From NCBI RefSeq assembly GCF_029227855.1, contig NZ_CP074356.1: 64,000 nucleotides of DNA, one strand, 5' to 3'. The notes below the pieces were generated by a model. The model made no database searches, was not told the origin of the DNA, and saw only the letters and a program-made list of their open reading frames with translations. How positions within the stretch are numbered: the stretch's first letter is position 1; the number at the start of each line of letters is the position of its first letter. The position numbers and the translations under genes were made by a program. Source of the DNA: Escherichia coli (GTDB taxonomy: Bacteria; Pseudomonadota; Gammaproteobacteria; Enterobacterales; Enterobacteriaceae). Shown here in pieces: positions 1 through 64,000 of the stretch.

Positions 1-1151
1 TTCGCCAGCGCGCCCACTATGTCGATATTATTTTTGGGCCGCAAACGCTGCACCGTCTGCCGGAGATGATCAACTCCGTGCGCGGCGACCGCAGCCCGGT
101 TGTAGATATCAGCTTCCCGGAAATCGAGAAGTTTGACCGTCTGCCGGAACCGCGTGCCGAAGGGCCGACCGCGTTTGTCTCCATCATGGAAGGCTGCAAT
201 AAATATTGCACCTACTGCGTAGTGCCTTACACCCGTGGTGAAGAGGTAAGCCGTCCGTCCGACGATATTCTGTTTGAGATCGCCCAGCTTGCGGCTCAGG
301 GCGTGCGTGAAGTCAACCTGCTCGGTCAGAACGTGAACGCCTGGCGTGGTGAAAACTACGACGGCACCACCGGATCGTTTGCCGATCTGCTGCGTCTGGT
401 TGCTGCGATCGACGGGATCGATCGTATTCGCTTTACCACCAGCCATCCGATCGAATTCACCGACGATATCATCGAAGTGTACCGCGACACGCCGGAGCTG
501 GTGAGCTTCCTGCATCTGCCGGTACAGAGCGGTTCCGATCGCATTCTGAACCTGATGGGACGTACCCATACAGCGCTGGAGTACAAAGCGATCATCCGTA
601 AACTGCGTGCGGCGCGTCCGGATATTCAGATCAGTTCTGACTTCATCGTTGGCTTCCCTGGCGAAACCACCGAAGACTTCGAGAAAACGATGAAGCTGAT
701 TGCCGACGTCAATTTCGACATGAGCTACAGCTTTATCTTCTCTGCACGTCCGGGTACGCCAGCCGCCGATATGGTTGATGATGTTCCGGAAGAAGAGAAG
801 AAGCAGCGTCTGTATATTCTACAAGAACGTATTAATCAGCAAGCGATGGCATGGAGCCGCCGGATGCTCGGCACCACCCAGCGTATTCTGGTAGAAGGTA
901 CATCGCGTAAGAGCATCATGGAGCTTTCCGGTCGCACTGAAAATAACCGCGTGGTCAACTTCGAGGGCACACCGGATATGATCGGTAAATTCGTCGATGT
1001 AGAAATTACCGACGTCTACCCGAACTCTCTGCGCGGTAAAGTGGTGCGAACTGAAGATGAAATGGGTCTGCGCGTGGCAGAAACACCGGAATCGGTCATT
1101 GCCCGTACCCGCAAAGAAAACGACCTTGGCGTGGGTTATTATCAGCCATAA
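1..1151 (+). CDS. miaB: tRNA-i6A37 methylthiotransferase MiaB, 3' portion (5' end lies outside the window)
   Basis: ORF 66..1151 continues upstream in frame; radical-SAM CxxxCxxC motif (CNKYCTYC) and TRAM-like C-terminus; stop at 1151. Confidence 0.93.
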
Positions 1152-1155
1152 TTCT

Positions 1156-1188
1156 CAGGCCCGCCGTTCCGGTGGGCCTTGTTTTTTC
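1156..1188 (+). terminator. Intrinsic terminator after miaB
   Basis: GC-rich hairpin ggcccgcc/ggtgggcc (1158..1178) followed by ttgttttttctc. Confidence 0.6.
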
Positions 1189-1303
1189 TCTCTTTATCCC
1201 CATCTTTATCGCAATGCTTGCGCCTTTTTCCTGTGGCGTGAATAATTTCCTTATAGGCCGGTGAATGTTCAGCTTCCGGCGGCATACAGATAAGAGGAAC
1301 GGT

Positions 1304-2344
1304 TTGAACATAGACACTCGCGAAATCACCCTGGAGCCAGCAGACAATGCGCGTCTGTTGAGCCTGTGCGGCCCGTTTGATGACAACATCAAACAGCTCG
1401 AACGCCGTCTCGGCATCGAGATCAATCGCCGCGATAACCACTTTAAACTGACCGGCCGTCCGATTTGCGTCACCGCTGCGGCAGACATTCTGCGTAGCCT
1501 GTATGTCGATACAGCCCCGATGCGCGGTCAGATTCAGGATATCGAACCGGAACAGATCCACCTTGCGATTAAAGAAGCGCGGGTACTGGAGCAAAGCGCG
1601 GAGAGCGTGCCGGAGTACGGCAAAGCGGTCAATATCAAAACCAAACGCGGCGTAATCAAGCCGCGCACGCCAAACCAGGCGCAGTACATTGCCAATATTC
1701 TCGACCATGACATCACCTTCGGCGTTGGCCCGGCGGGTACGGGTAAAACCTACCTGGCAGTGGCTGCGGCAGTTGATGCCCTGGAGCGTCAGGAAATTCG
1801 CCGTATTCTGCTGACTCGTCCGGCGGTCGAAGCCGGTGAGAAACTGGGCTTCCTGCCTGGCGATTTAAGCCAGAAAGTAGACCCGTATCTGCGCCCACTG
1901 TACGACGCGCTGTTTGAAATGCTGGGCTTTGAGAAAGTCGAGAAACTGATTGAGCGCAACGTTATTGAAGTCGCGCCGCTGGCCTATATGCGTGGTCGTA
2001 CGCTGAACGACGCGTTTATCATTCTCGATGAGAGCCAGAACACCACCATCGAACAGATGAAGATGTTCCTGACCCGTATCGGTTTTAACTCAAAAGCGGT
2101 TATCACCGGCGACGTCACACAGATCGACCTGCCGCGTAATACCAAGTCAGGCTTGCGTCACGCCATCGAAGTGCTGGCTGACGTCGAAGAGATCAGCTTT
2201 AACTTCTTCCACAGCGAAGACGTGGTTCGTCACCCGGTGGTGGCGCGTATCGTTAACGCTTATGAAGCCTGGGAAGAAGCAGAACAAAAACGTAAAGCGG
2301 CGCTGGCAGCAGAACGCAAGCGCGAAGAACAGGAACAAAAATGA
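1304..2344 (+). CDS. ybeZ: PhoH-like ATPase YbeZ
   Basis: Walker A GPAGTGKT; TTG at 1304 preceded by aagagga RBS; alternative upstream ATG at 1265 gives 359 aa. Confidence 0.9.
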
Positions 2345-2808
2345 GTCAGGTGATCCTCGATTTACAACTGGCATGTGAAGATAATTCCGGGTTACCGGAA
2401 GAGAGCCAGTTTCAAACATGGCTGAATGCGGTGATCCCGCAGTTTCAGGAAGAGTCGGAAGTGACTATTCGCGTGGTCGATACCGCCGAAAGCCACAGTC
2501 TGAATCTGACCTATCGCGGTAAGGATAAGCCGACCAACGTGCTCTCCTTCCCGTTTGAAGTGCCGCCTGGAATGGAGATGTCGCTACTGGGCGATCTGGT
2601 TATCTGCCGTCAGGTGGTTGAGAAGGAAGCACAGGAGCAAGGCAAACCACTGGAGGCGCACTGGGCGCATATGGTGGTGCACGGCAGTCTGCATTTGTTA
2701 GGTTACGATCACATCGAAGATGACGAAGCAGAAGAAATGGAAGCCCTCGAAACAGAGATTATGCTTGCTCTGGGCTATGAGGATCCGTACATTGCCGAGA
2801 AAGAATAA
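2341..2808 (+). CDS. ybeY: Endoribonuclease YbeY (16S rRNA 3' maturation)
   Basis: 155 aa; HxxxH metal motif ([11 protein letters not shown]); ATGA overlap with ybeZ stop. Confidence 0.95.
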
Positions 2809-2897
2809 TTTGCCAGGCATTTGACTGGCAGATGTCCCCGCCGTTGGTGATTAACGACGGCGTTTTGATTAACTAACATGAGAACCCATACGACGCC

Positions 2898-3776
2898 ATG
2901 AGCGACGACAATTCACACAGTAGTGACACGATAAGCAACAAGAAGGGATTTTTCTCCCTGTTACTCAGCCAACTTTTCCACGGTGAACCGAAAAACCGTG
3001 ACGAACTGCTGGCGCTGATCCGTGATTCCGGGCAGAACGACCTTATCGACGAAGATACGCGCGATATGCTCGAAGGGGTGATGGACATCGCAGACCAACG
3101 CGTTCGCGACATCATGATCCCCCGCTCCCAGATGATTACCCTGAAACGCAACCAGACGCTGGACGAATGCCTTGATGTCATCATCGAGTCCGCCCACTCA
3201 CGTTTCCCGGTGATTAGCGAAGACAAAGATCACATTGAAGGGATTCTGATGGCGAAAGACTTGCTGCCGTTTATGCGCAGCGATGCTGAAGCCTTCAGCA
3301 TGGACAAAGTGTTACGTCAGGCGGTTGTCGTTCCTGAAAGTAAGCGCGTAGACCGGATGCTGAAAGAGTTTCGCTCTCAGCGTTACCACATGGCGATCGT
3401 CATTGACGAATTCGGTGGGGTTTCCGGTCTGGTGACCATTGAAGACATCCTGGAACTGATTGTTGGTGAGATTGAAGACGAGTATGACGAAGAAGATGAT
3501 ATCGACTTCCGTCAGCTGAGTCGTCATACCTGGACCGTGCGCGCACTGGCTTCCATTGAAGACTTCAACGAAGCGTTCGGCACCCACTTTAGCGATGAAG
3601 AGGTTGACACTATCGGTGGTCTGGTGATGCAGGCATTTGGGCATCTTCCGGCGCGTGGCGAAACCATCGACATCGACGGTTACCAGTTCAAAGTGGCGAT
3701 GGCTGACAGTCGGCGTATTATTCAGGTTCATGTCAAAATCCCGGATGACTCACCCCAGCCGAAGCTGGATGAATAA
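2898..3776 (+). CDS. corC: CorC/YbeX CBS-domain magnesium/cobalt efflux protein
   Basis: 292 aa ORF with CBS-pair and CorC_HlyC-like C-terminus, conserved position after ybeY. Confidence 0.93.
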
Positions 3777-3800
3777 AACCGAAACTGGATAGATAACTAC

Positions 3801-5339
3801 ATGGCTTTTGCCTCATTAATTGAACGCCAGCGCATTCGCCTGCTGCTGGCGTTATTATTCGGTGCCTGCGGAACGCTGGCCTTCTCTCCTTACGACGTCT
3901 GGTCTGCGGCGATTATTTCGCTGATGGGGCTTCAGGCGCTGACCTTTAACCGCCGTCCACTCCAGTCTGCCGCTATTGGCTTTTGCTGGGGATTTGGCCT
4001 CTTTGGCAGCGGTATTAACTGGGTCTATGTCAGCATCGCGACTTTTGGCGGAATGCCTGGCCCGGTTAACATCTTCCTGGTGGTACTGCTGGCGGCGTAT
4101 TTGTCGCTGTATACCGGATTATTTGCTGGCGTGCTGTCGCGTCTGTGGCCGAAAACCACCTGGCTGCGCGTGGCTATTGCCGCCCCTGCTCTCTGGCAAG
4201 TGACCGAGTTTCTGCGCGGTTGGGTGCTGACTGGTTTCCCGTGGTTACAGTTCGGCTATAGCCAGATTGATGGCCCGTTAAAAGGGCTGGCACCGATAAT
4301 GGGCGTGGAAGCCATTAACTTCCTGCTAATGATGGTTAGCGGCCTGCTGGCACTGGCGTTGGTCAAACGCAACTGGCGTCCGATGGTGGTGGCCGTCGTG
4401 CTGTTCGCCCTTCCCTTCCCGCTGCGTTACATCCAGTGGTTTACCCCGCAACCGGAGAAAACCATTCAGGTTTCGATGGTTCAGGGCGATATTCCGCAAT
4501 CGCTGAAGTGGGACGAAAGCCAGCTTCTTAATACGCTGAAAATTTATTACAACGCGACGGCACCGCTGATGGGCAAATCGTCGCTGATTATCTGGCCGGA
4601 GTCGGCGATAACCGATCTGGAAATTAATCAGCAACCGTTCCTCAAAGCACTGGACGGTGAGTTGCGCGATAAAGGTAGCTCGCTGGTCACCGGGATTGTC
4701 GACGCGCGTCTCAATAAGCAGAACCGCTACGATACCTACAACACCATCATCACGCTGGGGAAAGGTGCGCCGTACAGCTACGAATCAGCCGATCGCTATA
4801 ACAAAAACCATCTGGTGCCGTTTGGCGAGTTTGTCCCGCTGGAGTCGATTCTGCGTCCGTTAGCGCCGTTCTTTGATCTGCCGATGTCGTCGTTCAGCCG
4901 TGGGCCATATATCCAGCCGCTGCTGTCGGTAAACGGTATTGAGCTTACTGCGGCTATTTGCTACGAGATCATTCTTGGCGAGCAAGTGCGTGATAACTTC
5001 CGCCCGGATACCGACTACCTGCTGACTATCTCCAACGATGCGTGGTTTGGTAAATCTATTGGTCCATGGCAACACTTCCAGATGGCGCGAATGCGTGCGC
5101 TGGAGTTGGCGCGCCCGCTACTGCGCAGCACCAATAACGGCATTACGGCGGTGATTGGCCCGCAGGGTGAGATTCAGGCGATGATCCCGCAATTCACCCG
5201 CGAAGTATTAACCACTAACGTGACGCCGACTACCGGACTCACACCGTACGCACGTACCGGCAACTGGCCGCTGTGGGTACTGACGGCATTGTTTGGTTTT
5301 GCTGCTGTGCTGATGAGCCTGCGTCAACGACGTAAATAA
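3801..5339 (+). CDS. lnt: Apolipoprotein N-acyltransferase Lnt
   Basis: 512 aa, N-terminal multi-TM region plus C-terminal CN-hydrolase domain (catalytic Cys in AICYEI). Confidence 0.95.
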
Positions 5340-5382
5340 TCCCTTCTTATCGTGCCGGAATACATCCCGTATTTCGGCACGC

Positions 5383-5418
5383 TCACCGGATGCGGCATCA
5401 GTGCGTTATCCGGATAAC
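5383..5418. repeat. REP-like palindromic element downstream of lnt
   Basis: ccggatgcggc...gcgttatccgg resembles REP consensus (gccggatgcggcg...ttatccggc); preceded by hairpin 5352..5380. Confidence 0.4.
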
Positions 5419-5735
5419 AAAATTCCCCTATCCAACTTTGGCACATCTATTGCTTTGTTATACAAGGCAAAGCTTGAACCAGCATCAGTACAACCCGGTT
5501 GCACCACAGCAATCCACGGGTAGCACCAAAAGAGTGCATTTTAAGAATTTTGCTTCGGAATGGTGCGGCGCATCTCGCAAAAACAAACAATAAAACAGCA
5601 ATATCTTTACATTTAACCAAACTAAATGTTACCTAACAGGCACAACACTGCACAATAAAGTTGCAGACGATAACAACACAAACACTCACAACAGGTATCC
5701 ATGCGTTCTTAACGCAGAAGATAAAGGAGTTGGAT

Positions 5736-6644
5736 ATGCAATTACGTAAACCTGCCACAGCAATCCTCGCCCTGGCGCTTTCCGCAGGACTGGCACAGGC
5801 AGATGACGCCGTCCCGGCAGCAGGCAGTACGCTGGACAAAATCGCCAAAAACGGCGTGATTGTCGTCGGTCACCGTGAATCTTCAGTACCTTTCTCTTAT
5901 TACGACAATCAGCAAAAAGTGGTGGGTTACTCGCAGGATTACTCCAACGCCATTGTTGAAGCAGTGAAAAAGAAACTCAACAAACCGGACTTGCAGGTAA
6001 AACTGATTCCGATTACCTCACAAAACCGTATTCCACTGCTGCAAAACGGCACTTTCGATTTTGAATGTGGTTCTACCACCAACAACGTCGAACGCCAAAA
6101 ACAGGCGGCTTTCTCTGACACTATTTTCGTGGTCGGTACGCGCCTGCTGACCAAAAAGGGCGGCGATATCAAAGATTTCGCCGATCTGAAAGGTAAAGCC
6201 GTAGTCGTCACTTCCGGCACTACCTCTGAAGTTTTGCTCAACAAACTGAATGAAGAGCAAAAAATGAATATGCGAATTATCAGCGCCAAAGATCACGGTG
6301 ACTCTTTCCGCACCCTGGAAAGCGGTCGTGCCGTTGCCTTTATGATGGATGATGCTCTGCTGGCTGGTGAACGTGCGAAAGCGAAGAAACCAGACAACTG
6401 GGAAATCGTCGGCAAGCCGCAGTCTCAGGAAGCCTACGGTTGCATGTTGCGTAAAGACGATCCGCAGTTCAAAAAGCTGATGGATGACACTATCGCTCAG
6501 GTGCAGACCTCCGGTGAAGCGGAAAAATGGTTTGATAAATGGTTCAAAAACCCAATTCCGCCGAAAAACCTGAACATGAATTTCGAACTGTCAGACGAAA
6601 TGAAAGCACTGTTCAAAGAACCGAATGACAAGGCACTGAACTAA
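5736..6644 (+). CDS. gltI: Glutamate/aspartate periplasmic binding protein GltI
   Basis: ATG at 5736 with aaggag RBS and signal peptide MQLRKPATAILALALSAGLAQA; ORF track extends to 5661 in frame. Confidence 0.93.
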   Translation: MQLRKPATAILALALSAGLAQADDAVPAAGSTLDKIAKNGVIVVGHRESSVPFSYYDNQQKVVGYSQDYSNAIVEAVKKKLNKPDLQVKLIPITSQNRIPLLQNGTFDFECGSTTNNVERQKQAAFSDTIFVVGTRLLTKKGGDIKDFADLKGKAVVVTSGTTSEVLLNKLNEEQKMNMRIISAKDHGDSFRTLESGRAVAFMMDDALLAGERAKAKKPDNWEIVGKPQSQEAYGCMLRKDDPQFKKLMDDTIAQVQTSGEAEKWFDKWFKNPIPPKNLNMNFELSDEMKALFKEPNDKALN

Positions 6645-6800
6645 TTACAAGAACCAGGGGCGGAAATTCCAGCCCTCTCGATTGTTACGTAGCACGGACA
6701 GACTATACGCCTGATGGTCGTTCCCCATCGGGCCTGAAAACCGCAATACGCTGGGTAACAATCTTCGAGGGTAGCAGTTAACGCTGCTACCCTCTTTTTT
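6640..6800 (+). ncRNA. sroC: SroC-like sRNA processed from the gltI-gltJ spacer (GcvB sponge)
   Basis: Position at gltI 3' end/gltI-gltJ spacer ending at a strong intrinsic terminator matches the known location of SroC; 5' boundary approximate. Confidence 0.5.
6767..6800 (+). terminator. Intra-operon intrinsic terminator between gltI and gltJ
   Basis: Perfect 11-bp stem gagggtagcag/ctgctaccctc with loop ttaacg followed by tttttt. Confidence 0.8.
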
Positions 6801-6813
6801 CTGGAGTAGATTT

Positions 6814-7554
6814 ATGTCTATAGACTGGAACTGGGGTATTTTTTTACAACAAGCCCCGTTCGGCAACACCACCTATCTTGGTTGGATCTGGAGTGGTTTT
6901 CAGGTGACGATCGCTTTGTCGATCTGCGCCTGGATTATCGCTTTCCTCGTCGGTTCATTTTTCGGCATTTTACGTACCGTTCCAAACCGTTTTCTCTCCG
7001 GTCTGGGTACGTTGTATGTCGAACTGTTCCGCAACGTGCCGTTGATTGTGCAATTCTTTACCTGGTATCTGGTGATCCCGGAGCTGTTGCCGGAGAAAAT
7101 CGGCATGTGGTTTAAGGCCGAGCTGGATCCCAATATTCAGTTTTTCCTTTCATCCATGCTTTGCCTGGGGCTGTTTACCGCCGCCCGTGTTTGCGAACAG
7201 GTACGCGCCGCGATCCAGTCGCTGCCGCGTGGGCAGAAGAATGCCGCGCTGGCGATGGGTCTGACGCTGCCGCAGGCTTACCGCTATGTACTGTTGCCTA
7301 ATGCTTATCGCGTTATCGTCCCGCCGATGACCTCCGAGATGATGAACCTGGTGAAAAACTCCGCCATCGCCTCGACCATCGGTCTGGTGGATATGGCAGC
7401 GCAGGCCGGTAAATTGCTTGATTACTCAGCCCACGCCTGGGAGTCGTTTACCGCCATTACGCTTGCGTATGTGTTGATTAACGCTTTTATCATGCTGGTG
7501 ATGACGCTGGTTGAACGTAAAGTTCGCCTGCCCGGCAACATGGGGGGCAAATAA
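6814..7554 (+). CDS. gltJ: Glutamate/aspartate ABC transporter permease GltJ
   Basis: 246 aa polar amino-acid ABC permease; follows gltI. Confidence 0.94.
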
Positions 7555-8228
7555 TGTACGAGTTTGACTGGAGTTCCATTGTCCCTTCCCTGCCATATCT
7601 GCTGGATGGGCTGGTGATCACCCTGAAAATCACCGTCACGGCAGTCGTGATTGGTATTTTGTGGGGCACCATGCTGGCGGTGATGCGCTTGTCCAGCTTT
7701 GCGCCCGTAGCGTGGTTTGCCAAAGCCTACGTTAACGTATTCCGCTCGATTCCTTTAGTTATGGTTTTGCTGTGGTTTTACCTGATTGTGCCGGGTTTTC
7801 TGCAAAACGTGCTGGGATTATCGCCAAAAAATGATATCCGTTTAATTTCGGCAATGGTGGCGTTTTCGATGTTTGAAGCGGCCTACTATTCAGAGATTAT
7901 CCGTGCCGGTATTCAAAGTATTTCCCGTGGTCAGTCGAGCGCCGCGCTGGCGTTGGGAATGACTCACTGGCAGTCGATGAAACTGATTATTCTGCCGCAG
8001 GCTTTCCGCGCGATGGTGCCGCTGCTGCTCACTCAGGGCATCGTACTGTTCCAGGATACCTCGCTGGTGTATGTGTTATCTCTGGCCGATTTCTTCCGTA
8101 CCGCCTCAACCATTGGTGAGCGTGATGGTACGCAGGTTGAGATGATCCTGTTTGCCGGATTTGTTTATTTCGTTATTAGCCTTAGCGCGTCGTTGTTGGT
8201 CAGCTACTTGAAAAGAAGGACAGCATAA
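7554..8228 (+). CDS. gltK: Glutamate/aspartate ABC transporter permease GltK
   Basis: 224 aa permease; TAATG overlap with gltJ. Confidence 0.94.
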
Positions 8229-8953
8229 TGATTACCCTGAAAAATGTTTCAAAATGGTATGGTCACTTTCAGGTGCTGACCGACTGCTCAACCGAAGTGA
8301 AAAAAGGCGAAGTGGTGGTGGTTTGCGGCCCGTCTGGTTCCGGTAAATCAACGCTGATTAAAACCGTCAACGGCCTCGAACCGGTGCAGCAAGGTGAAAT
8401 CACCGTCGATGGTATCGTGGTTAACGATAAGAAAACCGATCTGGCAAAGCTGCGTTCCCGCGTCGGGATGGTGTTCCAGCATTTCGAGTTGTTCCCCCAT
8501 TTGTCGATTATTGAAAACCTGACCCTGGCGCAGGTGAAAGTGCTAAAACGCGATAAAGCACCCGCTCGTGAAAAAGCATTGAAATTGCTGGAGCGCGTCG
8601 GGCTTTCCGCTCATGCCAATAAGTTTCCGGCGCAGCTTTCCGGCGGTCAGCAGCAGCGTGTGGCGATCGCTCGCGCATTGTGCATGGATCCTATTGCCAT
8701 GCTGTTCGACGAACCGACATCGGCGCTGGATCCGGAGATGATCAACGAAGTGCTGGACGTAATGGTCGAACTGGCGAATGAAGGAATGACCATGATGGTG
8801 GTGACCCACGAAATGGGCTTTGCCCGTAAAGTGGCGAATCGGGTGATCTTTATGGACGAGGGTAAAATTGTCGAAGACTCGCCGAAAGACGCTTTCTTCG
8901 ATGATCCGAAATCGGACCGCGCAAAAGACTTCCTCGCGAAAATCCTGCATTAA
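8228..8953 (+). CDS. gltL: Glutamate/aspartate ABC transporter ATP-binding protein GltL
   Basis: Walker [13 protein letters not shown] signature LSGGQQQR, Walker [12 protein letters not shown]. Confidence 0.95.
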
Positions 8954-9070
8954 TCACTCTGGCGCGCATACCCAATTGCGCGCCATCTCACGCTTTATCG
9001 TTTCGCCCCTCGTATCTGTTACATCCTGGCGTTACCCTTGTCGCAAAGAAGCACACAACAAGGAGCAACA

Positions 9071-10006
9071 ATGGCACTGCCAATTCTGTTAGATTGCGAC
9101 CCAGGTCATGACGACGCTATCGCAATAGTTCTTGCCCTCGCCTCACCAGAGCTTGATATCAAAGCAATTACGTCTTCCGCCGGAAACCAGACTCCAGAAA
9201 AAACCTTACGCAATGTTCTGCGTATGCTGACCTTGCTTAATCGCACCGATATTCCGGTGGCAGGCGGCGCGGTAAAACCGTTAATGCGTGAGTTGATTAT
9301 CGCGGACAATGTGCACGGTGAAAGCGGTCTCGACGGCCCGGCATTACCGGAACCGACGTTCGCACCGCAAAACTGTACGGCGGTAGAGCTGATGGCGAAA
9401 ACGCTGCGTGAAAGTGCGGAACCTGTCACGATTGTTTCTACCGGGCCGCAAACTAACGTTGCCTTGCTGCTCAATAGCCATCCGGAACTGCATAGCAAAA
9501 TTGCCCGTATCGTGATTATGGGCGGCGCAATGGGGCTTGGTAACTGGACGCCTGCGGCTGAATTTAATATTTACGTTGACCCGGAAGCGGCAGAAATTGT
9601 CTTCCAGTCAAGGATCCCGGTGGTGATGGCCGGTCTGGATGTTACTCATAAAGCGCAAATCCACGTTGAAGACACCGAGCGTTTCCGCGCGATTGGCAAC
9701 CCTGTTTCAACCATTGTTGCCGAACTGCTGGATTTCTTCCTCGAATATCATAAAGACGAAAAATGGGGCTTTGTCGGCGCACCGCTGCATGACCCATGCA
9801 CCATCGCCTGGCTGTTAAAACCGGAGTTGTTTACCACTGTTGAGCGCTGGGTTGGCGTGGAAACACAAGGGAAATATACCCAGGGTATGACGGTTGTTGA
9901 TTATTATTATCTGACCGGCAATAAACCGAATGCCTCTGTAATGGTCGATGTTGATCGTCAGGGCTTTGTTGATTTACTGGCTGATCGTCTGAAATTTTAC
10001 GCTTAA
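9071..10006 (+). CDS. rihA: Pyrimidine-specific ribonucleoside hydrolase RihA
   Basis: N-terminal DCDPGHDD nucleoside hydrolase motif; aaggag RBS before ATG 9071. Confidence 0.93.
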
Positions 10007-10011
10007 TCACT

Positions 10012-10036
10012 CGCCGGATGACATCACGCCATCCGG
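10012..10036. terminator. Hairpin between convergent rihA and ybeL (REP-like, possibly bidirectional terminator)
   Basis: gccggatg / catccggc 8-bp stem with 9-nt loop in the 44-bp gap. Confidence 0.45.
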
Positions 10037-10050
10037 CACCACTCATTTCA

Positions 10051-10533
10051 TTAAGGCTCGAACGGGCGTCTCTGGAACTGGTCATGACCACATTTCGGGC
10101 ATAGCGTCAGCACTTCCGGTGTATAGATCGGGAGATGGAAATGACATTTCTCGCAGACCAGATTACCCAGCCCTACCACTTCTCCGCTGTGATAAACCCC
10201 GTGATGATTGAGGTCCTGGAAAACTTCGCGCCATTCAAGCTGCGTTTTATCGGTGATGTCTGCCAGTTCCTGCCACAAGCTTTCTTTAATCACCCGCATA
10301 AAGACGCTGTCAGACTCTTCTTTCAGGCTCTCTTCATAGCTCATGGCGAACTCTTCCAGGTCACGTCTGACAGCTCGCGTCAGCTCATCGACTTCGGTTC
10401 GCGTTAACTCCCCTGTTTTTATTACGCGCTCGCGCGCCTGTTCCACCAGTGCGTCGATATCACGTTCGCCATTGCGCAGGCGTTCGCTCAGTGACGCGAC
10501 CAGTTCACGGTAATATTGAGCAACCTTGTTCAT
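10051..10533 (-). CDS. ybeL: DUF1451 zinc-ribbon protein YbeL
   Basis: 160 aa ORF, C-terminal CxxC...CxxC zinc ribbon (CEKCHF...CPKCGH). Confidence 0.88.
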   Translation of the reverse strand: MNKVAQYYRELVASLSERLRNGERDIDALVEQARERVIKTGELTRTEVDELTRAVRRDLEEFAMSYEESLKEESDSVFMRVIKESLWQELADITDKTQLEWREVFQDLNHHGVYHSGEVVGLGNLVCEKCHFHLPIYTPEVLTLCPKCGHDQFQRRPFEP

Positions 10534-10767
10534 CGTTTCATCTCCCGGGTCGTTAACTGACTATAATAATAGACGTTCTTTGTTCCTTGCTTTGCTAATA
10601 CGCCCACAAACTCTGTAAATTAATGTATGAATAATCCGGGCATCATTTCAACGTCGAATGCGCGAAAGGCTGTTTTGACGCGGACGTTTGGGCTATGCTA
10701 TGCGGATCTGAAAAACCACCTCAACGCTACATTTGTAGCCGTATTGAAAACAGGACCACTGGCTGCC

Positions 10768-13350
10768 ATGCAAGAGCAATACCGCCCGGAAGAGATAGAA
10801 TCCAAAGTACAGCTTCATTGGGATGAGAAGCGCACATTTGAAGTAACCGAAGACGAGAGCAAAGAGAAGTATTACTGCCTGTCTATGCTTCCCTATCCTT
10901 CTGGTCGACTACACATGGGCCACGTACGTAACTACACCATTGGTGACGTGATCGCCCGCTACCAGCGTATGCTGGGCAAAAACGTCCTGCAGCCGATCGG
11001 CTGGGACGCGTTTGGTCTGCCTGCGGAAGGCGCGGCGGTGAAAAACAACACCGCACCGGCACCGTGGACGTACGACAACATCGCGTACATGAAAAACCAG
11101 CTCAAAATGCTGGGCTTTGGTTATGACTGGAGCCGCGAGCTGGCAACCTGTACACCGGAATACTACCGTTGGGAACAGAAATTCTTCACCGAGCTGTATA
11201 AAAAAGGCCTGGTATATAAGAAGACTTCTGCAGTCAACTGGTGCCCGAACGACCAGACCGTACTGGCGAACGAACAAGTTATCGACGGCTGCTGCTGGCG
11301 CTGCGATACCAAAGTTGAGCGTAAAGAGATCCCGCAATGGTTTATCAAAATCACCGCTTACGCTGACGAGCTGCTCAACGATCTGGATAAACTGGATCAC
11401 TGGCCAGACACCGTTAAAACCATGCAGCGTAACTGGATCGGTCGTTCCGAAGGCGTGGAAATCACCTTCAACGTTAACGACTATGACAACACGCTGACCG
11501 TTTACACTACCCGCCCGGACACCTTTATGGGTTGTACCTACCTGGCGGTAGCGGCGGGTCATCCGCTGGCGCAGAAAGCGGCGGAAAATAATCCTGAACT
11601 GGCGGCCTTTATTGACGAATGCCGTAACACCAAAGTTGCCGAAGCTGAAATGGCAACGATGGAGAAAAAAGGCGTCGATACTGGCTTTAAAGCGGTTCAC
11701 CCATTAACGGGCGAAGAAATTCCCGTTTGGGCAGCAAACTTCGTATTGATGGAGTACGGCACGGGCGCAGTTATGGCGGTTCCGGGTCACGACCAGCGCG
11801 ACTACGAGTTTGCCTCTAAATACGGCCTGAACATCAAACCGGTTATCCTGGCAGCTGACGGCTCTGAGCCAGATCTTTCTCAGCAAGCCCTGACTGAAAA
11901 AGGCGTTCTGTTCAACTCTGGCGAGTTCAACGGTCTTGACCATGAAGCGGCCTTCAACGCTATCGCCGATAAACTGACTGCGATGGGCGTTGGCGAGCGT
12001 AAAGTGAACTACCGTCTGCGCGACTGGGGTGTTTCCCGTCAACGTTACTGGGGCGCGCCGATTCCGATGGTGACGCTGGAAGACGGTACCGTAATGCCGA
12101 CCCCGGACGACCAGCTGCCGGTGATCCTGCCGGAAGATGTGGTGATGGACGGCATTACCAGCCCGATTAAAGCAGATCCGGAGTGGGCAAAAACTACCGT
12201 TAACGGTATGCCAGCACTGCGTGAAACCGACACTTTCGACACCTTTATGGAGTCCTCCTGGTACTATGCGCGCTACACTTGCCCGGAGTACAAAGAAGGT
12301 ATGCTGGATTCCAAAGCGGCTAACTACTGGCTGCCGGTGGATATCTACATTGGTGGTATCGAACACGCCATTATGCACCTGCTCTACTTCCGCTTCTTCC
12401 ACAAACTGATGCGTGATGCAGGTATGGTGAACTCTGACGAACCAGCGAAACAGTTGCTGTGTCAGGGTATGGTGCTGGCAGATGCCTTCTACTATGTTGG
12501 CGAAAACGGCGAACGTAACTGGGTTTCCCCGGTTGATGCTATCGTTGAACGTGACGAGAAAGGCCGTATCGTGAAAGCGAAAGATGCGGCTGGCCATGAA
12601 CTGGTTTATACCGGCATGAGCAAAATGTCCAAGTCGAAGAACAACGGTATCGACCCGCAGGTGATGGTTGAACGTTACGGCGCGGACACCGTTCGTCTGT
12701 TTATGATGTTTGCTTCTCCGGCTGATATGACTCTCGAATGGCAGGAATCCGGCGTGGAAGGGGCTAACCGCTTCCTGAAACGTGTCTGGAAACTGGTTTA
12801 CGAGCACACAGCGAAAGGTGATGTTGCGGCACTGAACGTTGATGCGCTGACTGAAGATCAGAAAGCGCTGCGTCGCGATGTGCATAAAACGATCGCTAAA
12901 GTGACCGATGATATCGGCCGTCGTCAGACCTTCAACACCGCAATTGCGGCGATTATGGAGCTGATGAACAAACTGGCGAAAGCACCGACCGATGGCGAGC
13001 AGGACCGCGCCCTGATGCAGGAAGCGCTGCTGGCGGTAGTCCGTATGCTTAACCCGTTCACCCCGCACATCTGCTTCACGCTGTGGCAGGAACTGAAAGG
13101 CGAAGGCGATATCGACAACGCACCGTGGCCGGTTGCTGACGAAAAAGCGATGGTGGAAGACTCCACGCTGGTCGTGGTGCAGGTTAACGGTAAAGTCCGT
13201 GCAAAAATCACCGTTCCGGTGGACGCAACGGAAGAACAGGTTCGCGAACGTGCTGGCCAGGAACATCTGGTAGCAAAATATCTTGATGGCGTTACCGTGC
13301 GTAAAGTGATTTACGTACCCGGTAAACTCCTCAATCTGGTCGTTGGCTAA
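10768..13350 (+). CDS. leuS: Leucyl-tRNA synthetase
   Basis: 860 aa from [11 protein letters not shown]; class I HMGH and KMSKS motifs present; ORF track extends upstream in frame to 10627. Confidence 0.96.
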
Positions 13351-13364
13351 GCGCGGGAGGAAGC

Positions 13365-13946
13365 GTGCGATATCTGGCAACATTGTTGTTATCTCTGGCG
13401 GTGTTAATCACCGCCGGGTGTGGCTGGCATCTGCGTGATACCACGCAGGTTCCTTCCACTATGAAGGTCATGATCCTGGACTCAGGCGATCCGAACGGGC
13501 CATTAAGCCGTGCGGTGCGTAACCAGTTACGTCTGAATGGTGTCGAGTTGCTTGATAAAGAAACCACGCGTAAGGACGTTCCATCCCTGCGTTTGGGTAA
13601 AGTGAGCATCGCGAAAGATACCGCATCGGTATTCCGTAACGGTCAAACAGCAGAGTATCAGATGATCATGACGGTCAATGCGACCGTGTTGATCCCCGGC
13701 CGTGACATCTACCCGATTAGCGCCAAAGTCTTCCGTTCGTTCTTCGATAACCCGCAAATGGCGTTAGCGAAAGATAACGAACAAGACATGATCGTAAAAG
13801 AGATGTACGACCGTGCTGCCGAACAGCTGATTCGTAAGCTGCCAAGCATCCGTGCTGCGGATATTCGTTCCGACGAAGAACAGACGTCGACCACAACGGA
13901 TACTCCGGCAACGCCTGCACGCGTCTCTACCACGCTGGGTAACTGA
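13365..13946 (+). CDS. lptE: LPS assembly lipoprotein LptE (RlpB)
   Basis: GTG start with gggagga RBS; lipobox LITAGC; 193 aa. Confidence 0.93.
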
Positions 13947-14977
13947 TGATTCGGTTGTACCCGGAACAACTCCGCGCGCAGCTCAATGAAGGGCTGCGCG
14001 CGGCGTATCTTTTACTTGGTAACGATCCTCTGTTATTGCAGGAAAGCCAGGACGCTATTCGTCAGGTCGCTGCGGCGCAAGGGTTCGAAGAACACCACAC
14101 TTTTTCCATTGATCCCAACACTGACTGGAATGCGATCTTTTCGTTATGCCAGGCCATGAGTCTGTTTGCCAGTCGACAAACGCTATTGCTGTTGTTACCC
14201 GAAAACGGACCGAATGCGGCGATCAATGAACAACTTCTCACACTCACCGGACTTCTGCATGACGACCTGCTGTTGATCGTCCGCGGTAATAAATTAAGCA
14301 AAGCGCAAGAAAATGCCGCCTGGTTTACTGCTCTTGCGAATCGCAGCGTGCAGGTGACCTGTCAGACACCGGAGCAGGCTCAGCTTCCCCGCTGGGTTGC
14401 TGCGCGTGCAAAACAGCTCAACTTAGAACTGGATGACGCTGCAAACCAAGTGCTCTGCTACTGTTATGAAGGTAACCTGCTGGCGCTGGCCCAGGCACTG
14501 GAGCGTTTATCGCTGCTCTGGCCAGACGGCAAACTGACATTACCGCGCGTTGAACAGGCGGTGAATGATGCCGCGCATTTCACCCCTTTTCATTGGGTTG
14601 ATGCTTTGTTGATGGGAAAAAGTAAGCGCGCGTTGCATATTCTTCAGCAACTTCGTCTGGAAGGCAGCGAACCGGTTATTTTGTTGCGCACATTACAACG
14701 TGAACTGTTGTTACTGGTTAACCTGAAACGCCAGTCTGCCCATACGCCACTGCGTGCATTGTTTGATAAGCATCGGGTATGGCAGAACCGCCGGGGCATG
14801 ATGGGCGAGGCGTTAAATCGCTTAAGCCAGCCGCAGTTACGTCAGGCCGTGCAACTCCTGACACGAACGGAACTCACCCTCAAACAAGATTACGGTCAGT
14901 CAGTGTGGGCAGAGCTGGAAGGGTTATCTCTTCTGTTGTGCCATAAACCTCTGGCGGACGTATTTATCGACGGTTGA
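13946..14977 (+). CDS. holA: DNA polymerase III delta subunit
   Basis: 343 aa; TGATG overlap with lptE; conserved lptE-holA-nadD order. Confidence 0.93.
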
Positions 14978-14978
14978 T

Positions 14979-15620
14979 ATGAAATCTTTACAGGCTCTGT
15001 TTGGCGGCACCTTTGATCCGGTGCACTATGGACATCTTAAACCCGTGGAAACGCTGGCGAATTTGATTGGTCTGACGCGGGTCACAATCATCCCTAATAA
15101 TGTTCCTCCGCATCGTCCCCAGCCGGAAGCGAACAGCGTGCAGCGTAAACACATGCTTGAACTGGCGATTGCCGACAAGCCATTATTTACTCTTGATGAA
15201 CGCGAGCTAAAGCGCAATGCCCCCTCTTACACTGCGCAAACACTGAAAGAGTGGCGGCAGGAACAAGGGCCAGACGTGCCGCTGGCGTTTATTATTGGTC
15301 AGGATTCACTGCTGACCTTTCCGACCTGGTACGAATACGAAACGATACTCGACAATGCACATTTGATCGTCTGTCGGCGTCCAGGTTACCCACTTGAAAT
15401 GGCGCAACCGCAATACCAGCAATGGCTGGAAGATCATTTGACACATAACCCGGAAGATCTTCACCTTCAGCCTGCCGGTAAAATTTATCTGGCTGAAACG
15501 CCGTGGTTTAACATCTCGGCGACCATCATCCGCGAACGTTTGCAAAACGGTGAATCGTGTGAGGATTTATTGCCGGAACCGGTACTGACTTACATTAACC
15601 AACAAGGCTTGTATCGCTGA
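14979..15620 (+). CDS. nadD: Nicotinate-mononucleotide adenylyltransferase NadD
   Basis: [11 protein letters not shown] nucleotidyltransferase motif; 213 aa. Confidence 0.95.
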
Positions 15621-15643
15621 TACCTGTCGTTACGGAGGGCATG

Positions 15644-16255
15644 ATGCGACTGTGGTTAATTCGTCATGGCGAAACGCAAGCGAATATCGATGGTCTGTAC
15701 AGCGGTCATGCTCCCACACCCCTGACTGCGCGCGGTATTGAGCAAGCGCAAAATCTGCATACGCTGCTACATGGTGTTTCCTTTGACCTGGTTTTATGCA
15801 GTGAACTGGAACGGGCACAGCATACCGCGCGACGGGTTCTCAGTGATCGCCAGCTTCCCGTGCAAATCATCCCTGAACTCAACGAAATGTTTTTTGGCGA
15901 CTGGGAGATGCGACATCATCGCGACCTCATGCAAGAAGATGCCGAAAACTATAGCGCGTGGTGCAATGACTGGCAGCATGCTATCCCCACGAACGGTGAA
16001 GGATTTCAGGCATTTTCACAACGAGTGGAACGGTTTATCGCAAGGCTTAGTGAATTTCAGCACTATCAGAATATTTTAGTCGTCAGCCATCAGGGTGTAC
16101 TGAGTCTGTTAATCGCCCGTTTAATTGGTATGCCTGCCGAAGCTATGTGGCATTTTCGCGTTGACCAGGGGTGTTGGAGCGCCATTGATATCAACCAAAA
16201 ATTCGCGACGCTACGCGTCCTCAATAGCCGTGCCATCGGGGTCGAGAATGCATGA
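15644..16255 (+). CDS. cobC: Histidine phosphatase family protein (alpha-ribazole phosphatase CobC/PhpB)
   Basis: RHGET catalytic motif; 203 aa from second Met. Confidence 0.9.
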   Translation: MRLWLIRHGETQANIDGLYSGHAPTPLTARGIEQAQNLHTLLHGVSFDLVLCSELERAQHTARRVLSDRQLPVQIIPELNEMFFGDWEMRHHRDLMQEDAENYSAWCNDWQHAIPTNGEGFQAFSQRVERFIARLSEFQHYQNILVVSHQGVLSLLIARLIGMPAEAMWHFRVDQGCWSAIDINQKFATLRVLNSRAIGVENA

Positions 16256-16496
16256 CTTTTCTGTTTTTTTACGGGTAAGCCGCAACGACCATTGACAGCC
16301 CCGGGCAGGCTGATATTCTCCGCAGCCAGACTTTTTTCGCCAGACACGACTTTGTAGAAATTGTTTTACAAAAATGGCGATGCAATCTGCGGCGCGGGGT
16401 GGGATGATAGCCCACTTTCGAAAGCCGATTCGGCGACAATTGTCCCGAAATCGCCTCTGGTTCAGGTATACTGACAGACCATTTTTATCTATTTGA

Positions 16497-16832
<336 letters not shown>

Positions 16833-16835
16833 TGC

Positions 16836-17303
16836 GTGAAGCTGCAACTTGTCGCCGTGGGAACGAAAATGCCGGACTGGGTACAAACCGGTTTTACCGA
16901 GTACCTGCGTCGTTTTCCGAAAGATATGCCCTTCGAGCTGATTGAAATTCCGGCCGGAAAACGCGGCAAGAATGCGGACATCAAGCGCATACTCGACAAA
17001 GAGGGTGAGCAGATGTTGGCGGCCGCAGGCAAAAACCGCATTGTCACCCTCGATATTCCAGGCAAGCCCTGGGATACGCCGCAGTTAGCCGCTGAGCTGG
17101 AACGCTGGAAGCTGGATGGTCGCGACGTCAGTCTACTGATTGGCGGGCCTGAAGGGTTGTCGCCTGCCTGTAAAGCGGCGGCGGAGCAGAGCTGGTCGCT
17201 GTCGGCGCTTACCCTCCCCCATCCGTTGGTTCGCGTGCTGGTCGCAGAGAGTCTGTACCGGGCGTGGAGCATCACCACCAACCATCCTTATCACCGTGAG
17301 TGA
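16836..17303 (+). CDS. rlmH: 23S rRNA m3Psi1915 methyltransferase RlmH
   Basis: 155 aa SPOUT-family ORF, GTG start, immediately after rsfS. Confidence 0.93.
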
Positions 17304-17333
17304 TAAGGGAGCTTTGAGTAGAAAACGCAGCGG

Positions 17334-19235
17334 ATGAAACTACAGAACTCTTTTCGCGACTATACGGCAGAGTCCGCGCTGTTTGTGCGCCGGGCGCTGG
17401 TCGCCTTTTTGGGGATTTTGCTGCTGACCGGCGTGCTTATCGCCAACCTGTATAATCTGCAAATTGTTCGCTATACCGATTACCAGACCCGCTCTAATGA
17501 AAACCGCATTAAGCTGGTGCCTATCGCGCCCAGCCGCGGCATTATCTACGACCGTAACGGTATCCCTCTGGCCCTCAACCGCACTATCTACCAGATAGAA
17601 ATGATGCCGGAGAAAGTCGATAACGTGCAGCAAACGCTGGACGCTTTGCGCAGCGTGGTTGATCTGACCGATGACGATATTGCTGCATTCCGAAAAGAGC
17701 GCGCACGTTCACACCGTTTCACCTCCATTCCGGTGAAAACTAACCTGACCGAAGTACAAGTAGCTCGCTTTGCCGTCAATCAGTACCGTTTTCCGGGTGT
17801 TGAAGTTAAAGGCTATAAACGTCGTTACTATCCTTACGGTTCGGCGTTGACCCACGTCATCGGCTATGTGTCGAAAATCAACGATAAAGACGTCGAACGC
17901 CTGAATAATGACGGCAAACTGGCCAACTATGCGGCAACGCATGATATCGGTAAGCTGGGCATTGAGCGTTACTATGAAGACGTGCTGCACGGTCAGACCG
18001 GTTATGAAGAGGTTGAAGTTAACAACCGTGGGCGTGTTATCCGCCAGTTAAAAGAAGTGCCACCGCAAGCCGGACACGATATTTACCTGACGCTGGATCT
18101 CAAACTCCAGCAATATATTGAAACGCTGCTGGCGGGTAGCCGCGCAGCGGTGGTAGTCACCGATCCGCGTACAGGTGGGGTGCTGGCGCTGGTTTCCACG
18201 CCTAGTTATGACCCAAACCTATTTGTTGACGGTATCTCCAGCAAAGATTATTCCGCCTTGCTGAACGACCCGAATACACCGCTGGTGAACCGCGCCACAC
18301 AGGGGGTTTATCCTCCCGCGTCTACAGTTAAACCCTATGTGGCGGTTTCGGCATTGAGCGCCGGAGTGATCACGCGCAATACGACGCTGTTTGACCCAGG
18401 CTGGTGGCAACTGCCAGGTTCGGAAAAACGTTATCGTGACTGGAAAAAATGGGGCCACGGGCGTCTGAATGTCACAAGATCGCTGGAAGAATCTGCGGAT
18501 ACCTTCTTCTATCAGGTGGCCTACGATATGGGAATCGATCGCCTCTCCGAATGGATGGGTAAATTCGGTTATGGTCATTACACCGGTATCGACCTGGCGG
18601 AAGAACGTTCCGGCAACATGCCTACCCGCGAATGGAAACAGAAACGCTTTAAAAAACCGTGGTATCAGGGTGACACCATTCCGGTTGGTATCGGTCAGGG
18701 TTACTGGACAGCGACCCCAATCCAGATGAGTAAGGCACTGATGATCCTGATTAATGACGGTATCGTGAAGGTTCCGCATTTGCTGATGAGCACCGCCGAA
18801 GACGGCAAACAGGTGCCATGGGTACAACCGCATGAACCGCCCGTCGGCGATATTCATTCCGGTTACTGGGAGCTGGCAAAAGACGGTATGTACGGTGTTG
18901 CTAACCGCCCTAACGGTACGGCGCATAAATACTTTGCCAGCGCACCGTACAAAATTGCGGCGAAATCTGGTACAGCTCAGGTCTTCGGTCTGAAAGCGAA
19001 CGAAACCTATAATGCGCACAAAATTGCCGAGCGTTTACGTGACCACAAACTGATGACTGCCTTTGCGCCATACAACAATCCGCAAGTGGCTGTCGCCATG
19101 ATTCTGGAGAACGGTGGCGCGGGTCCAGCGGTTGGTACGCTGATGCGCCAGATCCTCGACCACATTATGCTGGGTGATAACAACACCGATCTGCCTGCGG
19201 AAAATCCAGCGGTTGCCGCAGCGGAGGACCATTAA
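17334..19235 (+). CDS. mrdA: Penicillin-binding protein 2 (elongasome transpeptidase)
   Basis: 633 aa; N-terminal TM, SxxK active site (STVK), KSG motif. Confidence 0.96.
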
Positions 19236-19237
19236 TC

Positions 19238-20350
19238 ATGACGGATAATCCGAATAAAAAAACATTCTGGGATAAAGTCCATCTCGATCCCACAATGCTG
19301 CTGATCTTACTGGCATTGCTGGTTTACAGCGCCCTGGTTATCTGGAGCGCCAGCGGTCAGGATATTGGCATGATGGAGCGTAAAATCGGCCAAATCGCGA
19401 TGGGTCTGGTCATCATGGTGGTGATGGCGCAAATTCCTCCACGCGTTTATGAAGGCTGGGCCCCCTATCTCTATATCATCTGTATTATTTTGCTGGTGGC
19501 AGTAGATGCTTTTGGTGCCATCTCTAAAGGCGCTCAACGCTGGCTGGACCTCGGTATCGTTCGTTTTCAGCCGTCGGAAATTGCCAAAATAGCCGTACCA
19601 CTGATGGTAGCGCGCTTTATCAACCGCGACGTTTGCCCGCCATCGTTGAAGAACACTGGCATCGCGCTGGTGCTGATATTTATGCCCACGCTGCTGGTGG
19701 CTGCACAGCCTGACCTGGGAACATCAATCCTCGTTGCGCTTTCCGGTCTGTTTGTACTGTTCCTCTCTGGCCTTAGCTGGCGTCTGATTGGCGTCGCAGT
19801 AGTGCTGGTAGCGGCGTTCATTCCGATTCTGTGGTTCTTCCTGATGCATGATTACCAGCGCCAGCGCGTAATGATGCTCCTGGACCCGGAATCAGACCCA
19901 CTCGGCGCGGGCTATCACATTATTCAGTCTAAAATTGCTATTGGCTCCGGCGGATTACGCGGCAAAGGCTGGCTGCACGGCACTCAGTCACAACTTGAAT
20001 TTCTCCCCGAACGCCATACCGACTTTATCTTCGCGGTACTGGCGGAAGAGCTGGGATTAGTGGGCATTTTGATTCTGCTCGCTCTCTACATTCTGCTGAT
20101 CATGCGCGGGCTGTGGATAGCCGCCAGAGCGCAAACCACCTTTGGTCGCGTCATGGCTGGCGGCTTAATGCTGATATTATTCGTTTATGTCTTCGTAAAT
20201 ATTGGTATGGTAAGCGGTATTCTGCCGGTTGTAGGGGTTCCGCTCCCACTGGTCAGTTATGGAGGATCGGCGCTAATTGTGCTGATGGCTGGGTTCGGGA
20301 TTGTAATGTCAATCCACACCCACAGGAAAATGTTGTCGAAAAGCGTGTAA
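19238..20350 (+). CDS. mrdB: Peptidoglycan glycosyltransferase RodA (SEDS family)
   Basis: 370 aa polytopic membrane protein directly after mrdA. Confidence 0.96.
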
Positions 20351-20360
20351 GAGGTGCGCA

Positions 20361-21449
20361 ATGCGTAAGCAGTGGCTCGGGATCTGCATCGCGGCAGGAA
20401 TGCTCGCGGCATGTACAAGCGATGATGGTCAGCAACAGACGGTAAGTGTACCGCAGCCTGCGGTATGTAACGGCCCCATAGTTGAAATTAGCGGGGCGGA
20501 CCCGCGTTTCGAACCACTGAACGCGACGGCAAATCAGGATTACCAGCGCGACGGTAAAAGCTACAAAATCGTGCAGGATCCGTCTCGATTTAGCCAGGCG
20601 GGACTGGCGGCAATCTATGATGCCGAACCCGGCAGTAACCTGACGGCCTCTGGCGAAGCATTCGATCCGACACAGTTGACGGCGGCCCATCCAACGCTTC
20701 CGATCCCCAGCTACGCCAGAATCACTAACCTGGCTAACGGGCGAATGATCGTGGTGCGCATTAATGATCGCGGTCCTTACGGCAACGACCGCGTTATTTC
20801 GCTTTCTCGCGCGGCAGCTGACCGTCTTAACACGTCAAACAACACCAAAGTTCGTATCGATCCGATTATTGTCGCCCAGGATGGTTCGCTTTCTGGTCCT
20901 GGTATGGCTTGTACCACAGTTGCCAAACAGACTTACGCCCTGCCTGCACCTCCCGATTTAAGCGGTGGCGCGGGAACAAGTTCAGTGTCTGGCCCGCAGG
21001 GTGACATTCTTCCGGTCAGTAATTCGACGCTAAAAAGCGAAGATCCGACCGGCGCGCCGGTAACCAGCAGCGGTTTCCTCGGTGCACCAACGACGTTAGC
21101 GCCTGGTGTGCTGGAAGGCAGCGAACCAACACCTGCGCCACAGCCCGTTGTTACAGCCCCCTCGACAACGCCTGCAACCTCGCCTGCAATGGTGACACCG
21201 CAAGCCGACTCACAAAGCGCCAGCGGCAACTTTATGGTGCAAGTCGGGGCCGTTAGCGATCAGGCTCGTGCGCAACAGTACCAACAGCAACTGGGACAGA
21301 AGTTCGGCGTCCCCGGTCGCGTAACTCAAAATGGCGCGGTCTGGCGGATCCAGCTTGGCCCATTCGCCAGCAAAGCCGAAGCCAGTACCTTGCAGCAACG
21401 TTTGCAAACCGAAGCCCAATTACAGTCATTTATTACCACCGCGCAGTAG
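20361..21449 (+). CDS. rlpA: Septal ring lytic transglycosylase RlpA (rare lipoprotein A)
   Basis: Lipobox LAAC, Pro/Ser/Thr-rich linker, C-terminal SPOR domain; 362 aa. Confidence 0.94.
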   Translation: MRKQWLGICIAAGMLAACTSDDGQQQTVSVPQPAVCNGPIVEISGADPRFEPLNATANQDYQRDGKSYKIVQDPSRFSQAGLAAIYDAEPGSNLTASGEAFDPTQLTAAHPTLPIPSYARITNLANGRMIVVRINDRGPYGNDRVISLSRAAADRLNTSNNTKVRIDPIIVAQDGSLSGPGMACTTVAKQTYALPAPPDLSGGAGTSSVSGPQGDILPVSNSTLKSEDPTGAPVTSSGFLGAPTTLAPGVLEGSEPTPAPQPVVTAPSTTPATSPAMVTPQADSQSASGNFMVQVGAVSDQARAQQYQQQLGQKFGVPGRVTQNGAVWRIQLGPFASKAEASTLQQRLQTEAQLQSFITTAQ

Positions 21450-21588
21450 CGTAAAGCAGGCATCTGATGTGTCAATTTCTGTAAATGACGTTAACAAAGT
21501 CACGCGGAAAGTCAGATGCCTGCCGGTAGTGCATTTGCTATAGTAGGGCACTTTTTTTAATTCCATCACGGATGTCGTAGTTCAGACC

Positions 21589-22800
21589 ATGAATACCATT
21601 TTTTCCGCTCGTATCATGAAGCGCCTGGCGCTCACCACGGCTCTTTGCACAGCCTTTATCTCTGCTGCACATGCCGATGACCTGAATATCAAAACTATGA
21701 TCCCGGGTGTACCGCAGATCGATGCGGAGTCCTACATCCTGATTGACTATAACTCCGGCAAAGTGCTCGCCGAACAGAACGCAGATGTCCGCCGCGATCC
21801 TGCCAGCCTGACCAAAATGATGACCAGTTACGTTATCGGCCAGGCAATGAAAGCCGGTAAATTTAAAGAAACTGATTTAGTCACTATCGGCAACGACGCA
21901 TGGGCCACCGGTAACCCGGTGTTTAAAGGCTCTTCACTGATGTTCCTCAAACCGGGCATGCAGGTTCCGGTTTCTCAGCTGATCCGCGGTATTAACCTGC
22001 AATCGGGTAACGATGCTTGTGTCGCCATGGCCGATTTTGCCGCTGGTAGCCAGGACGCTTTTGTTGGCTTGATGAACAGCTACGTTAACGCCCTGGGCCT
22101 GAAAAATACCCACTTCCAGACGGTACATGGTCTGGATGCTGATGGTCAGTACAGCTCCGCGCGAGATATGGCGCTGATCGGCCAGGCGTTGATCCGTGAC
22201 GTACCGAATGAATACTCGATCTATAAAGAAAAAGAATTTACGTTTAACGGTATTCGCCAGCTGAACCGTAACGGTCTGTTATGGGATAACAGCCTGAATG
22301 TCGACGGCATCAAAACCGGACACACTGACAAAGCAGGTTACAACCTTGTTGCTTCTGCGACTGAAGGCCAGATGCGCTTGATCTCTGCGGTGATGGGCGG
22401 ACGTACTTTTAAAGGCCGTGAAGCCGAAAGTAAAAAACTGCTGACCTGGGGCTTCCGTTTCTTCGAAACCGTTAACCCACTGAAAGTAGGTAAAGAGTTC
22501 GCCTCTGAACCGGTTTGGTTTGGTGATTCTGATCGCGCTTCGTTAGGTGTTGATAAAGACGTGTATCTGACCATTCCGCGTGGCCGCATGAAAGATCTGA
22601 AAGCCAGCTATGTGCTGAACAGCAGTGAATTGCATGCGCCGCTGCAAAAGAATCAGGTCGTCGGTACTATCAACTTCCAGCTTGATGGCAAAACGATCGA
22701 ACAACGCCCGCTGGTTGTGCTGCAAGAAATCCCGGAAGGCAACTTCTTCGGCAAAGTCATTGATTACATTAAATTAATGTTCCATCACTGGTTTGGTTAA
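21589..22800 (+). CDS. dacA: D-alanyl-D-alanine carboxypeptidase PBP5
   Basis: 403 aa; signal peptide; SLTK (SxxK), SGN and KTG motifs. Confidence 0.96.
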
Positions 22801-22851
22801 AAATCGAACACTTGAAAGTGTAATTTCCGTCCCCATATACTAAGCATCAGT

Positions 22852-22885
22852 AAAAAACTCCCGCCTTCTGGCGGGAGTTGCTATT
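22852..22885 (+). terminator. Intrinsic terminator after dacA
   Basis: ctcccgcc-ttct-ggcgggag hairpin then ttgctattt. Confidence 0.6.
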
Positions 22886-22909
22886 TAATTACGTTACGCC
22901 GGAGCTGAC

Positions 22910-23173
22910 ATGAAAACCAAACTTAACGAACTGCTTGAATTCCCTACTCCTTTTACTTACAAAGTTATGGGGCAGGCGTTACCTGAGCTGGTTGATCAGG
23001 TGGTTGAAGTGGTACAGCGCCATGCGCCAGGTGACTACACCCCAACGGTAAAACCAAGCAGCAAAGGCAACTACCACTCGGTATCTATCACTATCAACGC
23101 TACTCATATCGAGCAGGTTGAAACACTGTATGAAGAACTGGGCAAAATCGATATTGTCCGCATGGTTCTGTAA
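22910..23173 (+). CDS. ybeD: UPF0250 protein YbeD
   Basis: 87 aa conserved ORF between dacA and lipB. Confidence 0.9.
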
Positions 23174-23273
23174 CTCGCTTCTCCGTTACCCGGCTCCTGG
23201 TCGGGTAACTCCCCTCTCCTCGCTGTGATATACTTTTCCCCCACTTTTACTCATTCTCCACGGAGATGCCGTT

Positions 23274-23915
23274 TTGTATCAGGATAAAATTCTTGTCCGC
23301 CAGCTCGGTCTTCAGCCTTACGAGCCAATTTCCCAGGCTATGCATGAATTCACCGATACCCGCGATGATAGTACCCTTGATGAAATCTGGCTGGTCGAGC
23401 ACTATCCGGTATTCACCCAAGGGCAGGCAGGAAAAGCGGAGCACATTTTAATGCCGGGTGATATTCCGGTGATTCAGAGCGATCGCGGTGGGCAGGTGAC
23501 TTATCACGGGCCGGGGCAACAGGTGATGTATGTGTTGCTTAACCTGAAACGCCGTAAACTCGGTGTGCGTGAACTGGTGACCTTGCTTGAGCAAACAGTG
23601 GTGAATACCCTGGCTGAACTGGGTATAGAAGCGCATCCTCGGGCTGACGCGCCTGGTGTCTATGTCGGGGAAAAGAAAATTTGCTCACTGGGTTTACGTA
23701 TTCGACGCGGTTGTTCATTCCACGGTCTGGCATTAAACGTCAATATGGATCTTTCACCATTTTTACGTATTAATCCTTGTGGGTATGCCGGAATGGAAAT
23801 GGCTAAAATATCACAATGGAAACCCGAAGCGACGACTAATAATATTGCACCGCGTTTACTGGAAAATATTTTAGCGCTACTAAACAATCCTGACTTCGAA
23901 TATATTACCGCTTAA
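23274..23915 (+). CDS. lipB: Octanoyltransferase LipB
   Basis: 213 aa, TTG start, N-terminus [12 protein letters not shown]. Confidence 0.93.
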
Positions 23916-24174
23916 TTGCATACCTCAATGGCCCAATTTACACTGGGTCATTACTCATAATACCTGCTAATGCTTTACATCTCCTTCGCGTTTGTATATT
24001 TTCTTTATCACTTGCAGAAATGCGATGCTACGCCTTGCTCCGTAACTCACCCCATTGATTAACTTATTGAAATAGTTGATTATGGTGAGCAAAAGCGTTC
24101 CGTTCCAATTAGACATAAGATTATTGTAATTTTTTTAAATATTATTTTTCCATGAATAAAATTGGAGTAAGTGC

Positions 24175-25128
24175 GTGGATAGTAATAATCAAATTGAAAC
24201 CTGTTTAAGCAGAAAGTCGTCAGAAGGTAAACCACAAATATTTACAACCTTACGAAATATTGATCTTAACCTTCTGACTATTTTTGAAGCTGTATATGTA
24301 CATAAAGGGATCGTTAATGCAGCGAAAGTGCTTAATCTGACACCCTCGGCAATCAGTCAGTCTATTCAGAAACTGCGCGTTATATTCCCTGACCCATTGT
24401 TTATTCGCAAAGGCCAGGGTGTCACTCCTACCGCATTTGCGATGCATCTACATGAGTATATCAGTCAGGGCCTTGAGTCCATTCTTGGCGCGCTGGATAT
24501 CGAAGGAAGCTATGATAAGCAACGAACGATAACTATTGCGACCACCCCCTCGGTCGGAGCCCTGGTCCTTCCTGTCATCTATCGGGCGATTAAATCTCAC
24601 TATCCGCAGCTTTTACTGCGCAACCCCCCCATCAGCGACGCGGAAAACCAACTCAGTCAGTTTCAAACCGATCTCATCATCGATAACATGTTTTGCACCA
24701 ATCGTACGGTGCAACATCATGTTCTGTTCACCGACAATATGGTGTTAATTTTCCGCGAGGGAAATCCACTACTCTCTTTAGAAGATGACAGGGAGACTAT
24801 CGACAACGCTGCGCATATACTCCTGTTACCGGAAGGGCAAAATTTCAGCGGTCTGCGGCAGAGAGTTCAAGAGATGTTTCCGGACCGGCAAATCAGTTTC
24901 ACCAGCTACAACATTTTGACAATCGCTGCACTGGTTGCCAACAGTGACATGTTAGCGATTATTCCCAGCCGTTTTTATAACCTGTTTAGCCGTTGCTGGC
25001 CGCTGGAAAAACTGCCTTTTCCGTCCTTAAATGATGAGCAAATAGATTTCTCTATCCACTACAACAAATTCAGCCTGCGTGATCCCATCCTGCACGGGGT
25101 AATAGATGTTATCCGTAATGCATTTTGA
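24175..25128 (+). CDS. ybeF: LysR-family transcriptional regulator YbeF
   Basis: 317 aa; N-terminal LysR HTH; GTG start; AT-rich gene with AT-rich flanks. Confidence 0.88.
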   Translation: MDSNNQIETCLSRKSSEGKPQIFTTLRNIDLNLLTIFEAVYVHKGIVNAAKVLNLTPSAISQSIQKLRVIFPDPLFIRKGQGVTPTAFAMHLHEYISQGLESILGALDIEGSYDKQRTITIATTPSVGALVLPVIYRAIKSHYPQLLLRNPPISDAENQLSQFQTDLIIDNMFCTNRTVQHHVLFTDNMVLIFREGNPLLSLEDDRETIDNAAHILLLPEGQNFSGLRQRVQEMFPDRQISFTSYNILTIAALVANSDMLAIIPSRFYNLFSRCWPLEKLPFPSLNDEQIDFSIHYNKFSLRDPILHGVIDVIRNAF

Positions 25129-25336
25129 AAAAGTATTGTTACAGCCAGATCACAGCGAAGAACGAAAAAATGGCACAATCCAACAACAATTTTACATTTT
25201 CGCGACCGCTTTGGCTGCTTTCAGGTCCGTTTCAATGATATACTGCCAGTCGTTAATTCAAAAATAGTTGATAATTACAACAATCTATTGAATTGAAACG
25301 CTTTCCTTCGTAATTCGCAACTGGAACACGCACGCT

Positions 25337-26302
25337 ATGAGTAAACCCATTGTGATGGAACGCGGTGTTAAATACCGCGATGCCGATAAGATGGCCCTTA
25401 TCCCGGTTAAAAACGTGGCAACAGAGCGCGAAGCCCTGCTGCGCAAGCCGGAATGGATGAAAATCAAGCTTCCAGCGGACTCTACACGTATCCAGGGCAT
25501 CAAAGCGGCAATGCGCAAAAATGGCCTGCATTCTGTCTGCGAGGAAGCCTCCTGCCCTAACCTGGCGGAATGCTTCAACCACGGCACAGCAACGTTTATG
25601 ATCCTCGGCGCTATTTGTACCCGCCGTTGTCCGTTCTGTGACGTTGCCCACGGTCGCCCGGTAGCTCCGGATGCCAATGAACCAGTGAAACTGGCGCAGA
25701 CCATTGCCGATATGGCGCTGCGTTATGTGGTTATCACCTCCGTTGACCGTGATGACCTGCGCGATGGCGGTGCCCAGCACTTTGCGGATTGCATTACTGC
25801 CATTCGGGAAAAAAGCCCGCAAATCAAAATTGAAACTCTGGTGCCGGATTTCCGCGGTCGTATGGATCGTGCTCTGGATATTCTAACCGCCACACCACCA
25901 GATGTGTTCAACCATAACCTGGAAAACGTACCGCGTATTTACCGTCAGGTACGGCCTGGTGCAGATTACAACTGGTCGCTGAAGCTGCTGGAACGCTTTA
26001 AAGAAGCGCATCCGGAAATCCCGACCAAGTCTGGTCTGATGGTGGGTCTGGGTGAAACCAATGAAGAAATTATTGAGGTAATGCGCGACCTGCGCCGTCA
26101 TGGTGTGACGATGTTAACGCTGGGGCAATATTTGCAGCCAAGCCGCCATCACCTGCCGGTTCAACGTTACGTTAGCCCGGATGAGTTCGACGAAATGAAA
26201 GCCGAAGCGCTGGCGATGGGCTTTACCCATGCTGCATGCGGTCCGTTTGTCCGCTCGTCTTACCACGCCGATTTGCAGGCGAAAGGGATGGAAGTTAAGT
26301 AA
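25337..26302 (+). CDS. lipA: Lipoyl synthase LipA
   Basis: 321 aa; radical-SAM CxxxCxxC (CTRRCPFC) plus N-terminal auxiliary-cluster cysteines. Confidence 0.96.
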
Positions 26303-26332
26303 TCCTGTAATAATTACTTACATCTGTCTGAT

Positions 26333-26363
26333 AAAAAACCCGCTTTTTGAAGCGGGTTTTTTT
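26333..26363. terminator. Bidirectional intrinsic terminator between convergent lipA and tatE
   Basis: aaaaaacccgct-ttttga-agcgggtttttt, symmetric A/T tracts. Confidence 0.8.
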
Positions 26364-26403
26364 GTATCGAACAAGATATTGAGGGAGCGTCCTGCTCGCC
26401 ACG

Positions 26404-26607
26404 TCACTCTTTATGAGAGAGCTTTTCAGCCTGAAGATCAACGTCTGCGCCTTTTTTCGCCGCAGCATCGTCATCATTCATCGCCTTCTTGAACCCTTTA
26501 ATGGCCGCTCCAAGGTCTCCGCCCAGCGTACGTAACTTCTTAGTCCCAAACAGCAGAACGACCAGCGCCGCAACTACCAGCAGTTTGGTAATACTAATCT
26601 CACCCAT
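26404..26607 (-). CDS. tatE: Twin-arginine translocase subunit TatE
   Basis: 67 aa TatA/E family ([26 protein letters not shown]). Confidence 0.94.
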
Positions 26608-26735
26608 AGATACCTTCTTGACATATAACCGGCAACAGAACGCGCCTTAAAAACCAGAGAATATTAACGGTCATTCGACGCGCGCACACAATAGCAATCT
26701 GTAACAAGGTGAATCAAGCGCCGAGTAAAAAAACA

Positions 26736-27530
26736 TCATAATAATTGCGGCGGCGCAAAGCGACGGTTGTTTAAGACGGGCAGTTGCGCGCGCACCTGAC
26801 GCACACGTTCGGGCGTCACTTCCGCCATAATGAGTGCAGGCATTTCTGACGCTGCCGCAATGGTGACGCCAAAGGGATCTATAATCCGGCTTTGCCCGAT
26901 ATTTTTGTTCCCGCACTCCCCCGCCGCCACCATATAACAGGTGGTATCCAGCGCACGAGCGGCAAGCAACGTTGACCAGTGATGCTCTTTGAGCGGCCCA
27001 CGAACCCAGGCGGCAGGAAGTACCAGGATTTCAGCTCCCTGTAATGCCTGTGCCAGCGCCAGCTCTGGAAAGCGTAAGTCATAACAGGTCATCAGACCGA
27101 CCTTCATCCCTTCCACCTCCAGTAACGGAGCTATTTCATTACCAGCATCAACATGGCGTGATTCCTGAATGGCAAATGCATCATAGAGATGCAGTTTGGC
27201 ATAACGGGCGACGATGTTTCCTGCCTGTAGCGCCACCAGCATATTCCATGCGCGCCCCGGCGTTGAAGGAACATGAATCGTCAGAATTGTCGTCATCATG
27301 TTACGTTTACTTTCTCGCCGTAAACGTCCGAGGAATTCGCCTTCCAGCAGCTGTGCTGATTTAACCGATAGATCTGCATCATGATCATCACGCGCCAACA
27401 ATGCTTCCGGCAGGACAAACAGCGAAACGTCGTTTTCCGCCGCCTGCGCCATCAACGAGGCACAAATCTCAGCGTTCTTTTCCCACACAGATGTAACAGC
27501 AAACTGTCCTGCAGCAACCAGCATTGCCAC
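26736..27530 (-). CDS. ybeM: Nit-family CN-hydrolase YbeM (deaminated glutathione amidase-like), intact
   Basis: 264 aa uninterrupted ORF with conserved Cys (CYDLRFPE) and Glu/Lys of the nitrilase triad. Confidence 0.85.
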
Positions 27531-27616
27531 CTCCTGTCAGAGTCGTAAAATTCGCCAACGACGATTATTCGGCGTTACACTTATCACTCATACAAATCAA
27601 ATAGCAGGATTTTGCA

Positions 27617-28000
27617 GTGTTACAACTTCTTTTAGCAGTTTTTATTGGCGGTGGTACGGGAAGCGTGGCGAGATGGCTGTTAAGTATGCGATTTAACCCG
27701 CTGCATCAGGCGATTCCGTTGGGGACGCTGGCTGCAAACCTGATTGGGGCATTCATCATAGGAATGGGATTCGCCTGGTTTAGCAGGATGACGAACATTG
27801 ATCCAGTGTGGAAAGTATTAATCACCACCGGATTTTGTGGCGGTCTAACAACCTTCTCAACATTTTCGGCAGAAGTAGTGTTTTTGTTACAAGAGGGCCG
27901 CTTAGGCTGGGCGTTACTGAACGTTTTCGTCAACCTTTTGGGGTCTTTTGCCATGACCGCACTGGCTTTCTGGCTGTTTTCCGCCTCAACCGCACACTAA
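27617..28000 (+). CDS. crcB: Fluoride channel CrcB/FluC
   Basis: 127 aa, four TM helices, GTG start. Confidence 0.92.
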
Positions 28001-28005
28001 AGACC

Positions 28006-28036
28006 AAAAAAAACCCGCTGATTAAGCGGGTTTTGA
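28006..28036. terminator. Bidirectional intrinsic terminator between crcB and cspE
   Basis: aaaaaaacccgct-gatta-agcgggtttt. Confidence 0.8.
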
Positions 28037-28053
28037 ATTCTTGCTGACGTATC

Positions 28054-28263
28054 TTACAGAGCGATTACGTTTGCAGCAGAAGGGCCTTTGGCACCGTTAG
28101 TGATTTCGAACTCTACGCGCTGACCTTCAGCAAGAGTTTTAAAACCATTAGTCTGGATTGCAGAGAAGTGTACAAACACGTCTTTGCTGCCGTCTTCCGG
28201 AGTAATGAAACCGAATCCTTTGGACTCATTAAACCACTTAACGTTACCTTTAATCTTAGACAT
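28054..28263 (-). CDS. cspE: Cold-shock-domain protein CspE
   Basis: 69 aa from [20 protein letters not shown]; RNP1/RNP2 motifs. Confidence 0.95.
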
Positions 28264-28437
28264 CAAAATTACCTTTACATGAAAAATAGACACAAATGCT
28301 GTGTCGGTTACCAGTACACCAATTGTGGTACGCTTTGTCCAGTGCAACTTTACTAAAAAGTGATAAAAGTCGCGTTATTTTTGATGTTAATTATTTTACC
28401 CATTGATTTTAAAGAGTTTACTAAAATTTCATTTGTC

Positions 28438-28998
28438 TCAAAACTGAAAGCGCATCCAGGCAAAGTACACATTGCCATTGTTATAGGTACCCGGAATGTA
28501 GGTCATCTGAAAAGTCACTGGACCATAACCCACAGAGGCCAATGGCAGTAGAACCGGGAGAGGGATGTAATTCCAGTTATCGCGTGCCGTTACGCCAGCG
28601 GTGAATCCCAGTCCTAAATGAAAATTTTCATCCGCCAGCGGTCGCCAGGTACTTTCCCATCCGTATCCGGCAATCGGTTCCCATTTGTTCCACGAGTCCT
28701 TAAATGCCATGGCATACAGGCCATGCCAGTTTCCTTTTTCATCCCAACGCGACTGACCAAAACCGCCACCCCACAGTCGCTCGTTATAGCGATCGGTTTT
28801 TTCTTTGTCGTAAGCGAAACGAGCATGCCAGGTGATGGCAGGAATATATAAATCATAATGTTCAGGCTGTTGCCAGGTTTGTGTAATATTTTCTCCAAAC
28901 GTTGTCATCCACTCATCTGCGTTAGCAAAAACTTTACCAACGCTGATTAACTGAATAAAAACAAAGGAAAAGATAGCGACATATTTACTCACGTTCAT
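28438..28998 (-). CDS. pagP: Lipid A palmitoyltransferase PagP
   Basis: 186 aa outer-membrane beta-barrel with signal peptide [14 protein letters not shown]. Confidence 0.93.
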
Positions 28999-29483
28999 TT
29001 GTGACCATAAAACATTTATCAAAAATCTACTACTAGCATAGCAAAGCTACAATTAACATAACCTTAATAGCCCCAACATAAAGAACAATCTGAATAGCTG
29101 CTCTATTTATTTCCGCTTGTTTAAGTTAAATATTTCCGCGCATCGATTAAAGATGATGTATCGTTTTCTGCGATGGGAATAGTCAAAAAAGAAAAACCAA
29201 GTATTTTTTGATGACAAAATGCAACCAAGGAAAAATTTCTTTATTTTTTAATTGGATACAAAAATCACCTTAACGAAGAATATAATATATATCGTCAACC
29301 CATGCTCATGGCAGATTATTTTCTGAGCACGCAACCGCAGCTAACACCATTGCTATTAACAAATTTGCATCAATCCGCCATCAATTTACACACATTATTA
29401 TGTGGTAATTGCCAAACGCTAAATATGCGTTTTGTTATCTATGTATAAAAACAGCAACTTCAATGTCTTAATGGCAGTTTTTC

Positions 29484-29497
29484 TTGATTTTAATCAG
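29484..29497 (+). promoter_or_regulatory. Candidate FNR site upstream of dcuC
   Basis: TTGAT-TTTA-ATCAG, 9/10 match to TTGAT-N4-ATCAA, about 96 bp upstream of dcuC ATG. Confidence 0.5.
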
Positions 29498-29586
29498 CAT
29501 TCACCGCCAATTTATTGGGCATATTTTTTCCTTAAGTTTTAGGAATTTTTTATTATTTACTTTGGGGCCTGGAGACAGGAAAAATT

Positions 29587-30972
29587 ATGCTGACATTCAT
29601 TGAACTCCTTATTGGGGTTGTGGTTATTGTGGGTGTGGCTCGCTACATCATTAAAGGGTATTCCGCCACTGGCGTGTTATTTGTCGGTGGCCTGTTATTG
29701 CTGATTATCAGTGCCATTATGGGGCACAAAGTGTTACCGTCCAGCCAGGCTTCAACAGGCTACAGCGCCACGGATATCGTTGAATACGTTAAAATATTGC
29801 TAATGAGCCGCGGCGGCGACCTCGGCATGATGATTATGATGCTGTGTGGCTTTGCCGCTTACATGACCCATATCGGCGCGAATGATATGGTGGTCAAGCT
29901 GGCGTCAAAACCATTGCAGTATATTAACTCCCCTTACCTGCTGATGATTGCCGCCTATTTTGTCGCCTGTCTGATGTCTCTGGCCGTCTCTTCCGCGACC
30001 GGTCTGGGTGTTTTGCTGATGGCAACCCTGTTTCCGGTGATGGTAAACGTTGGTATCAGCCGTGGTGCAGCTGCTGCTATTTGTGCCTCCCCGGCGGCGA
30101 TTATTCTCGCACCGACTTCAGGGGATGTGGTGCTGGCGGCGCAGGCTTCCGAAATGTCGCTGATTGACTTCGCCTTCAAAACGACGCTGCCTATCTCAAT
30201 TGCTGCAATTATCGGCATGGCGATCGCCCACTTCTTCTGGCAACGTTATCTGGATAAAAAAGAGCACATCTCTCATGAAATGTTAGATGTCAGTGAAATC
30301 ACCACCACTGCTCCTGCGTTTTATGCCATTTTGCCGTTCACGCCGATCATCGGAGTGCTGATTTTTGACGGCAAATGGGGTCCGCAATTACACATCATCA
30401 CTATTCTGGTGATTTGTATGCTGATTGCCTCCATTCTGGAGTTCATCCGCAGCTTTAATACCCAGAAAGTTTTCTCTGGTCTGGAAGTGGCTTATCGCGG
30501 GATGGCAGATGCGTTTGCTAACGTGGTGATGCTGCTGGTTGCCGCTGGGGTATTCGCTCAGGGGCTTAGCACCATCGGCTTTATTCAAAGTCTGATTTCT
30601 ATCGCCACCTCGTTTGGTTCGGCGAGTATCATCCTGATGCTGGTATTAGTGATCCTGACAATGCTGGCGGCAGTCACGACCGGTTCAGGCAATGCGCCGT
30701 TTTATGCGTTTGTTGAGATGATCCCGAAACTGGCGCACTCTTCCGGCATTAACCCGGCGTATTTGACTATCCCAATGCTGCAGGCGTCAAACCTCGGTCG
30801 TACCCTGTCACCCGTTTCTGGCGTAGTCGTTGCGGTTGCCGGGATGGCGAAAATCTCACCATTTGAAGTCGTAAAACGCACCTCGGTGCCGGTGCTTGTT
30901 GGTTTGGTGATTGTTATCGTTGCTACAGAGCTGATGGTGCCAGGAACGGCAGCCGCGGTCACAGGCAAGTAA
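29587..30972 (+). CDS. dcuC: Anaerobic C4-dicarboxylate transporter DcuC
   Basis: 461 aa polytopic membrane protein. Confidence 0.95.
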   Translation: MLTFIELLIGVVVIVGVARYIIKGYSATGVLFVGGLLLLIISAIMGHKVLPSSQASTGYSATDIVEYVKILLMSRGGDLGMMIMMLCGFAAYMTHIGANDMVVKLASKPLQYINSPYLLMIAAYFVACLMSLAVSSATGLGVLLMATLFPVMVNVGISRGAAAAICASPAAIILAPTSGDVVLAAQASEMSLIDFAFKTTLPISIAAIIGMAIAHFFWQRYLDKKEHISHEMLDVSEITTTAPAFYAILPFTPIIGVLIFDGKWGPQLHIITILVICMLIASILEFIRSFNTQKVFSGLEVAYRGMADAFANVVMLLVAAGVFAQGLSTIGFIQSLISIATSFGSASIILMLVLVILTMLAAVTTGSGNAPFYAFVEMIPKLAHSSGINPAYLTIPMLQASNLGRTLSPVSGVVVAVAGMAKISPFEVVKRTSVPVLVGLVIVIVATELMVPGTAAAVTGK

Positions 30973-30980
30973 ATAGTCAT

Positions 30981-31010
30981 GCCGGAGGCAAGTTTCCTCC
31001 GGCTTTATCA
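30981..31010. terminator. Terminator hairpin between dcuC and dpiA
   Basis: gccggagg-caagttt-cctccggc followed by tttatcat. Confidence 0.7.
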
Positions 31011-31012
31011 TG

Positions 31013-31693
31013 TCACCCACTGTGGTATATGCGTTGCGGTCTGCCAACTTTGCCGTGAACAATTTCAGCAATAATCAGATGGCGGCTGGCGCAATATTCA
31101 AGATAACGTCTGGCAGTGGTGCGGCTGATAGTCAGTGCCTGCGCCACCGTTTCTGCCGTATGTTGCACACCAGGCTCTTTAAACAGTTTTCGCACTGCGT
31201 TTAGCGTCAAGGGGTCAATGCCGGTCGGCAGTTCGTCTTTGGGTTCACCGCGAGCATAGGCATTAAACATCTCATCAATTTGCTTCTGGCTGGCGCTATC
31301 AATACTTTCCAGCATATGTTTACGCTGGCGGAAACGGGTTAGCGTTTGCCCCAGACGTTCATAGGCAATTGGCTTAATGAGATAATCAAATACACCACAA
31401 CGTACGGCTTCAGACACCGTTTCCATATCACTGGCTGCAGTGGTAAACACCACGTCGCCGGGATAATGCGCCTGCACCAGTTCATGCAGTAAATTAATCC
31501 CTCTACCGTCAGGAAGATAGTTATCGAGCAAGATTAGCCCCGGCTTAAAACGCTCGATCATCATTCGGGCCTGCGCCAGGTTTCCCGCCAGTAATATCTG
31601 ACTGAATCCGGGAATGTGACGAATATATTCCGCATGCATCTCTGCCAGCGGCGTTTCGTCCTCAACGATCAATAGGGTTAATGGAGCTGTCAT
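31013..31693 (-). CDS. dpiA: Response regulator DpiA (CitB)
   Basis: 226 aa; receiver domain with phospho-acceptor Asp context (LILLDNYLPDG). Confidence 0.94.
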   Translation of the reverse strand: MTAPLTLLIVEDETPLAEMHAEYIRHIPGFSQILLAGNLAQARMMIERFKPGLILLDNYLPDGRGINLLHELVQAHYPGDVVFTTAASDMETVSEAVRCGVFDYLIKPIAYERLGQTLTRFRQRKHMLESIDSASQKQIDEMFNAYARGEPKDELPTGIDPLTLNAVRKLFKEPGVQHTAETVAQALTISRTTARRYLEYCASRHLIIAEIVHGKVGRPQRIYHSG

Positions 31694-33320
31694 TAGGTTT
31701 CACTTTCGGAATATAGATTGAAAATAAGGTACCGCAGGGATCATTATCTTCGAGAGTGATAACACCACCGCAGCGCGTTACGTAGCTGGCAATCAAGTAC
31801 AACCCAATGCCATGTTCACCGGGCTCGTCAGCACGCGTACTGACACCCTGCTCAAATATTTTGTCTCGTAGAGACTCTGGAACGCCGCAGCCCTGATCGG
31901 CGACTTCAATCACCACATCATCGCCTTCATCGCTGAGGAATAATTCAACGATCTTGTTTCCTTCATCGCTACGTAGGCTGGCTTCGAAGGCGTTATCAAG
32001 TAAATTGCCAACAATGGCTGCAAACTCGGTGCTGTCCAGTCCTGGCGGCAGTTGCGAAAGCTGACTTCCGGGGACGATGACCATTTTTAGCCCCAGTTCG
32101 CGGGCGCGCTGCACTTTACCAAAAAGCAGCCCCGCCACCTGGCGATCGGCAAACGCCTCGCGCAGGCTATCAATAAGCTGTTGCTGGGCCTGAGACTCCC
32201 CCTGCACCATCGCCAACACGCGATCATACTCTTTCATCTGCAACAGACCATTGAGCGTCGACATCCAATTGAGATGCTCGTGTCGCAATGTGCGCAGGCT
32301 CTCGACGTATTGTTTAATTTGCGTCAGTTGCGCATTGAGGGTGGATATTTCGTCTTTACTACGAAAGCTGATAATGGCCCCCAGCAAATCATCACCAGAA
32401 CGAATAGCTTCCCGGTTGGCAATAACGCTCAGACCGTTAAAGTTCGCCACCACATCCTGTCGTTTTTCATCAATCTGTTCGGTAAAGAAATCGGCGGGCC
32501 TGACCACTTCAGCAATGGGTTTACCCAACCATTGCCGTCCGGGGGAGCTCAGCCCCAGCATCTTTCTTGCGTTACGATTGATGGCGGTAATGTAACCGTG
32601 CGGATCCACCGCAATGAGCCCTTCATAAACCGAACTAAACAGCGCCTCTTGCTGACGGACCACGCGTGCGATTTGCTTTGGCTCCATGCCCATCATCTGC
32701 CGACGGATATGCGCGGCCAGGAACCACGACAGCAACATCAGAATCCCTAACAGCACGACAAACACGCCAGCCATCGGTAATAAAAACTCAGCCCGCCAGC
32801 TATCGATTTTACTCACCAGGTAGCCAATCGACACCACGCCGATGACTTTTCCATCGTCATCAAAGATTGGCGTTTTGGCACGCATCGCCATGCCAATTGA
32901 CCCTTTCCCGGTGATGAAGTAGCTCTCCCCTTTCTCCAGCGCGCCCGGTTTGGTGAACTGCATAGGATAACCAATTTTCTCCGGATTAGGATGGTAAAGA
33001 CGAATCGAGTGCCGATCGCCAATCACCACATAATCGAAATCAGTATCTCTTTGTAATTTATCAGCGATGGTCGCCAGCCTCTTGTAGTCACGCGTTTTCA
33101 CTGCGCTGATGATACTGTCATTAGAAGCAATAATTTTTGCCTGATTCATTGCCATATCGCGCACATGAAGCGTTAAATAGTCCTCAAAACTGGCCGTAAA
33201 ATATTGCGCCAGGGCTGCAATGACAAATATTGAGAACACCAGAATCAGCAAAAAGATACGCAGCGGAAATGCCAGTCTTTGGAAAAATGCAAACTGTTTA
33301 TTCTCGTTAAGCTGCAACAT
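31662..33320 (-). CDS. dpiB: Citrate-sensing histidine kinase DpiB (CitA)
   Basis: 552 aa from MLQLNENKQF; two TMs flanking a periplasmic domain, H-box and HATPase; 32-nt overlap with dpiA. Confidence 0.93.
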   Translation of the reverse strand: MLQLNENKQFAFFQRLAFPLRIFLLILVFSIFVIAALAQYFTASFEDYLTLHVRDMAMNQAKIIASNDSIISAVKTRDYKRLATIADKLQRDTDFDYVVIGDRHSIRLYHPNPEKIGYPMQFTKPGALEKGESYFITGKGSIGMAMRAKTPIFDDDGKVIGVVSIGYLVSKIDSWRAEFLLPMAGVFVVLLGILMLLSWFLAAHIRRQMMGMEPKQIARVVRQQEALFSSVYEGLIAVDPHGYITAINRNARKMLGLSSPGRQWLGKPIAEVVRPADFFTEQIDEKRQDVVANFNGLSVIANREAIRSGDDLLGAIISFRSKDEISTLNAQLTQIKQYVESLRTLRHEHLNWMSTLNGLLQMKEYDRVLAMVQGESQAQQQLIDSLREAFADRQVAGLLFGKVQRARELGLKMVIVPGSQLSQLPPGLDSTEFAAIVGNLLDNAFEASLRSDEGNKIVELFLSDEGDDVVIEVADQGCGVPESLRDKIFEQGVSTRADEPGEHGIGLYLIASYVTRCGGVITLEDNDPCGTLFSIYIPKVKPNDSSINPIDR

Positions 33321-33699
33321 TGTTTTCCTTGCGGGTTGTCCCGAGCCTCTTTGACGAATGTAATTAAAATGTTGAATCAAAATACATAGATATTAAATAT
33401 AATCGTGGCAAATTTTATTCATTAAATCAATTAAATCACTTAAACCTGCGGGTCATTTCGTAATTACATTAATTAAAAAACTTAAAACCATTAAATAAAT
33501 AAAAAACCACTAACTCTATGTGAAATAAATCAAAATTTCACGCTGCAATACTCCTTAGGATGTATAGCGAAAGGAGAAAAAGATATACCTCGATCGCCCC
33601 CCTTTCTCCCAAGTGAAAATAAAAGGTTATCAGTTTGCAACATCGAACAACATTTGTTGCAAATCGATAACAACATGCACCTTCAGGATACTATTTATT

Positions 33700-34758
33700 A
33701 TGTTCGGCAATGATATTTTCACCCGTGTAAAACGTTCAGAAAATAAAAAAATGGCGGAAATCGCCCAATTCCTGCATGAAAATGATTTGAGCGTTGACAC
33801 CACAGTCGAAGTATTTATTACCGTAACCCGCGATGAAAAGCTTATCGCGTGCGGTGGAATTGCCGGAAATATTATTAAATGCGTTGCTATCAGTGAATCC
33901 GTTCGCGGTGAAGGACTGGCGCTGACATTAGCCACCGAGCTAATTAACCTCGCCTATGAGCGGCACAGCACGCATCTGTTTATTTATACCAAAACCGAAT
34001 ACGAGGCGCTGTTCCGCCAGTGCGGTTTTTCCACGCTGACCAGTGTACCCGGCGTGATGGTGCTGATGGAAAACAGCGCCACGCGACTGAAACGCTATGC
34101 CGAATCGCTGAAAAAATTTCGTCATCCAGGGAACAAGATTGGCTGCATTGTGATGAACGCCAATCCCTTTACGAATGGTCACCGTTATCTGATTCAACAG
34201 GCTGCAGCACAGTGCGACTGGTTGCATCTGTTTTTAGTTAAAGAAGATTCTTCACGCTTTCCCTATGAAGACCGGCTGGATCTGGTGTTAAAAGGCACCG
34301 CCGATATTCCACGCCTGACTGTGCATCGCGGCTCCGAATACATCATCTCCCGCGCTACGTTCCCTTGCTACTTCATTAAAGAACAGAGCGTCATTAACCA
34401 TTGTTACACCGAAATTGATCTGAAGATTTTCCGTCAGTACCTCGCTCCCGCGCTGGGTGTAACTCACCGCTTTGTCGGTACTGAACCCTTTTGTCGCGTT
34501 ACCGCCCAGTACAACCAGGATATGCGCTACTGGCTGGAAACGCCGACTATCTCCGCACCGCCCATCGAACTGGTTGAAATTGAGCGGCTGCGTTACCAGG
34601 AGATGCCGATATCCGCTTCCCGGGTACGTCAACTGCTGGCGAAAAACGATCTCACGGCTATCGCGCCGCTGGTCCCTGCAGTCACGCTGCATTATTTGCA
34701 GAACCTGCTTGAGCACTCCCGCCAGGACGCGGCAGCTCGTCAAAAGACCCCCGCATGA
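33700..34758 (+). CDS. citC: [Citrate lyase] ligase CitC
   Basis: 352 aa from MFGNDIF; start choice uncertain, ORF open from 33613. Confidence 0.88.
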   Translation: MFGNDIFTRVKRSENKKMAEIAQFLHENDLSVDTTVEVFITVTRDEKLIACGGIAGNIIKCVAISESVRGEGLALTLATELINLAYERHSTHLFIYTKTEYEALFRQCGFSTLTSVPGVMVLMENSATRLKRYAESLKKFRHPGNKIGCIVMNANPFTNGHRYLIQQAAAQCDWLHLFLVKEDSSRFPYEDRLDLVLKGTADIPRLTVHRGSEYIISRATFPCYFIKEQSVINHCYTEIDLKIFRQYLAPALGVTHRFVGTEPFCRVTAQYNQDMRYWLETPTISAPPIELVEIERLRYQEMPISASRVRQLLAKNDLTAIAPLVPAVTLHYLQNLLEHSRQDAAARQKTPA

Positions 34759-34772
34759 GAAACAGGTGAAAA

Positions 34773-35069
34773 ATGAAAATAAACCAGCCCGCCGTTGCAG
34801 GCACCCTTGAGTCTGGGGATGTGATGATACGCATCGCCCCACTCGATACGCAGGATATCGACCTGCAAATCAACAGCAGCGTTGAGAAACAGTTTGGCGA
34901 TGCAATTCGCACCACCATTCTGGACGTTCTCGCCCGCTACAACGTGCGCGGCGTACAGCTGAATGTCGATGATAAAGGCGCACTGGACTGCATTTTACGT
35001 GCACGACTGGAAGCCCTGCTGGCACGCGCCAGCGGTATCCCGGCTCTGCCATGGGAGGATTGCCAATGA
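34773..35069 (+). CDS. citD: Citrate lyase acyl carrier protein (gamma subunit)
   Basis: 98 aa ORF. Confidence 0.93.
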
Positions 35070-35974
35070 TTTCCGCTTCGCTGCAACAACGTAAAACTCG
35101 CACCCGCCGCAGCATGTTGTTTGTGCCTGGTGCCAATGCCGCGATGGTCAGCAACTCCTTCATCTACCCGGCTGATGCCCTGATGTTTGACCTCGAAGAC
35201 TCCGTGGCATTGCGTGAAAAAGATACCGCCCGCCGCATGGTTTACCACGCGCTGCAACATCCGCTGTATCGCGATATTGAAACCATTGTGCGTGTAAACG
35301 CGCTGGATTCCGAATGGGGTGTTAACGACCTGGAAGCCGTCGTTCGCGGTGGTGCGGACGTTGTGCGTCTGCCGAAAACCGATACCGCTCAGGATGTTCT
35401 GGATATCGAAAAAGAGATCCTGCGTATCGAAAAAGCCTGTGGTCGTGAACCCGGCAGCACCGGCCTGCTGGCGGCGATTGAATCTCCGCTGGGGATTACC
35501 CGCGCAGTGGAAATCGCTCACGCTTCCGAGCGTTTGATCGGTATCGCCCTCGGTGCAGAAGACTATGTGCGCAACCTGCGTACAGAACGCTCCCCGGAAG
35601 GAACTGAACTGCTGTTCGCACGCTGTTCCATTTTGCAGGCCGCGCGCTCTGCGGGTATTCAGGCGTTCGATACCGTCTATTCCGACGCTAACAACGAAGC
35701 CGGATTCCTGCAAGAAGCCGCCCACATCAAACAGCTGGGCTTTGACGGCAAATCGCTGATCAACCCGCGTCAGATTGATCTGCTGCATAACCTCTACGCA
35801 CCGACCCAGAAAGAAGTGGATCACGCCCGCCGCGTCGTAGAAGCCGCTGAAGCCGCCGCTCGCGAAGGCCTCGGCGTGGTTTCCCTGAATGGCAAGATGG
35901 TGGACGGTCCGGTTATCGATCGCGCCCGTCTGGTGCTCTCCCGCGCAGAACTTTCCGGCATCCGCGAAGAATAA
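35066..35974 (+). CDS. citE: Citrate lyase beta subunit (citryl-CoA lyase)
   Basis: 302 aa HpcH/HpaI aldolase-type fold; overlaps citD stop. Confidence 0.93.
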
Positions 35975-35984
35975 GGCAATCAAA

Positions 35985-37517
35985 ATGACGCAGAAAATTG
36001 AACAATCTCAACGACAAGAACGGGTAGCGGCCTGGAATCGTCGCGCTGAATGCGATCTTGCCGCTTTCCAGAACTCGCCAAAGCAAACCTACCAGGCTGA
36101 AAAAGCGCGCGATCGCAAACTGTGCGCCAACCTGGAAGAAGCGATTCGTCGCTCGGGTTTACAGGACGGTATGACGGTTTCCTTCCATCACGCTTTCCGT
36201 GGCGGTGACCTGACCGTCAATATGGTGATGGACGTCATCGCGAAGATGGGCTTTAAAAACCTGACTCTGGCCTCCAGCTCCCTGAGTGATTGCCATGCGC
36301 CGCTGGTAGAACACATTCGCCAGGGCGTGGTTACCCGCATTTATACCTCTGGCCTGCGCGGTCCACTGGCGGAAGAAATCTCCCGTGGTCTGCTGGCGGA
36401 ACCGGTGCAAATCCACTCTCACGGCGGACGTGTGCATCTGGTACAGAGCGGCGAACTGAATATTGATGTGGCTTTCCTCGGCGTCCCGTCCTGTGATGAA
36501 TTCGGTAATGCCAACGGCTACACCGGTAAAGCCTGCTGCGGCTCCCTCGGCTATGCAATGGTTGATGCCGACAACGCGAAACAGGTTGTGATGCTCACTG
36601 AAGAACTGCTGCCTTATCCGCATAATCCGGCAAGCATTGAGCAAGATCAGGTTGATCTGATCGTCAAAGTTGATCGCGTTGGCGATGCCGCGAAAATCGG
36701 CGCTGGCGCGACCCGTATGACCACTAACCCGCGCGAACTGCTTATTGCCCGTAGCGCTGCGGATGTGATTGTCAACTCAGGCTACTTTAAAGAAGGTTTC
36801 TCCATGCAGACCGGCACCGGCGGCGCATCGCTGGCGGTAACCCGTTTCCTGGAAGACAAAATGCGTAGCCGCGATATTCGCGCCGACTTCGCCCTTGGCG
36901 GTATTACCGCAACGATGGTTGATCTGCACGAAAAAGGGCTGATCCGCAAACTGCTGGATGTACAGAGCTTTGACAGCCACGCTGCACAATCGCTGGCCCG
37001 TAACCCCAATCACATCGAAATCAGCGCCAACCAGTACGCTAACTGGGGTTCAAAAGGCGCATCGGTTGATCGTCTCGACGTGGTGGTACTGAGCGCGCTG
37101 GAAATTGACACCCAGTTCAACGTTAACGTGCTGACCGGCTCTGACGGCGTACTGCGTGGTGCTTCCGGTGGTCACTGCGATACCGCGATTGCCTCTGCGC
37201 TTTCCATCATCGTCGCGCCGCTGGTACGCGGTCGTATTCCGACTCTGGTGGATAACGTGCTGACCTGCATCACCCCGGGCTCCAGTGTCGATATTCTGGT
37301 CACTGACCACGGTATCGCAGTTAACCCGGCACGTCCGGAGCTGGCAGAACGTCTGCAGGAAGCGGGCATTAAAGTGGTTTCCATTGAGTGGCTGCGTGAA
37401 CGTGCGCGTCTGCTGACCGGTGAACCACAGCCGATTGAATTCACCGACCGCGTCGTTGCCGTTGTGCGTTACCGCGATGGCTCGGTGATCGATGTTGTGC
37501 ATCAGGTGAAGGAATAA
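35985..37517 (+). CDS. citF: Citrate lyase alpha subunit
   Basis: 510 aa from MTQKIEQSQ. Confidence 0.94.
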   Translation: MTQKIEQSQRQERVAAWNRRAECDLAAFQNSPKQTYQAEKARDRKLCANLEEAIRRSGLQDGMTVSFHHAFRGGDLTVNMVMDVIAKMGFKNLTLASSSLSDCHAPLVEHIRQGVVTRIYTSGLRGPLAEEISRGLLAEPVQIHSHGGRVHLVQSGELNIDVAFLGVPSCDEFGNANGYTGKACCGSLGYAMVDADNAKQVVMLTEELLPYPHNPASIEQDQVDLIVKVDRVGDAAKIGAGATRMTTNPRELLIARSAADVIVNSGYFKEGFSMQTGTGGASLAVTRFLEDKMRSRDIRADFALGGITATMVDLHEKGLIRKLLDVQSFDSHAAQSLARNPNHIEISANQYANWGSKGASVDRLDVVVLSALEIDTQFNVNVLTGSDGVLRGASGGHCDTAIASALSIIVAPLVRGRIPTLVDNVLTCITPGSSVDILVTDHGIAVNPARPELAERLQEAGIKVVSIEWLRERARLLTGEPQPIEFTDRVVAVVRYRDGSVIDVVHQVKE

Positions 37518-37520
37518 GCC

Positions 37521-38925
<1,405 letters not shown>

Positions 38926-38974
38926 TAATTTAAGCACTTGATAAAATTGGAATATTAATTGTCGGAGAACCCGT

Positions 38975-40438
38975 ATGTCTTTAGCAAAAGATAATATATG
39001 GAAATTATTGGCGCCCCTGGTGGTGATGGGTGTCATGTTTCTTATCCCTGTACCTGACGGTATGCCGCCGCAGGCGTGGCATTACTTTGCAGTGTTTGTG
39101 GCAATGATTGTCGGCATGATCCTCGAGCCAATTCCGGCAACGGCGATCAGTTTTATTGCGGTTACTATTTGCGTTATTGGCAGTAATTACCTGCTCTTTG
39201 ATGCCAAAGAATTAGCTGACCCAGCGTTTAATGCGCAAAAACAGGCGCTGAAATGGGGTCTGGCTGGTTTTTCCAGCACCACGGTATGGCTGGTATTTGG
39301 CGCATTTATTTTTGCATTAGGGTATGAAGTTTCCGGGTTAGGCCGTCGTATTGCCCTTTTCCTGGTGAAATTCATGGGCAAACGCACGCTGACGTTGGGT
39401 TATGCGATTGTCATTATCGACATTCTGCTGGCACCGTTTACACCGTCCAACACCGCGCGTACCGGGGGTACGGTTTTTCCGGTCATTAAAAACCTGCCGC
39501 CGCTGTTTAAATCATTCCCGAACGATCCGTCCGCGCGTCGTATTGGCGGCTATTTGATGTGGATGATGGTCATTAGTACCAGTCTGAGTTCGTCCATGTT
39601 TGTCACCGGTGCGGCACCAAACGTACTGGGTCTGGAGTTCGTCAGCAAAATTGCCGGTATCCAGATTAGCTGGTTGCAGTGGTTCCTCTGCTTCCTGCCG
39701 GTTGGGGTTATCTTGCTTATCATTGCGCCGTGGCTTTCCTACGTGCTGTACAAACCGGAAATCACACACAGTGAAGAAGTGGCAACCTGGGCGGGTGATG
39801 AACTAAAAACCATGGGTGCGCTGACACGCAGAGAGTGGACGCTGATTGGTCTTGTATTGCTCAGCTTAGGTTTGTGGGTATTTGGCAGTGAAGTCATTAA
39901 TGCTACTGCGGTAGGTCTGCTGGCAGTTTCGCTAATGTTGGCCCTGCACGTTGTGCCGTGGAAAGACATTACCCGCTATAACAGCGCATGGAACACACTG
40001 GTCAACCTGGCAACTCTGGTTGTGATGGCTAATGGCCTGACTCGTTCTGGTTTTATTGACTGGTTCGCCGGTACCATGAGTACGCACCTGGAAGGCTTCT
40101 CACCAAACGCAACGGTGATTGTACTGGTTCTGGTGTTCTACTTTGCGCACTACCTGTTTGCCAGCCTGTCTGCGCACACCGCAACCATGCTGCCGGTTAT
40201 TCTGGCCGTCGGTAAAGGTATTCCGGGCGTACCAATGGAACAACTGTGTATCCTGCTGGTGCTGTCTATCGGTATCATGGGCTGTCTGACGCCGTATGCA
40301 ACCGGTCCTGGGGTGATTATTTACGGCTGTGGCTATGTGAAATCAAAAGATTACTGGCGACTTGGTGCAATCTTCGGGGTGATTTACATCTCTATGCTGC
40401 TGTTGGTTGGCTGGCCGATTCTCGCCATGTGGAACTAA
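38975..40438 (+). CDS. citT: Citrate:succinate antiporter CitT
   Basis: 487 aa DASS-family transporter. Confidence 0.95.
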   Translation: MSLAKDNIWKLLAPLVVMGVMFLIPVPDGMPPQAWHYFAVFVAMIVGMILEPIPATAISFIAVTICVIGSNYLLFDAKELADPAFNAQKQALKWGLAGFSSTTVWLVFGAFIFALGYEVSGLGRRIALFLVKFMGKRTLTLGYAIVIIDILLAPFTPSNTARTGGTVFPVIKNLPPLFKSFPNDPSARRIGGYLMWMMVISTSLSSSMFVTGAAPNVLGLEFVSKIAGIQISWLQWFLCFLPVGVILLIIAPWLSYVLYKPEITHSEEVATWAGDELKTMGALTRREWTLIGLVLLSLGLWVFGSEVINATAVGLLAVSLMLALHVVPWKDITRYNSAWNTLVNLATLVVMANGLTRSGFIDWFAGTMSTHLEGFSPNATVIVLVLVFYFAHYLFASLSAHTATMLPVILAVGKGIPGVPMEQLCILLVLSIGIMGCLTPYATGPGVIIYGCGYVKSKDYWRLGAIFGVIYISMLLLVGWPILAMWN

Positions 40439-40469
40439 TACGTTCGCCAAACGCTGAATAAATCATCAC

Positions 40470-40503
40470 GCCCGCCAGGTAAGCCCACCTGGCGGGCTTT
40501 TTT
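40470..40503 (+). terminator. Intrinsic terminator after citT
   Basis: gcccgccaggt-aagccc-acctggcgggc then tttttt. Confidence 0.8.
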
Positions 40504-40551
40504 ATGATTTAATAGATAGTATTCAGTGTATGTATGAGTTCCACACCCATT

Positions 40552-41358
40552 ATGAAAGCATTCTGGCGTAACGCCGCGTTGCTCGCGGTTTCTCTGCTTC
40601 CCTTCTCTTCTGCCAACGCCGTGGCGTTGCAGGCAAAACAGTATGGCGATTTTGATCGCTATGTCCTGGCCCTCTCCTGGCAAACCGGATTTTGCCAGAG
40701 TCAACACGATCGAAATCGTAACGAACGAGATGAATGTCGCCTGCAAACCGAAACGACCAACAAAGCTGATTTTCTGACCGTACATGGTCTATGGCCAGGA
40801 TTGCCTAAATCGGTTGCTGCCCGTGGTGTTGATGAACGCCGCTGGATGCGCTTCGGTTGCGCTACTCGCCCAATCCCGAATCTACCAGAAGCGCGCGCCA
40901 GCCGAATGTGTTCATCGCCGGAAACCGGGTTATCGCTGGAAACGGCCGCTAAACTAAGTGAAGTCATGCCAGGAGCTGGCGGACGTTCCTGCCTGGAACG
41001 CTACGAATATGCCAAACACGGTGCCTGCTTTGGTTTTGATCCAGACGCATACTTCGGCACGATGGTACGCCTGAATCAAGAAGTTAAAGAGAGCGAAGCC
41101 GGAAAATTCCTTGCGGATAACTACGGTAACACAGTGAGCCGCCGTGACTTTGATGCCGCCTTTGCCAAAAGCTGGGGAAAAGAGAACGTGAAAGCAGTTA
41201 AGCTAACGTGCCAGGGTAACCCTGCGTATTTGACTGAAATTCAGATCTCGATCAAAGCTGACGCCATCAACGCTCCGCTTTCTGCCAACTCATTCTTGCC
41301 ACAACCACACCCAGGCAACTGTGGCAAAACCTTTGTGATTGATAAAGCAGGTTATTAA
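40552..41358 (+). CDS. rna: Periplasmic ribonuclease I (RNase T2 family)
   Basis: 268 aa from MKAFWRNAALLAVSLLPFSSANA (signal peptide); conserved His-containing motif TVHGLWPG. Confidence 0.93.
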   Translation: MKAFWRNAALLAVSLLPFSSANAVALQAKQYGDFDRYVLALSWQTGFCQSQHDRNRNERDECRLQTETTNKADFLTVHGLWPGLPKSVAARGVDERRWMRFGCATRPIPNLPEARASRMCSSPETGLSLETAAKLSEVMPGAGGRSCLERYEYAKHGACFGFDPDAYFGTMVRLNQEVKESEAGKFLADNYGNTVSRRDFDAAFAKSWGKENVKAVKLTCQGNPAYLTEIQISIKADAINAPLSANSFLPQPHPGNCGKTFVIDKAGY

Positions 41359-41504
41359 TCCTCTGATTTACAAAACACGCTAATTCGTCTTCCATAAACC
41401 ATGACGATTAAGATTTATACATAATGCGCTACATTGAGGAATTCCCTGAATGTGACGCAAATCACTTCAAAGAGTGAGCAACAGTCAGTATCATCATGTG
41501 AGTT

Positions 41505-41537
41505 AAACCCTCGCCGCCTGACGGTGAGGGTTTTCTT
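41505..41537 (+). terminator. Probable native rna terminator just upstream of the IS200 left end
   Basis: aaaccctcgccg-cctga-cggtgagggttt followed by tcttg. Confidence 0.55.
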
Positions 41538-42246
41538 GTGCACAGAAAACCCCCAGCTAGGCTGGGGGTTCCGGAAAGCTTTCAGCTTTGAGCCTGTTAT
41601 TAAAACCCCTTTTGATTTGTTAAAACACCTTGCGGTCTGGCAACTGCAAGTGTCAAACAAGAAATCAAAAGGGGGTCCCAATGGGGAACGAAAAGAGCTT
41701 AGCGCACACCCGATGGAACTGTAAATATCACATAGTTTTTGCGCCAAAATACCGAAGACAGGTGTTCTACAGAGAGAAGCGTAGAGCAATAGGCAGTATT
41801 TTGAGAAAGCTGTGTGAGTGGAAAAGCGTACGGATTCTGGAAGCTGAATGCTGTGCAGATCATATCCATATGCTTGTGGAGATCCCGCCTAAAATGAGCG
41901 TATCCGGGTTTATGGGATATCTGAAAGGGAAAAGCAGTCTGATGCTTTACGAGCAGTTTGGTGATTTGAAATTCAAATACAGGAACAGGGAGTTCTGGTG
42001 CAGAGGGTACTACGTCGATACAGTGGGTAAGAACACGGCGAAGATACAGGATTACACAAAGCACCAGCTTGAAGAGGATAAAATGGGAGAGCAGTTATCG
42101 ATTCCCTATCCGGGCAGCCCGTTTACGGGCCGTAAGTAACGAAGTTGGATGCAAATGTCAGATCGTGTGCGCCTGTTAGGGCGCGGCTGGTAAGAGAGCC
42201 TTATAGGCGCATTTGAAAAACCTCCGGCTATGCCGGAGGATATTTA
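41538..42246 (+). mobile_element. IS200-family insertion sequence (IS200/IS605 family), boundaries approximate
   Basis: Single Y1 HUH transposase ORF with left-end hairpin (41549..41569), 69-nt stem sequestering the tnpA RBS (41606..41674) and right-end hairpin (42221..42239); about 709 bp, no terminal inverted repeats. Confidence 0.6.
41681..42139 (+). CDS. tnpA: IS200 transposase TnpA (HUH single-strand transposase)
   Basis: 152 aa; HuH motif (DHIHMLV) and C-terminal Tyr region; aaaggggg RBS. Confidence 0.93.
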   Translation: MGNEKSLAHTRWNCKYHIVFAPKYRRQVFYREKRRAIGSILRKLCEWKSVRILEAECCADHIHMLVEIPPKMSVSGFMGYLKGKSSLMLYEQFGDLKFKYRNREFWCRGYYVDTVGKNTAKIQDYTKHQLEEDKMGEQLSIPYPGSPFTGRK

Positions 42247-42299
42247 TTTTTGGGTATGTTTATCTGCGACACTCGCAGTACCGACGACATGGAGTAAAA

Positions 42300-42710
42300 A
42301 TGTCCAGACCAACTATCATCATTAACGACCTGGATGCCGAACGCATCGATATTCTGCTGGAGCAACCCGCCTATGCTGGTTTGCCAATCGCCGACGCGTT
42401 AAACGCAGAGTTGGATCGCGCCCAAATGTGTTCGCCAGAAGAGATGCCACACGACGTGGTGACAATGAACAGCCGGGTTAAATTCCGCAATCTTAGCGAT
42501 GGCGAAGTGCGTGTGCGCACGCTGGTGTATCCGGCAAAAATGACCGACAGCAATACTCAGCTTTCCGTTATGGCTCCGGTAGGTGCCGCACTGCTGGGGC
42601 TGCGCGTTGGCGATTCCATTCACTGGGAACTTCCGGGCGGCGTTGCAACCCACCTTGAAGTGCTGGAACTCGAATACCAGCCAGAAGCTGCTGGCGACTA
42701 CCTGCTTTAA
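42300..42710 (+). CDS. rnk: Regulator of nucleoside diphosphate kinase Rnk (GreA/GreB-like)
   Basis: 136 aa from [12 protein letters not shown]; ggag RBS. Confidence 0.93.
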
Positions 42711-42743
42711 TCCCATCTGCACAAGCGATAACTCGCTTTGCCC

Positions 42744-42770
42744 AGAGGATGCACTCGCATCCTCTTTTCG
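42744..42770 (+). terminator. Intrinsic terminator after rnk
   Basis: agaggatgc-actc-gcatcctct followed by tttcgc. Confidence 0.7.
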
Positions 42771-42852
42771 CTCAAATATCAACCAGATTTATCATTTTGC
42801 TCTTAAGCGCAGCATTCTAATCTGAACTGGTTATTCATCTGCGGAACCTCAT

Positions 42853-42942
42853 ATGAGCGAAGCTCTCGGTATCACTGCATTTTATATATTCATAGCCGCG
42901 ATTATTGTTGCTGCAGTGCTATACCTTGAACAACGCTGGTAG
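42853..42942 (+). CDS. Candidate 29-aa hydrophobic small ORF (MSEALGITAFYIFIAAIIVAAVLYLEQRW)
   Basis: ATG-to-TAG ORF below the 60-aa track threshold; single predicted TM helix; weak RBS; no independent support. Confidence 0.25.
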   Translation: MSEALGITAFYIFIAAIIVAAVLYLEQRW

Positions 42943-43065
42943 CGCCTGGTTTTATTTATTTTCCAGCTCAATAGCAAATTCAGATCAAATCAGCCTCGCA
43001 AATCATAGATTCATAACCAATAATGTGCTGTTATGTATACATGCAAAAACAAGGAGAGAATGCTT

Positions 43066-43494
43066 ATGTACAAGACAATCATCATGCCAGTGGATGTTTT
43101 CGAAATGGAATTGAGCGACAAAGCTGTTCGCCACGCTGAATTCCTCGCCCAGGATGACGGAGTTATTCATCTACTTCACGTACTACCCGGGTCAGCCAGC
43201 CTGAGCCTGCACCGTTTTGCCGCTGATGTGCGTCGTTTTGAAGAGCATCTGCAACATGAAGCAGAAGAACGTCTGCAAACGATGGTCAGCCACTTCACCA
43301 TCGATCCTTCCCGCATTAAGCAACATGTCCGTTTTGGTAGCGTGCGGGATGAAGTCAATGAGTTGGCAGAAGAACTGGGGGCTGATGTTGTAGTTATCGG
43401 TTCGCGCAACCCTTCGATTTCGACCCATCTGTTAGGTTCTAACGCCTCGAGCGTGATCCGCCACGCCAATCTGCCGGTGCTGGTTGTGCGTTAA
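43066..43494 (+). CDS. uspG: Universal stress protein UspG
   Basis: 142 aa from [10 protein letters not shown]; aaggagag RBS. Confidence 0.93.
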
Positions 43495-43509
43495 TTGCCA
43501 GAATAAATA

Positions 43510-43548
43510 TCCCGCCCTGCCCGGAGCCATCCCGGCGGGGCTTTTTAT
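43510..43548 (+). terminator. Intrinsic terminator after uspG
   Basis: cccgcc...ggcgggg hairpin followed by cttttt. Confidence 0.55.
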
Positions 43549-43553
43549 TGCCA

Positions 43554-43590
43554 TAAAAAAGCCGCCAGGTTTGACCCCGGCGGCTAAGCA
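43554..43590 (-). terminator. Intrinsic terminator after ahpF
   Basis: Minus-strand hairpin agccgccgggg...cctggcggct followed by tttttt. Confidence 0.6.
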
Positions 43591-43614
43591 ATTGCAGGTG
43601 AATCTTACTTCTTC

Positions 43615-45180
43615 TTATGCTGTTTTGGTGCGAATCAGGTAGTCAAAAGCACTCAGAGAGGCTTTGGCACCTTCGCCAGTGGCGATGATGATCTGCTTGT
43701 ACGGAACCGTTGTACAGTCACCCGCTGCGAACACGCCTTTCACGTTGGTTTCGCATTTCGCATCAATGATAATCTCGCCCATGCGGTTACGTTCGACTGC
43801 GCCTTCGAGCCAGTTGGTGTTCGGCAGCAGACCAATCTGCACGAAAATACCGGCCAGTTCGATGTTGTGAATATCGCCGCTGACACGATCGCGATATTCC
43901 AGACCAACGACTTTGCTGCCGTCGCCTTTCACTTCCGTGGTTTGCGCATTCAGAATAATGTCGACGTTTTTCAGGCTGCGCAGTTTGTCCTGCAGAACCT
44001 GGTCGGCTTTCATTTCTGGCGCAAATTCCAGCAGAGTTACGTGCTCAACGATACCCGCCAGGTCGATTGCTGCTTCCACGCCGGAGTTACCGCCGCCGAT
44101 AACCGCTACGCGTTTACCTTTAAACAGCGGGCCGTCGCAGTGCGGGCAGTAGGTCACGCCTTTGGTGCGATACTGATCTTCGCCCGGAACGTTCATGTTG
44201 CGCCATTTTGCACCGGTCGCCACGATAATGCTGCGCGCTTTCAGTACCGCGCCGGAAGCTGTTTCAATCTGATGCAGGCCACCTTCAACCGCTGCCGGGA
44301 TCAGTTTGCTGGCGCTCTGGCTGTCGATCACATCAACATCGTATTCATCAACGTGAACTTTCAGTGCCCCTGCCAGCTTCTGCCCTTCGGTCTTCGGTAC
44401 AGAAATGTAGTTTTCGATATCAACGGTATCGAGGATCTGACCACCAAAACGTTCGCCCATCAAACCAGTACGGATACCTTTACGTGCGGAGTAAATTGCT
44501 GCCGCTGCACCCGCCGGGCCGGAACCGACGATTAATACGTCATAAGCATCACGCTTGTTCAGCTCTTCTGCCGCACGTTTTTCCGCGCCAGTATCAATTT
44601 TGGCGACGATTTCAGTCAACGTCATGCGACCCTGACCAAACTCTTTCCCGTTTACGAACACTGCCGGAACGCCCATCACGTTGCGATCGGTGATTTCGTT
44701 CTGGAAGGTGCCGCCGTCAATTGCAGTGTGCTTGATGCGCGGGTTCAGTACGCTCATCAGGTTCAGCGCCTGCACCACGTCCGGGCAGTTGTGGCAAGAG
44801 AGCGAGTAATAGGTTTCGAATTCAAAATCACCGTCAATATGGCGAATCTGCTCCAGCAGAGACTGCGCTTCTTTCGACGGATGACCACCGGTCCACAACA
44901 ACGCCAGTACCAGCGAGGTAAACTCGTGGCCCAGCGGGGAACCTGCAAAACGTGGCCCCTGGTTAGAACCTGGGTTAGTGATCAGGAAAGACGGCTTACG
45001 CACCGGCAAGCTGTTATCTTCTTTAAAGGTGACTTTGTCTGACAGTTCTGCGATTTCAGCCAACAGTTCCTTGATTTCTGCCGATTTAGCGCTGTCATCC
45101 AGCGTGGCAATTAACTCAACAGGCTTGGTCAATTTCTCAAGGTAAGCCTTGAGTTGAGTTTTCATATTTGTGTCGAGCAT
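43615..45180 (-). CDS. ahpF: Alkyl hydroperoxide reductase subunit F
   Basis: 521 aa from [10 protein letters not shown]; two redox CxxC centres (CHNCP, CPHCDGP) and FAD/NAD-binding GxGxxG. Confidence 0.95.
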
Positions 45181-45350
45181 GTTTATCTCCTGGGCTTTAA
45201 ACATCATCATGCAAGCGGCCTCTGCGGCTACCTGGATGCAGCTTGCATCATGGTGCGGGGAAGAAAATCGGGTGCCGCAGCACCCGAAGAATTAGGTGAA
45301 TTTCCGAAGTATTTCGCGCCGGAGTTGGTAGCGCGAAAGACGAAGGAAAT

Positions 45351-45914
45351 TTAGATTTTACCAACCAGGTCCAGAGACGGAGCCAGAGTTGCTTCACCTT
45401 CTTTCCATTTAGCCGGGCAAACTTCACCTGGGTGAGAAGCTACGTACTGTGCTGCTTTGATTTTACGCAGCAGGTCAGACGCGTCACGGCCAATGCCTTC
45501 AGCGGTAACTTCGATTGCCTGGATGATACCCTGCGGGTCAACAACGAAGGTCGCACGGTCAGCCAGACCTTCATCTTCACGCATGTTGTCGAAGTTACGG
45601 GTCAGGGCGCCAGTCGGGTCGCCGATCATCGCATATTTGATTTTAGCGATGGTTTCAGAGCTGCTGTGCCATGCTTTGTGGGTGAAGTGAGTATCGGTAG
45701 ATACTGCGTATACGTCTACGCCCAGTTTCTGCAGTTCTTCGTAGTGGTCAGCAACGTCACCCAGTTCGGTCGGGCATACGAAAGTAAAGTCAGCCGGGTA
45801 GAAGAAGAAGACGCTCCAGCGGCCTTCGGTATCTTTTTCGGTGATTTCGATGAATTCGCCGTTTTTGAATGCCTGGTTTTTAAAAGGTTTAATTTTGGTG
45901 TTAATCAAGGACAT
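45351..45914 (-). CDS. ahpC: Alkyl hydroperoxide reductase subunit C (2-Cys peroxiredoxin)
   Basis: 187 aa; peroxidatic Cys in FTFVCPTE and resolving Cys near C-terminus. Confidence 0.96.
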
Positions 45915-46285
45915 CTATACTTCCTCCGTGTTTTCGATGAGATGTAAGGTAACCAATTTTTGCCGATTCGGCTAATGCGTTTCCATTATCAAATCGATAA
46001 GTTTTACCTTACAACCTTCGTAAGACAACTTTGTGAACTTTGCACCGCCAGCGGCGATAAAAAGTAAAATGGCCCCCTTTCCAGGTGACCGTGTAATCTG
46101 AACTACCCTTTGGTATCTTCAGCGCCTGCCTGCAGGCTGAGGTGTTGCCCTTACAAATGCAACAACGACATGGATTACAACACCCTCATAAACAAAGGGC
46201 AATCACCTGATCTAAGCTCTTACCTATGACAGTGATAGGTTATGCCTTTTACCCGACTTTTGCACTGACTGAAAAGGACAAATTA

Positions 46286-47032
46286 ATGTTAAAAAAGATA
46301 CTTTTACTGGCTCTGCTTCCTGCAATCGCCTTCGCAGAGGAACTTCCTGATCCAGTAAAAGCGATTGAAAAACAGGGTATTACGATCATCAAAACATTCG
46401 ATGCTCCCGGAGGAATGAAAGGTTATCTCGGAAAGTATCAGGATATGGGCGTCACCATCTACCTGACTCCAGATGGTAAGCACGCTATCTCCGGTTACAT
46501 GTACAACGAGAAAGGTGAAAACCTGAGTAACACACTTATCGAAAAAGAAATTTACGCACCAGCCGGACGCGAAATGTGGCAACGGATGGAACAATCCCAC
46601 TGGCTCCTCGACGGTAAAAAAGATGCGCCGGTCATTGTCTACGTCTTCGCCGATCCTTTCTGCCCATATTGTAAACAGTTCTGGCAGCAGGCTCGTCCGT
46701 GGGTAGATTCTGGCAAAGTGCAATTAAGAACATTGTTGGTTGGCGTTATCAAGCCAGAAAGCCCGGCGACAGCAGCGGCAATTCTTGCCGCCAAAGATCC
46801 CGCAAAAACCTGGCAAGAATATGAAGCCTCTGGTGGCAAGCTTAAGCTAAACGTGCCTGCAAACGTAAGTACAGAGCAAATGAAAGTGTTAAGCGATAAC
46901 GAGAAACTGATGGACGATCTGGGGGCAAATGTCACGCCAGCTATCTATTACATGAGTAAGGAAAATACACTGCAACAGGCCGTGGGGTTGCCCGATCAGA
47001 AAACGCTTAATATCATTATGGGGAATAAATAA
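46286..47032 (+). CDS. dsbG: Periplasmic thiol:disulfide oxidoreductase DsbG
   Basis: 248 aa from [17 protein letters not shown]; CPYC active site; in-frame upstream ATG at 46226. Confidence 0.92.
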
Positions 47033-47240
47033 AAGATAATTCATGGATGGTTGAACTATATCCCTGCTTTTCAACCATCCTAAAAAAGCATGAATTGCTC
47101 GCTCTGCCCTAAGTGGCTGTGCTATTTTAGTAAAACTTAATCCTGAGTTAAGCAAAAAAACATAATCAATAAAAATATATACGCAAAAAACATTGATTAA
47201 GTGAATATACCATGGAAGAAAAATATAACCGGAGTAGTGT

Positions 47241-48143
47241 ATGGCCAATCTCTACGACTTGAAAAAGTTCGACTTAAATCTTCTTGTCATATTTGAGTGT
47301 ATTTATCAGCATTTAAGCATTAGCAAGGCTGCTGAATCACTATATATCACCCCGTCAGCCGTGAGCCAGTCGTTACAACGCTTACGTGCGCAATTTAATG
47401 ACCCTTTATTCATTCGCTCAGGAAAAGGTATCGCGCCGACGACGACAGGGTTAAATCTGCATCACCATCTTGAGAAAAACCTCAGAGGCCTTGAACAAAC
47501 AATTAATATAGTCAATAAGTCCGAACTAAAGAAAAACTTTATTATCTACGGCCCTCAGCTCATTTCTTGCTCTAATAATAGTATGCTGATCCGCTGCCTA
47601 CGGCAAGATGCCTCTGTCGAGATTGAGTGCCATGATATCCTCATGTCAGCAGAGAATGCTGAAGAACTGTTGGTTCACCGCAAAGCCGATCTGGTGATCA
47701 CCCAAATGCCAGTGATCAGCCGTTCCGTCATTTGCATGCCATTGCATACAATTCGCAATACTCTAATTTGTAGTAATAAGCATCCGCGAATTACTGACAA
47801 TAGCACTTATGAACAAATTATGACAGAAGAGTTCACCCAATTAATATCCAAATCAGCAGGAGTTGATGATATTCAAATGGAAATAGACGAGAAGTTTATG
47901 AATCGCAAAATTTCATTTCGTGGTTCCTCTTTGCTGACAATCATTAATAGCATTGCAGTTACAGATTTACTGGGAATAGTCCCCTATGAACTTTATAACT
48001 CCCACCGTGACTTTCTTAATTTAAAAGAGATAAAACTAGAACATCCGTTACCTTCAATAAAGCTTTACATTTCCTATAATAAATCTTCTTTAAATAATTT
48101 GGTGTTCTCCCGATTTATTGATCGTCTAAATGAGAGTTTTTGA
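47241..48143 (+). CDS. ybdO: LysR-family transcriptional regulator YbdO
   Basis: 300 aa; N-terminal LysR HTH; strongly AT-rich coding sequence. Confidence 0.9.
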   Translation: MANLYDLKKFDLNLLVIFECIYQHLSISKAAESLYITPSAVSQSLQRLRAQFNDPLFIRSGKGIAPTTTGLNLHHHLEKNLRGLEQTINIVNKSELKKNFIIYGPQLISCSNNSMLIRCLRQDASVEIECHDILMSAENAEELLVHRKADLVITQMPVISRSVICMPLHTIRNTLICSNKHPRITDNSTYEQIMTEEFTQLISKSAGVDDIQMEIDEKFMNRKISFRGSSLLTIINSIAVTDLLGIVPYELYNSHRDFLNLKEIKLEHPLPSIKLYISYNKSSLNNLVFSRFIDRLNESF

Positions 48144-48289
48144 TATATAACCTCAGACAGCTATTATAACTTTCACCTATTTATTCACAGCACGAATGAA
48201 AAATAAAACACTCTGCTTTTCAGTGTTTACTTTATAATTAACAGTCTTATCTCACTGATCACCCCGTAACGTTCAGAGAGCGTTTTCAG

Positions 48290-49510
48290 ATGTCTATTTA
48301 TAAAATCCCGCTTCCACTGAATATTCTGGAAGCTGCAAAAGAACGTATTACCTGGACACTTAACACCCTACCCCGTGTCTGCGTTTCTTTTTCGGGTGGT
48401 AAAGATTCCGGATTAATGCTGCATCTGACCGCCGAACTTGCCCGACAAATGGGCAAAAAAATTTGTGTTTTATTTATCGACTGGGAAGCTCAGTTCTCTT
48501 GCACCATTAACTATGTTCAGTCCCTGCGCGAGTTGTACACCGATGTCATCGAAGAGTTTTACTGGGTTGCGCTCCCGCTTACAACGCAAAATTCCCTATC
48601 ACAATACCAACCCGAATGGCAGTGCTGGGAACCTGATGTCGAATGGGTACGTCAGCCCCCGCAAGATGCGATAACCGATCCTGACTTTTTCTCCTTTTAC
48701 CAGCCTGGCATGACCTTCGAACAATTTGTGCGTGAGTTTGCCGAATGGTTTTCGCAAAAACGTCCGGCGGCGATGATGATCGGCATCCGTGCGGATGAGT
48801 CCTACAACCGTTTTGTCGCCATCGCCAGTTTAAATAAACAACGTTTTGCCGATGATAAGCCCTGGACTACTGCCGCACCAGGCGGTCATAGCTGGTACAT
48901 ATACCCCATCTACGACTGGAAAGTCGCTGATATCTGGACCTGGTATGCTAGCCATCAACGCCTCTGTAACCCACTGTATAATATAATGTATCAGGCAGGC
49001 GTTCCTCTACGTCATATGCGAATTTGCGAACCTTTTGGTCCGGAACAACGGCAAGGATTATGGCTCTATCACGTTATCGAACCGGATCGCTGGGCTGCTA
49101 TGTGCGCACGAGTCAGCGGGGTAAAAAGTGGCGGCATTTACGCCGGACATGACAACCATTTTTATGGTCATCGGAAAATCCTCAAGCCCGAACATTTAGA
49201 CTGGCAGGAGTATGCATTATTGCTACTCAACAGCATGCCGGAGAAAACAGCTGAGCATTATCGCAATAAAATCGCCATTTATTTGCACTGGTATCAGAAA
49301 AAAGGCATCGAGGTTCCACAAACCCAGCAAGGGGACATTGGCGCGAAAGATATCCCCTCCTGGCGGCGAATATGCAAAGTTTTACTCAATAACGATTACT
49401 GGTGTCGGGCATTATCATTTAGCCCGACCAAAGCGAAGAACTATCAGCGTTATAACGAACGAATAAAAGGAAAACGTCAGGAATGGGGGATACTATGCAA
49501 CAACGATTAA
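48290..49510 (+). CDS. ybdN: PP-loop ATP pyrophosphatase of the PAPS-reductase superfamily, YbdN
   Basis: 406 aa; PP-loop SGGKDS (in VSFSGGKDSGLM) near N-terminus; 3' end overlaps ybdM. Confidence 0.9.
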   Translation: MSIYKIPLPLNILEAAKERITWTLNTLPRVCVSFSGGKDSGLMLHLTAELARQMGKKICVLFIDWEAQFSCTINYVQSLRELYTDVIEEFYWVALPLTTQNSLSQYQPEWQCWEPDVEWVRQPPQDAITDPDFFSFYQPGMTFEQFVREFAEWFSQKRPAAMMIGIRADESYNRFVAIASLNKQRFADDKPWTTAAPGGHSWYIYPIYDWKVADIWTWYASHQRLCNPLYNIMYQAGVPLRHMRICEPFGPEQRQGLWLYHVIEPDRWAAMCARVSGVKSGGIYAGHDNHFYGHRKILKPEHLDWQEYALLLLNSMPEKTAEHYRNKIAIYLHWYQKKGIEVPQTQQGDIGAKDIPSWRRICKVLLNNDYWCRALSFSPTKAKNYQRYNERIKGKRQEWGILCNND

Positions 49511-50112
49511 CGCAGGATTTAACCCAATTTCTCGCCAGCTTGCCGGAAGACGATCGCATCAAAGCGATTAATGAAATCCGCATGGCGATCCATCAGGTTA
49601 GCCCCTTTCGAGAAGAGCCAGTGGATTGCGTTCTGTGGGTTAAAAACAGCCAACTTATGCCTAATGATTACAACCCAAACAACGTGGCACCACCCGAAAA
49701 AAAACTGCTGAAAAAATCCATTGAAATAGATGGTTTTACCCAACCCATTGTGGTCACGCATACGGATAAAAATGCCCTGGAAATCGTGGATGGTTTTCAC
49801 CGCCATGAAATTGGTAAAGGCTCATCATCGTTAAAATTACGCTTAAAAGGTTATTTGCCGGTGACCTGTCTGGAAGGTACGCGTAATCAACGCATCGCCG
49901 CGACTATTCGTCATAATCGCGCCCGTGGACGTCACCAAATCACTGCCATGTCAGAAATCGTCCGTGAACTCAGCCAGTTGGGATGGGACGATCATAAAAT
50001 CGGCAAAGAGCTGGGAATGGACAGCGACGAAGTGCTACGCCTGAAGCAAATTAACGGCCTGCAAGAGTTGTTTGCCGACCGTCAATATTCCCGCGCCTGG
50101 ACGGTTAAATAG
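49483..50112 (+). CDS. ybdM: ParB/sulfiredoxin-like domain protein YbdM
   Basis: 209 aa; ParB N-domain-like signature (PIVV...ALEIVDGFHRH); alternative ATG at 49495 has a better-spaced ggggga RBS. Confidence 0.88.
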   Translation: MGDTMQQRLTQDLTQFLASLPEDDRIKAINEIRMAIHQVSPFREEPVDCVLWVKNSQLMPNDYNPNNVAPPEKKLLKKSIEIDGFTQPIVVTHTDKNALEIVDGFHRHEIGKGSSSLKLRLKGYLPVTCLEGTRNQRIAATIRHNRARGRHQITAMSEIVRELSQLGWDDHKIGKELGMDSDEVLRLKQINGLQELFADRQYSRAWTVK

Positions 50113-51273
50113 CTAAAGCTGGCGCAGGCGTTCAGCTGCTGCCAGCAACGTCGATTCCTTCTTGGCAAAACAGAGACGAATCAGTTTATGTGGGAAGGGA
50201 TCGGCGCAAAACACCGATAGCGGAATCGCCGCTACGCCGTGCTCCTGCGTCAGCCACTGGCAAAACTCAACGTCATCCAGCGTAGACACGGCGCTGTAAT
50301 CCACCAGCAAAAAGTATGTACCTTCGCACGGTAAAATCTCCAGCCGACTCTCACTTAAGGCATTCACCAGAATATCGCGTTTCTGGCGATAAAAGTCCGG
50401 TAACGCAAGATAATGCTCAGGTTCTGCACGTAGCATATCCGCAAGTGCCAGCTGTGCCGGGGTATTCACCGAAAAGGTCAGATACTGATGTACCTTGCGA
50501 ATTTCGGCACTGATGGGCGCTGGCGCAACGCAATAACCCACTTTCCAGCCGGTCATATGATAGGTCTTGCCAAACGATGACACCGCCACCGCCCGCTCAC
50601 GCAGCTGCGGATGCGCCAGCACGCTGGCATGGCCCTGTTGTGAAAAGTTGATGTGCTCGTAAACTTCATCGCTAATGACAAAAATCTCGTGCCCGGCAAT
50701 TGCCTGCCACAAAGCGGCGAAATCAGCCTGCTGCCAGACAGTTGCACTGGGGTTATGCGGGGTGTTGAGGATCACCAGTCGGGTGCGCTCGCTTAACAAT
50801 GCGGCAAATTCCTGCCAGTCCACGCGAAAATGCGGTGGTTGCAGTGCAATACGTTTCACTATTCCCCCCGAAAGCGCGATGGCGGGCGCGTAACTGTCAT
50901 AGCTGGGATCAAAGCAGATCACTTCATCACCATTGCGCACCAATGCGGTAATCGCTGCATATAACGCTTCCGTCGCCCCTGCCGTTACGGTGATATCACT
51001 ATCGGCATCCGGTTGATAGCCATACAGACGTTCCGTTTTCTGAGCAATCGCCTCGCGCAAGGCCTGCACGCCAGTCATAGGCGCGTATTGGTTTGCCCCC
51101 TGGTCAACATGGTACGCCAGCCGCTCCTGCAAATAGCGCGGACCATCAAAATCAGGAAAGCCTTGCGACAGGTTAATCGCCTGGTGTTGCTGCGCCAGCG
51201 CGCTCATCTGGGTGAAAATAGTGGTGCCAAGTTGTGGAAGTTTGCTTTGTGGAATCAGAGGGTTATTTGTCAT
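50113..51273 (-). CDS. ybdL: PLP-dependent methionine aminotransferase YbdL
   Basis: 386 aa class I/II aminotransferase; stop codon abuts ybdM stop. Confidence 0.93.
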   Translation of the reverse strand: MTNNPLIPQSKLPQLGTTIFTQMSALAQQHQAINLSQGFPDFDGPRYLQERLAYHVDQGANQYAPMTGVQALREAIAQKTERLYGYQPDADSDITVTAGATEALYAAITALVRNGDEVICFDPSYDSYAPAIALSGGIVKRIALQPPHFRVDWQEFAALLSERTRLVILNTPHNPSATVWQQADFAALWQAIAGHEIFVISDEVYEHINFSQQGHASVLAHPQLRERAVAVSSFGKTYHMTGWKVGYCVAPAPISAEIRKVHQYLTFSVNTPAQLALADMLRAEPEHYLALPDFYRQKRDILVNALSESRLEILPCEGTYFLLVDYSAVSTLDDVEFCQWLTQEHGVAAIPLSVFCADPFPHKLIRLCFAKKESTLLAAAERLRQL

Positions 51274-51382
51274 TTTTTATTGTGCCTGACGAAGTTGCGT
51301 GTTGAAGGCACTATAACACGATGCTAGTATTTGGCAATCAAGACGTTTAGATGTCTAAATAAAACAATAGGGACAACACAAC

Positions 51383-52471
51383 ATGCCTCACAATCCTATC
51401 CGCGTGGTCGTCGGCCCGGCTAACTACTTTTCACATCCAGGAAGTTTCAATCACCTGCACGATTTTTTCACTGATGAACAACTTTCTCGCGCGGTGTGGA
51501 TCTACGGCGAACGCGCCATTGCTGCGGCGCAAACAAAACTTCCGCCAGCGTTTGAACTGCCAGGGGCAAAGCATATTTTGTTTCGCGGCCATTGCAGCGA
51601 AAGCGATGTACAACAACTGGCGGCTGAGTCCGGTGACGATCGCAGCGTGGTGATTGGCGTCGGCGGCGGCGCACTGCTCGACACCGCGAAAGCCCTCGCC
51701 CGCCGTCTCGGTCTGCCGTTTGTTGCCGTTCCGACGATCGCCGCCACCTGCGCCGCCTGGACACCGCTCTCCGTCTGGTATAACGATGCCGGACAGGCGC
51801 TGCATTATGAGATTTTCGACGACGCCAATTTTATGGTGCTGGTGGAACCGGAGATTATCCTCAATGCGCCGCAAGAATATCTGCTGGCGGGGATCGGTGA
51901 CACGCTGGCGAAATGGTATGAAGCGGTGGTGCTGGCTCCGCAACCAGAAACGTTGCCGCTAACCGTGCGGCTAGGGATCAATAATGCGCAGGCTATTCGC
52001 GACGTCTTGTTAAACAGTAGCGAACAGGCGCTGAGCGATCAGCAAAATCACCAGTTAACGCAATCATTTTGCGATGTGGTGGATGCGATTATCGCCGGAG
52101 GTGGAATGGTCGGTGGTCTGGGCGATCGTTTTACGCGTGTGGCGGCGGCCCATGCCGTGCATAACGGTCTAACCGTGCTGCCGCAAACCGAGAAGTTTCT
52201 TCACGGCACCAAAGTCGCCTACGGAATTCTGGTGCAAAGCGCCTTGCTGGGTCAGGATGATGTGCTGGCGCAATTAACTGGAGCGTATCAGCGTTTTCAT
52301 CTGCCGACTACGCTGGCGGAGCTGGAAGTGGATATCAATAATCAGGCGGAGATCGACAAAGTGATTGCCCACACCTTGCGTCCGGTGGAATCCATTCATT
52401 ACCTGCCGGTCACGCTGACACCGGATACGTTGCGTGCAGCGTTCGAAAAAGTGGAATCGTTTAAAGCCTGA
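51383..52471 (+). CDS. ybdH: Iron-containing (glycerol dehydrogenase-like) hydroxycarboxylate dehydrogenase YbdH
   Basis: 362 aa; GGGxxxD nucleotide-binding motif (GVGGGALLDTAK). Confidence 0.92.
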   Translation: MPHNPIRVVVGPANYFSHPGSFNHLHDFFTDEQLSRAVWIYGERAIAAAQTKLPPAFELPGAKHILFRGHCSESDVQQLAAESGDDRSVVIGVGGGALLDTAKALARRLGLPFVAVPTIAATCAAWTPLSVWYNDAGQALHYEIFDDANFMVLVEPEIILNAPQEYLLAGIGDTLAKWYEAVVLAPQPETLPLTVRLGINNAQAIRDVLLNSSEQALSDQQNHQLTQSFCDVVDAIIAGGGMVGGLGDRFTRVAAAHAVHNGLTVLPQTEKFLHGTKVAYGILVQSALLGQDDVLAQLTGAYQRFHLPTTLAELEVDINNQAEIDKVIAHTLRPVESIHYLPVTLTPDTLRAAFEKVESFKA

Positions 52472-52480
52472 CGTACATAT

Positions 52481-52678
52481 TTAGCAGCAGCGCGCGCCGC
52501 CTTTTCCACCGTAGCGCGCGTCCTGCCGCTCACGGAAAAACTCCTCGTAGGTCATCGGCGTTTGATCGGGATGGTTAACCCGCATATGTTCGACATAGTT
52601 GTCGTAATCAGGCATACCAATCATCAGTTTCGCCGCCTGACCTAAATATTTTCCGGCTTTTGCCAGTGAATCAAACAT
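52481..52678 (-). CDS. ybdD: DUF466 small protein YbdD
   Basis: 65 aa ORF directly downstream of cstA on the same strand. Confidence 0.85.
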
Positions 52679-52790
52679 CTAAACCTCCGGTAATACAAAT
52701 GCCCTCCTGAATTAAGAGGGCTTAATTGCTATCAACACGCTCGGGCTGAGAGTAAGGGGAACGCTCAGCACATCCCCCCTCACTCTGACT

Positions 52791-54896
52791 TTAGTGCGCG
52801 CCTTTCGCCTGCGCCACGATCTCCTCGACATTTTCCGGCATTGGCTCATACGGCGTTTCTTTCGCCGTTGGCTTCGGCTCTTTCAATGCCGCCAGTGCCG
52901 TCTTAATCGAGAACAGCGCCAGAACCACCACGACCACCATAAAGAAGATGGTTAACCCGGCATCCAGACGGTTGTTGAACACCAGTTGCGCCAGCTGTGA
53001 CTCAGTATACTGCGACGGAATATTGCCGCTGTCGATCATTGCCTGGAACTTATTAGCAATGGCCAGGAAGCCGACTTTCGCATCCGGGCTAAACGCTTTC
53101 TGCCAGCCTGCGGTCAGGGTACAAATCAGCAGCCAGGCCGTTGGTACCAGCGCCACCCAGGCGTAACGTTGACGTTTCATTTTGAACAGCACCACAGCAC
53201 AGAGCATCAGCGCCATCCCTGCCAGCATCTGGTTGGCAATACCAAACAGCGGCCACAAGGTGTTAATACCGCCCAGCGGATCGACCACACCCTGATGGAG
53301 GAAATAGCCCCACGCCAGTACGCACAGCGCCGTTGCCAGCAGGTTAGCAGGCAGTGAATCGGTCCGTTTCAGGCCCGGAGACACCACGCCCAGCAGATCC
53401 TGCAACATAAAGCGCGCAGCACGCGTACCTGCATCCACCGCCGTCAGAATAAACAGTGCTTCAAACAAAATGGCGAAGTGATACCAGAACGCCACATCCA
53501 TCATGCCGCCCAGCGCGCCGTGCAGAATGTAGGCCATCCCCACCGCCAGCGTCGGCGCACCGCCCGCACGGGAAATGATCGACTGTTCACCCACTTCGCT
53601 GGCAATCTGGTTGAGCGTATCTGGTGTAATGCTAAAGCCCCAGCTACTCACCACCTGCGCGGCAGAAGCGACTACATCCGCCGTCCCTGCAGGAGCCAGC
53701 ACCGCCATCGGGCTGTTCATGGCGAAGTACACACCTGGATCGATGATACAGGCGGAAACCAGCGCCATAATCGCCACGAAGGATTCCATCAACATCCCAC
53801 CGTAGCCGATAAAGCACGCCTGCCCTTCGTTCGCCAGCATCTTCGGCGTGGTGCCGGAAGAGATCAGCGCATGGAAGCCAGACACCGCGCCACAGGCGAT
53901 GGTGATAAACAGGAACGGGAACAGGTTACCGGTCCATACCGGGCCAGTGCCATCGACAAATTTAGTTAGCGCAGGCATGGTCAGCGTCGGGCGCATAATC
54001 AAAATGCCCACCGCCAGACCGACGATAGTCCCGATTTTCAGGAAGGTAGAGAGGTAGTCACGCGGAGCCAGCAGCAACCACACCGGCAGCACCGCCGCCA
54101 CAAAACCGTAACCCACCAGCATCCAGGTCAGCTGCACGCCGGTAAAGTCAAAGTACGGTGCCCAGGTCGGACTTTCTGCCACCCAGCCGCCAGAGATAAT
54201 GGCGAAAATCAGGAACACCAGACCAATCACCGACACTTCGCCAATACGCCCCGGACGCAAATAGCGCAGGTAGATCCCCATGAACAGCGCCAGCGGAATG
54301 GTGAACGCAACGGTATACGTTCCCCACGGGCTATGAGTCAGGGCTTTCACCACGATCATCGCCAGCACGGCAAGGATAATGACCATGATCATAAAGCAGG
54401 CCACCAGCGCAATCACCCCGGCGGTTGGCCCCATCTCTTCTTTGACCAACTCACCCAGCGAGCGACCATCGCGGCGCGTAGAAACAAACAGCACCATGAA
54501 ATCTTGCACCGCACCGGCGAGAACCACCCCAGCGAGCAGCCAGATCATCCCCGGCAGGTAGCCCATTTGCGCTGCCAGCACCGGCCCCACCAATGGACCT
54601 GCTCCGGCGATGGCCGCAAAATGGTGACCGAACAGCACTTTCTTGTCCGTCGGCACATAGTCCAGCCCGTCGTTATGGCGCACCGCGGGCGTCATACGCG
54701 TCGGGTCAACCGCCAGCACATTTTTGGCGATATACAGACCATAAAAACGGTAAGCGATCAGATAGATACAGACCGACGCCACCACAATCCACAGCGCATT
54801 GATCTGTTCCCCACGATTTAAAGCAATATATCCCAGAGCAAATGCTCCCATTACAGAGAGCACTGTCCAGACGAGGTATTTCCCTGATTTGTTCAT
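52791..54896 (-). CDS. cstA: Carbon starvation protein A (peptide/pyruvate transporter family)
   Basis: 701 aa polytopic membrane protein. Confidence 0.95.
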   Translation of the reverse strand: MNKSGKYLVWTVLSVMGAFALGYIALNRGEQINALWIVVASVCIYLIAYRFYGLYIAKNVLAVDPTRMTPAVRHNDGLDYVPTDKKVLFGHHFAAIAGAGPLVGPVLAAQMGYLPGMIWLLAGVVLAGAVQDFMVLFVSTRRDGRSLGELVKEEMGPTAGVIALVACFMIMVIILAVLAMIVVKALTHSPWGTYTVAFTIPLALFMGIYLRYLRPGRIGEVSVIGLVFLIFAIISGGWVAESPTWAPYFDFTGVQLTWMLVGYGFVAAVLPVWLLLAPRDYLSTFLKIGTIVGLAVGILIMRPTLTMPALTKFVDGTGPVWTGNLFPFLFITIACGAVSGFHALISSGTTPKMLANEGQACFIGYGGMLMESFVAIMALVSACIIDPGVYFAMNSPMAVLAPAGTADVVASAAQVVSSWGFSITPDTLNQIASEVGEQSIISRAGGAPTLAVGMAYILHGALGGMMDVAFWYHFAILFEALFILTAVDAGTRAARFMLQDLLGVVSPGLKRTDSLPANLLATALCVLAWGYFLHQGVVDPLGGINTLWPLFGIANQMLAGMALMLCAVVLFKMKRQRYAWVALVPTAWLLICTLTAGWQKAFSPDAKVGFLAIANKFQAMIDSGNIPSQYTESQLAQLVFNNRLDAGLTIFFMVVVVVLALFSIKTALAALKEPKPTAKETPYEPMPENVEEIVAQAKGAH

Positions 54897-55016
54897 AGTT
54901 GTTATCCGTGTGCGTGTCCATAGAGATGTTACATTTTGTTTCTATAACATCTTTGTGCAATTTAACAACACAGCAACCATGTAAATCGGAGTTGAAACCA
55001 ATATTTAACTTAACAA

Positions 55017-55032
55017 TGTTAACTCGATCACT
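55017..55032. promoter_or_regulatory. Candidate CRP site upstream of cstA
   Basis: TGTTA-N6-TCACT, 8/10 match to TGTGA-N6-TCACA, about 120 bp upstream of cstA ATG. Confidence 0.3.
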
Positions 55033-55076
55033 CCGTTAACCGAGTTTTCCTGCAATCTCATTTAATTCTGTCGGGC

Positions 55077-56238
<1,162 letters not shown>

Positions 56239-56239
<1 letters not shown>

Positions 56240-57096
56240 TATTTCACCTCGCGGGAAAGTAGCTTCCACCAGGCGTCGATGGTCGGGTTTTTCGCCAGCA
56301 TGACAAAGTCGATATCGCCATGCACTTTGCGCCAGCGCGCCGCCAGCGCCATCATCCGCACCGAATCCAGACCGTAGTCGATCAGGTTGTCGTCATCGAA
56401 CGGTTCATCGGACTCGTCCAGCAACGGCAGGATCACCTCACGCAGCGCCGCTTTGCTGGCGGGGACAGGTGCTGGCAGCAATTCTTCGGTCATCACCACC
56501 CGGCCAGAACGTCCGGCCACATATTTCAGCGACATCAAATGCTCGTCACGGCTGAAATCAGCCAGCGCATCCGCCACCATAAACGGTTTAATATCGCGCA
56601 TAAATGCGTCCGTTGCGGTGGTCATACAGCCAATGTGGGCATATACCCCGGTAATAATCAGCTGGTTACGTCCACTCTCTTTCAGCATTTGCTCCAGCGG
56701 GGAACGATGAAACGCGCTGTAGCGCCACTTCACCAGCACCGTGTCGTCGGCATCTGGCGTCAGGCGATCCACCACCTTTTGCTGTTCCGGCGAACGGGTC
56801 AGGCCAGGCCCCCACATATCATTCAACAGCGCCCGATCTTCATCGCTCTGCTCTTTCGGCTGGGCGGTGTAATAAACCGGGATATTGTGCTGTTTGCAGT
56901 AGTCGCGTAGTGCCGCAATATTCGCGATCACCTGCTCCATCATCGGGCAGTTCTCGCCCCAGAAGCTGACAAAATAGTCCTGCATATCATGGATTAACAA
57001 CGCGGCACGTTGCGGTTCAAAGGCCCAGTCAACTTTATTCTGCGGAATATCGTGAGACTCCGGCAGTGCGTAAGCCTGTAATTTTGGAATAGCCAT
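56239..57096 (-). CDS. entB: Isochorismatase / aryl carrier protein EntB
   Basis: 285 aa; N-terminal isochorismatase, C-terminal ArCP domain. Confidence 0.95.
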
Positions 57097-57109
57097 CGTG
57101 TTCTCTCCT

Positions 57110-58720
57110 TCAGGCTGATGCGCGTGACGCCAGCCACTGACGTAATTGTTTTTTATCGACTTTCCCGACCGCCGTCAGCGGAAGTGAATCCACACACTCC
57201 ACGCGATCCGGTAATTTAAATTCGGCAATACCCTGTTCACGCAGGAAACGACGCACCTGCACCGCGCGTAGAGGCTCTTTTACCACCAGATAAGCACAGC
57301 TTTTTTCGCCCATCAGCTCATCTTCCATACTCACCAGTGCGGCGTAGATCACCGCCGGATGGCGCAGCAGCAGGTTTTCGATCTCTTCGGCAGCGATCTT
57401 CTCGCCGCCACGGTTGATCTGATCTTTCTCGCGCCCCTGCACGGTGATGTACCCCTCTGGATCAATAGAGATCAGATCACCAGAACAGTAAAAACCGTTG
57501 GCATCAAAGGCGCTGGCATTGTGCTGCGGGCTTTTGTAATAGCCGCGGAAGGTGTACGGACCGCGCGTCATCAGGCGTCCGACTTCCCCTTGCGGCAGTG
57601 GATTTCCTTCGGCATCGGCAACCCACACTTCATCGTCCGGACACATTGGATAGCCCTGGGTATGGATTATTTTCTCCGCGCTATCATCAAGTCGGGTGTA
57701 GTTCACCAGTCCTTCCGCCATGCCGAATACCTGCTGTAACTGGCAGCCAATCTCTGCGGGAATACGCGCCGCAAGCGTGGCAGAAAGACGTGCACCACCG
57801 ACCTGTAACAGTTTCAGCGAGGCAAGCTGCGCCCGGCTTTCGCCTTCGGTCAGCGCCTGTAACCACAGGCTGACTGCGGGTGGCACCAGCGCGGTGACGT
57901 TCACCTGATGTTTTTCAATCAATGGGAAGCAGAGCGTGGCGCTGGGGTCGGCAGCCAGAACGACAGTGCCGCCAGCGAGAAATACGCCCAGCGATCCTGG
58001 CGAACTCATGGCGTAGTTATGAGCCGCCGGGATCGCGCACAGGTAGCGTGTCTGTTGTGTGAACTGACAAATCTCGACGCTACGACGCACGCTGTAGTAA
58101 TAGTCGTTATGAGTGCGCGGGATCAGTTTCGGTGTGCCGGTGGTGCCGCCGGAAAGCTGGAAATAGGCCACTTCATCAGCAGGTGACGGCGTGGCAGTAA
58201 AATCCTCAGCCGGATGGTTAATCGCATCCTGCAAATTATGCTCACCGCTGTCGTTGTGCAGTTGCACCACGCGAATGGAGGAATGCTCTGCAACAAATGT
58301 ATTGAGGAAATCATCTCCGCTAAACAGCGCATGCTGGCGATCGGCAATCAGTAACGCCGGTTCAATCTGGCTGGCATAGGCGTTCAGTTCACTACGCTGA
58401 TGGCTGAACAGCGCCAGCACCGGCGAAACGCCCAGTTTCAGCAGCGCGAAAAAAGTAATGTAAAGTTCAGCGACGTTACCCAGTTGTACCAGCGCAGTTT
58501 CACCAGGTTTAATGCCCTGACGGCGCAAACTACACGCGAGGTTATCCGCCGCCTGATTCAGCTCCCGGTAACTCAACTGCCGCTCGCCGTCGATGACCGC
58601 GATGCTGTCGCTTGCGGCATGACGGGTCAGAATGTCGGTCAGCGGCAAATCCTGCCAGTAGCCTTTTTCCCGATAGCGACGGGCAAACTCTTCCGGCCAG
58701 CGGGTGAATGGAATGCTCAT
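57110..58720 (-). CDS. entE: 2,3-dihydroxybenzoate-AMP ligase EntE
   Basis: 536 aa; AMP-binding motif SGGTTGTPK. Confidence 0.95.
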
Positions 58721-58729
58721 CCTCACTCC

Positions 58730-59905
<1,176 letters not shown>

Positions 59906-59934
59906 ATCATCCTCCACAAAATGATAAAGGCTTT

Positions 59935-59954
59935 AATAATGATTATCATTTATA
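59935..59954. promoter_or_regulatory. Fur box in the entC-fepB divergent promoter region
   Basis: taataatgattatcatttat closely matches the 19-bp Fur consensus GATAATGATAATCATTATC. Confidence 0.7.
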
Positions 59955-60093
59955 TTTTCGGTCGCTAACCTAAAAGCAAACGCGCACTATGTCAACTCTT
60001 GAGGTAACGCAATCTGCAACTCGGGGTTGCATCTGGTTGTGGTTACAATGAAAATGAGAAGCATTAACTTCATTAATAACAGGAAGCTGATTT

Positions 60094-61050
60094 GTGAGAC
60101 TCGCCTCGCTCTACCGCAACGCCCTTCTATTAACAGGACTTTTGCTTTCAGGAATAGTCGCAGTTCAGGCCGCCGACTGGCCGCGTCAGATTACTGACAG
60201 CCGGGGCACTCATACCCTGGAAAGCCAGCCGCAGCGTATTGTTTCCACCAGCGTCACCCTGACTGGCTCACTGCTGGCGATTGATGCTCCGGTGATTGCC
60301 AGCGGCGCGACCACGCCGAATAACCGCGTCGCGGATGACCAGGGCTTTTTACGCCAGTGGAGCAAGGTGGCGAAAGAACGCAAACTGCAACGGCTCTATA
60401 TCGGCGAACCGAGCGCCGAAGCCGTTGCCGCGCAAATGCCGGATTTGATTTTAATTAGCGCAACCGGCGGGGATTCGGCGCTGGCGCTGTATGATCAGCT
60501 TTCCACCATCGCCCCGACATTAATCATCAATTACGACGACAAAAGCTGGCAGTCGCTGTTAACGCAACTTGGCGAAATTACCGGGCATGAGAAACAAGCG
60601 GCAGAGCGGATTGCACAGTTTGATAAGCAACTGGCAGCGGCGAAAGAGCAAATCAAATTACCGCCGCAGCCGGTCACTGCCATTGTCTATACCGCCGCTG
60701 CACACAGTGCCAATCTCTGGACGCCGGAATCAGCACAAGGGCAGATGCTGGAACAACTCGGCTTTACGTTGGCGAAATTGCCCGCAGGGTTAAACGCCAG
60801 CCAAAGCCAGGGCAAACGCCATGACATCATTCAGCTTGGTGGTGAAAATCTGGCTGCAGGGTTAAATGGCGAGTCACTATTCCTGTTCGCCGGTGATCAG
60901 AAAGATGCCGATGCTATTTATGCCAATCCACTGCTCGCGCACCTGCCCGCAGTACAAAACAAGCAGGTTTATGCGCTGGGAACCGAGACGTTCCGACTGG
61001 ATTACTACAGCGCCATGCAAGTGCTGGAACGACTTAAGGCGCTGTTTTAA
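60094..61050 (+). CDS. fepB: Ferric enterobactin periplasmic binding protein FepB
   Basis: 318 aa, GTG start, signal peptide. Confidence 0.94.
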
Positions 61051-61053
61051 GCA

Positions 61054-62304
61054 TTAACTGTCGGACGCTGCCACCTGCGGCGGCGTCTGGCGAAAACGTC
61101 GCAACTCCACCAGCACCAGCAACAACAACACGCCGATAATCAACAAACCAAAACCGCTCGCGCTTGCGGAAGCAACCGGTGTCATCATCGCGCCCAAACC
61201 GCCCAGCAGCGCCGCGCCTATGGCATCGCCCGTCACGTTTTGCGCCGTCCACAAACCGTTAATCCGCCCTAACATCGCTTCCGGGGTTTGCGTTTGCAGC
61301 ATTGTGTATTGCAGCAACGAACTAACCGCGCTCAGCCAGCCGAACAGCGCCAGACAAACCACGCCTAAAATCCACATCGGCATCAGGCCAAACAGACCAA
61401 TGGCGAGGAACGATCCCAGCGTGGAAAGCAGCATCAATAACCCTGGTCGCGCGCTATGTGCCAGCTTACCGCTGGTTAACGCGCCAATAGCCGCGCCGAG
61501 CGGGATCGCCGCATAGAGAAAACCAATCTGTGCCGCCGACATCTGCCAGTTGTCAGCCAGCGCCGGATACAGTACCCGCACCGCGCTCGCCATCGTCAAT
61601 AAACCACCCAGCAGCGCAATCCCTCCCACCAGCGGGCTGGCGAGCAGAAAACGAAATCCTGCCAGTAATGATTTCAACGGATGCTCACGCGGCTGCGGTG
61701 GCGGTGGCAACGCCGGAAGGCTTAACAACGGTAGCAAGGTAATAAACGTGCCCGCCGCCGCCAGCCCGTAGTTCCAGGCCACACCGCCGGTCGCCAGCAA
61801 TAAACCGCCAATCATAGGCGAAATCACCGACCCCAGACGCACGGTCAACATGGTGATCGCCCCGGCCTGCATTAAGTTTTCACGCCCTACCAGTGCAGGT
61901 GTCGCCGCCAGTAGCGCCGTAACGCCAAGCGATGCGAAAAAACCATCCCATAATCCGAGTAAATAGATTGCCAGCAAAGATGGCTCCGGCAGCAACGCGT
62001 TCAGGCACAGTCCAATGAAGCCAATGCCACAGGTGCCGCGCGCCAGCAAAATCACTTTTTTGCGCTCATACCGATCCGCCAGCACACCGCCGACCATCAG
62101 GCCAACAAACATCGCCCCGCCGGTCAGCGTTACCGAAAGCCCCACCTGCCAGGTAGAATGCGTCATCATCTGGATCTGCACCGGCACCGCGACGCCGAGC
62201 AAACCCAGAGACACAATTGAGATAAAACGAGCGAGGAATACTGCGCGAAACGCCGGGTGCGTTTTCAACAGGCTGAGGTTAAGCAGCCAGGATTGTTTAT
62301 TCAT
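61054..62304 (-). CDS. entS: Enterobactin exporter EntS (MFS)
   Basis: 416 aa 12-TM MFS transporter. Confidence 0.95.
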
Positions 62305-62377
62305 TACAATGCCTTGCCATCAAATATTTTAAATACCTATTCTTAGGCTGCACATGCTAACATATCCAAATAAGATC

Positions 62378-62402
62378 GATAACGATAATTAATTTCATTA
62401 TC
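62378..62402. promoter_or_regulatory. Fur box(es) in the entS-fepD divergent promoter region
   Basis: gataacgataattaatttcattatc contains overlapping GATAAT-type hexamers matching Fur consensus. Confidence 0.65.
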
Positions 62403-62414
62403 ATGGAAGTTCGT

Positions 62415-63419
62415 ATGTCTGGTTCTGTTGCCGTGACACGCGCCATTGCCGTGCCCGGATTGCTGTTATTACTGATTATCGCGACGGCATTAAGCCTGCT
62501 CATTGGGGCAAAATCACTCCCCGCTTCCGTAGTGCTGGAGGCGCTCTCCGGCACCTGCCAGAGCGCCGACTGCACCATTGTGCTCGACGCCCGTCTGCCG
62601 CGCACCCTTGCCGGTTTACTGGCAGGCGGTGCGCTTGGGCTTGCCGGGGCGCTGATGCAAACCCTCACCCGAAACCCACTTGCCGACCCCGGCTTGCTTG
62701 GCGTGAACGCCGGAGCCAGCTTTGCCATTGTGCTGGGTGCGGCGCTGTTTGGTTACTCTTCCGCACAGGAACAACTGGCGATGGCCTTCGCCGGGGCGCT
62801 GGTGGCCTCATTGATTGTTGCCTTTACCGGCAGCCAGGGCGGCGGGCAGTTAAGTCCGGTGCGTTTAACCCTGGCGGGCGTGGCACTGGCGGCGGTGCTG
62901 GAAGGGCTGACCAGCGGCATCGCCCTGCTTAATCCTGACGTCTACGATCAGTTGCGTTTCTGGCAAGCCGGTTCGCTGGATATTCGCAATCTACATACCT
63001 TAAAAGTGGTGCTGATCCCGGTGCTGATCGCCGGAGCAACCGCGCTATTACTGAGCCGCGCGCTGAACAGTTTAAGCCTCGGCAGTGACACCGCGACGGC
63101 GCTGGGTAGTCGCGTGGCGCGCACACAGTTGATTGGTCTGCTGGCGATTACCGTGCTTTGTGGTAGTGCGACGGCGGTAGTTGGCCCGATTGCCTTTATT
63201 GGCCTGATGATGCCGCATATGGCACGTTGGTTGGTGGGTGCCGATCATCGCTGGTCGCTGCCCGTCACGCTGCTTGCTACCCCTGCCCTGCTGCTGTTTG
63301 CCGATATCATCGGGCGGGTGATTGTGCCCGGCGAACTGCGCGTTTCTGTAGTCAGTGCCTTTATTGGCGCACCGGTGCTGATCTTCCTCGTGCGACGTAA
63401 AACGCGAGGTGGCGCATGA
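62415..63419 (+). CDS. fepD: Ferric enterobactin ABC transporter permease FepD
   Basis: 334 aa from MSGSVAVTRAI (in-frame ATG also at 62403); FecCD-family permease. Confidence 0.93.
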   Translation: MSGSVAVTRAIAVPGLLLLLIIATALSLLIGAKSLPASVVLEALSGTCQSADCTIVLDARLPRTLAGLLAGGALGLAGALMQTLTRNPLADPGLLGVNAGASFAIVLGAALFGYSSAQEQLAMAFAGALVASLIVAFTGSQGGGQLSPVRLTLAGVALAAVLEGLTSGIALLNPDVYDQLRFWQAGSLDIRNLHTLKVVLIPVLIAGATALLLSRALNSLSLGSDTATALGSRVARTQLIGLLAITVLCGSATAVVGPIAFIGLMMPHMARWLVGADHRWSLPVTLLATPALLLFADIIGRVIVPGELRVSVVSAFIGAPVLIFLVRRKTRGGA

Positions 63420-64000
63420 TTTACGTCTCTCGCCGATTAATCATCACCTGTTTGCTGCTAATTACCGCCTGTGTGGTTGCAGGTATCTGGGGATTACGCA
63501 GCGGTGCCGTCACGCTGGAAACCTCGCAGATATTCGCCGCGCTGATGGGCGATGCGCCGCGCAGTATGACGATGGTGGTCACCGAATGGCGTTTACCACG
63601 CGTGCTGATGGCGCTGTTAATTGGCGCGGCTCTGGGCGTCAGCGGCGCGATTTTTCAGTCGCTGATGCGTAACCCGCTCGGCAGCCCTGACGTAATGGGC
63701 TTTAACACCGGGGCGTGGAGCGGCGTGCTGGTGGCGATGGTGCTGTTTGGTCAGGACCTGACGGCTATCGCCCTGGCAGCAATGGTGGGCGGCATTGTCA
63801 CCTCGCTGCTGGTCTGGCTGCTTGCCTGGCGTAACGGTATCGACACCTTTCGGTTAATTATTATCGGTATCGGTGTTCGCGCCATGCTGGTGGCCTTTAA
63901 TACCTGGTTGTTGCTGAAAGCGTCTTTAGAAACGGCGCTAACAGCGGGTTTGTGGAATGCCGGATCGCTCAACGGCCTGACGTGGGCAAAAACCTCGCCT
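63416..64000 (+). CDS. fepG: Ferric enterobactin ABC transporter permease FepG, 5' portion (3' end lies outside the window)
   Basis: ATG at 63416 overlapping fepD stop (ATGA); open frame to window end; absent from ORF track because no stop is reached. Confidence 0.9.
   Translation, partial: MIYVSRRLIITCLLLITACVVAGIWGLRSGAVTLETSQIFAALMGDAPRSMTMVVTEWRLPRVLMALLIGAALGVSGAIFQSLMRNPLGSPDVMGFNTGAWSGVLVAMVLFGQDLTAIALAAMVGGIVTSLLVWLLAWRNGIDTFRLIIIGIGVRAMLVAFNTWLLLKASLETALTAGLWNAGSLNGLTWAKTSP

Follow-up and report, generated by a model that had tools for sequence, protein, structure and literature searches.

IS200C of Escherichia coli and IS200 of Salmonella enterica are the same element, ∼710 bp long, with tnpA alone, a left-end terminator hairpin, a stem over the tnpA Shine-Dalgarno (SD) sequence, and the STnc490/art200 region. 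The left-end hairpin of IS200 in Salmonella works as a terminator in both directions and halts ∼85% of impinging transcripts (PMC5435999). The stem-loop in the IS200 5' untranslated region (UTR) lowers translation ∼20-fold, and the antisense small RNA art200 together with Hfq further represses tnpA (PMC4513863, PMC5435999). The copy described here differs from this known element only in its location, the rnk leader (1 of 5,426 genomes), and in a private substitution, I126T, in its transposase; its host holds 24 copies versus a median of 1.

Two further systems bear on the comparison. IS1541 of Yersinia pestis and Yersinia pseudotuberculosis is 86.6% identical to IS200C at the DNA level and shares both its end hairpins and its habit of following a hairpin and T-run. 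It differs in its host, in the higher copy number reached there, and in its first bases (GTGCCCAG versus GTGCACAG in IS200C). IS608 of Helicobacter pylori and ISDra2 of Deinococcus encode a homologous TnpA and, like IS200C, have subterminal hairpins, lack inverted repeats and target duplication, and integrate on the 3' side of a short sequence also found ahead of the left end. Unlike IS200C, however, they carry tnpB, and their targets are the plain sequences TTAC and TTGAT, whereas IS200C targets the T-rich tail after a hairpin. To our knowledge, no hairpin requirement is known for the targets of IS608 or ISDra2. Loci in Pluralibacter, Brenneria, and Mailhella gave 53 to 59% identity, but over stretches that did not align as full-length copies, so that no meaning attaches to these values.

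The sequence entered by the element also has a described counterpart. For the rnk leader, Naville and Gautheret predicted an attenuator that includes an antiterminator, in a region that coimmunoprecipitates with Hfq (PMC2965389), and RIL-seq placed "5'rnk" among the Hfq-associated RNAs (PMC11979758). At the locus studied here, the left flank of the element belongs to this leader family (RF01771), which it matches over the full length and with a high score, and lies upstream of rnk. It departs from the known arrangement in that 712 bp of insertion sequence (IS) lie between leader and rnk, and the U-tract UUUUCUUUUGGG has become UUUUCUUGUGCA. We consider it very likely that a copy of IS200C has recently entered the T-tract of the rnk leader terminator, a site typical of the element; the copy probably separates rnk from its own promoter and is probably polar on rnk.

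The IS200C copy between rna and rnk

The window analyzed here is a stretch of 64,000 nucleotides of E. coli DNA. Positions 41300 to 42400 were 100% identical to E. coli JNEC-KY178 (NZ_AP045174.1), in which the gene order is citT-rna-tnpA-rnk-yldA-uspG-ahpF and RefSeq labels tnpA, the sole annotated gene of the element, as "IS200/IS605-like element IS200C family transposase." The insertion at 41538-42248 can be identified by its sequence as full-length IS200C, a known insertion sequence of the IS200/IS605 family (IS200 group). The element is already catalogued and of largely known behavior, and the RefSeq annotation preexists. The best genome matches to the element were 99.7 to 100% identical, and RefSeq calls these copies IS200C. 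Compared with 16 other E. coli IS200C copies, the rna-rnk copy differed at 2 to 13 of 711 positions; with this and the 100% identity to NZ_AP045174.1, chance cannot account for the features described. Six positions differed from the consensus of these 16 copies, one of them giving rise to I126T. A preliminary description of this DNA had called a complete IS200-type unit between rna and rnk, and the transposase, both end hairpins, and the stem that hides the SD sequence were all found.

Comparison among copies and with empty alleles defined the ends of the element. The conserved core, GTGCACAG...ATATTTATT, spans 711 bp on the plus strand (41538-42248) and is common to all copies compared; GTGCACAGAAAACCCCC...GGAGGATATTTATT is found in all 18 independent E. 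coli copies, whose flanks differ beyond it. Of the span proposed earlier, 41538-42246, the left end is exact and the right end falls 2 to 3 nt short, since the core stops at 42248. Similarly, the distance from the element to the rnk ATG (at 42300) is 51 nt instead of the ∼54 bp first given. Aligned to UID2404240032, whose flanks are identical, and to K-12 MG1655, the net insertion is 712 bp; the empty allele reads ...GAGGGTTTTCTT^TTGGGTATG... and is also given as ...GAGGGTTTTCTT^TTGGGTATGTTT.... The extra T behind 712 versus 711 bp is ambiguous in placement and may belong to the left end (41537) or the right end (42249). Filled and empty alleles were paired at seven loci, and at six of the seven the net insertion was 711 to 712 bp without a direct repeat: 712 bp where a T follows ...TATT (rna-rnk, gnd-ugd, galU-hns, and fabF-pabC) and 711 bp where a base other than T follows (yccU-hspQ and ydcH-rimL). 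The seventh pair, carB-caiF versus K-12, gave a net value of 710 bp, probably reflecting a difference in T-run length between the strains, and was left out of use. No target duplication was detected at rna-rnk or in the other filled/empty pairs compared, and an inverted-repeat search of the element returned no terminal inverted repeats pairing its two termini.

The tnpA gene (41681-42139, plus strand) encodes a Y1 HUH transposase of 152 amino acids with H61/H63, Y125, and Q129. Its product matched Pfam Y1_Tnp (E = 1.1e-36) and the NCBIfam equivalog NF033573 (144 bits; cutoff, 55), and it aligned across the whole catalytic core with Y1 transposases of known structure (those of Sulfolobus, IS608, and ISDra2). 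In this alignment, H61-I-H63, Tyr125, and Gln129 stand opposite the HUH motif, catalytic Tyr, and Gln of IS608 TnpA (chain 2a6m). The three comparisons agree with the 152-amino-acid HUH transposase of the preliminary description, and the match is of the IS200/IS605 type. The 711-bp element contains a single long open reading frame (ORF) on the tnpA strand (41630-42139); with tnpA as its sole gene and neither tnpB nor iscB, it falls in the IS200 group rather than in the IS605 or IS1341 groups. In the TnpA of the rna-rnk copy, I126T lies directly after the catalytic Tyr125. Position 126 is Ile in the common IS200C TnpA and in all five solved homologues aligned, and outside this genome the I126T protein turned up on a single metagenome contig of 757 bp. 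Judging from this position, the substitution may leave the transposase of the rna-rnk copy impaired; ∼22 other IS200C copies in the genome could act in trans.

The first 163 nt of the element fold into three structures (−62.2 kcal/mol, z = −4.45). The left-end subterminal hairpin (41548-41570, plus strand), the presumed TnpA binding site, has a perfect 10-bp stem, AACCCCCAGC/GCTGGGGGTT, that was recovered by folding and by the inverted-repeat search. It is followed by a small hairpin identified by folding (41575-41589, plus strand), which lies within an Rfam match to STnc490, and by the 5' UTR stem-loop (41606-41674, plus strand), in which CCCCUUUUGAUUU is paired with AAAUCAAAAGGGG. Folding, the inverted-repeat search, and published work (PMC4513863) concur on this last structure, which sequesters the tnpA SD sequence: GGGGG at 41671-41675, 5 to 9 nt before the ATG, is buried in the stem. 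STnc490 (RF01405) encompasses the left-end hairpin, the small hairpin, and the 5' UTR stem-loop (41548-41671, plus strand) in the tnpA-sense direction, with a match over the full model (1-124) at 145.2 bits (gathering score, 56; E = 2.4e-31). Folding and this match reproduced both the left-end hairpin and the long stem hiding the tnpA ribosome binding site that had been noticed earlier. From homology (PMC4513863) and the conserved structure, we infer that art200 would be encoded opposite the STnc490 match, on the minus strand, where we place a putative feature at approximate coordinates 41600-41689.

Toward the other end of the element, the repeat search detected an interior inverted repeat, TGCGCCTGTTAGG/CCTTATAGGCGCA (42168-42211, plus strand). 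The right-end subterminal hairpin and its tail, ATATTTATT, occupy 42221-42248 on the plus strand, with the stem CCTCCGGC-tat-GCCGGAGG at 42221-42239; both the terminator scan and folding identified this structure. In the scan, the hairpin was terminator-like on both strands, in agreement with the earlier claim that, with the insertion, a terminator-like right end has been placed ahead of rnk. In a Vibrio copy, the two arms of the right-end stem have changed in a compensatory way (CCACCGGC/GCCGGTGG), in support of this stem.

Of 5,426 complete E. coli genomes, 2,063 carried near-full-length IS200C, at a median of 1 place per genome and a maximum of 35; JNEC-KY178 carries 24 copies. The insertion between rna and rnk occurred only in JNEC-KY178, and the other 5,425 genomes had the empty site, which bears out the claim that the insertion is strain specific. 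Alignment to K-12 had been set beforehand as a refutation test, and there the rna-rnk spacer is empty, 229 bp long and without a transposase. The accompanying remark that IS200 is missing from K-12 is correct for IS200 proper, although a family relative, IS609, is carried there. Within JNEC-KY178, a copy between ydcH and rimL is identical to the rna-rnk copy at 711 of 711 positions and has the same private I126T; at the ydcH terminator, other genomes contain IS200 variants with different flanks or different identity. On sequence comparison, the identical I126T sister copy and the rarity of the variant point to a recent move within the JNEC-KY178 lineage. This move may have been catalyzed in trans by other copies.

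The rnk leader, the insertion site, and rnk expression

The Rfam model of the rnk leader (RF01771) matched positions 41434-41542 (plus strand), upstream of rnk and on the same strand, over its full length (1-109) at 118.1 bits (gathering score, 50), and the same leader sequence is present in K-12. The element breaks the last bases of this predicted attenuator, known as the Hfq-bound 5'rnk RNA, at 41537/41538. The leader terminator hairpin, AAACCCTCGCCG-cctga-CGGTGAGGGTTT (41505-41533, plus strand), is intact despite the insertion and folds with a ΔG of −21.5 kcal/mol (z = −4.9). The target of insertion is the left part of the terminator T-tract, TTTTCTT (41531-41537, plus strand), as read from the empty allele, TTTTCTT^TTGGG; the native tract, TTTTCTTTTGGG, has become TTTTCTT, the element, and TTGGG. 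To the left of the element remain the hairpin and 7 nt of T-tract, and to the right remain 2 T residues and the rest of the rnk 5' UTR, with the element co-directional with rnk. The sequence and the empty-site alignment place the last 51 nt of this UTR, including the SD sequence (GGAG), at 42249-42299 (plus strand), cut off from the leader. The coding sequence of rnk, a GreA-family nucleoside diphosphate kinase regulator, is intact (42300-42710, plus strand; ORF and RefSeq). A quasi-palindrome over the left junction (GGGTTTTCTT-GTGCAC-AGAAAACCC) was considered as an antiterminator and rejected; both flanking hairpins dominate the predicted folds.

The preliminary description had seen a terminator-like hairpin downstream of rna and had located the element in the rnk promoter region. 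The hairpin is real, but it belongs to the terminator of the rnk leader (RF01771), and it may also end rna transcripts. RF01771 spans the left junction, so the element has landed in the T-tract, within the 5' leader of rnk, rather than in a promoter region, and every promoter candidate is upstream of the insertion. The promoter scan gave a sole sigma-70-like match, TTCAAA-17-TATCAT (41466-41494), which is upstream of the element but falls inside the Rfam leader, so that the leader RNA may begin elsewhere than the Rfam model does; a CATAAT sequence ahead of the leader (41420-41425) was noted by eye. No promoter match was returned by the scan for the 62 bp between the leader hairpin and the rnk ATG. 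This last result bears on a different reading of the locus, in which the hairpin is only the rna terminator and the rnk promoter, lying between hairpin and ATG, has been split or displaced by the element. The hairpin does lie 150 nt past the rna stop codon, where it could end rna transcripts too, and a weak −10-like TATGTT (42254-42259) was seen by eye just to the right of the element. However, in addition to the empty scan, the entire 41434-41542 segment matches the curated rnk leader (118 bits versus a gathering score of 50), and published work presents this leader as an antiterminator-containing attenuator (PMC2965389) and finds a 5'rnk RNA with Hfq (PMC11979758). We therefore regard promoter disruption as improbable and retain the reading in which the element interrupts the leader.

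From this position within the leader, the insertion is probably polar and probably lowers rnk expression. A transcript that starts at the rnk promoter and reads past the leader terminator would first meet the left-end terminator of IS200, then 459 nt of poorly translated tnpA, and last the terminator-like right end, followed at the rna-rnk site by TATTTATTTTT. Given these three barriers and the lack of an outward promoter, a polar insertion would be expected; the promoter scan returned neither an outward nor a hybrid promoter at the right end of the element. There are precedents for such an arrangement: IS200 was first found as a polar hisD mutation (PMC4513863), and in Yersinia a copy of IS1541 separates pheA from the pheL attenuator (PMC3082878). 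The opposite outcome, activation of rnk by read-out from the tnpA promoter or from a hybrid promoter at the right end, seems highly improbable. Outward or hybrid promoters do arise from some IS families, and tnpA and rnk point the same way, but the scan was without a match at the right end, the tnpA promoter of IS200 is intrinsically weak (PMC4513863), and the right end is a GC hairpin with TATTTATTTTT behind it here. The short 5'rnk leader RNA, by contrast with rnk itself, should still be made, as predicted from the leader hairpin and 7-nt U-tract that are kept.

Terminator T-tracts as targets of IS200C and its relatives

The position next to a hairpin had been treated as incidental in the preliminary description. 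It is instead the regular target of IS200C, observed at 18 of 18 independent E. coli sites. At each of these sites, a GC-rich hairpin (ΔG, −13 to −26 kcal/mol) precedes the left end, with a T-rich tail of 6 to 9 nt, ending in TT, between the stem and the junction, and the orientation is always the same. The sites lie behind gnd, fdnI, lom, wzzB, carB, plaP, guaA, galU, fabF, yccU, a kdsA-like gene, icd, and others, and the gene upstream of the element is almost always co-directional with tnpA.

The same arrangement was observed in other species. Using the 20-nt left-end hairpin as the query against one genome per species, we scanned for related loci and obtained at least 120; hosts among the matches listed included Y. 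pestis, Vibrio, Edwardsiella, Brenneria, Dickeya, Desulfovibrionaceae, Bacillota, and other metagenome-assembled genomes. Among the matches listed, 116 of 135 unique left flanks from other genomes (86%) were terminator-like by a fixed rule, versus 13 of 1,000 random positions of the same loci (1.3%) and 88 of 500 T-rich random positions (17.6%) judged by the same rule. The mean fold energy of the 40 nt upstream was −18.8 kcal/mol at IS sites versus −7.3 kcal/mol at random positions, and the left flank ended in TT at 111 of the 135 sites outside the E. coli set, again among the matches listed. In Y. pestis, the hairpin ended ≤10 nt from the element at 42 of 43 unique sites among the matches listed; where copies in these matches stand head to tail, the left end comes directly after the right-end hairpin and tail of the preceding copy. 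At the ydcH terminator, IS200 variants of 100%, 97.4%, and 96.4% identity were found in different strains. Thus, the seat of IS200-group elements is almost always a GC hairpin with a T-run in the same orientation.

This link between the IS200 group and terminators has been noted before and is not new. Odaert et al., in 1998 (J Bacteriol 180:178), reportedly found that 8 of 14 IS1541 sites had stem-loops resembling terminators, which they termed hot spots. More recently, a preprint described terminator-like sequences as enriched upstream of IS200/IS605 elements (10.1101/2025.07.22.666184). A search of the literature on the IS200 hot-spot wording gave no match.

A preference of this kind could arise without any mechanistic role for the terminator if insertion were random in T-rich DNA and only the harmless copies behind genes survived. 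Sites after a terminator are neutral and shield the element from read-through. Insertion within genes is also known, with an intragenic IS1541 in inv of Y. pestis counting in favor of such selection. The same can be said of the intragenic IS200 insertion hisD984 (PMC4513863). However, the junction lies in the T-tract 6 to 9 nt past the stem, in one orientation, at 18 of 18 E. coli sites, and among the matches listed a hairpin accompanies 86% of IS sites versus 17.6% of random T-rich positions, with 42 of 43 Y. pestis sites obeying the rule. Y. pestis, moreover, tolerates many gene-disrupting IS insertions, which counts against survival of harmless copies as the explanation. The rna-rnk insertion is very recent (1 of 5,426 genomes) yet obeys the rule, and the ydcH terminator has been occupied by variants of 100%, 97.4%, and 96.4% identity. 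Selection for harmless sites probably contributes part of the terminator association, but it cannot alone explain placement to the single nucleotide, a fixed orientation, and a rule-obeying insertion present in 1 of 5,426 genomes. Taking these points together, we find it unlikely that the terminator position is without mechanistic meaning.

Target recognition and significance

How the transposase might recognize such a target can be framed by homology to IS608 and ISDra2. On that basis, TnpA would excise one strand as a single-stranded circle ("peel and paste"), and the circle would insert 3' of a short sequence recognized by a guide beside a hairpin. In IS200C, an A-run lies 5' of both subterminal hairpins (CAGAAAA-CCCCC on the left and TTGAAAAA-CCTCC on the right), and by the same homology this A-run would serve as the guide, pairing with the T-rich cleavage site. 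The presumed sites of cleavage are rich in T, with TATT for the right end and TNTT-like sequences for the targets (TCTT, TTTT, TGTT, TATT, or AATT). With A-runs at both hairpins and T-rich cleavage sites, pairing between T-tract and A-run fits the logic of the family. The IS608/ISDra2 paradigm does not explain the target hairpin, however. A single-stranded intrinsic terminator would resemble the right end of the element itself, which is a hairpin followed by ATATTTATT. We tentatively propose that IS200-group transposases read terminators, such that a hairpin with a T-rich tail of 6 to 9 nt ending in TT would mimic the right end and the A-run guides would pair with the T-tract; we hold this to be a serious possibility, although one that we doubt slightly more than we believe. 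The head-to-tail copies of Y. pestis fit the idea of a right-end mimic, and we found no earlier proposal of this mechanism in the literature searched.

For JNEC-KY178 itself, the insertion is of little impact, being one more catalogued IS beside the nonessential rnk. IS200 is famous for almost never moving; the rna-rnk copy, with its identical sister in a genome of 24 copies, appears to be a clean and very recent natural transposition. It also offers a natural experiment in which the Hfq-bound 5'rnk leader RNA is separated from rnk. The copy also joins >150 other sites in demonstrating the strict landing of IS200-group elements in terminator T-tracts; for purposes of annotation, the hairpin just to the left of an IS200 is the host's and not the element's. 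The sole lead of wider value is the strict terminator targeting, together with the idea of a right-end mimic, which offers a testable model of target recognition. If this model is true, every terminator would be a programmed landing pad, attenuators included (pheL of Yersinia as well as the rnk leader studied here), and the model would explain the harmlessness of these elements, their transcriptional insulation, and the occasional uncoupling of a leader from its gene.

Insertion junctions and the rnk leader

At the left junction in the window, the first bases of the IS200C element are complementary to the 3' arm and T-tract of the terminator upstream of it (inverted-repeat pairs I3 and I5), and a quasi-palindrome, GGGTTTTCTT-GTGCAC-AGAAAACCC (41525-41555), spans the boundary. 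At the rna-rnk site, TTTTCT is exactly complementary to the AGAAAA lying 5' of the element's left-end hairpin. Net insertion length differed by one base according to the nucleotide following ...ATATTTATT: 712 bp where this base is T (the window and three other filled E. coli loci, L003, L015, and L016) versus 711 bp where it is not (L020, yccU-hspQ; L144, ydcH-rimL of strain JNEC-KY178). Because length tracks this base, these data suggest that the cleavage position slips by one nucleotide within T-runs.

The sole sigma-70-like match of the region, TTCAAA-17-TATCAT (41466-41494), coincides with two unpaired, strongly conserved blocks in the consensus of the Rfam rnk_leader family. Given this placement, some of the conservation attributed to the leader may reflect a promoter and not RNA structure.

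Orientation of insertion sites relative to replication

When sites were placed on K-12 coordinates, assuming oriC at about 3.93 Mb and a terminus at about 1.6 Mb, 10 of 11 E. coli insertion sites were found to follow genes co-oriented with replication; the exception was the rna-rnk site of the window. Where genes are co-oriented, the strand carrying the hairpin and T-tract is the lagging-strand template, an arrangement known for IS608 and ISDra2. With an assumed 55% of genes co-oriented with replication as the expectation, the binomial probability of the observed fraction is ∼0.014, a calculation that leaves out terminator strength.

Relatives of the element in other genomes

The IS200/IS605 family is present in K-12, as IS609 (insQ, a tnpB homologue, and the pseudogene yncK) occupies L150:18162-19909, corresponding to K-12 1,503,161-1,504,908; IS200 proper is absent there. 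The exact 20-nt IS200 left-end hairpin was also detected in MAGs labelled Saccharibacteria, Elusimicrobiaceae, Peptococcaceae, Bacillota, Oxalobacter, and Mailhella/Desulfovibrio (L023-L097), mostly at contig ends. Either the hairpin has spread horizontally over a very wide range of hosts, or the bins are contaminated. In Yersinia pestis NCTC5923, copies of the IS200 relative IS1541 lie head to tail (L099:350, L100:2661/3371, and L102:12605/13315), with a second left end directly after the ...GCCGGAGGATATTTA of the preceding copy's right end. Either the right end served as a target, or these are tandem dimers resembling circle junctions.

A TnpA variant and IS200C copy number

The window copy of tnpA encodes Thr at codon 126 (42056-42058), immediately C-terminal to the catalytic Tyr125, a position that is Ile in the common IS200C TnpA and in all five aligned solved homologues. 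This private I126T variant recurs at a second JNEC-KY178 locus, ydcH-rimL (L144:401-1111), with identical DNA (711/711), and is nearly missing from public collections, where it occurs in one 757-bp contig. Across its whole genome, JNEC-KY178 (NZ_AP045174.1) carries 24 IS200C places; among E. coli genomes with any match, the median is 1 and the maximum 35. Several further genomes among those listed have 19 to 33 places. Numbers in this range suggest that lineages exist in which the "dormant" IS200C has expanded.

Follow-up and report, generated by a model that had tools for sequence, protein, structure and literature searches.

The short rnk-uspG interval of a ybdR-less Escherichia coli haplotype and its small membrane protein gene, yldA

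In Escherichia coli K-12 strain MG1655 the gene ybdR (b0608) lies between uspG and rnk, and the question raised by the sequence analysed here (the window, a 64,000-nucleotide stretch of E. coli contig NZ_CP074356.1) is what occupies this site when ybdR is missing. A preliminary description of the window had noted that about 355 bp separate the two genes, had placed the rnk terminator and a possible 29-residue membrane peptide in this spacer, and had given the location of ybdR in K-12 as between uspG and rnk; our analysis bore out the spacing, the terminator and the K-12 location. The rnk gene (regulator of nucleoside diphosphate kinase) covers 42300..42710 (+), stop codon included, as given by the ORF list, a 100% tblastn match and the RefSeq annotation of the identical locus L002, and uspG (universal stress protein G) covers 43066..43494 (+) by the ORF list, the RefSeq annotation and tblastn. 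The spacer is thus exactly 42711..43065 (355 bp), from the rnk stop ending at 42710 to the uspG start at 43066, and a tblastn search with K-12 YbdR as query found no homolog in this locus. RNA folding placed the intrinsic terminator of rnk at 42744..42768 (+), with a 9-bp stem (AGAGGATGC/GCATCCTCT), an ACTC loop and a T-run (fold energy −15.5 kcal/mol, z = −4.3); an Rfam search of the spacer returned no RNA family, its sole match being a chance snoRNA below threshold. Beyond the terminator is an ATG-initiated ORF at 42853..42942 (+), whose 29-residue product is MSEALGITAFYIFIAAIIVAAVLYLEQRW, with a Shine-Dalgarno-like GGAA 7 nt 5' of its start (42843..42846, +), and the Shine-Dalgarno sequence of uspG, AAGGAGAG, was read at 43051..43058 (+). 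We hold with high confidence that this interval represents the rnk-uspG region of a ybdR-less haplotype, made up of the rnk terminator, the small gene yldA with its SD-like site and the putative uspG promoter and leader, and that it is one of two diverged cassettes found at this site.

Judged by its family matches and its position, the 29-codon ORF is yldA, a known gene orthologous to K-12 b4734. In all listed genomes that have this spacer, RefSeq (PGAP) names the product "small membrane protein YldA", and the window protein matched the NCBIfam equivalog model NF041476 over residues 1–29 of 29 with 59.0 bits (E = 3.2e-16; cut-off 45), K-12 YldA scoring 57.9 bits against the same model. The sole Pfam match, to PF23689 ("YldA-like"), covered residues 1–27 of 29 with 22.9 bits (E = 9e-5), which is below the gathering cut-off of 27. 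Our own YldA HMM gave a single match in the six-frame translation of the window, at 62.4 bits, and the window gene carries what we call the class-A allele. The 29-residue protein has one hydrophobic helix (best 19-residue Kyte-Doolittle stretch at residues 5–23, mean 2.67), and every column that is invariant among YldA homologs is present in it, including E3 and A21-V22-x-x-L25-E26. Its position agrees with this assignment: the ORF is on the same strand as rnk and just beyond the terminator, ~140 nt after the rnk stop (142 nt in the window, 137 nt in K-12), and the same position is occupied in 33 other enterobacterial loci. In MG1655, yldA (643330..643419) lies between rnk (b0610) and ybdR, with which it converges, the two stops being 3 nt apart. 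Since K-12 carries both yldA and ybdR, the view that the window ORF stands in for ybdR fails, and the preliminary wording that placed the ORF "where K-12 carries ybdR" was misleading. The window and K-12 proteins agree in position, strand, length (29 aa), M-x-E start, single TM helix, AVLYLE-x-x-x tail, PGAP name and passing NF041476 score; however, only 15 of 29 residues (52%) are identical, the window allele class being one shared by E. albertii and some Citrobacter, and yldA is followed by uspG in the window, whereas in K-12 it is followed by the convergent ybdR. A study that used chromosomal SPA tags and immunoblots detected 36 small proteins, K-12 YldA being one of them, and saw the tagged protein in rich-medium cultures (VanOrsdel 2018, PMC6001520); this detection belongs to the K-12 allele, with its 52% identity to the window protein. 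Later papers mention yldA in lists only, among transcripts raised by NaF (PMC10100675) and among overlapping "excludon" pairs, where the K-12 yldA and ybdR transcripts converge (PMC12288877).

A 29-codon ORF is by itself not beyond chance, because the ORF list holds dozens of ORFs of 20–40 residues near this locus, and the preliminary description had left it undecided whether this one was a genuine membrane protein or noise. We mapped rnk, ybdR, uspG and ahpF in the rnk neighbourhoods of 80 enterobacterial species representatives, and found a 29-residue hydrophobic ORF at the equivalent site in 35 of these loci, belonging to about ten genera (Escherichia, Citrobacter, Enterobacter, Lelliottia, Leclercia, Pseudenterobacter, Kosakonia, Phytobacter and others). 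This check of its conservation gave a length of exactly 29 codons in all 36 distinct homologous DNA sequences, the position of the stop being fixed and the stop codon itself variable. The mean pairwise difference per site was 0.27, 0.20 and 0.49 at codon positions 1, 2 and 3, respectively, and the pooled pN/pS was 0.39. The homologs share a short acidic N-terminus (M-x-E), one hydrophobic helix and a conserved polar C-terminus (LYLE-Q/R/N-R/H-W), with the consensus MxExLxITLxFxIxxAIIVxAVLYLERHW and six invariant residues (M1, E3, A21, V22, L25 and E26). All aligned homologs keep a G-rich, SD-like GG(G)A at −10 to −7, the remainder of the upstream spacer being unalignable between allele classes. 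Because of the constant length, the third-position excess and the kept SD-like GGA, the ORF stands above chance, and from this pattern of substitution we conclude that yldA is a real gene under purifying selection at the protein level. Of the two options in the preliminary description it is therefore the membrane protein that stood, by its conservation, by the family models and by detection of the K-12 ortholog, and noise that did not.

It is correspondingly very improbable that the ORF is noise, or that it is a cis-acting upstream ORF or leader peptide that tunes uspG instead of encoding a functional protein. The gene is very short, and in the window only 123 nt, with no recognisable terminator, separate it from uspG, which follows on the same strand, an arrangement that a leader might have; however, what is conserved in YldA is the amino-acid sequence, beyond the reading frame alone, and yldA is equally conserved in loci where ybdR intervenes and 1.4 kb with an opposite-strand gene precedes uspG. 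Against noise there is also the accumulation of the K-12 protein to detectable levels (PMC6001520). The gene is absent from the sampled Salmonella (arizonae and diarizonae), the C. freundii complex, Kluyvera, most Kosakonia, and E. cloacae and E. hormaechei; several lineages have lost it through deletion, and it is therefore dispensable. Two of these losses are partial, the E. hormaechei locus (L040) keeping the SD and the E. cloacae locus (L033) the last codons and 3' end of the gene (L033 and L040, about 4406..4555). A consensus promoter and terminator scan of 42600..43150 found no promoter for yldA, and the same scan also missed the evident rnk terminator; -10-like hexamers picked out by eye near yldA lack the key A at position 2.

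The absence of ybdR from the window had been put down either to a deletion scar or to an ancestral state. The alignment to K-12 that had been proposed as a check showed flanks of 98–99% identity and, between them, sequence that is essentially unalignable except for yldA. By blastn, identity is 99.4% up to 42771, just beyond the terminator, and similarity resumes at 43048 at ~98%, with 9 differences in 43048..43101 and about 1.5% thereafter; the stretch between the 42771 and 43048 breakpoints is 276 bp long in the window and 1,611 bp, ybdR included, in K-12. The haplotype-specific cassette, diverged from the K-12 type beyond the reach of megablast, accordingly spans 42772..43101, and its right edge falls within uspG, whose first 12 codons show 5 differences from K-12, all of them synonymous as read from the sequence. 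Inside the cassette the only significant similarity between the window and K-12 is the 3' half of yldA (z = 9.1), the spacers on both sides giving z values of about 0.

A recent deletion, by which a K-12-like ancestor would have lost ybdR and been left with a short spacer and a chance ORF, is a slightly poorer explanation even than noise or a leader peptide, and we consider it most unlikely. It would accord with the presence of ybdR at this site in K-12 and two thirds of E. coli, and true ybdR deletion scars do exist in the Enterobacter-like loci L056 (1057..1225) and L057 (4641..4796), where the 3' end of ybdR, its upstream "ttttgagatttatcctggcg" motif or both survive. In the window, however, no ybdR remnant was found (best local score 15, against a shuffle maximum of 16), nor any similarity to the K-12 ybdR-uspG spacer above that of shuffles; the sequence on both sides of yldA is random with respect to K-12 despite the near-identical flanks; and the ORF is also present in K-12, hence it is no by-product of a deletion. 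Furthermore, three Escherichia outside E. coli, E. albertii among them, are collinear with the window through rnk-yldA-uspG (89.6%, 93.0% and 94.3% identity), the E. albertii YldA protein being identical to that of the window. Because there is no ybdR remnant, the spacers flanking yldA are random relative to K-12 and the outgroups are collinear, the evidence favours an old and common alternative haplotype over a recent deletion, and of the two preliminary explanations it is the one closer to an ancestral state that gained ground. By parsimony the ybdR-less cassette would be the older state in Escherichia, a reading that rests on three outgroup species, E. fergusonii not being among them. As a separate observation, the small deletions at this locus in the Enterobacter-like genomes L056, L057, L033 and L040 are independent of each other.

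Both haplotypes are frequent in the species. Among 5,426 complete E. coli genomes, 3,600 have the K-12-type cassette, about 1,816 have the window-type cassette (98–100% identity) and about 10 have neither. Strains with the window type include IAI39, O127:H6, PCN033 and ZH193, which we take to belong to phylogroups F, B2, D and B2, respectively; those with the K-12 type include K-12 itself, O157:H7 and O145. In E. coli HS-02 (H190, NZ_CP172818.1 630519..630679) the match extended over only 53% of the class-A spacer, at 93% identity, and the annotation shows no gene at this site, which suggests that the HS-02 locus is a third, rarer variant.

The two cassettes are not confined to E. coli. When the window is compared with Citrobacter sp. 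R56, the pre-yldA spacer, yldA and the 70 nt upstream of uspG are 67%, 77% and 74% identical, and the values against K-12 for the same three segments are 55%, 63% and 63%; the body of uspG, in contrast, is 98.6% identical to K-12 and 76% to R56. The 70 nt upstream of uspG in the window are 62.8% identical to K-12 and 94.3% to E. albertii, and for the corresponding K-12 region the best matches are C. sedlakii and Citrobacter HRGM66 (73–74%). Other Escherichia species and some Citrobacter also have the window cassette, and cassettes resembling that of K-12, with its other yldA allele, ybdR and other sequence upstream of uspG, occur in C. sedlakii and Enterobacter. Across the family, loci with both yldA and ybdR, with either one alone and with neither are all found. 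The two classes of yldA allele are associated with distinct uspG promoters and differ in whether ybdR accompanies them, and the divergence between them exceeds that between Escherichia and Citrobacter. We considered whether the K-12 cassette is a recent import from one of the sampled genera and rejected this, since K-12 ybdR is ~80% identical at the DNA level to ybdR of Salmonella and C. sedlakii, as are its flanking genes. The simplest reading of these comparisons would be two alternative cassettes of long standing, transferred by homologous recombination within their conserved flanks.

Phylogroup-linked polymorphisms of gene content between E. coli core genes are known, for example in the mutS-rpoS region. 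The rnk-uspG site resembles polymorphisms of this type in having deeply diverged alternative cassettes of differing gene content between near-identical flanks, and in having sharp boundaries consistent with replacement by homologous recombination; it differs from them in being small (0.3 kb versus 1.6 kb), in involving one enzyme gene (ybdR), and in that both cassette types also occur in other genera. We also observed that the uspG promoter and leader fall inside the variable cassette (window 42772..43101, versus L001 4472..~6136), and that the two haplotypes have unrelated sequence upstream of uspG (63% identity over 70 nt) before a gene that is 98.6% identical; regulation of uspG could differ between the haplotypes.

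The left border of the cassette lies just beyond the rnk terminator, the stem of which is itself strongly conserved. The arms GAGGATGC..GCATCCTC are invariant in 33 aligned yldA-bearing spacers, and in nearly all 44 yldA-less loci they can be recognised despite single-base or compensatory changes; L025 has no terminator. Over about 20 genera (window 42744..42765; L003-L082) the stem GAGGATGC/GCATCCTC is nearly invariant and the loop free to vary, and Trabulsiella, Pluralibacter and Yokenella have a compensatory version of the stem, GAGGATGT/ACATCCTC. In this alignment, the sequence conservation of the rnk terminator stem is unusually strong for a terminator. A second ORF of 23 codons (42749..42820, +; MHSHPLFAQISTRFIILLLSAAF) has its start within the hairpin of the terminator; altered versions of it occur in E. 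albertii and Escherichia sp. MOD1-EC7003 but are absent from L004 and the other genera, and the ORF is probably due to chance. Upstream, a 707-bp IS200C-family element (41541..42247, with tnpA at 41681..42139) lies between rna and rnk, where K-12 has no element, and ends 52 bp before the rnk start codon; it may separate rnk from its native promoter. Only one of the 5,426 complete genomes shares this insertion (JNEC-KY178, 100% identical over 12 kb), the other top matches covering 94% of the query. Downstream of the locus, K-12 has ~75 bp more than the window between ahpC and ahpF (window 45325..45330 versus L001 8359..8438).

As to what YldA does, the least probable proposal of all is that it is a type I toxin-like hydrophobic peptide restrained by antisense transcription, for although the protein is small, hydrophobic and single-helix, and its K-12 transcript converges with that of ybdR as an overlapping pair (PMC12288877), tagged K-12 YldA is detectable in growing rich-medium cultures (PMC6001520), the window haplotype has no convergent partner gene, the Rfam search found no antisense RNA family and the consensus scan no promoter-like site on either strand, and yldA is found as a single copy in the same gene order across genera, whereas toxin loci are typically repeated. 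A more useful comparison is with YoaI (b1788; NCBIfam NF041475), a PhoB-regulated small membrane protein of 34 residues that binds and stimulates EnvZ (Vellappan 2025, as summarised in PMC12648545); the YoaI study does not mention YldA. Against the YoaI model NF041475, the window YldA scored 30.0 bits and K-12 YldA 22.5, both below the cut-off of 45, and K-12 YoaI scored 22.4 bits on our own YldA HMM, a score reached by 0 of 20,000 full shuffles (maximum 16.6) and 0 of 20,000 core-only shuffles (maximum 20.4). The hhalign comparison of YldA with YoaI gave a probability of 91.8% (E = 7e-7). The two proteins align without gaps over 27 residues, with the N-terminal Glu and the C-terminal (L)-E-R in register, and both are single-helix peptides of inner-membrane type (predicted for YldA); they differ in genomic locus and in five extra N-terminal residues of YoaI. 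YldA is thus probably a distant relative of YoaI and not a member of the YoaI family, and the similarity, over ~27 mostly hydrophobic residues, could be convergence.

These likenesses allow a tentative proposal for function. YldA would insert into the inner membrane and there bind and modulate a larger membrane protein, as do most small membrane proteins characterised in bacteria; we regard this reading, drawn by analogy, as possible, with the odds somewhat against it. That the modulated partner would be a histidine kinase specifically is a good deal more doubtful, the lead being taken because the relative YoaI binds and stimulates EnvZ; EnvZ stimulation and PhoB-dependent transcription are features of YoaI, to which YldA is likened by sequence alone. 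With a similarly low expectation, we speculate that YldA and YoaI may form one unrecognised family of ~30-residue "E...TM...LER" membrane peptides by which sensor kinases or other envelope proteins are tuned, and that the two classes of yldA allele may be functionally distinct variants, maintained by selection or passed repeatedly between genera.

The discovery value of this locus is small, as yldA is already known (it is named, it is modelled in curated families, and its K-12 ortholog has been detected experimentally) and a third of sequenced E. coli have the ybdR-less arrangement. Constraint on yldA at the protein level across about ten genera is nevertheless something that a single immunoblot report had not established. 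The YldA alleles of E. coli are only 52% identical, and results obtained with K-12 may therefore not transfer to strains that carry the window allele, presumably including those of phylogroups B2, D and F. For the function of YldA itself, the similarity to YoaI provides a concrete, testable lead.

Follow-up and report, generated by a model that had tools for sequence, protein, structure and literature searches.

The ybdO gene (citR) of Escherichia coli is probably best explained as an old, vertically inherited and H-NS-silenced LysR-type regulator gene that exists in sharply separated allele classes and whose product would control the adjacent ybdNM genes from conserved dyads. Its AT-richness would then not be left over from a recent import. 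The silencing of ybdO by H-NS and its control of ybdNM have already been published; the allele classes, the recombinant in the strain analysed and the conserved candidate dyads appear to be additions. On the whole, the system was known before and the new detail is modest, and the direct value of the preliminary description of the locus is low because it restated published biology.

The analysed stretch of DNA (the window, 64 kb) differs from E. coli JNEC-KY178 (NZ_AP045174.1) by 4 mismatches over its whole length, and its 4-kb ybdO locus is matched at ≥99% by only 1 of 5,426 complete genomes. Based on the open reading frame, Pfam and RefSeq, ybdO lies at 47241-48143 on the + strand and encodes a 300-aa transcriptional regulator of the LysR type, labelled 'DNA-binding transcriptional repressor CitR' in RefSeq. 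The protein has the N-terminal winged helix-turn-helix (HTH_1, PF00126, residues 12-70, E = 8e-19, 67.7 bits vs a cut-off of 26.6) and the C-terminal effector-binding domain (LysR_substrate, PF03466, residues 135-299, E = 9e-10, 38.7 bits vs a cut-off of 28). In the segment 47033-48289, ybdO is flanked by the intergenic regions towards dsbG (208 bp, 32.2% GC) and towards ybdN (146 bp, 34.2% GC); the segment as a whole has 37.2% GC compared to 51.6% for the window.

As the preliminary description had stated, ybdO and its flanks are AT-rich relative to the neighbouring genes. With 38.8% GC, ybdO is the lowest of the 62 annotated window genes (mean 52.2%, sd 4.1, z = -3.6) and has the high AT content associated with xenogeneic DNA. 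The calculation of GC and codon adaptation that had been proposed also placed GC3 (40.5%; mean 56.8%, z = -2.8) and CAI (0.194; mean 0.349, sd 0.106, with weights after Sharp & Li 1987) at the window minimum. GC1 and GC2 are likewise low, and the protein is built from AT-rich codons (FYMINK 33% vs 23%). Two AT-rich lobes, at ~47000-47300 and ~47800-48300, are found at ybdO, which is the sole gene-length AT-rich tract within the window; the three other 500-bp stretches with ≤36% GC centre on the lipB-ybeF, pagP-dcuC and dpiB-citC intergenic regions. The strongly AT-rich block ends at the ybdN start codon, since the GC content of ybdN and ybdM is only mildly low (47%).

Inspection of published H-NS ChIP data, which had also been suggested, showed that H-NS occupies ybdO's coding sequence and the DNA upstream of it in three strains of E. 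coli, and that it represses the ybdO promoter (Higashi 2016, PMC4720273). H-NS binds PybdO in vitro in gel shifts, and repression is eased by acid pH (Fan 2022, PMC9141747). Together, occupancy or derepression has been published for K-12, SE11, SE15 and K1 (PMC4720273, PMC9141747), with a modest, ~2-fold repression in K1. Using ATG = 47241, we mapped the upstream H-NS-dependent element (URE; -250 to -176 from the ATG in the original study) to 46991-47065 and the downstream element (DRE, +27 to +164) to 47267-47404 (PMC4720273). The URE stretch has 33% GC, with 32% of it within A/T runs of ≥6, and within the DRE the K-12 and SE11 alleles also have a negative element that does not depend on H-NS (PMC4720273). 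The transcription start site (TSS), 107 nt 5′ of the ATG (PMC4720273), falls on position 47134. Together with conservation, it places the ybdO promoter at an extended -10 element, TGcTATTTT (47120-47128, + strand), and the promoter block CTGTGCTATTTTAG is kept from E. coli through Citrobacter and Salmonella. It has been shown in the literature that H-NS nucleates on the AT-rich URE and DRE flanking this promoter and holds transcription from it low, and that the repression loosens at acid pH and early in stationary phase. Matches to the high-affinity consensus of H-NS, TCGATAAATT (≤2 mismatches), showed no enrichment at ybdO (4 weak matches, with ~1 per kb everywhere) and were uninformative. 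Directly 3′ of the dsbG stop codon, we read an inverted repeat, GGATGGTTGAA ... TTCAACCATCC (47045-47080), from the sequence. It is kept in all E. coli alleles and has an analogous repeat in Citrobacter. It is not followed by a T-run and was not called by the terminator scan, which found nothing between dsbG, ybdO and ybdN.

The genes downstream of ybdO form an IbrA/IbrB-like pair. The first, ybdN (48290-49510, + strand), encodes an IbrA-like protein of 406 aa with PAPS-reductase/PP-loop (PF01507, 1e-14) and DUF3440 (PF11922, 3e-32) domains. It is followed by the IbrB-like ybdM (49483-50112, + strand, 209 aa), which overlaps it by 28 bp. YbdM has a ParB N-terminal-like domain (ParB_N, PF02195) that scores 24.6 bits, just under the cut-off of 26.3, and its RefSeq label is 'IbrB-like domain-containing protein'. 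The matches of YbdN to DndC (2e-5) and BrxP (1e-4) were weak and partial. Further Dnd (DndA-E) or BREX (Brx) components are absent from the vicinity of ybdN, and we rejected a Dnd/BREX-type anti-phage defence because these matches come without a full gene set. Solved structures offered nothing useful for YbdN or YbdM, and a targeted literature search found no mechanistic work on either gene.

The LysR regulator indeed lies directly upstream of ybdNM, as had been claimed, with both genes on one strand and ybdN starting 146 bp after the ybdO stop codon; the arrangement is thus not the divergent one. A divergent target operon is a typical but not obligatory layout for LysR regulators. YbdO was renamed CitR and described as a ybdNM repressor (Rodionova 2022, PMC9068703). 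In that study, a ChIP-exo peak was located 5′ of citR, and deletion of citR raised ybdN (log2 5.5) and ybdM (log2 2.5), the basal counts of both being very low (PMC9068703). The idea of a silenced, conditionally expressed LysR module controlling ybdNM was therefore right, although already in print (PMC4720273, PMC9141747, PMC9068703).

Two dyads of the form ATTCA-N5-TGAAT are candidate operators for YbdO. Dyad 1, ATTGATTAAGTGAAT (47192-47206, + strand), has 9 of 10 matches to this pattern, with T-N11-A inside. It is located in the ybdO leader at ~+65 from the TSS, and in all Escherichia alleles and some Citrobacter it is found 41-45 nt 5′ of the ATG (shuffle P ≤0.03 in most). As a candidate autoregulatory site, it fits the ChIP-exo peak that was reported 5′ of citR (PMC9068703). 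Dyad 2, ATTCACAGCACGAAT (48183-48197, + strand), a candidate recognition site that reads ATTC-N7-GAAT with T-N11-A inside, is located ~100 nt 5′ of the ybdN start codon, at ~-55 relative to the predicted start of ybdN transcription. All Escherichia alleles have it in this position with a score of 9-10 of 10, and it is also present in Citrobacter, Klebsiella and Raoultella. Within it, ATTCA and AAT are invariant, and the remaining alignment columns are largely saturated. The intergenic alignment across genera failed because the regions are too diverged, and the cross-genus scan was done position by position; this motif scan did not detect the dyad in Enterobacter, Lelliottia, S. diarizonae or K. 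pneumoniae. Window-wide the 15-bp pattern is not enriched (28 matches observed, 28.9 expected), and the case for these dyads as candidate operators rests on position and conservation.

The predicted ybdN promoter has a -10 hexamer, TATAAT (48233-48238, + strand), that does not vary among the nine Escherichia alleles aligned, and no recognisable -35 element. Dyad 2 and this hexamer are the only invariant blocks of the saturated ybdO-ybdN intergenic region. A second promoter-like site at 48140-48167 (10 of 12 matches), which would place dyad 2 downstream of the ybdN start, was not preferred, its conservation being confined to class A, the ybdO allele class of the window (see below). Similarly, a hairpin of class A, AAACACT-N9-AGTGTTT (48207-48229), was dropped as a functional element because class B does not conserve it, and a possible FNR half-site, TTGAT (48140-48144), is paired with a poor second half. 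We infer that YbdO binds the two conserved dyads. Binding at the leader dyad 1 would result in autoregulation, and at dyad 2 YbdO would sit ~55 bp 5′ of the predicted start of the -10-only ybdN promoter. A recognition site at about this distance upstream of the start is the usual LysR layout. In the absence of inducer YbdO would keep the IbrA/IbrB-like ybdNM operon off, and some ligand would then switch it. The conserved dyads thus provide a concrete candidate operator and a possible route to the function of the IbrAB-like ybdNM pair.

The increase of ybdNM in the citR deletion could also stem from a polar effect. In the strongest of the alternatives, which we nevertheless consider unlikely, the AT-richness is a functionless by-product of weak expression and codon selection, H-NS is incidental, and YbdO does not truly control ybdNM, so that the increase reflects read-through from the resistance cassette or the loss of H-NS-bound DNA beside the ybdN promoter. 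The mutants were made in the BW25113 background, and the paper describes neither cassette removal nor complementation; moreover, no terminator-like structure separates ybdO from ybdN, and the 3′ AT-rich lobe of ybdO adjoins the ybdN promoter. In addition, ybdO is kept in lineages that lost ybdNM (Leclercia, ESNIH1 and R. terrigena), indicating that ybdNM is not its sole purpose. However, other low-CAI genes of the window hold a GC3 of 0.48-0.63, so weak expression alone does not give a GC3 of 0.40. The invariance of only the dyad and TATAAT in an otherwise saturated intergenic region, and the adjacency of ybdO and ybdNM across about 12 genera, also argue against this alternative.

When genomes matching the window span were compared, the identities at ybdO fell into two groups. 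Among 5,357 genomes, 3,565 were ≥95% identical to the window and 1,774 were 60-80% identical (about 78%), with only 18 in between. Class A includes the window, K-12 and Sakai, class B includes CFT073, IAI39, 13P477T and CE2050, and a rare third ybdO class was designated class C. The block that defines the classes (47100-48255) covers the promoter-proximal region, the ybdO coding sequence and the ybdN promoter, and differs by 15-33% between A and B; its left edge is strain-dependent, from ~47060 to ~47150. Raw synonymous distances in ybdO are 0.71 (A-B), 0.48 (A-C) and 0.73 (B-C), compared to 0.02-0.24 in the flanks and 0.07-0.13 within a class. Between A and B, pN is 0.064 and dN/dS is ~0.03, and residues 1-83 of YbdO are identical despite a pS of 0.63 over codons 1-95. 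The two classes differ by 11% over the protein, ~16% in the effector domain and ~30% in the ybdN promoter region. No donor lineage was found for class A or class C.

A junction followed by a second dimorphic segment was found at 48256-48500. From 48256 onwards, the window leaves the K-12/Sakai-like haplotype for one that is linked to class B elsewhere: in the bins 48300-48499, it differs by 11-15% from K-12 and Sakai and by 0-7% from CFT073, IAI39, 13P477T and CE2050. By its sequence, the window strain is a recombinant too, the breakpoint lying immediately 5′ of ybdN, in which class A would have been joined to a ybdN haplotype usually linked to class B.

Higashi et al. proposed that H-NS shelters ybdO from selection, which leads to rapid in-place divergence of promoter and coding sequence among E. 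coli. In line with this, ybdO is among the top 50 genes for substitution rate, its regulation differs between SE15 and SE11/K-12 (PMC4720273), and YbdO outpaces its neighbours between genera. We consider this explanation improbable, more so than the by-product one. The identity distribution is bimodal rather than graded, and the within-class dS is like that of the flanks, whereas the between-class dS is saturated. A dN/dS of ~0.03 and an invariant HTH were observed, while relaxed selection would be expected to increase dN instead of dS. The edges of the divergent block are also sharp, and the block is separable from its flanks in the window strain and CE2050. Saturated between-class dS, the low dN/dS and normal within-class diversity therefore point to allelic replacement or ancient polymorphism, not to H-NS-driven drift in place.

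The sequence comparison thus indicates that the horizontal process at ybdO is whole-allele replacement, or long coexistence of alleles, within Escherichia via homologous recombination. The unit of ybdO promoter, ybdO and ybdN promoter would have been exchanged whole by homologous recombination, or would represent an ancient polymorphism, giving rise to classes A, B and C with identical DNA-binding domains and operator half-sites and effector domains ~16% apart. A further step, which we put forward tentatively and hold to be somewhat less probable than its opposite, is that this unit is a long-lived, exchangeable allelic cassette in Escherichia whose alleles may sense different signals. In such a cassette, A/E-type and B2/F-type E. 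coli lineages, with the rare third class, share the DNA-binding domain and operators, and the effector domains and silencing elements have diverged at silent sites as between species. If true, different signals could explain why YbdO reportedly promotes virulence in a K1 strain and attenuates it in an avian strain, and could also cover its reported action on citrate and ybdNM genes in K-12. Moreover, a textbook example of H-NS-facilitated diversification would instead be one of allelic replacement or balancing selection. YbdO experiments in K-12, K1 and APEC strains may in any case compare different alleles, and this locus, which has served as an illustration of sequence diversification facilitated by H-NS, bears the signature of allelic replacement instead.

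The age of the locus follows from its gene order. The order ahpCF-(dsbG)-ybdO-ybdNM-ybdL is shared by about 12 enterobacterial genera, so that ybdO lacks the patchy distribution of acquired DNA, and no integrase, tRNA, IS or other mobility genes were found at the module borders. The slot is occupied in Citrobacter, Salmonella diarizonae, Enterobacter, Lelliottia, Klebsiella, Raoultella, Kluyvera, Pseudocitrobacter, Pluralibacter and Superficieibacter, and by ybdO alone, without ybdNM, in Leclercia. The contig scan used E. coli-specific peptides, and E. fergusonii was not among the matches listed. Losses of ybdO are secondary, for instance an ISKpn26 deletion in ET120; weak or partial-match genomes were rejected as carriers of an alternative cassette, the one examined (ET120) being this IS-mediated deletion. 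Between genera YbdO is 46-61% identical, compared to 94-99% for AhpC, so it evolves faster than its neighbours. The GC content of ybdO moves with the host genome (0.37-0.39 in Escherichia, Citrobacter and Salmonella, 0.43-0.54 in Klebsiella, Enterobacter and Raoultella), yet stays below its flanks by about 8-13 points in nearly every genus (~4 in Raoultella terrigena), which is not the composition of a donor. From the persistence of this deficit in nearly all genera, we infer that the AT-richness of ybdO is old and has been maintained across Enterobacteriaceae. Since AT-richness and H-NS binding are both conserved throughout the bacterial family, they should not be taken as a sign of recent foreign origin in this case. 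Of the preliminary description's silenced, horizontally acquired module, the silencing stands (PMC4720273, PMC9141747), whereas a recent acquisition is not supported given the synteny, the lack of mobility genes and the conserved GC deficit; any acquisition must predate the Escherichia-Klebsiella-Enterobacter radiation. That ybdO, with or without ybdNM, is a recent foreign island silenced by H-NS for its unameliorated donor composition is the least probable explanation and already largely refuted: the gene is AT-rich at all three codon positions, has the lowest CAI of the window and an AT-codon-rich product, Higashi et al. class it as horizontally transferred (PMC4720273), and phages and plasmids commonly carry members of the ybdNM family (IbrAB), but the gene order is constant in about 12 genera with borders free of integrase, tRNA and IS, and GC tracks the host (0.39 in Citrobacter, 0.46 in Enterobacter), which is unexpected for a single-donor recent import.

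Compared to K-12 ybdO (b0603), the window carries the same gene, with a 98% identical protein and shared neighbours, promoter block and TSS position, but its class A allele is combined with the ybdN 5′ haplotype that elsewhere accompanies class B. Like bgl and proU, with which Higashi et al. compared it, the ybdO promoter is flanked by upstream and downstream H-NS elements; its repression is modest, however, and it has an extra H-NS-independent negative element inside the coding region, the position of which depends on the allele (PMC4720273). YbdN and YbdM share their domains and overlapping two-gene architecture with IbrA/IbrB, the 'co-activators of prophage gene expression' with copies on the ECOR-9 island, phages and plasmids. 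Homologues of ybdN occur on phages and plasmids, and the IbrA of Escherichia phage PhiR5_2 shares 57% identity with YbdN. In contrast to the phage copy, which has antirepressor genes upstream, the chromosomal ybdNM pair is fixed at one site and has a dedicated LysR gene upstream. Among enterobacterial LysR regulator genes, leuO is likewise a conserved chromosomal gene in AT-rich DNA that is silenced by H-NS and expressed under limited conditions. Neither leuO nor ybdO would be a recent island, and we know of no allelic dimorphism at leuO. LeuO is a wide-acting antagonist of H-NS, whereas YbdO has few reported binding sites, two by ChIP-exo (PMC9068703).

The chromosome of E. coli JNEC-KY178 (NZ_AP045174.1) differs from the window by four mismatches in 64 kb. 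In this sequence ybdO (47241-48143), annotated in RefSeq as 'DNA-binding transcriptional repressor CitR', follows dsbG (46286-47032) and precedes ybdN (48290-49510) and ybdM (49483-50112), all on the + strand. The group is bordered by ahpF-ahpC to the left of dsbG and by ybdL to the right of ybdM, both on the - strand. The GC content of ybdO is 38.8%, the lowest among the 62 annotated genes of the window (mean 52.2%, sd 4.1, z = -3.6). Its GC3 (40.5%) and its CAI (0.194, with Sharp-Li weights) are window minima as well, GC1 and GC2 are also low, and the intergenic regions on either side have 32% and 34% GC. These values confirm the preliminary description, in which ybdO and its flanks were AT-rich compared with their neighbours. 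Two AT-rich lobes are found at ybdO (47000-47300 and 47800-48300), ybdN and ybdM are only mildly low (47% GC), and all remaining window stretches of equal AT-richness are centred on intergenic regions. These are three patches with 32-36% GC: 23700-24200 (lipB-ybeF), 28800-29500 (pagP-dcuC) and 33100-33700 (dpiB-citC). The first of these lies upstream of ybeF, a LysR paralogue of ybdO with 45% GC, the third-lowest value in the window. Additionally, an IS200C-family tnpA is present between rna and rnk (41681-42139), a site that is empty in K-12, ET120, CFT073 and Sakai.

Silencing of ybdO by H-NS has been studied before. H-NS occupies the upstream and coding region of ybdO in K-12, SE11 and SE15, the gene is derepressed in an hns mutant, and its transcription was mapped to start 107 nt before the ATG (Higashi et al. 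2016, PMC4720273). Repression depends on two elements, located upstream (-250 to -176) and downstream (+27 to +164), and H-NS-independent negative elements were also mapped within the gene, which the authors regard as horizontally transferred (PMC4720273). Furthermore, Fan et al. (2022, PMC9141747) demonstrated H-NS binding to PybdO in gel shifts, found that hns deletion derepresses PybdO about 2-fold and that acid pH relieves the repression, and identified YbdO as an activator of kpsM. Rodionova et al. (2022, PMC9068703) renamed YbdO as CitR, found a ChIP-exo peak upstream of citR and termed CitR a repressor of ybdNM, as both genes, whose basal counts were very low, rose on citR deletion (ybdN by log2 5.5, ybdM by log2 2.5). 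The reading of ybdO as a silenced, conditionally expressed LysR module that controls ybdNM is therefore right, but it was already known (PMC4720273, PMC9141747, PMC9068703). Our additions are modest: a candidate operator, the allele classes of ybdO and the recombinant haplotype of the window.

The repression of ybdNM by CitR was deduced from RNA-seq of a deletion mutant in BW25113 (PMC9068703). Since complementation and cassette removal are not described for this mutant, and our terminator scan found no terminator between ybdO and ybdN, the rise of ybdNM may be a polar effect or result from the loss of neighbouring H-NS-bound DNA. A conserved candidate dyad upstream of ybdN argues for direct control of ybdN by YbdO, whichever its sign, repressing or activating. 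When nine Escherichia ybdO-ybdN intergenic regions were aligned, they were near saturation, and upstream of the conserved ybdN leader the longest runs without variation were ATTCA, adjoining AAT and AAA triplets, and TATAAT (48233-48238). The candidate operator, ATTCA-N5-TGAAT at 48183-48197, contains the invariant half-sites ATTCA and AAT and has T-N11-A inside. In every Escherichia allele it scores 9-10/10, some 100 nt ahead of the ybdN ATG, and it is also found in several Citrobacter, Klebsiella and Raoultella; upstream of ybdN in Enterobacter, Lelliottia, S. diarizonae and K. pneumoniae it was not found. If ybdN transcription starts near 48245, this dyad would be centred at about -55 of a promoter without a -35 element, matching the usual LysR layout. 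A second candidate, ATTGA-N5-TGAAT (47192-47206), is present in all Escherichia some 42 nt ahead of the ybdO ATG, in agreement with the ChIP-exo peak reported upstream of citR (PMC9068703). The bare pattern is not enriched over the whole window; the case for the dyad rests on position and conservation. Upstream of ybdO itself, the block CTGTGCTATTTTAG is kept from E. coli through Salmonella and contains an extended -10 element (47120-47128), 6 nt upstream of the published start at 47134 (PMC4720273).

When the span 47033-48289 was searched against 5,426 complete E. coli genomes, 3,565 were at least 95% identical, 1,774 fell at 60-80% (about 78%) and only 18 lay between. Class A is found in the window, K-12 (phylogroup A) and O157 Sakai (E), and class B in CFT073 (B2), IAI39 (F), 13P477T, CE2050 and ST131. 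A third class, C, is rare and occurs in a contig that is otherwise ordinary E. coli; its identity is about 85% to A and 77% to B. Between A and B, ybdO is 79-80% identical, whereas flanking genes are 94-98% identical. The raw synonymous distance of ybdO is 0.71 for A-B, 0.48 for A-C and 0.73 for B-C, compared to 0.02-0.24 for the flanks of the same strains; the between-class values are saturated to the degree seen between E. coli and E. albertii (0.75) or Salmonella (0.80). Higashi et al. read the diversity of ybdO as drift in place under the shelter of H-NS. This does not fit our data, in which purifying selection is strong, the split is single and deep, and classes have normal internal diversity (synonymous distance 0.07-0.13). 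The A-B pN of 0.064 is about half that between E. coli and E. albertii, and dN/dS is about 0.03. Residues 1-83, the DNA-binding domain, are identical in A and B, yet pS is 0.63 over codons 1-95, and all 33-35 replacements are in the effector domain. The data fit either allele replacement, with a diverged Escherichia lineage as the source and homologous recombination as the route, or an ancient polymorphism. Class B may be the older resident allele, because a class-B-like allele of a divergent 'E. coli' lineage sits among about equally diverged flanks; for classes A and C we found no donor. In ET120 (L005, 10042-11411), ISKpn26 (IS5-like) cuts ybdO after 108 bp, and ybdO through entF is deleted, including most enterobactin genes.

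From about 47100 to 48255 the window differs by 0-6% from K-12/Sakai and by 14-33% from class B strains, whereas at 48300-48499 the differences are 11-15% to K-12/Sakai, 0-7% to class B strains and 0-1% to CE2050. The window haplotype is thus recombinant, with a breakpoint within the conserved ybdN leader, and the unit exchanged would be the promoter-proximal region of ybdO, ybdO and the ybdN promoter. This explains why a match of ≥99% to the 4-kb locus is found in only 1 of 5,426 genomes. Among E. coli strains ybdN is a mosaic of diverged segments (48300-48500, 48900-49000); between the window and K-12/Sakai it differs by 11-15% over the first 200 bp, and its overall dS between the window and K-12 is 0.30. 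We also observed that ybdR, encoding a zinc-dependent alcohol dehydrogenase, is missing between yldA and uspG (42943-43065). It is likewise missing in CFT073, IAI39, 13P477T and CE2050, but Sakai, ET120 and the class C contig have it. The window thus pairs a class A ybdO with a flank that lacks ybdR, as is typical of class B strains. The adjacent uspG (43066-43494) has a high pS among E. coli, with 0.16-0.21 in comparisons to class B strains and 0.30 to the SCPM lineage, unusual relative to the neighbouring ahpCF.

A scan of species-representative genomes yielded at least 40 ybdO loci. The order ybdO-ybdN-ybdM occupies the same slot, from ahpCF (with or without dsbG) to ybdL, in Citrobacter, Salmonella diarizonae, Enterobacter, Lelliottia, Klebsiella, Raoultella, Kluyvera, Pseudocitrobacter, Pluralibacter and Superficieibacter. 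Leclercia, 'ESNIH1' and R. terrigena have lost ybdNM and kept ybdO; the role of YbdO therefore goes beyond ybdNM. In loci of other genera, YbdO is 46-61% identical to the E. coli protein, compared to 94-99% for AhpC, 82-87% for YbdL and 73-86% for YbdN; ybdO is fast-evolving, yet orthologous by position. Its GC content lies 8-13 points under the flanks in nearly every genus and moves with the host (Citrobacter 0.39 vs ~0.50, Enterobacter 0.46 vs 0.56, Klebsiella 0.43-0.47 vs 0.55-0.57), with R. terrigena as an exception (about 4 points). With the same slot shared across genera and a GC deficit that shifts with the host, ybdO is unlike a gene that a single donor supplied in recent times, and the horizontal acquisition proposed from its AT-richness is contradicted as far as a recent event is concerned. 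If ybdO was ever acquired, this predates the radiation of these genera and its AT-richness has persisted since; we infer that it is maintained, for example as the basis of H-NS-dependent control.

YbdN consists of a PAPS-reductase/PP-loop domain and DUF3440, and YbdM has a ParB-N-like domain; targeted searches found no solved structures or mechanistic literature for either. Membership of a defence system was considered and rejected, as DndC and BrxP gave only weak matches and the neighbourhood has no other defence genes. At several loci ybdN is damaged or lost while ybdO is intact (L007, L048, L040; L027, L028, L041, L043, L044), for instance by an internal stop in CE2050 (L007, 6090-7310) and a frameshift in the class C contig (L048, 8049-9270); in Kluyvera genomosp. 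3 only residues 1-228 match. Some database records are probably mislabelled: a 2.5-kb 'Bacteroides sp.' MAG contig (L008) carrying E. coli ybdO-ybdN at 97-99% identity, a 2.8-kb 'Salmonella phage S.Kent 1-2-1' record with a chromosomal-type ybdN, and several 4.8-4.9-Mb 'plasmids' that are chromosomes (mislabelled phage and plasmid matches H27, H39, H40, H42). The ybdNM family is also found on mobile elements, in 224 phage and 855 plasmid records. Among these, IbrA/IbrB of Escherichia phage PhiR5_2 show 57% identity, and the phage pair, unlike ybdNM, has no LysR neighbour.

Follow-up and report, generated by a model that had tools for sequence, protein, structure and literature searches.

A single-copy hairpin behind dsbG of Escherichia coli is conserved for its base pairing and most likely caps the mRNA 3′ end

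The stop codon of dsbG in Escherichia coli is followed by a hairpin without a U-tract, in which natural selection maintains the base pairing and not the sequence of the arms. We analysed this hairpin in its genomic context, a stretch of 64,000 nucleotides (hereafter the window), and in orthologous loci of related genera. It is a real, single-copy, conserved and ordinary element that most likely caps and protects the mRNA 3′ end. With a probability of roughly 0.6, we read it as the protective 3′-end stem-loop of a factor-terminated dsbG mRNA.

The name dsbG is the one that RefSeq gives to the gene at identical or nearly identical E. coli loci, and homologues are named DsbG as well. The locus is arranged as ahpF-ahpC / dsbG-ybdO(citR)-ybdN-ybdM, with ahpCF on the minus strand and all genes from dsbG onward on the plus strand, and ybdO/citR starts with an ATG at 47241, leaving a spacer of 208 nt behind dsbG. 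In MG1655, the hairpin is located at 637,779-637,814 on the minus strand. The first-pass annotation had described a perfect 11-bp inverted repeat with a 14-nt loop, and this description holds both when the arms are read directly and in an independent repeat search (Table 1). Its placement of the stem start at the 13th nucleotide past the dsbG stop is likewise correct (12 nt lie between the stop and the first stem base), and there is indeed no T-run adjoining the stem on either strand. The plus strand reads on with TAAAAAAG, containing a single T in the first 8 nt after the stem, and the minus strand with ATGAATTATCTTTT, where the T-rich part begins 10 nt from the stem. The change to AT-rich sequence noted at this boundary was also recovered, with a GC content of 0.32 at 47000-47299 vs. 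about 0.5 within dsbG. Five of the 11 stem pairs are G-C (arms 45% GC). Folding of the 86-nt RNA 47025-47110 gave −19.6 kcal/mol (z = −4.1), and in this predicted fold an outer helix, missed in the first-pass annotation, lengthens the stem across an A-rich bulge of 8-9 nt. The outer helix is specific for E. coli: it is kept in the aligned E. coli alleles, absent from other Escherichia species, and displays no covariation.

Table 1. Coordinates of the dsbG 3′ hairpin and of neighbouring features in the window.
Feature	Position	Strand	Basis and remarks
dsbG CDS	46286..47032	+	248 aa from the annotated start; stop TAA at 47030-47032; ORF list
Outer helix, 5′ half (AATTCAT), predicted only	47038..47044	+	MFE fold of 47025-47110; pairs with 47090-47096
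5′ stem arm GGATGGTTGAA	47045..47055	+	Sequence and repeat search; covaries with the 3′ arm across genera
Loop CTATATCCCTGCTT, 14 nt, G-poor	47056..47069	+	Sequence and length differ among strains and species
3′ stem arm TTCAACCATCC	47070..47080	+	Sequence and repeat search; covariation with the 5′ arm
A-rich tail TAAAAAAGC, where a U-tract would be	47081..47089	+	Bulge between inner and outer helices (predicted fold)
Outer helix, 3′ half (ATGAATT), predicted only	47090..47096	+	MFE fold of 47025-47110; pairs with 47038-47044
Extended −10 of the ybdO/citR promoter (TGcTATTTT)	47120-47128	+	Context, outside the hairpin
ybdO TSS	47134	+	107 nt before the ATG at 47241; PMC4720273
Predicted CitR/YbdO operator CTTAAtcctgagTTAAG	47136..47152	+	Fig. 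S2 of PMC9068703, matched to the window sequence

Perfect inverted repeats of at least 11 bp with loops of 3-20 nt are overrepresented in the window, with five distinct cases vs. a mean of 0.37 in 30 dinucleotide-preserving shuffles. The other perfect repeats of at least 11 bp are located at 26333-26362, 6767-6794, 40470-40497 and 13972-14003, and the one at 26333-26362 (AAAAAACCCGCTT/AAGCGGGTTTTTT) looks like a bidirectional intrinsic terminator. The neighbouring ahpC-ahpF spacer contains two 21-nt imperfect inverted repeats (45202-45255 and 45299-45351; 81% complementary, loops of 11-12 nt). A match to the enterobacterial sRNA STnc70 (Rfam RF02069; 44.1 bits vs. a gathering score of 40; E = 5e-7) was found at 46059-46152 on the minus strand, i.e. 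in the divergent ahpC-dsbG intergenic region, on the ahpC strand and upstream of ahpC.

Orthologous loci were identified via DsbG homologues in E. marmotae, E. albertii, Escherichia sp. E4736, E. fergusonii, a Citrobacter multispecies allele, C. koseri, C. rodentium, C. farmeri, Pseudocitrobacter, Yokenella, Scandinavium and Salmonella, and the gene order ahpF, ahpC, dsbG, LysR gene, ybdN, ybdM is conserved across them. Folding revealed a hairpin of 8-16 bp that starts 5-12 nt past the dsbG stop in 12 of the 13 species-level loci, the sole exception being Salmonella with no orthologous hairpin at the dsbG 3′ end. Hairpin-only energies range from −11 to −20 kcal/mol, and z-scores from −2.4 to −7.0 in 11 of the 12 hairpin loci, with C. 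koseri at −1.5. The arm sequences change from species to species, e.g. GGATGGTTGAA in E. coli, GGATAACTGAAA in E. albertii, ATGAGTAGCTGAT in E. fergusonii, GATGAGTGATTG in Citrobacter and AGTTAATCAGAGTAAG in Yokenella, and CAGGGTGATTG is also found among the orthologues. Loops are unrelated in sequence and 6-23 nt long, in most cases 11-16 nt. No U-tract follows the stem in ten of the 12 species-level hairpins; a run of four U is present only in Pseudocitrobacter and C. koseri, and the 8 nt after the stem contain one to three U except in C. rodentium (four) and Pseudocitrobacter (six). The loci of C. farmeri and Scandinavium lack ybdO, so that dsbG is followed by ybdN, and the hairpin is still present there; thus, it belongs to dsbG and not to the ybdO promoter. 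R1, a covariance model derived from the orthologous loci, did not recognise the hairpins of Yokenella and Scandinavium and found nothing in Salmonella, and the former two are positional analogues by folding, not aligned homologues under R1.

The dsbG-ybdO spacer of Salmonella enterica is 316 nt long, and its fold is not unusual (z = −1.1). It contains a GC-richer stretch of about 110 nt between CCACGCC and GGCGTGG that may represent an insertion. The gene ybdO/citR itself decays repeatedly: it carries a frameshift in E. coli YDC107, is broken into two ORFs at the loci of Salmonella and Yokenella, and is absent in C. farmeri and Scandinavium.

Selection on pairing is evident from the alignment of 13 sequences by MAFFT, in which the arms are in register. 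RNAalifold finds the core helix unaided, with double compensatory changes in seven of nine pairs, and double changes are present in eight of the 11 pairs of the E. coli stem. Across these 11 pairs, 93.7% of the cells are paired vs. 80.4% in column shuffles (none of 500 reaching the observed value), a fraction that is somewhat inflated by taking the structure from one of the sequences; the double-change count and the RNAalifold result are independent of this inflation. The covariation score was 0.569 vs. 0.293 in the shuffles (again none of 500 reaching it), and register-shifted controls with the 3′ partners slid by one to three columns were only 25-52% paired. As the arms turn over yet stay complementary and the spacer between them varies, selection acts on pairing, most simply in the RNA of the dsbG 3′ UTR.

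Several observations point to the plus-strand RNA as the selected structure. The only known transcript across the hairpin is that of dsbG, and ten of 14 hairpins are more stable when folded as plus-strand RNA. Internal non-Watson-Crick pairs comprise five G.U on the plus strand (E. marmotae, E. fergusonii, Yokenella, Pseudocitrobacter and Scandinavium) vs. one A.C (C. rodentium), a count of five vs. one that is not significant alone, so that the assignment of the strand is suggestive. A terminator on the minus strand for antisense transcripts was considered as well and rejected, given that the T-rich stretch is not next to the stem and that the wobble pairs favour the plus strand.

Among E. 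coli strains, the spacer between dsbG and ybdO varies to an unusual degree, the most distant alleles being about 84% identical, in agreement with Higashi et al. 2016. We aligned eight sequences that represent several allele types and are 84-91% identical across the spacer. Among these alleles, the only change in the arms affects the outermost pair (outermost G) in one allele type, six or more loop positions differ, and a U-tract follows the stem in no E. coli allele. Other parts of the region vary too. Over 361 nt, 1,324 of 5,420 E. coli genomes are only 80-90% identical, and the block 47103-47118 is almost wholly swapped between allele types (CTCTGCCCTAAGTGG vs. TAACCCACCTGACAG). In strain 510016, an IS1A insertion replaces ybdO/citR along with the hairpin.

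Whether the element is single-copy had been raised in the first-pass annotation, and the paired element indeed occupies one place per genome across about 5,350 complete E. coli genomes. A query of 59 nt with the hairpin at its centre (blastn, 11-nt words, E up to 10) hit 5,366 places in 5,356 of 5,426 complete genomes, with a median of one and a maximum of two places per genome, and a 361-nt query likewise gave one place per genome in about 5,420 of the 5,426. A lone 11-mer arm is expected about twice by chance in each E. coli genome, which leaves a search for arm copies with little power; since a single arm recurs by chance, the paired element provides the informative copy test. R1 scored this site with 65 bits and detected no second site in the 64-kb window, a 17-bit match on the minus strand being the palindrome itself. 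A loose arm pattern, ATGGTTGAAN{4,30}TTCAACCAT, was also run on genome contigs; with 18 specified bases, 27 gap sizes and 298 Gb, about 120 chance matches are expected, and the scan was uninformative, with unrelated phyla and no Enterobacteria among the matches listed. In the same scan, five contigs of one Sphingobacterium cavernae genome shared an identical 40-nt span containing ATGGTTGAA...TTCAACCAT, which points to a dispersed repeat family unrelated to the hairpin.

Release of E. coli RNA polymerase at a hairpin requires a weak rU:dA hybrid, so that a stem-loop lacking a U-tract is not sufficient for it. Because it lacks a U-tract, the dsbG hairpin would not itself be the point where RNA polymerase leaving dsbG is stopped. 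Release would take place farther downstream, within ybdO or the untranslated, AT-rich and H-NS-bound spacer before it, with Rho as the most plausible factor and H-NS as a possible aid. The 3′-to-5′ exonucleases PNPase and RNase II would then trim the transcript back to the stem, and with the stem 12 nt beyond the stop this would result in a defined and stable 3′ end a few nucleotides past the hairpin and an intact coding region. We thus infer that the hairpin would act as an exonuclease barrier and that termination of dsbG would depend on Rho/H-NS.

Such an arrangement resembles a published class of transcript ends. In E. coli, Rho-dependent transcripts were found to end just past stable stem-loops that lack U-rich tails and are followed by a mild C-over-G bias, and evidence was given that such structures shield the RNA from PNPase and RNase II (Dar and Sorek 2018, PMC6061677). 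Filaments of H-NS are reported to lie at the same places as Rho termination sites and to assist in termination (Kotlajich 2015, PMC4337669), and both ybdO and its upstream region are bound by H-NS (PMC4720273). The dsbG hairpin shares with the class of Dar and Sorek a stem-loop just past the gene that is more stable than background, a tail that is not U-rich, the position of a low-expression gene beside an H-NS-bound region, the proposed role as exonuclease barrier and, in most Escherichia orthologues, the mild C-over-G bias downstream. However, with 14 nt (11-16 nt in most orthologues) its loop exceeds the terminator-like loops described there, the stem runs into an A-rich tract, and the window allele has a weak rut signal; the hairpin is a candidate member of the class. 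In the 100 nt past the hairpin, the window allele has 16 C vs. 14 G and C/G ratios over 80 nt of 0.75-1.43 before ybdO, i.e. a weak rut-type bias, while the other Escherichia loci have 15-20 C vs. 9-11 G and Scandinavium 24 vs. 5. Neither dsbG nor any E. coli position 6377xx is listed in the supplementary 3′-end data of Adams 2021 and TERMITe 2025, and nothing relevant on dsbG in connection with bicyclomycin, a terminator or its 3′ UTR was found in the literature. The protective reading does not firmly account for the consistently large and G-poor loop or for the A-rich tail of Escherichia.

Other RNA-level functions were weighed against this protective role. A non-canonical intrinsic terminator or pause hairpin that insulates the ybdO promoter from dsbG read-through seems unlikely. 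Like a canonical terminator, the hairpin is stable, lies directly past the stop codon and has a stem of usual length and stability; insulation would be useful with the ybdO promoter only about 40 nt downstream, and the U4 runs of Pseudocitrobacter and C. koseri suggest a terminator-like ancestry, with weak intrinsic termination possible there. On the other hand, the near-general lack of a U-tract across species-level hairpins and its complete lack among E. coli alleles, the A-rich flank, the atypical loops of 11-16 nt, the stem of only 45% GC and the established need for an rU:dA hybrid for release at a hairpin all speak against termination at this place. The view of the first-pass annotation that the repeat is unlike a standard intrinsic terminator was therefore borne out: besides the missing U-tract and the 14-nt loop, a consensus scan calls nothing on either strand, and the repeat has neither five or more T in 8 nt from 0-2 nt after the stem nor a 3-8 nt loop on a GC-rich stem. 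A little less probable still is a specific regulatory element of the dsbG 3′ UTR that offers its loop or A-rich tail to an RNA-binding protein (e.g. ProQ, Hfq) or a small RNA and so controls stability or translation of the dsbG mRNA. The conserved stem with an unusually large, G-poor and unstructured loop in most genera and the A-rich tail conserved within Escherichia would fit this role, but a loop that is not conserved in sequence even within E. coli and varies from 6 to 23 nt presents no motif to recognise. Furthermore, no link was found in the literature and no Rfam family matches, the hits at the hairpin being at chance level (Plastid-psbM with 21.8 bits vs. a gathering score of 52.7; snopsi18S-1854 with 20.5 vs. 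40). We would give a slightly lower chance yet to a hairpin that goes beyond passive blocking of exonucleases and serves as a dedicated insulator or a regulatory RNA where the OxyR-driven dsbG transcript meets the H-NS-silenced ybdO (citR) promoter; it could act by binding of a chaperone to the 3′ UTR or by setting the oxidative-stress-induced read-through into ybdO. YbdO has been reported to repress ahpC, katG and oxyR (PMC11681634), and this repression would close a feedback loop if the insulator function were true.

Functions at the level of DNA are less probable than those of the RNA. The first-pass annotation had proposed a protein-binding element or a REP-type sequence, and neither proposal stood up. 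A protein site could belong to the upstream element through which H-NS regulates ybdO or serve as operator for a dimeric regulator such as CitR/YbdO, and the repeat is indeed located at about −90 to −54 of the ybdO TSS, shows dyad symmetry and precedes a LysR-family gene, like a LysR-type operator (T-N11-A dyad). Deletion of −250 to −176 from the ybdO ATG ('URE') raised ybdO-lac expression and weakened H-NS repression (Higashi et al., PMC4720273); in the window this deletion corresponds to 46991-47065 and eliminates the left arm along with the greater part of the loop. As it cuts through the hairpin, a DNA-level role keeps a small probability, and we regard it as very unlikely overall. The arms are replaced between species with complementarity kept and a spacer of 6-23 nt, and this turnover with variable spacing argues for a base-paired structure and not for a fixed recognition sequence. 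Moreover, the half-sites are 25 bp apart centre to centre with a 14-nt, variable spacer and without sequence conservation, unlike in LysR-type operators, the hairpin is kept past dsbG where ybdO is absent, and the AT-rich tract just upstream (47024-47044) is a more natural H-NS target than arms of 45% GC. Identity with the CitR/YbdO operator was rejected, since the arms are not conserved and the published box is found elsewhere: with CTTAA-N7-TTAAG at +3 to +19 of the TSS, it forms a distinct T-N11-A dyad. The promoter motif TGnTATTTTAG is conserved in the Escherichia, Citrobacter and Salmonella loci, 34-40 nt past the hairpin. The A-rich tail falls at about −53 to −45 of the ybdO TSS (TSS from PMC4720273), and this position in the UP-element zone may be the reason why an A-tract and not a U-tract follows the stem. 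Extremely improbable, finally, is a REP-type or other dispersed repeat, or a palindrome by chance. An intergenic inverted repeat past a gene end is a typical place for REP/BIME elements, and REPs can also stabilise the upstream mRNA against exonucleases, which makes the proposed function similar. REP elements, however, are GC-rich imperfect palindromes with tens to hundreds of related copies per genome, whereas the dsbG hairpin is single-copy, not GC-rich, and evolves in place with its gene and not as a dispersed family. A REP core (GCCKGATGCGRCG-like, one mismatch allowed) matched in the window only at 27699-27711 and not at the hairpin, no repeat_region is annotated between citR and dsbG in MG1655, and coincidence is ruled out by conservation with covariation.

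Beyond annotation, the hairpin at the dsbG 3′ end carries little weight: the dsbG transcription unit gains a defined 3′ boundary element, and three neighbours that are easily confused, i.e. the dsbG 3′ hairpin, the extended −10 promoter of ybdO and the CitR box, are now separated. It also calls for caution in reading the ybdO 'URE' deletion, as the endpoint at −176 falls inside the hairpin. More generally, it offers a clean case of a 3′ hairpin without a U-tract that is visibly selected for pairing across several enterobacterial genera, and supports the view that such hairpins are functional elements of mRNA ends and not incidental palindromes.

Follow-up and report, generated by a model that had tools for sequence, protein, structure and literature searches.

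The pair ybdN-ybdM is among the operons of Escherichia coli K-12 that are still without known chemistry, though it is nearly universal in the species and under strong purifying selection. Its link to a module known from hundreds of sequenced phages raises the question of what a PP-loop enzyme and a ParB-like protein do together to DNA. The copy analysed here lies in a 64,000 nt stretch of an E. coli genome (NCBI RefSeq assembly GCF_029227855.1, contig NZ_CP074356.1), referred to below as the window, whose origin in E. coli is also evident from the genes around the pair: ahpCF, dsbG, ybdO (citR), ybdL, ybdH and cstA. YbdM was called 'completely uncharacterized' in a 2022 paper. The features of the locus are listed in Table 1.

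Table 1. Positions of genes, domains and motifs at the ybdN-ybdM locus (48290-50112 of the window) and immediately 5' of it.
Feature	Position	Strand	Description
citR (ybdO)	47241..48143	+	LysR-type repressor of the ybdNM operon; bound by H-NS; NCBIfam NF047710, 465 bits against a cut-off of 400
Sigma-70-like promoter candidate TTGATA-16-TATTAT	48140..48167	+	10/12 consensus matches
ybdN	48290..49510	+	406 aa ORF; predicted IbrA-family PP-loop enzyme
YbdN catalytic alpha/beta domain	48377..48991	+	residues 30-234; from PF01507, conservation and structural matches
PP-loop SGGKDS	48392..48409	+	YbdN residues 35-40; ATP pyrophosphatase signature, read from the sequence
DUF3440, C-terminal in YbdN	48998..49438	+	residues 237-383; all-helical; specific to the IbrA family
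Overlap of ybdN 3' end and ybdM 5' end	49483..49510	+	28 nt
ybdM	49483..50112	+	209 aa ORF; IbrB-family ParB-like protein; phrog_2159 match, 4.5e-69
DGFHR motif	49789..49803	+	YbdM residues 103-107; takes the place of the NTP-phosphate-binding loop of ParB (box II, GERRxR)
R-H-N-R-A-R-G-x-H motif	49909..49935	+	YbdM residues 143-151; most conserved stretch of the family
YbdM helical region, predicted helix-turn-helix	49939..50067	+	approximately residues 153-195; GMDxDE(V/I)LRLKQ conserved; helices in the model

An earlier note on this DNA had described a PAPS-reductase-type PP-loop protein whose gene overlaps that of a ParB-like protein, implying translational coupling, and had given neither protein a biochemical function. 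This description stands. Pfam identifies PAPS_reduct (PF01507, 2.4e-13) and DUF3440 (PF11922, 5e-23) in YbdN, plus a weak PP-loop family match, and ParB_N in YbdM (residues 54-109, 2.8e-4). The SGGKDS and IVDGFHRH (YbdM residues 101-108) motifs are present on the + strand in the ORFs to which they had been assigned, and no biochemical function of ybdN/ybdM or of IbrA/IbrB was found in the searchable full-text literature. The 28 nt overlap suggests that the two genes are translationally coupled. It shrinks to 16 nt if ybdM starts at the in-frame ATG at 49495. The first ATG is preceded by AAGGA at a distance of 11 nt, the second by GGGGGA at 4 nt. Overlap or near-abutment of the two genes is also found in most homologous loci. 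The spacer between citR and ybdN (48144-48289) is AT-rich, and the promoter listed in Table 1 is a candidate only, because the scan gave no more sites than were found in shuffled sequence.

The pair ybdN-ybdM is a copy of the IbrA/IbrB two-gene unit that is kept silenced on the E. coli chromosome. YbdN has the IbrA arrangement of PF01507 followed by PF11922, with an IbrB-type gene adjacent on the same strand, and ybdM is named 'IbrB-like' in RefSeq. At the amino acid level, YbdN is 58-59% identical to homologues at second loci in Citrobacter, Edwardsiella and Enterobacter (L019-L021), and accessory E. coli copies, found on islands or plasmids and annotated 'IbrB-like', share 77-79% DNA identity with the Citrobacter locus (L020). 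Accessory ibrAB, carried on an island or plasmid and followed by a gene for a PerC-family regulator, is present in 26 of 5426 E. coli genomes. IbrAB is reported to activate prophage eib gene expression (Sandt, Hopper and Hill 2002, as cited in later papers). Gene activation is the sole phenotype known to us for the family, and it is as compatible with a regulator as with a modifier.

Within E. coli the chromosomal pair is a core feature, being present in 5420 of the 5426 complete genomes (at least 80% of the query is covered in 5400) and 95-99% identical in most. Its dN/dS of 0.035-0.07, about 0.04, indicates strong purifying selection. Hypervariability of ybdNM was considered and rejected; the strong divergence sits in citR and the spacer.

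Conservation in YbdN was assessed over 54 diverse homologues of 21-49% identity, gathered by exhaustive search of representatives; a word-indexed protein search had given only close enterobacterial orthologues. Of the PP-loop residues, G37, K38 and S40 never vary, and conservation is at least 90% at S35, G36 and D39. The other motifs, D64/E66, G165-x-R167-x-x-E170-S171 and P206-x-x-D209-W210, are likewise invariant or at least 90% conserved. The PF01507 and PF11922 architecture is present in 120 of 120 homologues among the matches listed, according to precomputed annotation. The IbrA family profile matches the structures of CysD (3.5e-11) and FAD synthase (1.6e-9). The catalytic domain of YbdN is nearest to FAD synthase, CysD and the APS/PAPS reductases, with high structural similarity to CysD, and the listed PDB matches span approximately 160-200 residues, about the size of that domain. 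YbdN/IbrA is accordingly classed as a predicted PP-loop ATP pyrophosphatase with its catalytic domain in the PAPS-reductase / CysD / FAD-synthase branch. The known reactions of this branch either transfer AMP to a sulfate or phosphate group or act on such a group. Motif conservation, dN/dS and near-universal presence in E. coli suggest that YbdN is an active enzyme rather than a relic.

Ordinary metabolism, with ybdN as an auxiliary metabolic gene for a PAPS/APS reductase, an ATP sulfurylase subunit or an FAD synthetase, would agree with the database name 'phosphoadenosine phosphosulfate reductase' and with the nearest solved structures. It is hardly credible, however, as the curated cut-offs are missed widely: YbdN scores 34.1, 33.3 and 23.8 bits against the CysH models TIGR02057, NF002537 and TIGR00434 (cut-offs 254.2, 154 and 165.1) and 24.1 bits against the CysD model NF003587 (cut-off 195). 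The ECGLH-type C-terminal catalytic cysteine of CysH is absent from YbdN, in which the helical DUF3440 stands where CysH has its Cys-bearing C-terminus; there is no CysN-like GTPase partner; and neither the link to a ParB-like protein nor DUF3440 fits. Metabolic PAPS reductase, CysD and FAD synthase were thus rejected on cut-offs, absent catalytic cysteine and the ParB partner. Weak Pfam hints for DUF3440 (integrase SAM-like, Ndc10_N) were not significant. The database label of the IbrA-family proteins is probably misleading for the annotation of phages.

The earlier note had gone further, likening the pair to DndC/DndB of DNA phosphorothioation and to the Dpd system. The general idea, that a PAPS-reductase-type PP-loop protein with a ParB-fold partner points to work on nucleic acids, is retained, as is its remark that no DndA, DndD or DndE gene is adjacent (the immediate flanks are citR and ybdL). 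The likeness itself is not. Against TIGR03183 (DndC) YbdN reaches 21.7 bits where the cut-off is 290.4, over residues 145-222 only, and its best scores lie elsewhere (CysH-type models 33-34 bits, PRK08557 37, CysD model 24). YbdM matches no DndB, DGQHR or DpdB model (NCBIfam at E <= 0.01, PADLOC at E <= 1). Membership of the Dnd, Ssp, Dpd or BREX type 4 systems was rejected with NCBIfam and PADLOC.

It could still be supposed that YbdN acts as DndC and YbdM as DndB in a minimal Dnd- or Ssp-like phosphorothioation system, with sulfur from housekeeping IscS. E. coli K-12 DNA is not known to be phosphorothioated. The two proteins share superfamilies with DndC and DndB, DGFHR resembles DGQHR, PADLOC returns a weak, partial YbdN match to DndC (2e-5, 21.7 bits), and loss of citR raises the sulfate-assimilation regulon along with ybdNM (PMC9068703). 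Nevertheless, DndC needs a cysteine dyad (PMC10853773), whereas no cysteine is invariant among the 54 YbdN homologues and the commonest cysteine column (45 of the 54) is Ala94 in YbdN. Coupled with the missed cut-offs and with recurrent partners that are not of Dnd type, this makes phosphorothioation extremely improbable.

YbdM/IbrB has a ParB N-domain fold, in which DGFHR stands where ParB has GERR, and after it a predicted helix-turn-helix-like region. A search of the PDB with the family profile finds Noc, ParB and Spo0J (1.6e-6), and Foldseek aligns the YbdM model with C-terminally truncated constructs of Noc (6.9e-7), ParB and KorB over approximately 150 columns, which exceeds the length of the ParB N-domain alone. 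Across 37 YbdM homologues, D103, G104, H106 and R107 are invariant, as are R143, N145, R146, A147, G149 and H151. The profile alignment places DGFHR on the GERR of Noc and ParB; a box I-like SIxxxGxxQPIVV is also present, and the stretch at residues 143-151 may be the equivalent of ParB box III. About 15 residues of YbdM follow the helical region, and the ParB C-terminal dimerisation domain, which closes the clamp, is lacking. YbdM is well below the cut-off for TIGR00180 (ParB; 15.8 bits against 58.45), and in PADLOC it has a weak, partial match to the ParB domain of a type II methyltransferase (8e-4). The C-terminal extension of the long IbrB forms (L023 type) has no Pfam or PHROG assignment. 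The nucleotide preference of the ParB CTPase fold is unpredictable from sequence or from AF3 (PMC12704722).

In all 86 loci of a first set, composed of phage records and species-representative genomes, a YbdM homologue adjoins the YbdN homologue on the same strand, usually overlapping it or less than 20 nt away. The pair is adjacent in 56 of 79 IMG/VR viral contigs and within 1 kb in 12 more (68 of 79 in total), and the two genes have 224 and 226 phage records with nearly the same taxon breakdown. The pairing is far beyond chance and is regarded as obligate; a few prophages have IbrA without IbrB. An AF2 paired-alignment model of a YbdN-linker-YbdM fusion (645 residues) gave a pTM of 0.73, with new beta-strands at YbdN 5-11 and YbdM 204-208 that are absent from the YbdN-only model. 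Because the fusion result carries no error map, the model only suggests a contact between the proteins.

IbrA/IbrB is mainly a phage and prophage module, also found in islands and in many bacterial phyla. Its position varies between phages: it is followed at once by the terminase genes in Arthrobacter and Mycobacterium phages, lies just upstream of portal in Flavobacterium and Pseudoalteromonas phages, and falls between lysis and early genes in Streptococcus and Lactobacillus phages. The first two placements, together with phage Gadjet having the pair and no annotated small terminase, would suit an accessory of packaging or genome ends, in which the ParB-like protein recognises the packaging site as a small terminase does, the PP-loop enzyme processes or caps the ends, and the E. 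coli copy is a domesticated remnant. The third placement speaks against such a role, as do the many bacterial loci with no shared neighbours beyond SNF2-like and GNAT-like genes and the strong purifying selection on an E. coli copy with no packaging genes nearby, making it highly improbable.

The distribution also bears on the defence role raised by the earlier note. A host or prophage anti-phage system would sense infection and then damage DNA or deplete nucleotides, the ParB-fold protein being an NTPase or nuclease effector and the PP-loop ATP pyrophosphatase draining ATP. A part in conflict systems, as effectors that nick or that degrade nucleotides, has been proposed for ParB/Srx-fold proteins (PMC10853773), one accessory ibrAB copy has a type I restriction system and a T6SS cluster for neighbours, and overexpression of YbdM lowered the growth rate by 10% in the 2022 paper mentioned above. 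However, neither protein has a credible match among the defence models of PADLOC-DB v2 (besides DndC, YbdN hits BrxP weakly and partially, at 1e-4), the pair occurs commonly in lytic phages (those of Flavobacterium and S. thermophilus and cluster-B-type mycobacteriophages) and also in temperate ones, and ybdNM is a core locus in E. coli, not a variable island gene. Defence is therefore considered very unlikely.

Clustering of the neighbours of related loci returned only SNF2-like proteins, GNAT-like proteins and small proteins without known function as recurrent partners. A SNF2-like ATPase is directly upstream in 20 loci of the first set and was detected in 29 viral contigs; in some copies the ATPase motifs are degenerate. 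As phage replication modules often contain SNF2 genes, synteny could account for part of this linkage. An HNH-ParB fusion exists, and several other upstream partners (phrog_27058, 5809, 16123 and 26647) have no annotated function. The E. coli ybdNM locus has neither a SNF2 nor a GNAT partner.

Taken with the resemblance of YbdM to the DNA-binding proteins ParB, Noc and KorB, the SNF2 genes upstream, the HNH-ParB fusion and the GNAT-like partner are points for a DNA target. PP-loop enzymes have RNA, small molecules and proteins among their substrates too. YbdN might adenylate a tRNA or rRNA base as TilS, TtuA and ThiI do, with YbdM as an RNA- or NTP-binding helper and with phages using the pair to tune translation or to evade anticodon nucleases, but this is quite improbable. 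These enzymes are more distant from YbdN than the FAD synthase/CysD/CysH branch, the YbdN family has no Fe-S or catalytic cysteine set, and the ParB-fold protein with its helix-turn-helix, SNF2 and HNH are DNA-type partners.

The favoured explanation, held with somewhat less than even confidence, is that a YbdN-YbdM complex, bound to DNA, uses ATP to remodel the DNA or to modify it covalently without sulfur. YbdN and YbdM would be made in a fixed ratio and form a complex, in which YbdM would bind DNA and an NTP and bring YbdN to the DNA. With ATP, YbdN would adenylylate an oxyanion or carbonyl on the DNA or on a DNA-bound partner, leading to the non-sulfur modification. A SNF2-type translocase would assist in many phage versions, with a GNAT-like protein or an HNH nuclease fusion helping in some. 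The IbrAB mark in phages may protect or mark the genome or switch gene expression, and activation of eib by the paralogue IbrAB in E. coli pathotypes would be a downstream effect. The core copy of the K-12 type would be kept silent and act only once repression by CitR and H-NS is lifted.

What is known of regulation is consistent with such silence. A ChIP-exo peak is reported for CitR, and deletion of citR raises ybdN by 5.5 and ybdM by 2.5 log2 units (PMC9068703). The citR gene is itself repressed by H-NS (PMC4720273) and is AT-rich, with a GC content of 32-44%. The pair is therefore repressed by CitR, with H-NS silencing the adjacent citR. Repression by CitR, the IbrA/IbrB identity and the spread through phages and prophages, lytic ones included, are points absent from the earlier note.

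This regulation also touches the main rival to DNA modification, a transcription co-activator or anti-silencer. YbdM/IbrB would here resemble VirB, KorB and BisD, which are NTP-switched, load on DNA, and relieve H-NS-type silencing or redirect RNA polymerase; YbdN/IbrA would be an ATP-dependent loader or regulator, and no DNA would be modified. Besides the fold shared with KorB, Noc and ParB and the H-NS silencing of adjacent citR, this agrees with the reported rise in prophage eib expression, the name 'IbrA family prophage gene co-activator' given to one homologue in an NCBI record, the PerC-family regulator that follows accessory ibrAB and the place of the actinophage pair immediately ahead of the terminase genes, a position held by late-gene activators in other phages. 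The SNF2 partners could act on RNA polymerase, as RapA does. However, YbdM, with 209 aa, has no C-terminal dimerisation domain with which to form a closed clamp, the catalytic motifs of the PP-loop protein are all conserved across phyla, which a mere scaffold would not need, and the GNAT and HNH partners are enzyme-like. A co-activator without DNA modification is, on this evidence, rather unlikely.

The DNA-modification explanation can be extended to the whole family, in a form that is speculative and rather doubtful. IbrA/IbrB, with YbdN/YbdM as the copy domesticated in E. coli, would be a new sulfur-independent, ATP-dependent DNA-modifying machine, in which an NTP switch of ParB fold sets an adenylyltransferase resembling CysD and FAD synthase on DNA, frequently accompanied by a GNAT-like transferase and a SNF2 translocase. 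Adenylylation of a DNA phosphate or base carbonyl would follow, and the group would be kept or replaced by another; phages would use the mark against restriction or to time late genes, and de-repressed ybdNM would mark the E. coli chromosome likewise.

The ybdNM locus is a real and testable orphan system. A true DNA mark would add a class to the small number of enzymatic DNA modifications, with uses in phage biology, in restriction evasion and perhaps in biotechnology. An NTP-switched anti-silencer would instead extend the VirB/KorB paradigm to an enzyme-coupled form and explain how IbrAB switches on prophage virulence-associated genes in pathogenic E. coli.

Among known systems the closest is IbrA/IbrB of E. 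coli ECOR-9 and the O157 islands, with the same domain architectures, gene order and overlapping genes; ibrAB is accessory, whereas ybdNM belongs to the core chromosome and has in CitR a LysR repressor of its own. DndC/DndB, and also SspD and BrxP of BREX type 4, share with ybdNM a PAPS-reductase-superfamily PP-loop protein beside a ParB/Srx-superfamily protein, a D-G-x-H-R motif and a DNA-directed context. YbdN/YbdM differs from DndC/DndB in falling far below the cut-offs, in having no cysteine dyad or Fe-S motif and in having DUF3440, and its family has SNF2-like and GNAT-like neighbours instead of the partners found in Dnd operons. Compared with CysD-CysN, YbdN does not reach the cut-off, has the extra DUF3440 and is partnered by a ParB-fold protein, not a translation-factor-type GTPase. 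ParB, Noc, KorB and VirB resemble YbdM in the N-domain fold and the helical DNA-binding region that follows it (Foldseek approximately 1e-6 over some 150 columns), but YbdM has DGFHR for GERRxR, no C-terminal dimerisation domain and no ParA partner, its gene being always coupled to that of an enzyme. In the Dpd 7-deazaguanine system DpdA works with the ParB-like DpdB and SNF2 helicases (PMC12839542). The combination of a modifying enzyme, a ParB-like NTPase and SNF2-type ATPases is therefore shared with Dpd, although ybdNM has no TGT-like DpdA and no match to DpdB or DpdC models, and its enzyme is a PP-loop protein.

The ybdN and ybdM genes lie on the E. coli chromosome in the order ahpC-ahpF / dsbG / ybdO (citR) / ybdN / ybdM / ybdL / ybdH / ybdD / cstA. 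Their reading frames share 28 nt; with a ybdM start at the second in-frame ATG (49495) the overlap shrinks to 16 nt. A plausible Shine-Dalgarno sequence precedes each of the two candidate ybdM starts. The ORFs, their overlap, the motifs and the Pfam domains therefore confirm the observation in the earlier note of a PP-loop gene overlapping a ParB-like gene. At the other end of ybdM, its stop codon abuts that of the convergent ybdL (window positions 50110-50115), with zero bases between them and no terminator-like hairpin between the two stops; the ybdM and ybdL transcripts should therefore overlap. Mention of ybdM is reportedly made in a paper on 'excludons'.

Coordinates of the ybdNM genes, their motifs and domains, and two accessory ibrAB copies at other E. 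coli loci (L087, L088)
Feature	Location	Strand	Detail
ybdN	window 48290-49510	+	406 aa
ybdM	window 49483-50112	+	209 aa
SGGKDS	YbdN residues 35-40		
PAPS_reduct	YbdN 30-234		Pfam, 2.4e-13
DUF3440	YbdN 237-383		Pfam, 5e-23
ParB_N	YbdM 54-109		Pfam, 2.8e-4
IVDGFHRH	YbdM residues 101-108		
accessory ibrAB	L087:8929-11137		E. coli
accessory ibrAB	L088:6981-9184		E. coli

An alignment of 54 YbdN homologues, with 21-49% identity, has eight invariant residues: G37, K38, S40, D64, E66, W113, D214 and Y230. Positions conserved in at least 90% include S35, G36, D39, G165, R167, E170, S171, R174, P206, D209, W210, R244 and P248. There is no invariant cysteine among the 54 homologues, and the commonest cysteine column (45/54) is Ala94 in E. 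coli YbdN. CysH has its catalytic cysteine at the C-terminus, whereas YbdN has a helical C-terminal domain in that place. When compared with PDB sequences, the family profile matches CysD (3.5e-11) and FAD synthase (1.6e-9). Structural matches to TilS/MesJ (13.1) and TtuA (11.7) rank behind the FAD synthase/CysD/CysH branch, as do those to NAD and GMP synthetases, LarE and QueC. YbdN misses every cut-off of the curated NCBIfam models by a wide margin, and identities as a PAPS reductase (34 bits, cut-off 254) and as CysD (24 bits, cut-off 195) were rejected. The conserved motifs, the CysD and FAD synthase matches and the missed cut-offs together place YbdN among the ATP-using PP-loop enzymes, in the branch that transfers adenylyl groups and outside all characterised families.

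YbdM is ParB-like. Positions invariant among 37 homologues make up four motifs: N-x-Y-N-P-N; the box I-like S-I-x-x-x-G-x-T-Q-P-I-V; D-G-F-H-R, occupying the place of the ParB GERR; and T-I-R-H-N-R-A-R-G-x-H. These are followed by a conserved helix, G-M-D-x-D-E-V-L-R-L-K-Q. The family profile matches the N-domains of Noc, ParB and Spo0J (1.6e-6 to 1e-3); weak matches are to the serine kinases SbnI and SerK. In a structural search, YbdM aligned over about 150 columns (E ~1e-6) with Noc, ParB and KorB constructs truncated at the C-terminus, a length which suggests that the alignment continues from the N-domain, which binds NTP, into the helical domain that binds DNA. The C-terminal dimerisation domain is absent from YbdM. 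The two proteins were also folded as a fusion, with 20 YbdN-linker-YbdM concatenates, each built from one locus, as the paired alignment. The model has a pTM of 0.73 over 645 residues, despite a disordered linker of 30 residues, with pLDDT of 85-93 in the YbdM part. Short strands appear at YbdN 5-11 and YbdM 204-208 that are not in the YbdN-only model. These suggest, as a hint from a model without an error map, that the YbdN N-terminus contacts the conserved F-S-x-A-W tail at the C-terminus of YbdM.

The pair is conserved as a unit and is found mainly in phages. YbdN strongly matches the phage families phrog_2302 (1e-76) and phrog_15645 (9e-86), and YbdM matches phrog_2159 (4.5e-69). A tblastn search of 50,697 phage records found YbdN in 224 and YbdM in 226, with nearly equal host counts for both genes (Flavobacterium 90, Mycobacterium 60, Streptococcus 21, Arthrobacter 12, Bacillus 8). 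Searched exhaustively, a set of 1.84 billion representative proteins yielded 218 clusters at E <= 1e-30. Iterated profiles were used to search the ORFs of 79 viral contigs and of 80 loci from species-representative genomes, among them those of Proteobacteria, Bacteroidota, Firmicutes and Verrucomicrobia and one contig binned as Heimdallarchaeota. Pairing is obligate in the first set of phage and representative-genome loci, where a same-strand YbdM homologue adjoins the YbdN homologue in 86/86. It is adjacent in 56 of the 79 viral contigs and within 1 kb in 12 more. The enzyme gene nearly always precedes the ParB-like gene, with an overlap or a gap of a few bases. Pairing breaks down in a few truncated contigs and in a single Bacteroides-type prophage lineage that carries only IbrA. 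Members of this lineage (contigs L132, L133, L137, L139 and L140), the clearest exceptions among untruncated contigs, have no IbrB-like gene near the IbrA gene, whose neighbours are cargo genes on one side and a lysozyme gene on the other.

Recurrent partners were found by clustering of the neighbouring ORFs. One is an SNF2-related ATPase (about 410 aa; SNF2-rel_dom and Helicase_C; phrog_62), whose gene directly precedes the enzyme gene in 20 first-set loci and which was also detected in 29 of the viral contigs. Its Walker A (GTGKT) and DExx motifs are kept in loci L001 and L003 and are degenerate or lost in some copies, such as L057:8736-9992, which suggests that the latter are inactive and perhaps structural. 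A GNAT-like protein of about 137 aa is encoded directly upstream in 21 first-set loci and was detected in 8 viral contigs. Its profile matches acetyltransferases (3.8e-5), and divergent members match RimI-type models. The acetyl-CoA-binding R-x-x-G-x-G/A is retained in divergent viral members (L097, L099, L149) and seems to be missing from the Bacteroidales upstream protein (L078:2372-2785 and 20 similar genes). At L127:9271-10275 an HNH endonuclease domain (phrog_59, 1e-36) is fused to the N-terminus of the IbrB-like protein. Besides this fusion, rarer features include long IbrB C-terminal extensions without assignment and several small proteins of unknown function. Upstream of some IbrA genes lies a gene for an unknown phrog_26647-like protein of about 135 aa (L046:7966-8361, L094:3521-3928), and in the 535-aa homologue P0123 this protein is joined to the IbrA N-terminus, a fusion that suggests a further IbrA partner. 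Beyond these, the clustering found no family common to many loci and none recognisable as a Dnd-type partner.

In the complex that YbdN and YbdM would form, the ParB-like subunit would bind both DNA and an NTP and position the PP-loop enzyme. The enzyme would spend ATP to adenylylate a group either on DNA itself or on a partner bound to it. Covalent, sulfur-independent DNA modification by YbdNM/IbrAB is tentatively favoured because the catalytic residues are conserved across phyla, because the recurrent partners are of DNA translocase, transferase and nuclease types, and because lytic phages carry the module. The pair lies between lysis and early genes in Streptococcus and Lactobacillus phages and directly before the terminase genes in actinophages. 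A role as a packaging accessory is given a smaller probability, as are RNA modification and defence, the latter raised in the earlier note.

Of 5426 complete E. coli genomes, 5420 carry the ybdNM segment, and in 5400 the match spans at least 80% of the query. Comparisons with a very divergent E. coli-labelled genome and with Citrobacter give dN/dS of 0.035-0.07 for both genes, indicating that selection maintains both. Between the window and locus L007, whose record bears the title E. coli strain SCPM-O-B-8794, 45-47% of the synonymous sites of ybdNM differ, far above the usual E. coli range; this genome may be that of a cryptic clade, or its ybdNM may stem from an exchange with another species. 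RefSeq names the products 'phosphoadenosine phosphosulfate reductase' (ybdN) and 'IbrB-like domain-containing protein' (ybdM).

CitR/YbdO represses ybdNM, binding upstream, and its deletion raises ybdN by 5.5 log2 and ybdM by 2.5 log2 (PMC9068703). In the same deletion, in which ybdN and ybdM are de-repressed, the whole sulfate-assimilation regulon, including cysDNC, cysJI and cysAWU, rises by 2-2.8 log2, and flagellar genes by 3-5 log2 (PMC9068703 Table 1). The cys-regulon rise is the sole hint of a sulfur link for ybdNM. Ordinary sulfur or flavin metabolism is among the less probable explanations. H-NS represses ybdO, which is unusually diverged between strains (PMC4720273). In agreement with this published diversification, citR/ybdO and its flanking spacers (window 47000-48290) are AT-rich (32-44% GC) and much more divergent than ybdNM among E. 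coli genomes: a query including citR places 1307 genomes in the 80-90% identity band, and ybdNM alone places 4634 at 95-99%. YbdM, still 'completely uncharacterized' in 2022, was 29-fold up as protein in E. coli with a blaCTX-M-15 plasmid, and overexpression of ybdM cost 10% of growth rate (PMC8764527).

A second, accessory copy, of the IbrAB type, is present in 26 E. coli genomes, in two places on plasmids. At the DNA level it shares 77-79% identity with L020, a second locus of Citrobacter whose IbrA homologue has 58% amino acid identity to YbdN. It is found in islands with IS elements, with a PerC-family regulator gene next after ibrAB. In L087 ibrA is frameshifted, and the island is flanked by a T6SS cluster on one side and by a type I restriction system on the other. 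According to papers citing the original work, IbrAB activates prophage eib genes. In the main rival to covalent DNA modification, the ParB-like protein would be an NTP-switched anti-silencer or co-activator akin to VirB and KorB, and the enzyme would assist it. This reading agrees with the sole family phenotype known to us and with the position of the module before late genes in some phages, and is judged rather unlikely.

The earlier note had likened ybdNM to the DndC/DndB pair of DNA phosphorothioation, and had pointed to ParB-like partners in Dpd. Neither likeness held. YbdN was rejected as DndC at 21.7 bits against an NCBIfam cut-off of 290, the NCBIfam and PADLOC models for DndB, DGQHR and DpdB do not match YbdM, and the neighbour clustering showed no recognisable Dnd-type partner shared by many loci; Dnd-like phosphorothioation is therefore another of the less probable readings. 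The genes and their IbrAB kinship had been annotated before. Dnd also contains a pair of PP-loop and ParB-fold proteins, Dpd has a similar parts list and CysD resembles the YbdN catalytic domain, but ybdNM falls outside the first two and YbdN outside the third. The pair is instead a member of the named, biochemically uncharacterised IbrA/IbrB family, a real orphan system to which a clear and cheap experimental path is open.

Follow-up and report, generated by a model that had tools for sequence, protein, structure and literature searches.

A documented CRP site and a probably incidental inverted repeat in the promoter region of Escherichia coli cstA

It is highly probable that the spacer between entH and cstA in Escherichia coli carries the well-studied promoter and regulatory sequences of cstA ahead of a short leader, that its CRP site is real, that its inverted repeat is incidental, and that the GGA motifs available to CsrA are located downstream of the repeat. 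The region that had been called a leader is thus mostly promoter DNA, dense in CRP, Fis, and ArcA elements. To the published record, the analysis adds the location of the known CRP site at -92.5 relative to a transcription start that is found in three independent genome-wide data sets, and selection on this site across the Enterobacteriaceae. The stakes are small, and a supposed leader hairpin is removed as a false lead.

Locus and sequence comparison

All positions refer to the window, i.e. the whole stretch of 64,000 nucleotides of E. coli DNA that was analyzed. The genes and the spacer between them are arranged as follows:

52791..54896, minus strand: cstA open reading frame, 701 aa
54897..55076, 180 bp: entH-cstA intergenic spacer, the exact gap between both open reading frames
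55077..55490, minus strand: entH open reading frame, 137 aa, the stop codon of which borders the spacer

In a megablast comparison with complete E. coli genomes, entH and cstA, the latter being the pyruvate-transporter gene of E. coli, are annotated at this locus, and the stretch is present in 5419 of the 5426 genomes; the strain itself belongs to a less common lineage of the species, with at least 99% identity over 601 bp in only 11 of the 5419. The spacer is AT-rich (37% G+C). The initial annotation had described two motifs in it, both with correct coordinates: the inverted repeat, with agatgtta (54924..54931) and taacatct (54945..54952) on either side of a 13-nt spacer (54932..54944), and the CRP-like motif TGTTA-ACTCGA-TCACT at 55017..55032. 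The placement of the repeat about 30 bp upstream of the cstA ATG also fits, given that it ends 27 nt 5' of this codon. Across the spacer and its flanks, K-12 MG1655 and the window differ at three of 221 nt, which all fall within the 180-bp spacer but outside both motifs, and because the differences are so few and leave the motifs untouched, the K-12 literature is directly applicable.

Transcription start and core promoter

The following elements were assigned to the start and the core promoter of cstA:

54932, minus strand: main cstA transcription start (G), 36 nt 5' of the ATG, equivalent to 629081 in U00096.2
54897..54932, minus strand: cstA 5' UTR, 36 nt, from start mapping; predicted to be unstructured
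54939..54949, minus strand: -10 region TGTTATAGAAA, placed by its distance from the mapped start, with conserved TG, T, and TAGA
54963..54968, minus strand: -35 element TTGTTA, within the conserved TTGTTAAAT, from its position relative to the mapped start; columns 90-100% conserved in 31 genera

Cappable-seq of MG1655 yields five plus-strand starts in U00096.2, namely 629063 (score 2.9), 629071 (2.7), 629081 (36.0), 629094 (2.1), and 629128 (8.3); the minor start at 629063 corresponds to position 54950 of the window and reaches ~8% of the main signal (2.9 versus 36). The cstA entry of Kim (2012) places the start at 629081 and the gene at 629117..631222, with a 36-nt 5' UTR, and its upstream 51-mer ends with ...AGAAACAAAATG; the upstream sequence given for the gene in the same source is ...GATGTTATAGAAACAAAATG. 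Given that the start, the UTR length and the upstream sequence in this source agree, the conversion of U00096.2 coordinates to those of the window is fixed. Position 629081 is also reported by Cho (2014), with 530 reads in four conditions and with sigma-70, sigma-S, and sigma-32 assigned to it, and cstA-ybdD is described there as a unit separate from the entCEBAH unit. The cstA mRNA used in the CsrA modeling of Leistra (2018) starts 39 nt 5' of the ATG, with the sequence AAUGUAACAUCU, and points to the same promoter. The label of leader that the initial annotation gave to the whole region therefore does not hold: the 5' UTR comprises only the 36 nt at 54897..54932, and the remainder is promoter and upstream regulatory DNA. 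The predicted fold of positions +1..+73, which include the leader and the early coding region, is no better than that of shuffled sequences (z = +0.74).

The core promoter consists of TTGTTA and TGtTATAGAAA, with a distance of ~16-18 bp. The -10 region TGTTATAGAAA can be read either as an extended -10 element (TG-n-TATAGA) or as TAGAAA at -12..-7, and the final T is missing in both frames, an architecture that fits a weak, sigma-70-type, activator-dependent promoter. A TG-n-TATAGA arrangement occurs in Aeromonas as well. A promoter scan tool called no site in the cstA promoter region because position 6 of the -10 element is not T, contrary to the rule that the tool applies. A scan for terminators in 54700..55400 detected no terminator-like site, that is, none between entH and cstA, so that read-through transcripts from entH are conceivable.

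The CRP site and the overlapping Fis motifs

The CRP site of cstA is correct and has already been documented in the literature. Together with the Fis matches, it is located as follows:

55017..55032, minus strand: cAMP-CRP binding site, AGTGATCGAGTTAACA on the cstA strand, with its center at -92.5 relative to the main start; from identity with a ChIP-seq site, a position weight matrix (PWM), and conservation
55035..55049 and 55026..55040: two overlapping matches to the Fis motif GNNNRNNNNNYNNNC from a pattern search; candidate sites covering 55026..55049 overall

The exact 16-mer AGTGATCGAGTTAACA lies under the cstA CRP ChIP-seq peak of ETEC H10407, and the commonest CRP positions in the same study are ~-40.5 or ~-92.5 (Haycocks et al., 2015; PMC4287617). 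Deletion of crp abolishes PcstA-lux (Gasperotti et al., 2020; PMC7730263), and cstA was recovered by CRP genomic SELEX. The statement of Gasperotti et al. (PMC7730263) that cites Schultz and Matin (1991) locates the CRP site within -200..-120 of the ATG, ~80 nt before the start. The literature (PMC7730263) thus bears out the view, expressed in the initial annotation, that cstA is CRP-dependent and CsrA-controlled. On the cstA strand, the motif reads AGTGA-TCGAGT-TAACA and spans -136..-121 from the ATG; with a center at 55024.5 and the start at 54932, it is positioned at -92.5, one of the distances compatible with the face of the helix (-41.5, -61.5, -72.5, -82.5, or -92.5).

We also considered the possibility that the motif is a chance match and that the action of CRP is indirect or at another place. 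Agreement with the TGTGA-N6-TCACA consensus is limited to 8 of the 10 core bases, and with up to two mismatches this consensus is found 14 times in the window versus 26 expected, which is not above chance; moreover, the previous study (PMC7730263) spoke of a 'putative' site at an 'unusual' distance from the start. Because simple consensus counting was uninformative, a PWM was built from 106 other in vivo CRP sites in the ETEC ChIP-seq table. With this PWM, the cstA site scores 11.6 bits, ranks fourth among the 64,000 positions of the window, exceeds 37 of the 106 training sites, and is the only match above 3.3 bits in the intergenic region.

For the conservation analysis, cstA loci were fetched from 80 species. 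In ~30 genera of Enterobacteriaceae, the best match to the CRP matrix within the 260 nt 5' of cstA has the form AGTGATC-NNNN-TTAACA and is centered 125-129 nt before the ATG. Across 31 genera, conservation amounts to 80-100% in the columns of the AGTGATC and TTAACA half-sites and to 30-70% in the four central columns, and the departure of TAACA from the consensus is likewise conserved between genera. The half-sites do not vary among six E. coli strains (those of the window and K-12 among them) and E. albertii, and the sole change inside the site among these strains affects the spacer, in E. coli strain 8178. Given the ChIP-seq peak that carries the exact motif, its position at -92.5, the conservation of the half-sites across genera next to a freely varying spacer, and the fact that it is the sole candidate between entH and cstA, the CRP-like motif is the genuine CRP site, and the probability of a chance match appears negligible. 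Activation of cstA by cAMP-CRP would then proceed from -92.5, a position computed here for a site with published occupancy and dependence, and might involve a class I-like contact with the alpha C-terminal domain of RNA polymerase.

The second of the Fis matches (55026..55040) overlaps the CRP site, in agreement with the two predicted sites, Fis1 and Fis2, one of which has been described as overlapping the CRP site (PMC7730263); the pattern searched for here is the one employed in that study. In the same study, DNA-affinity capture with the -300..-1 fragment yielded Fis as the sole candidate whose deletion altered expression.

The inverted repeat

The inverted repeat is probably incidental. 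Its arms are located as follows:

54945..54952: upstream arm, AGATGTTA on the cstA strand, at -20..-13; promoter DNA, outside the main transcript
54924..54931: downstream arm, TAACATCT on the cstA strand, at +2..+9; part of the near-invariant TAGAAACAAAATGTAACATCT

The repeat as a whole spans -20..+9, with its spacer at -12..+1; the upstream arm shares the TG and the initial bases of the -10 region, and the downstream arm belongs to the very beginning of the mRNA. Given that this arm is not transcribed from 54932, the repeat cannot form a leader hairpin in the main transcript. According to the initial annotation, a mapped start downstream of both motifs or CRP binding elsewhere would have spoken against its reading; the start turns out to be 3' of the upstream arm of the repeat, so that this condition applies in part.

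The length of the repeat is unremarkable. Perfect inverted repeats of at least 8 bp with a loop of 3-20 nt are present in 5.9% of the dinucleotide shuffles of the 180-bp spacer and in 27 of the 355 tiles of 180 nt into which the window was divided; because shuffles and tiles match its length this often, the repeat alone is not significant. Among the 31 genera, a perfect repeat is confined to E. coli and four Citrobacter loci, with 0-6 Watson-Crick pairs left in 24 other genera. There is hardly any variation in the downstream arm, and the outer three bases of the upstream arm are unconstrained. Within 26 distinct sequences, no covariation was detected (score 0.068 versus 0.067 after shuffling, with 229 of 500 shuffles scoring as high), and 76.9% of the cells are paired compared to 76.0% in shuffles. 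Uncompensated changes were found in both arms, namely C-to-A in the downstream arm of E. coli PM22 and A-to-G in the upstream arm of E. albertii. With a transcription start inside the repeat, a loop devoid of GGA, and neither conservation nor covariation of the repeat, the role of a regulatory leader element that had been suggested for it is not supported.

Two scenarios in which the repeat is functional were weighed: (i) an RNA hairpin in the cstA leader that affects 5'-end stability or the access of CsrA or the ribosome, in transcripts that are initiated upstream or read through from entH, and (ii) an operator in the DNA at which a dimeric repressor would block the -10 region and the start. 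With respect to the first scenario, the repeat would fold, if transcribed, into a stem of 10 bp with -10.3 kcal/mol (z = -3.3), and the minor start at 54950, which could be fed by a promoter predicted from RpoD holoenzyme SELEX (TTTACA-15-TAAATT), would include most of the upstream arm and generate a 5'-terminal stem in a small fraction of the transcripts; the lack of a terminator-like site after entH is compatible with read-through as well. However, the main start at 54932 leaves the upstream arm out, the minor start has only ~8% of the main signal, and entCEBAH and cstA-ybdD have been called separate transcription units. The loop, UAGAAACAAAAUG, contains no GGA and so lacks the hallmark of a high-affinity CsrA site in a hairpin loop, the CsrA sites of cstA are placed outside stem-loops in the literature, the upstream arm is not conserved, and no covariation is seen between the arms. 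Taken together, these observations make the RNA hairpin very improbable. The repeat does not resemble an intrinsic terminator of entCEBAH either, with two G-C pairs among the eight of the stem, followed by CUCUAUGG, and no U tract, and an Rfam scan of 54700..55300 with E-values up to 1 returned only a spurious match to a eukaryotic lncRNA (E = 0.71).

As for the second scenario, positions -20..+9 are typical of a repressor, the centers of the arms are 21 bp apart, which corresponds to two helical turns, and the downstream arm is within a nearly invariant block. The length of the repeat is nevertheless at the chance level, and because conservation of the upstream arm is restricted to Escherichia and Citrobacter, no symmetric operator has been preserved. 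In addition, DNA-affinity capture with the region -300..-1 produced Fis as the only candidate that changed expression (PMC7730263). An operator for a dimeric repressor is accordingly a very improbable explanation of the repeat. A by-eye check against consensus sequences for Cra, PdhR, TyrR, Lrp, Fur, IHF, and the mar-box revealed no fit to the repeat or to the conserved block.

ArcA and the ATGTTA motif

Instead of a functional unit, the repeat is most likely a by-product of ATGTTA being present twice in opposite orientations; the downstream copy is part of a deeply conserved block at the start site, and the upstream copy is specific to the Escherichia/Citrobacter lineage. This motif leads to ArcA, by which cstA is directly repressed, with 21.5-fold derepression without ArcA (Park et al., 2013; PMC3798270). 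The ArcA ChIP-seq peak is at 628999, in one replicate only (Park et al., 2013; PMC3798270), and the published box maps to the window as follows:

54991..55011, minus strand: ArcA-P box AAGTTAAATATTGGTTTCAAC of Park et al. (2013), converted from 629002-629022 in U00096.2 (PMC3798270); -79..-59 from the main start

ArcA prefers direct repeats with 11-bp spacing, to the extent that a spacing of 12 bp abolished protection at putP; overlap of its sites with promoter elements is usual, and 3-5 repeats per site are frequent. In the published box at 54991..55011, the direct repeats are spaced by 11 bp, and the first of these elements (DR1) scores at least 6 bits in 80% of the orthologues. The location of this box at -44..-24 given by Park et al. 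(PMC3798270) implies a start at 629046, which is absent from all three start data sets.

A 10-bp ArcA repeat matrix was derived from the 235 repeat elements in Table S4 of Park et al. (2013). On this matrix, the upstream arm of the inverted repeat (ATGTTATAGA, cstA strand) scores 10.2 bits, the downstream arm (ATGTTACATT, opposite strand) 10.7 bits, and the -35 region (TTGTTAAATT) 11.9 bits. Altogether, the 180 bp contain four ArcA-repeat-like matches of at least 10 bits compared to 0.32 expected, and the underlying pentamers are similarly in excess, with six occurrences of TGTTA/TAACA (1.0 expected) and seven of GTTAA/TTAAC (0.83 expected); none of these three counts was exceeded in any of 1000 shuffles. 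The copy at the start site scores at least 8 bits in 97% of the orthologues, and the upstream copy at least 6 bits in only 39%. Judging from these sequence comparisons, the simplest account of the repeat would be that its two opposed ATGTTA copies represent a motif that is over-represented in the cstA promoter and matches the ArcA-P direct-repeat element. The arms do not show the spacing of an ArcA-P site, being inverted and 21 bp apart rather than 11 or 22 bp, and among the arms, the -35 copy, and the published ArcA box there is no 11-bp register, save for one distance of 77 bp (7 x 11), the meaning of which is doubtful. Because the copies are out of this register, we treat binding of ArcA at the repeat as conjectural.

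The conserved block over the start

The block TAGAAACAAAATGTAACATCT, at -12..+10, is 90-100% conserved in 31 genera, and the arrangement TATAGA-GATGTAAC is present even in three of four Aeromonas loci. Such conservation would seem to exceed the apparent needs of a weak -10 element and a start base. On the opposite strand, the block consists of two tandem 10-bp units, ATGTTACATT and TTGTTTCTAT, a tandem that may resemble the sites of OmpR-family response regulators (OmpR, CpxR, and RstA).

It is conceivable, although rather unlikely, that the block is an operator of a response regulator of this family, either ArcA-P acting from the upstream box or at a non-canonical spacing, or OmpR, CpxR, or RstA, which would repress cstA by promoter occlusion; the inverted repeat would then be a lineage-specific side effect of the extra ATGTTA copy in E. 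coli. Apart from the conservation itself, which extends to the TGTAAC near TATAGA in Aeromonas, this explanation draws on the 10.7-bit score of the antisense ATGTTACATT on the ArcA matrix, with at least 8 bits in 97% of the orthologues, on the direct, 21.5-fold repression of cstA by ArcA, and on the tendency of ArcA sites to overlap promoter elements with 3-5 repeats. Against it, the units are spaced by 10 bp compared to the 11 bp of ArcA, for which 12 bp was already sufficient to abolish protection at putP, the likeness to OmpR, CpxR, and RstA sites is a putative one, and constraints on the promoter and the initial transcribed sequence could explain the conservation. Furthermore, only the upstream box was assigned by Park et al. 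(PMC3798270), and the ArcA ChIP peak comes from a single replicate. If the block does function as an operator, pyruvate uptake would be shut off by occlusion of the start site, and the conserved block could explain why cstA is so strongly repressed under anaerobic conditions.

Post-transcriptional control

The initial annotation had proposed a search of the leader for the GGA motifs bound by CsrA. This search yielded four GGA motifs in the transcript, all of them downstream of the inverted repeat (54866..54921):

54917..54921, minus strand: AUGGA, candidate CsrA site 1, from the GGA scan; in the leader, only in Escherichia and Citrobacter
54904..54913, minus strand: ACGGA within GCACACGGAU, candidate CsrA site over the Shine-Dalgarno sequence, read from the sequence
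54881..54885, minus strand: AGGGA, candidate CsrA site 3, codons 4-6, from the GGA scan
54866..54870, minus strand: CUGGA, candidate CsrA site 4, codons 9-11, from the GGA scan

Two further GGA trinucleotides, at 55033..55035 and 55047..55049, are upstream of the start and hence absent from the mRNA. Among 35 orthologues from Enterobacteriaceae, 31 have A.GGA at -20..-4 from the ATG, and in 33 the glycine codon 5 is GGG, although neighboring codons vary synonymously. The cstA transcript reportedly has three or four CsrA sites, one of them over the Shine-Dalgarno sequence, and an exact match to GCACACGGAU is said to have been noted at cstA. In the literature, CTGGA appears among the secondary CsrA sites, with a study of cstA as its source, and the CsrA sites of cstA are described as GGA motifs outside stem-loops, which fits the predicted unstructured leader. 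CsrA would accordingly be expected to act through AUGGA, ACGGA (over the Shine-Dalgarno sequence), AGGGA, and CUGGA; the control as such is published, and the sites are assigned here by sequence.

In a 2026 preprint, the small RNAs OmrA and OmrB are reported to repress a cstA translational fusion. A search for duplexes of OmrA and OmrB with the cstA 5' region gave -21.1 kcal/mol compared to a mean of -16.1 (sd 2.7) for shuffled sequences, without a convincing site.

Comparison with known systems

The ArcA-P boxes are 18-bp sites in which two direct repeats of the TGTTA type follow each other at a distance of 11 bp. ATGTTA is likewise present in either arm of the inverted repeat, each arm scores more than 10 bits, and cstA is a published direct ArcA target; in contrast to such boxes, the arms are inverted and 21 bp apart, and the published box of cstA is 40-60 bp further upstream.

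The leaders of the glgC type, which are repressed by CsrA, have GGA motifs at which binding blocks the Shine-Dalgarno sequence. In cstA, GCACACGGAU likewise overlaps the Shine-Dalgarno sequence and is accompanied by three GGA motifs within ~55 nt. Unlike in the glgC-type leaders, the GGA sites of cstA are outside hairpin loops, and the inverted repeat is none of them.

At class I promoters, CRP is located at -61.5, -72.5, -82.5, or -92.5, on the same face of the helix, and the center of the cstA site at -92.5 conforms to this series. The cstA promoter differs from the class I promoters in the conserved, non-consensus TAACA half-site and in the ArcA and Fis sites that adjoin or overlap the CRP site. 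Compared to the documented CRP site of E. coli cstA, the site in the window belongs to the same gene, consists of the same 16-mer, and occupies the same positions, -136..-121 from the ATG, with no material difference between the two.

Conserved sequences over the cstA start site

The coordinates of cstA and of its promoter elements are as follows.

52791..54896, minus strand: cstA
54932: main cstA start, 36 nt before the ATG
54963..54968: -35 region
55017..55032: CRP site, centred at -92.5
54897..55076: entH-cstA spacer (180 bp)

The block TAGAAACAAAATGTAACATCT(C) at 54923..54944, which stretches from the -10 region as far as about +10, is 90-100% conserved across 31 enterobacterial genera; a comparable TATAGA-GATGTAAC arrangement is present in Aeromonas. 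This degree of conservation seems to exceed what a weak core promoter would need. Read on the opposite strand, the block consists of two tandem 10-bp units, ATGTTACATT and TTGTTTCTAT. The spacer as a whole contains 6 copies of TGTTA/TAACA (1.0 expected) and 7 copies of GTTAA/TTAAC (0.83 expected), and for either motif none of 1000 shuffles gave a count as high. Copies of these types are found in the CRP half-site, directly downstream of the CRP half-site, in the -35 and -10 regions, and over the start.

Between positions 54700 and 55300 (601 bp), an identity of at least 99% to the window is reached by only 11 of the 5419 complete E. coli genomes, the others being 95-99% identical, which places the window in a lineage that has been sequenced less often. 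One of its differences from K-12, C instead of T at 54957, falls in the promoter spacer.

Position of the ArcA box and cstA starts

The published ArcA box of cstA (window 54991..55011; U00096.2 629002..629022) was numbered -44..-24 (Park et al., 2013; PMC3798270), a numbering that would place the start at 629046 (window 54967); the three start-site data sets do not report this start. Relative to the mapped start, the box spans -79..-59, downstream of the CRP site and upstream of the -35 region. Cappable-seq additionally reports minor starts at window positions 54950, 54942 and 54919 and a secondary start at 629128 (window 54885; score 8.3), which lies 11 nt into the cstA coding sequence, on the A of AGGGA.

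Post-transcriptional elements

Codon 5 of cstA (54882..54884), a glycine codon, reads GGG in 33 of 35 Enterobacteriaceae, with synonymous variation in the neighboring codons, a pattern that fits selection on AGGGA as a CsrA motif and not on the protein. A 2026 bioRxiv preprint reports repression of a cstA translational fusion by the small RNAs OmrA and OmrB, as well as the recurrence of cstA in RIL-seq data. At the 5' end of the cstA mRNA (54830..54932), the early coding sequences AAUACCUC..CUGG and GCUCUGGGA are candidates for pairing with the 5' end of OmrA/B; the duplex energy, however, has no clear advantage over shuffles.

The CRP site and its surroundings in other genera

Three matches in the window score above the cstA site with the CRP matrix, which was built from 106 ETEC ChIP-seq sites.

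CRP-matrix matches scoring above the cstA site
41451..41466: 15.7 bits, TGTGACGCAAATCACT
33519..33534: 13.6 bits
3077..3092: 13.2 bits

The first of these is the reverse complement of the rnk site in the ETEC CRP ChIP-seq table (PMC4287617).

Adjoining the cstA CRP site, at 55030..55045, is the palindrome ACTCGGTTAACGGAGT (14 of 16 positions), which coincides with both Fis-motif matches and is Escherichia-specific and absent from Citrobacter. In many genera (cstA loci L009, L019, L044 and others), the conserved CRP site is followed 17 bp downstream by a second CRP-like sequence (for example, TGTGATGTAAATCCCC, 11.4 bits), which lies about 110 nt before the cstA ATG. At this position, E. coli has TTGTTAAGTTAAATAT, which scores poorly but contains the ArcA repeat that Park et al. 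assigned.

In the Enterobacter/Lelliottia group (L014, L021, L030, L042 and L044), a GGT-N3-ACC palindrome, TGGTTTGACCAC, separates the CRP site from the -35 region; its E. coli counterpart, ATTGGTTTCAAC, keeps just one half. The palindrome is of the type that GntR-family regulators recognize, the pyruvate sensor PdhR among them.
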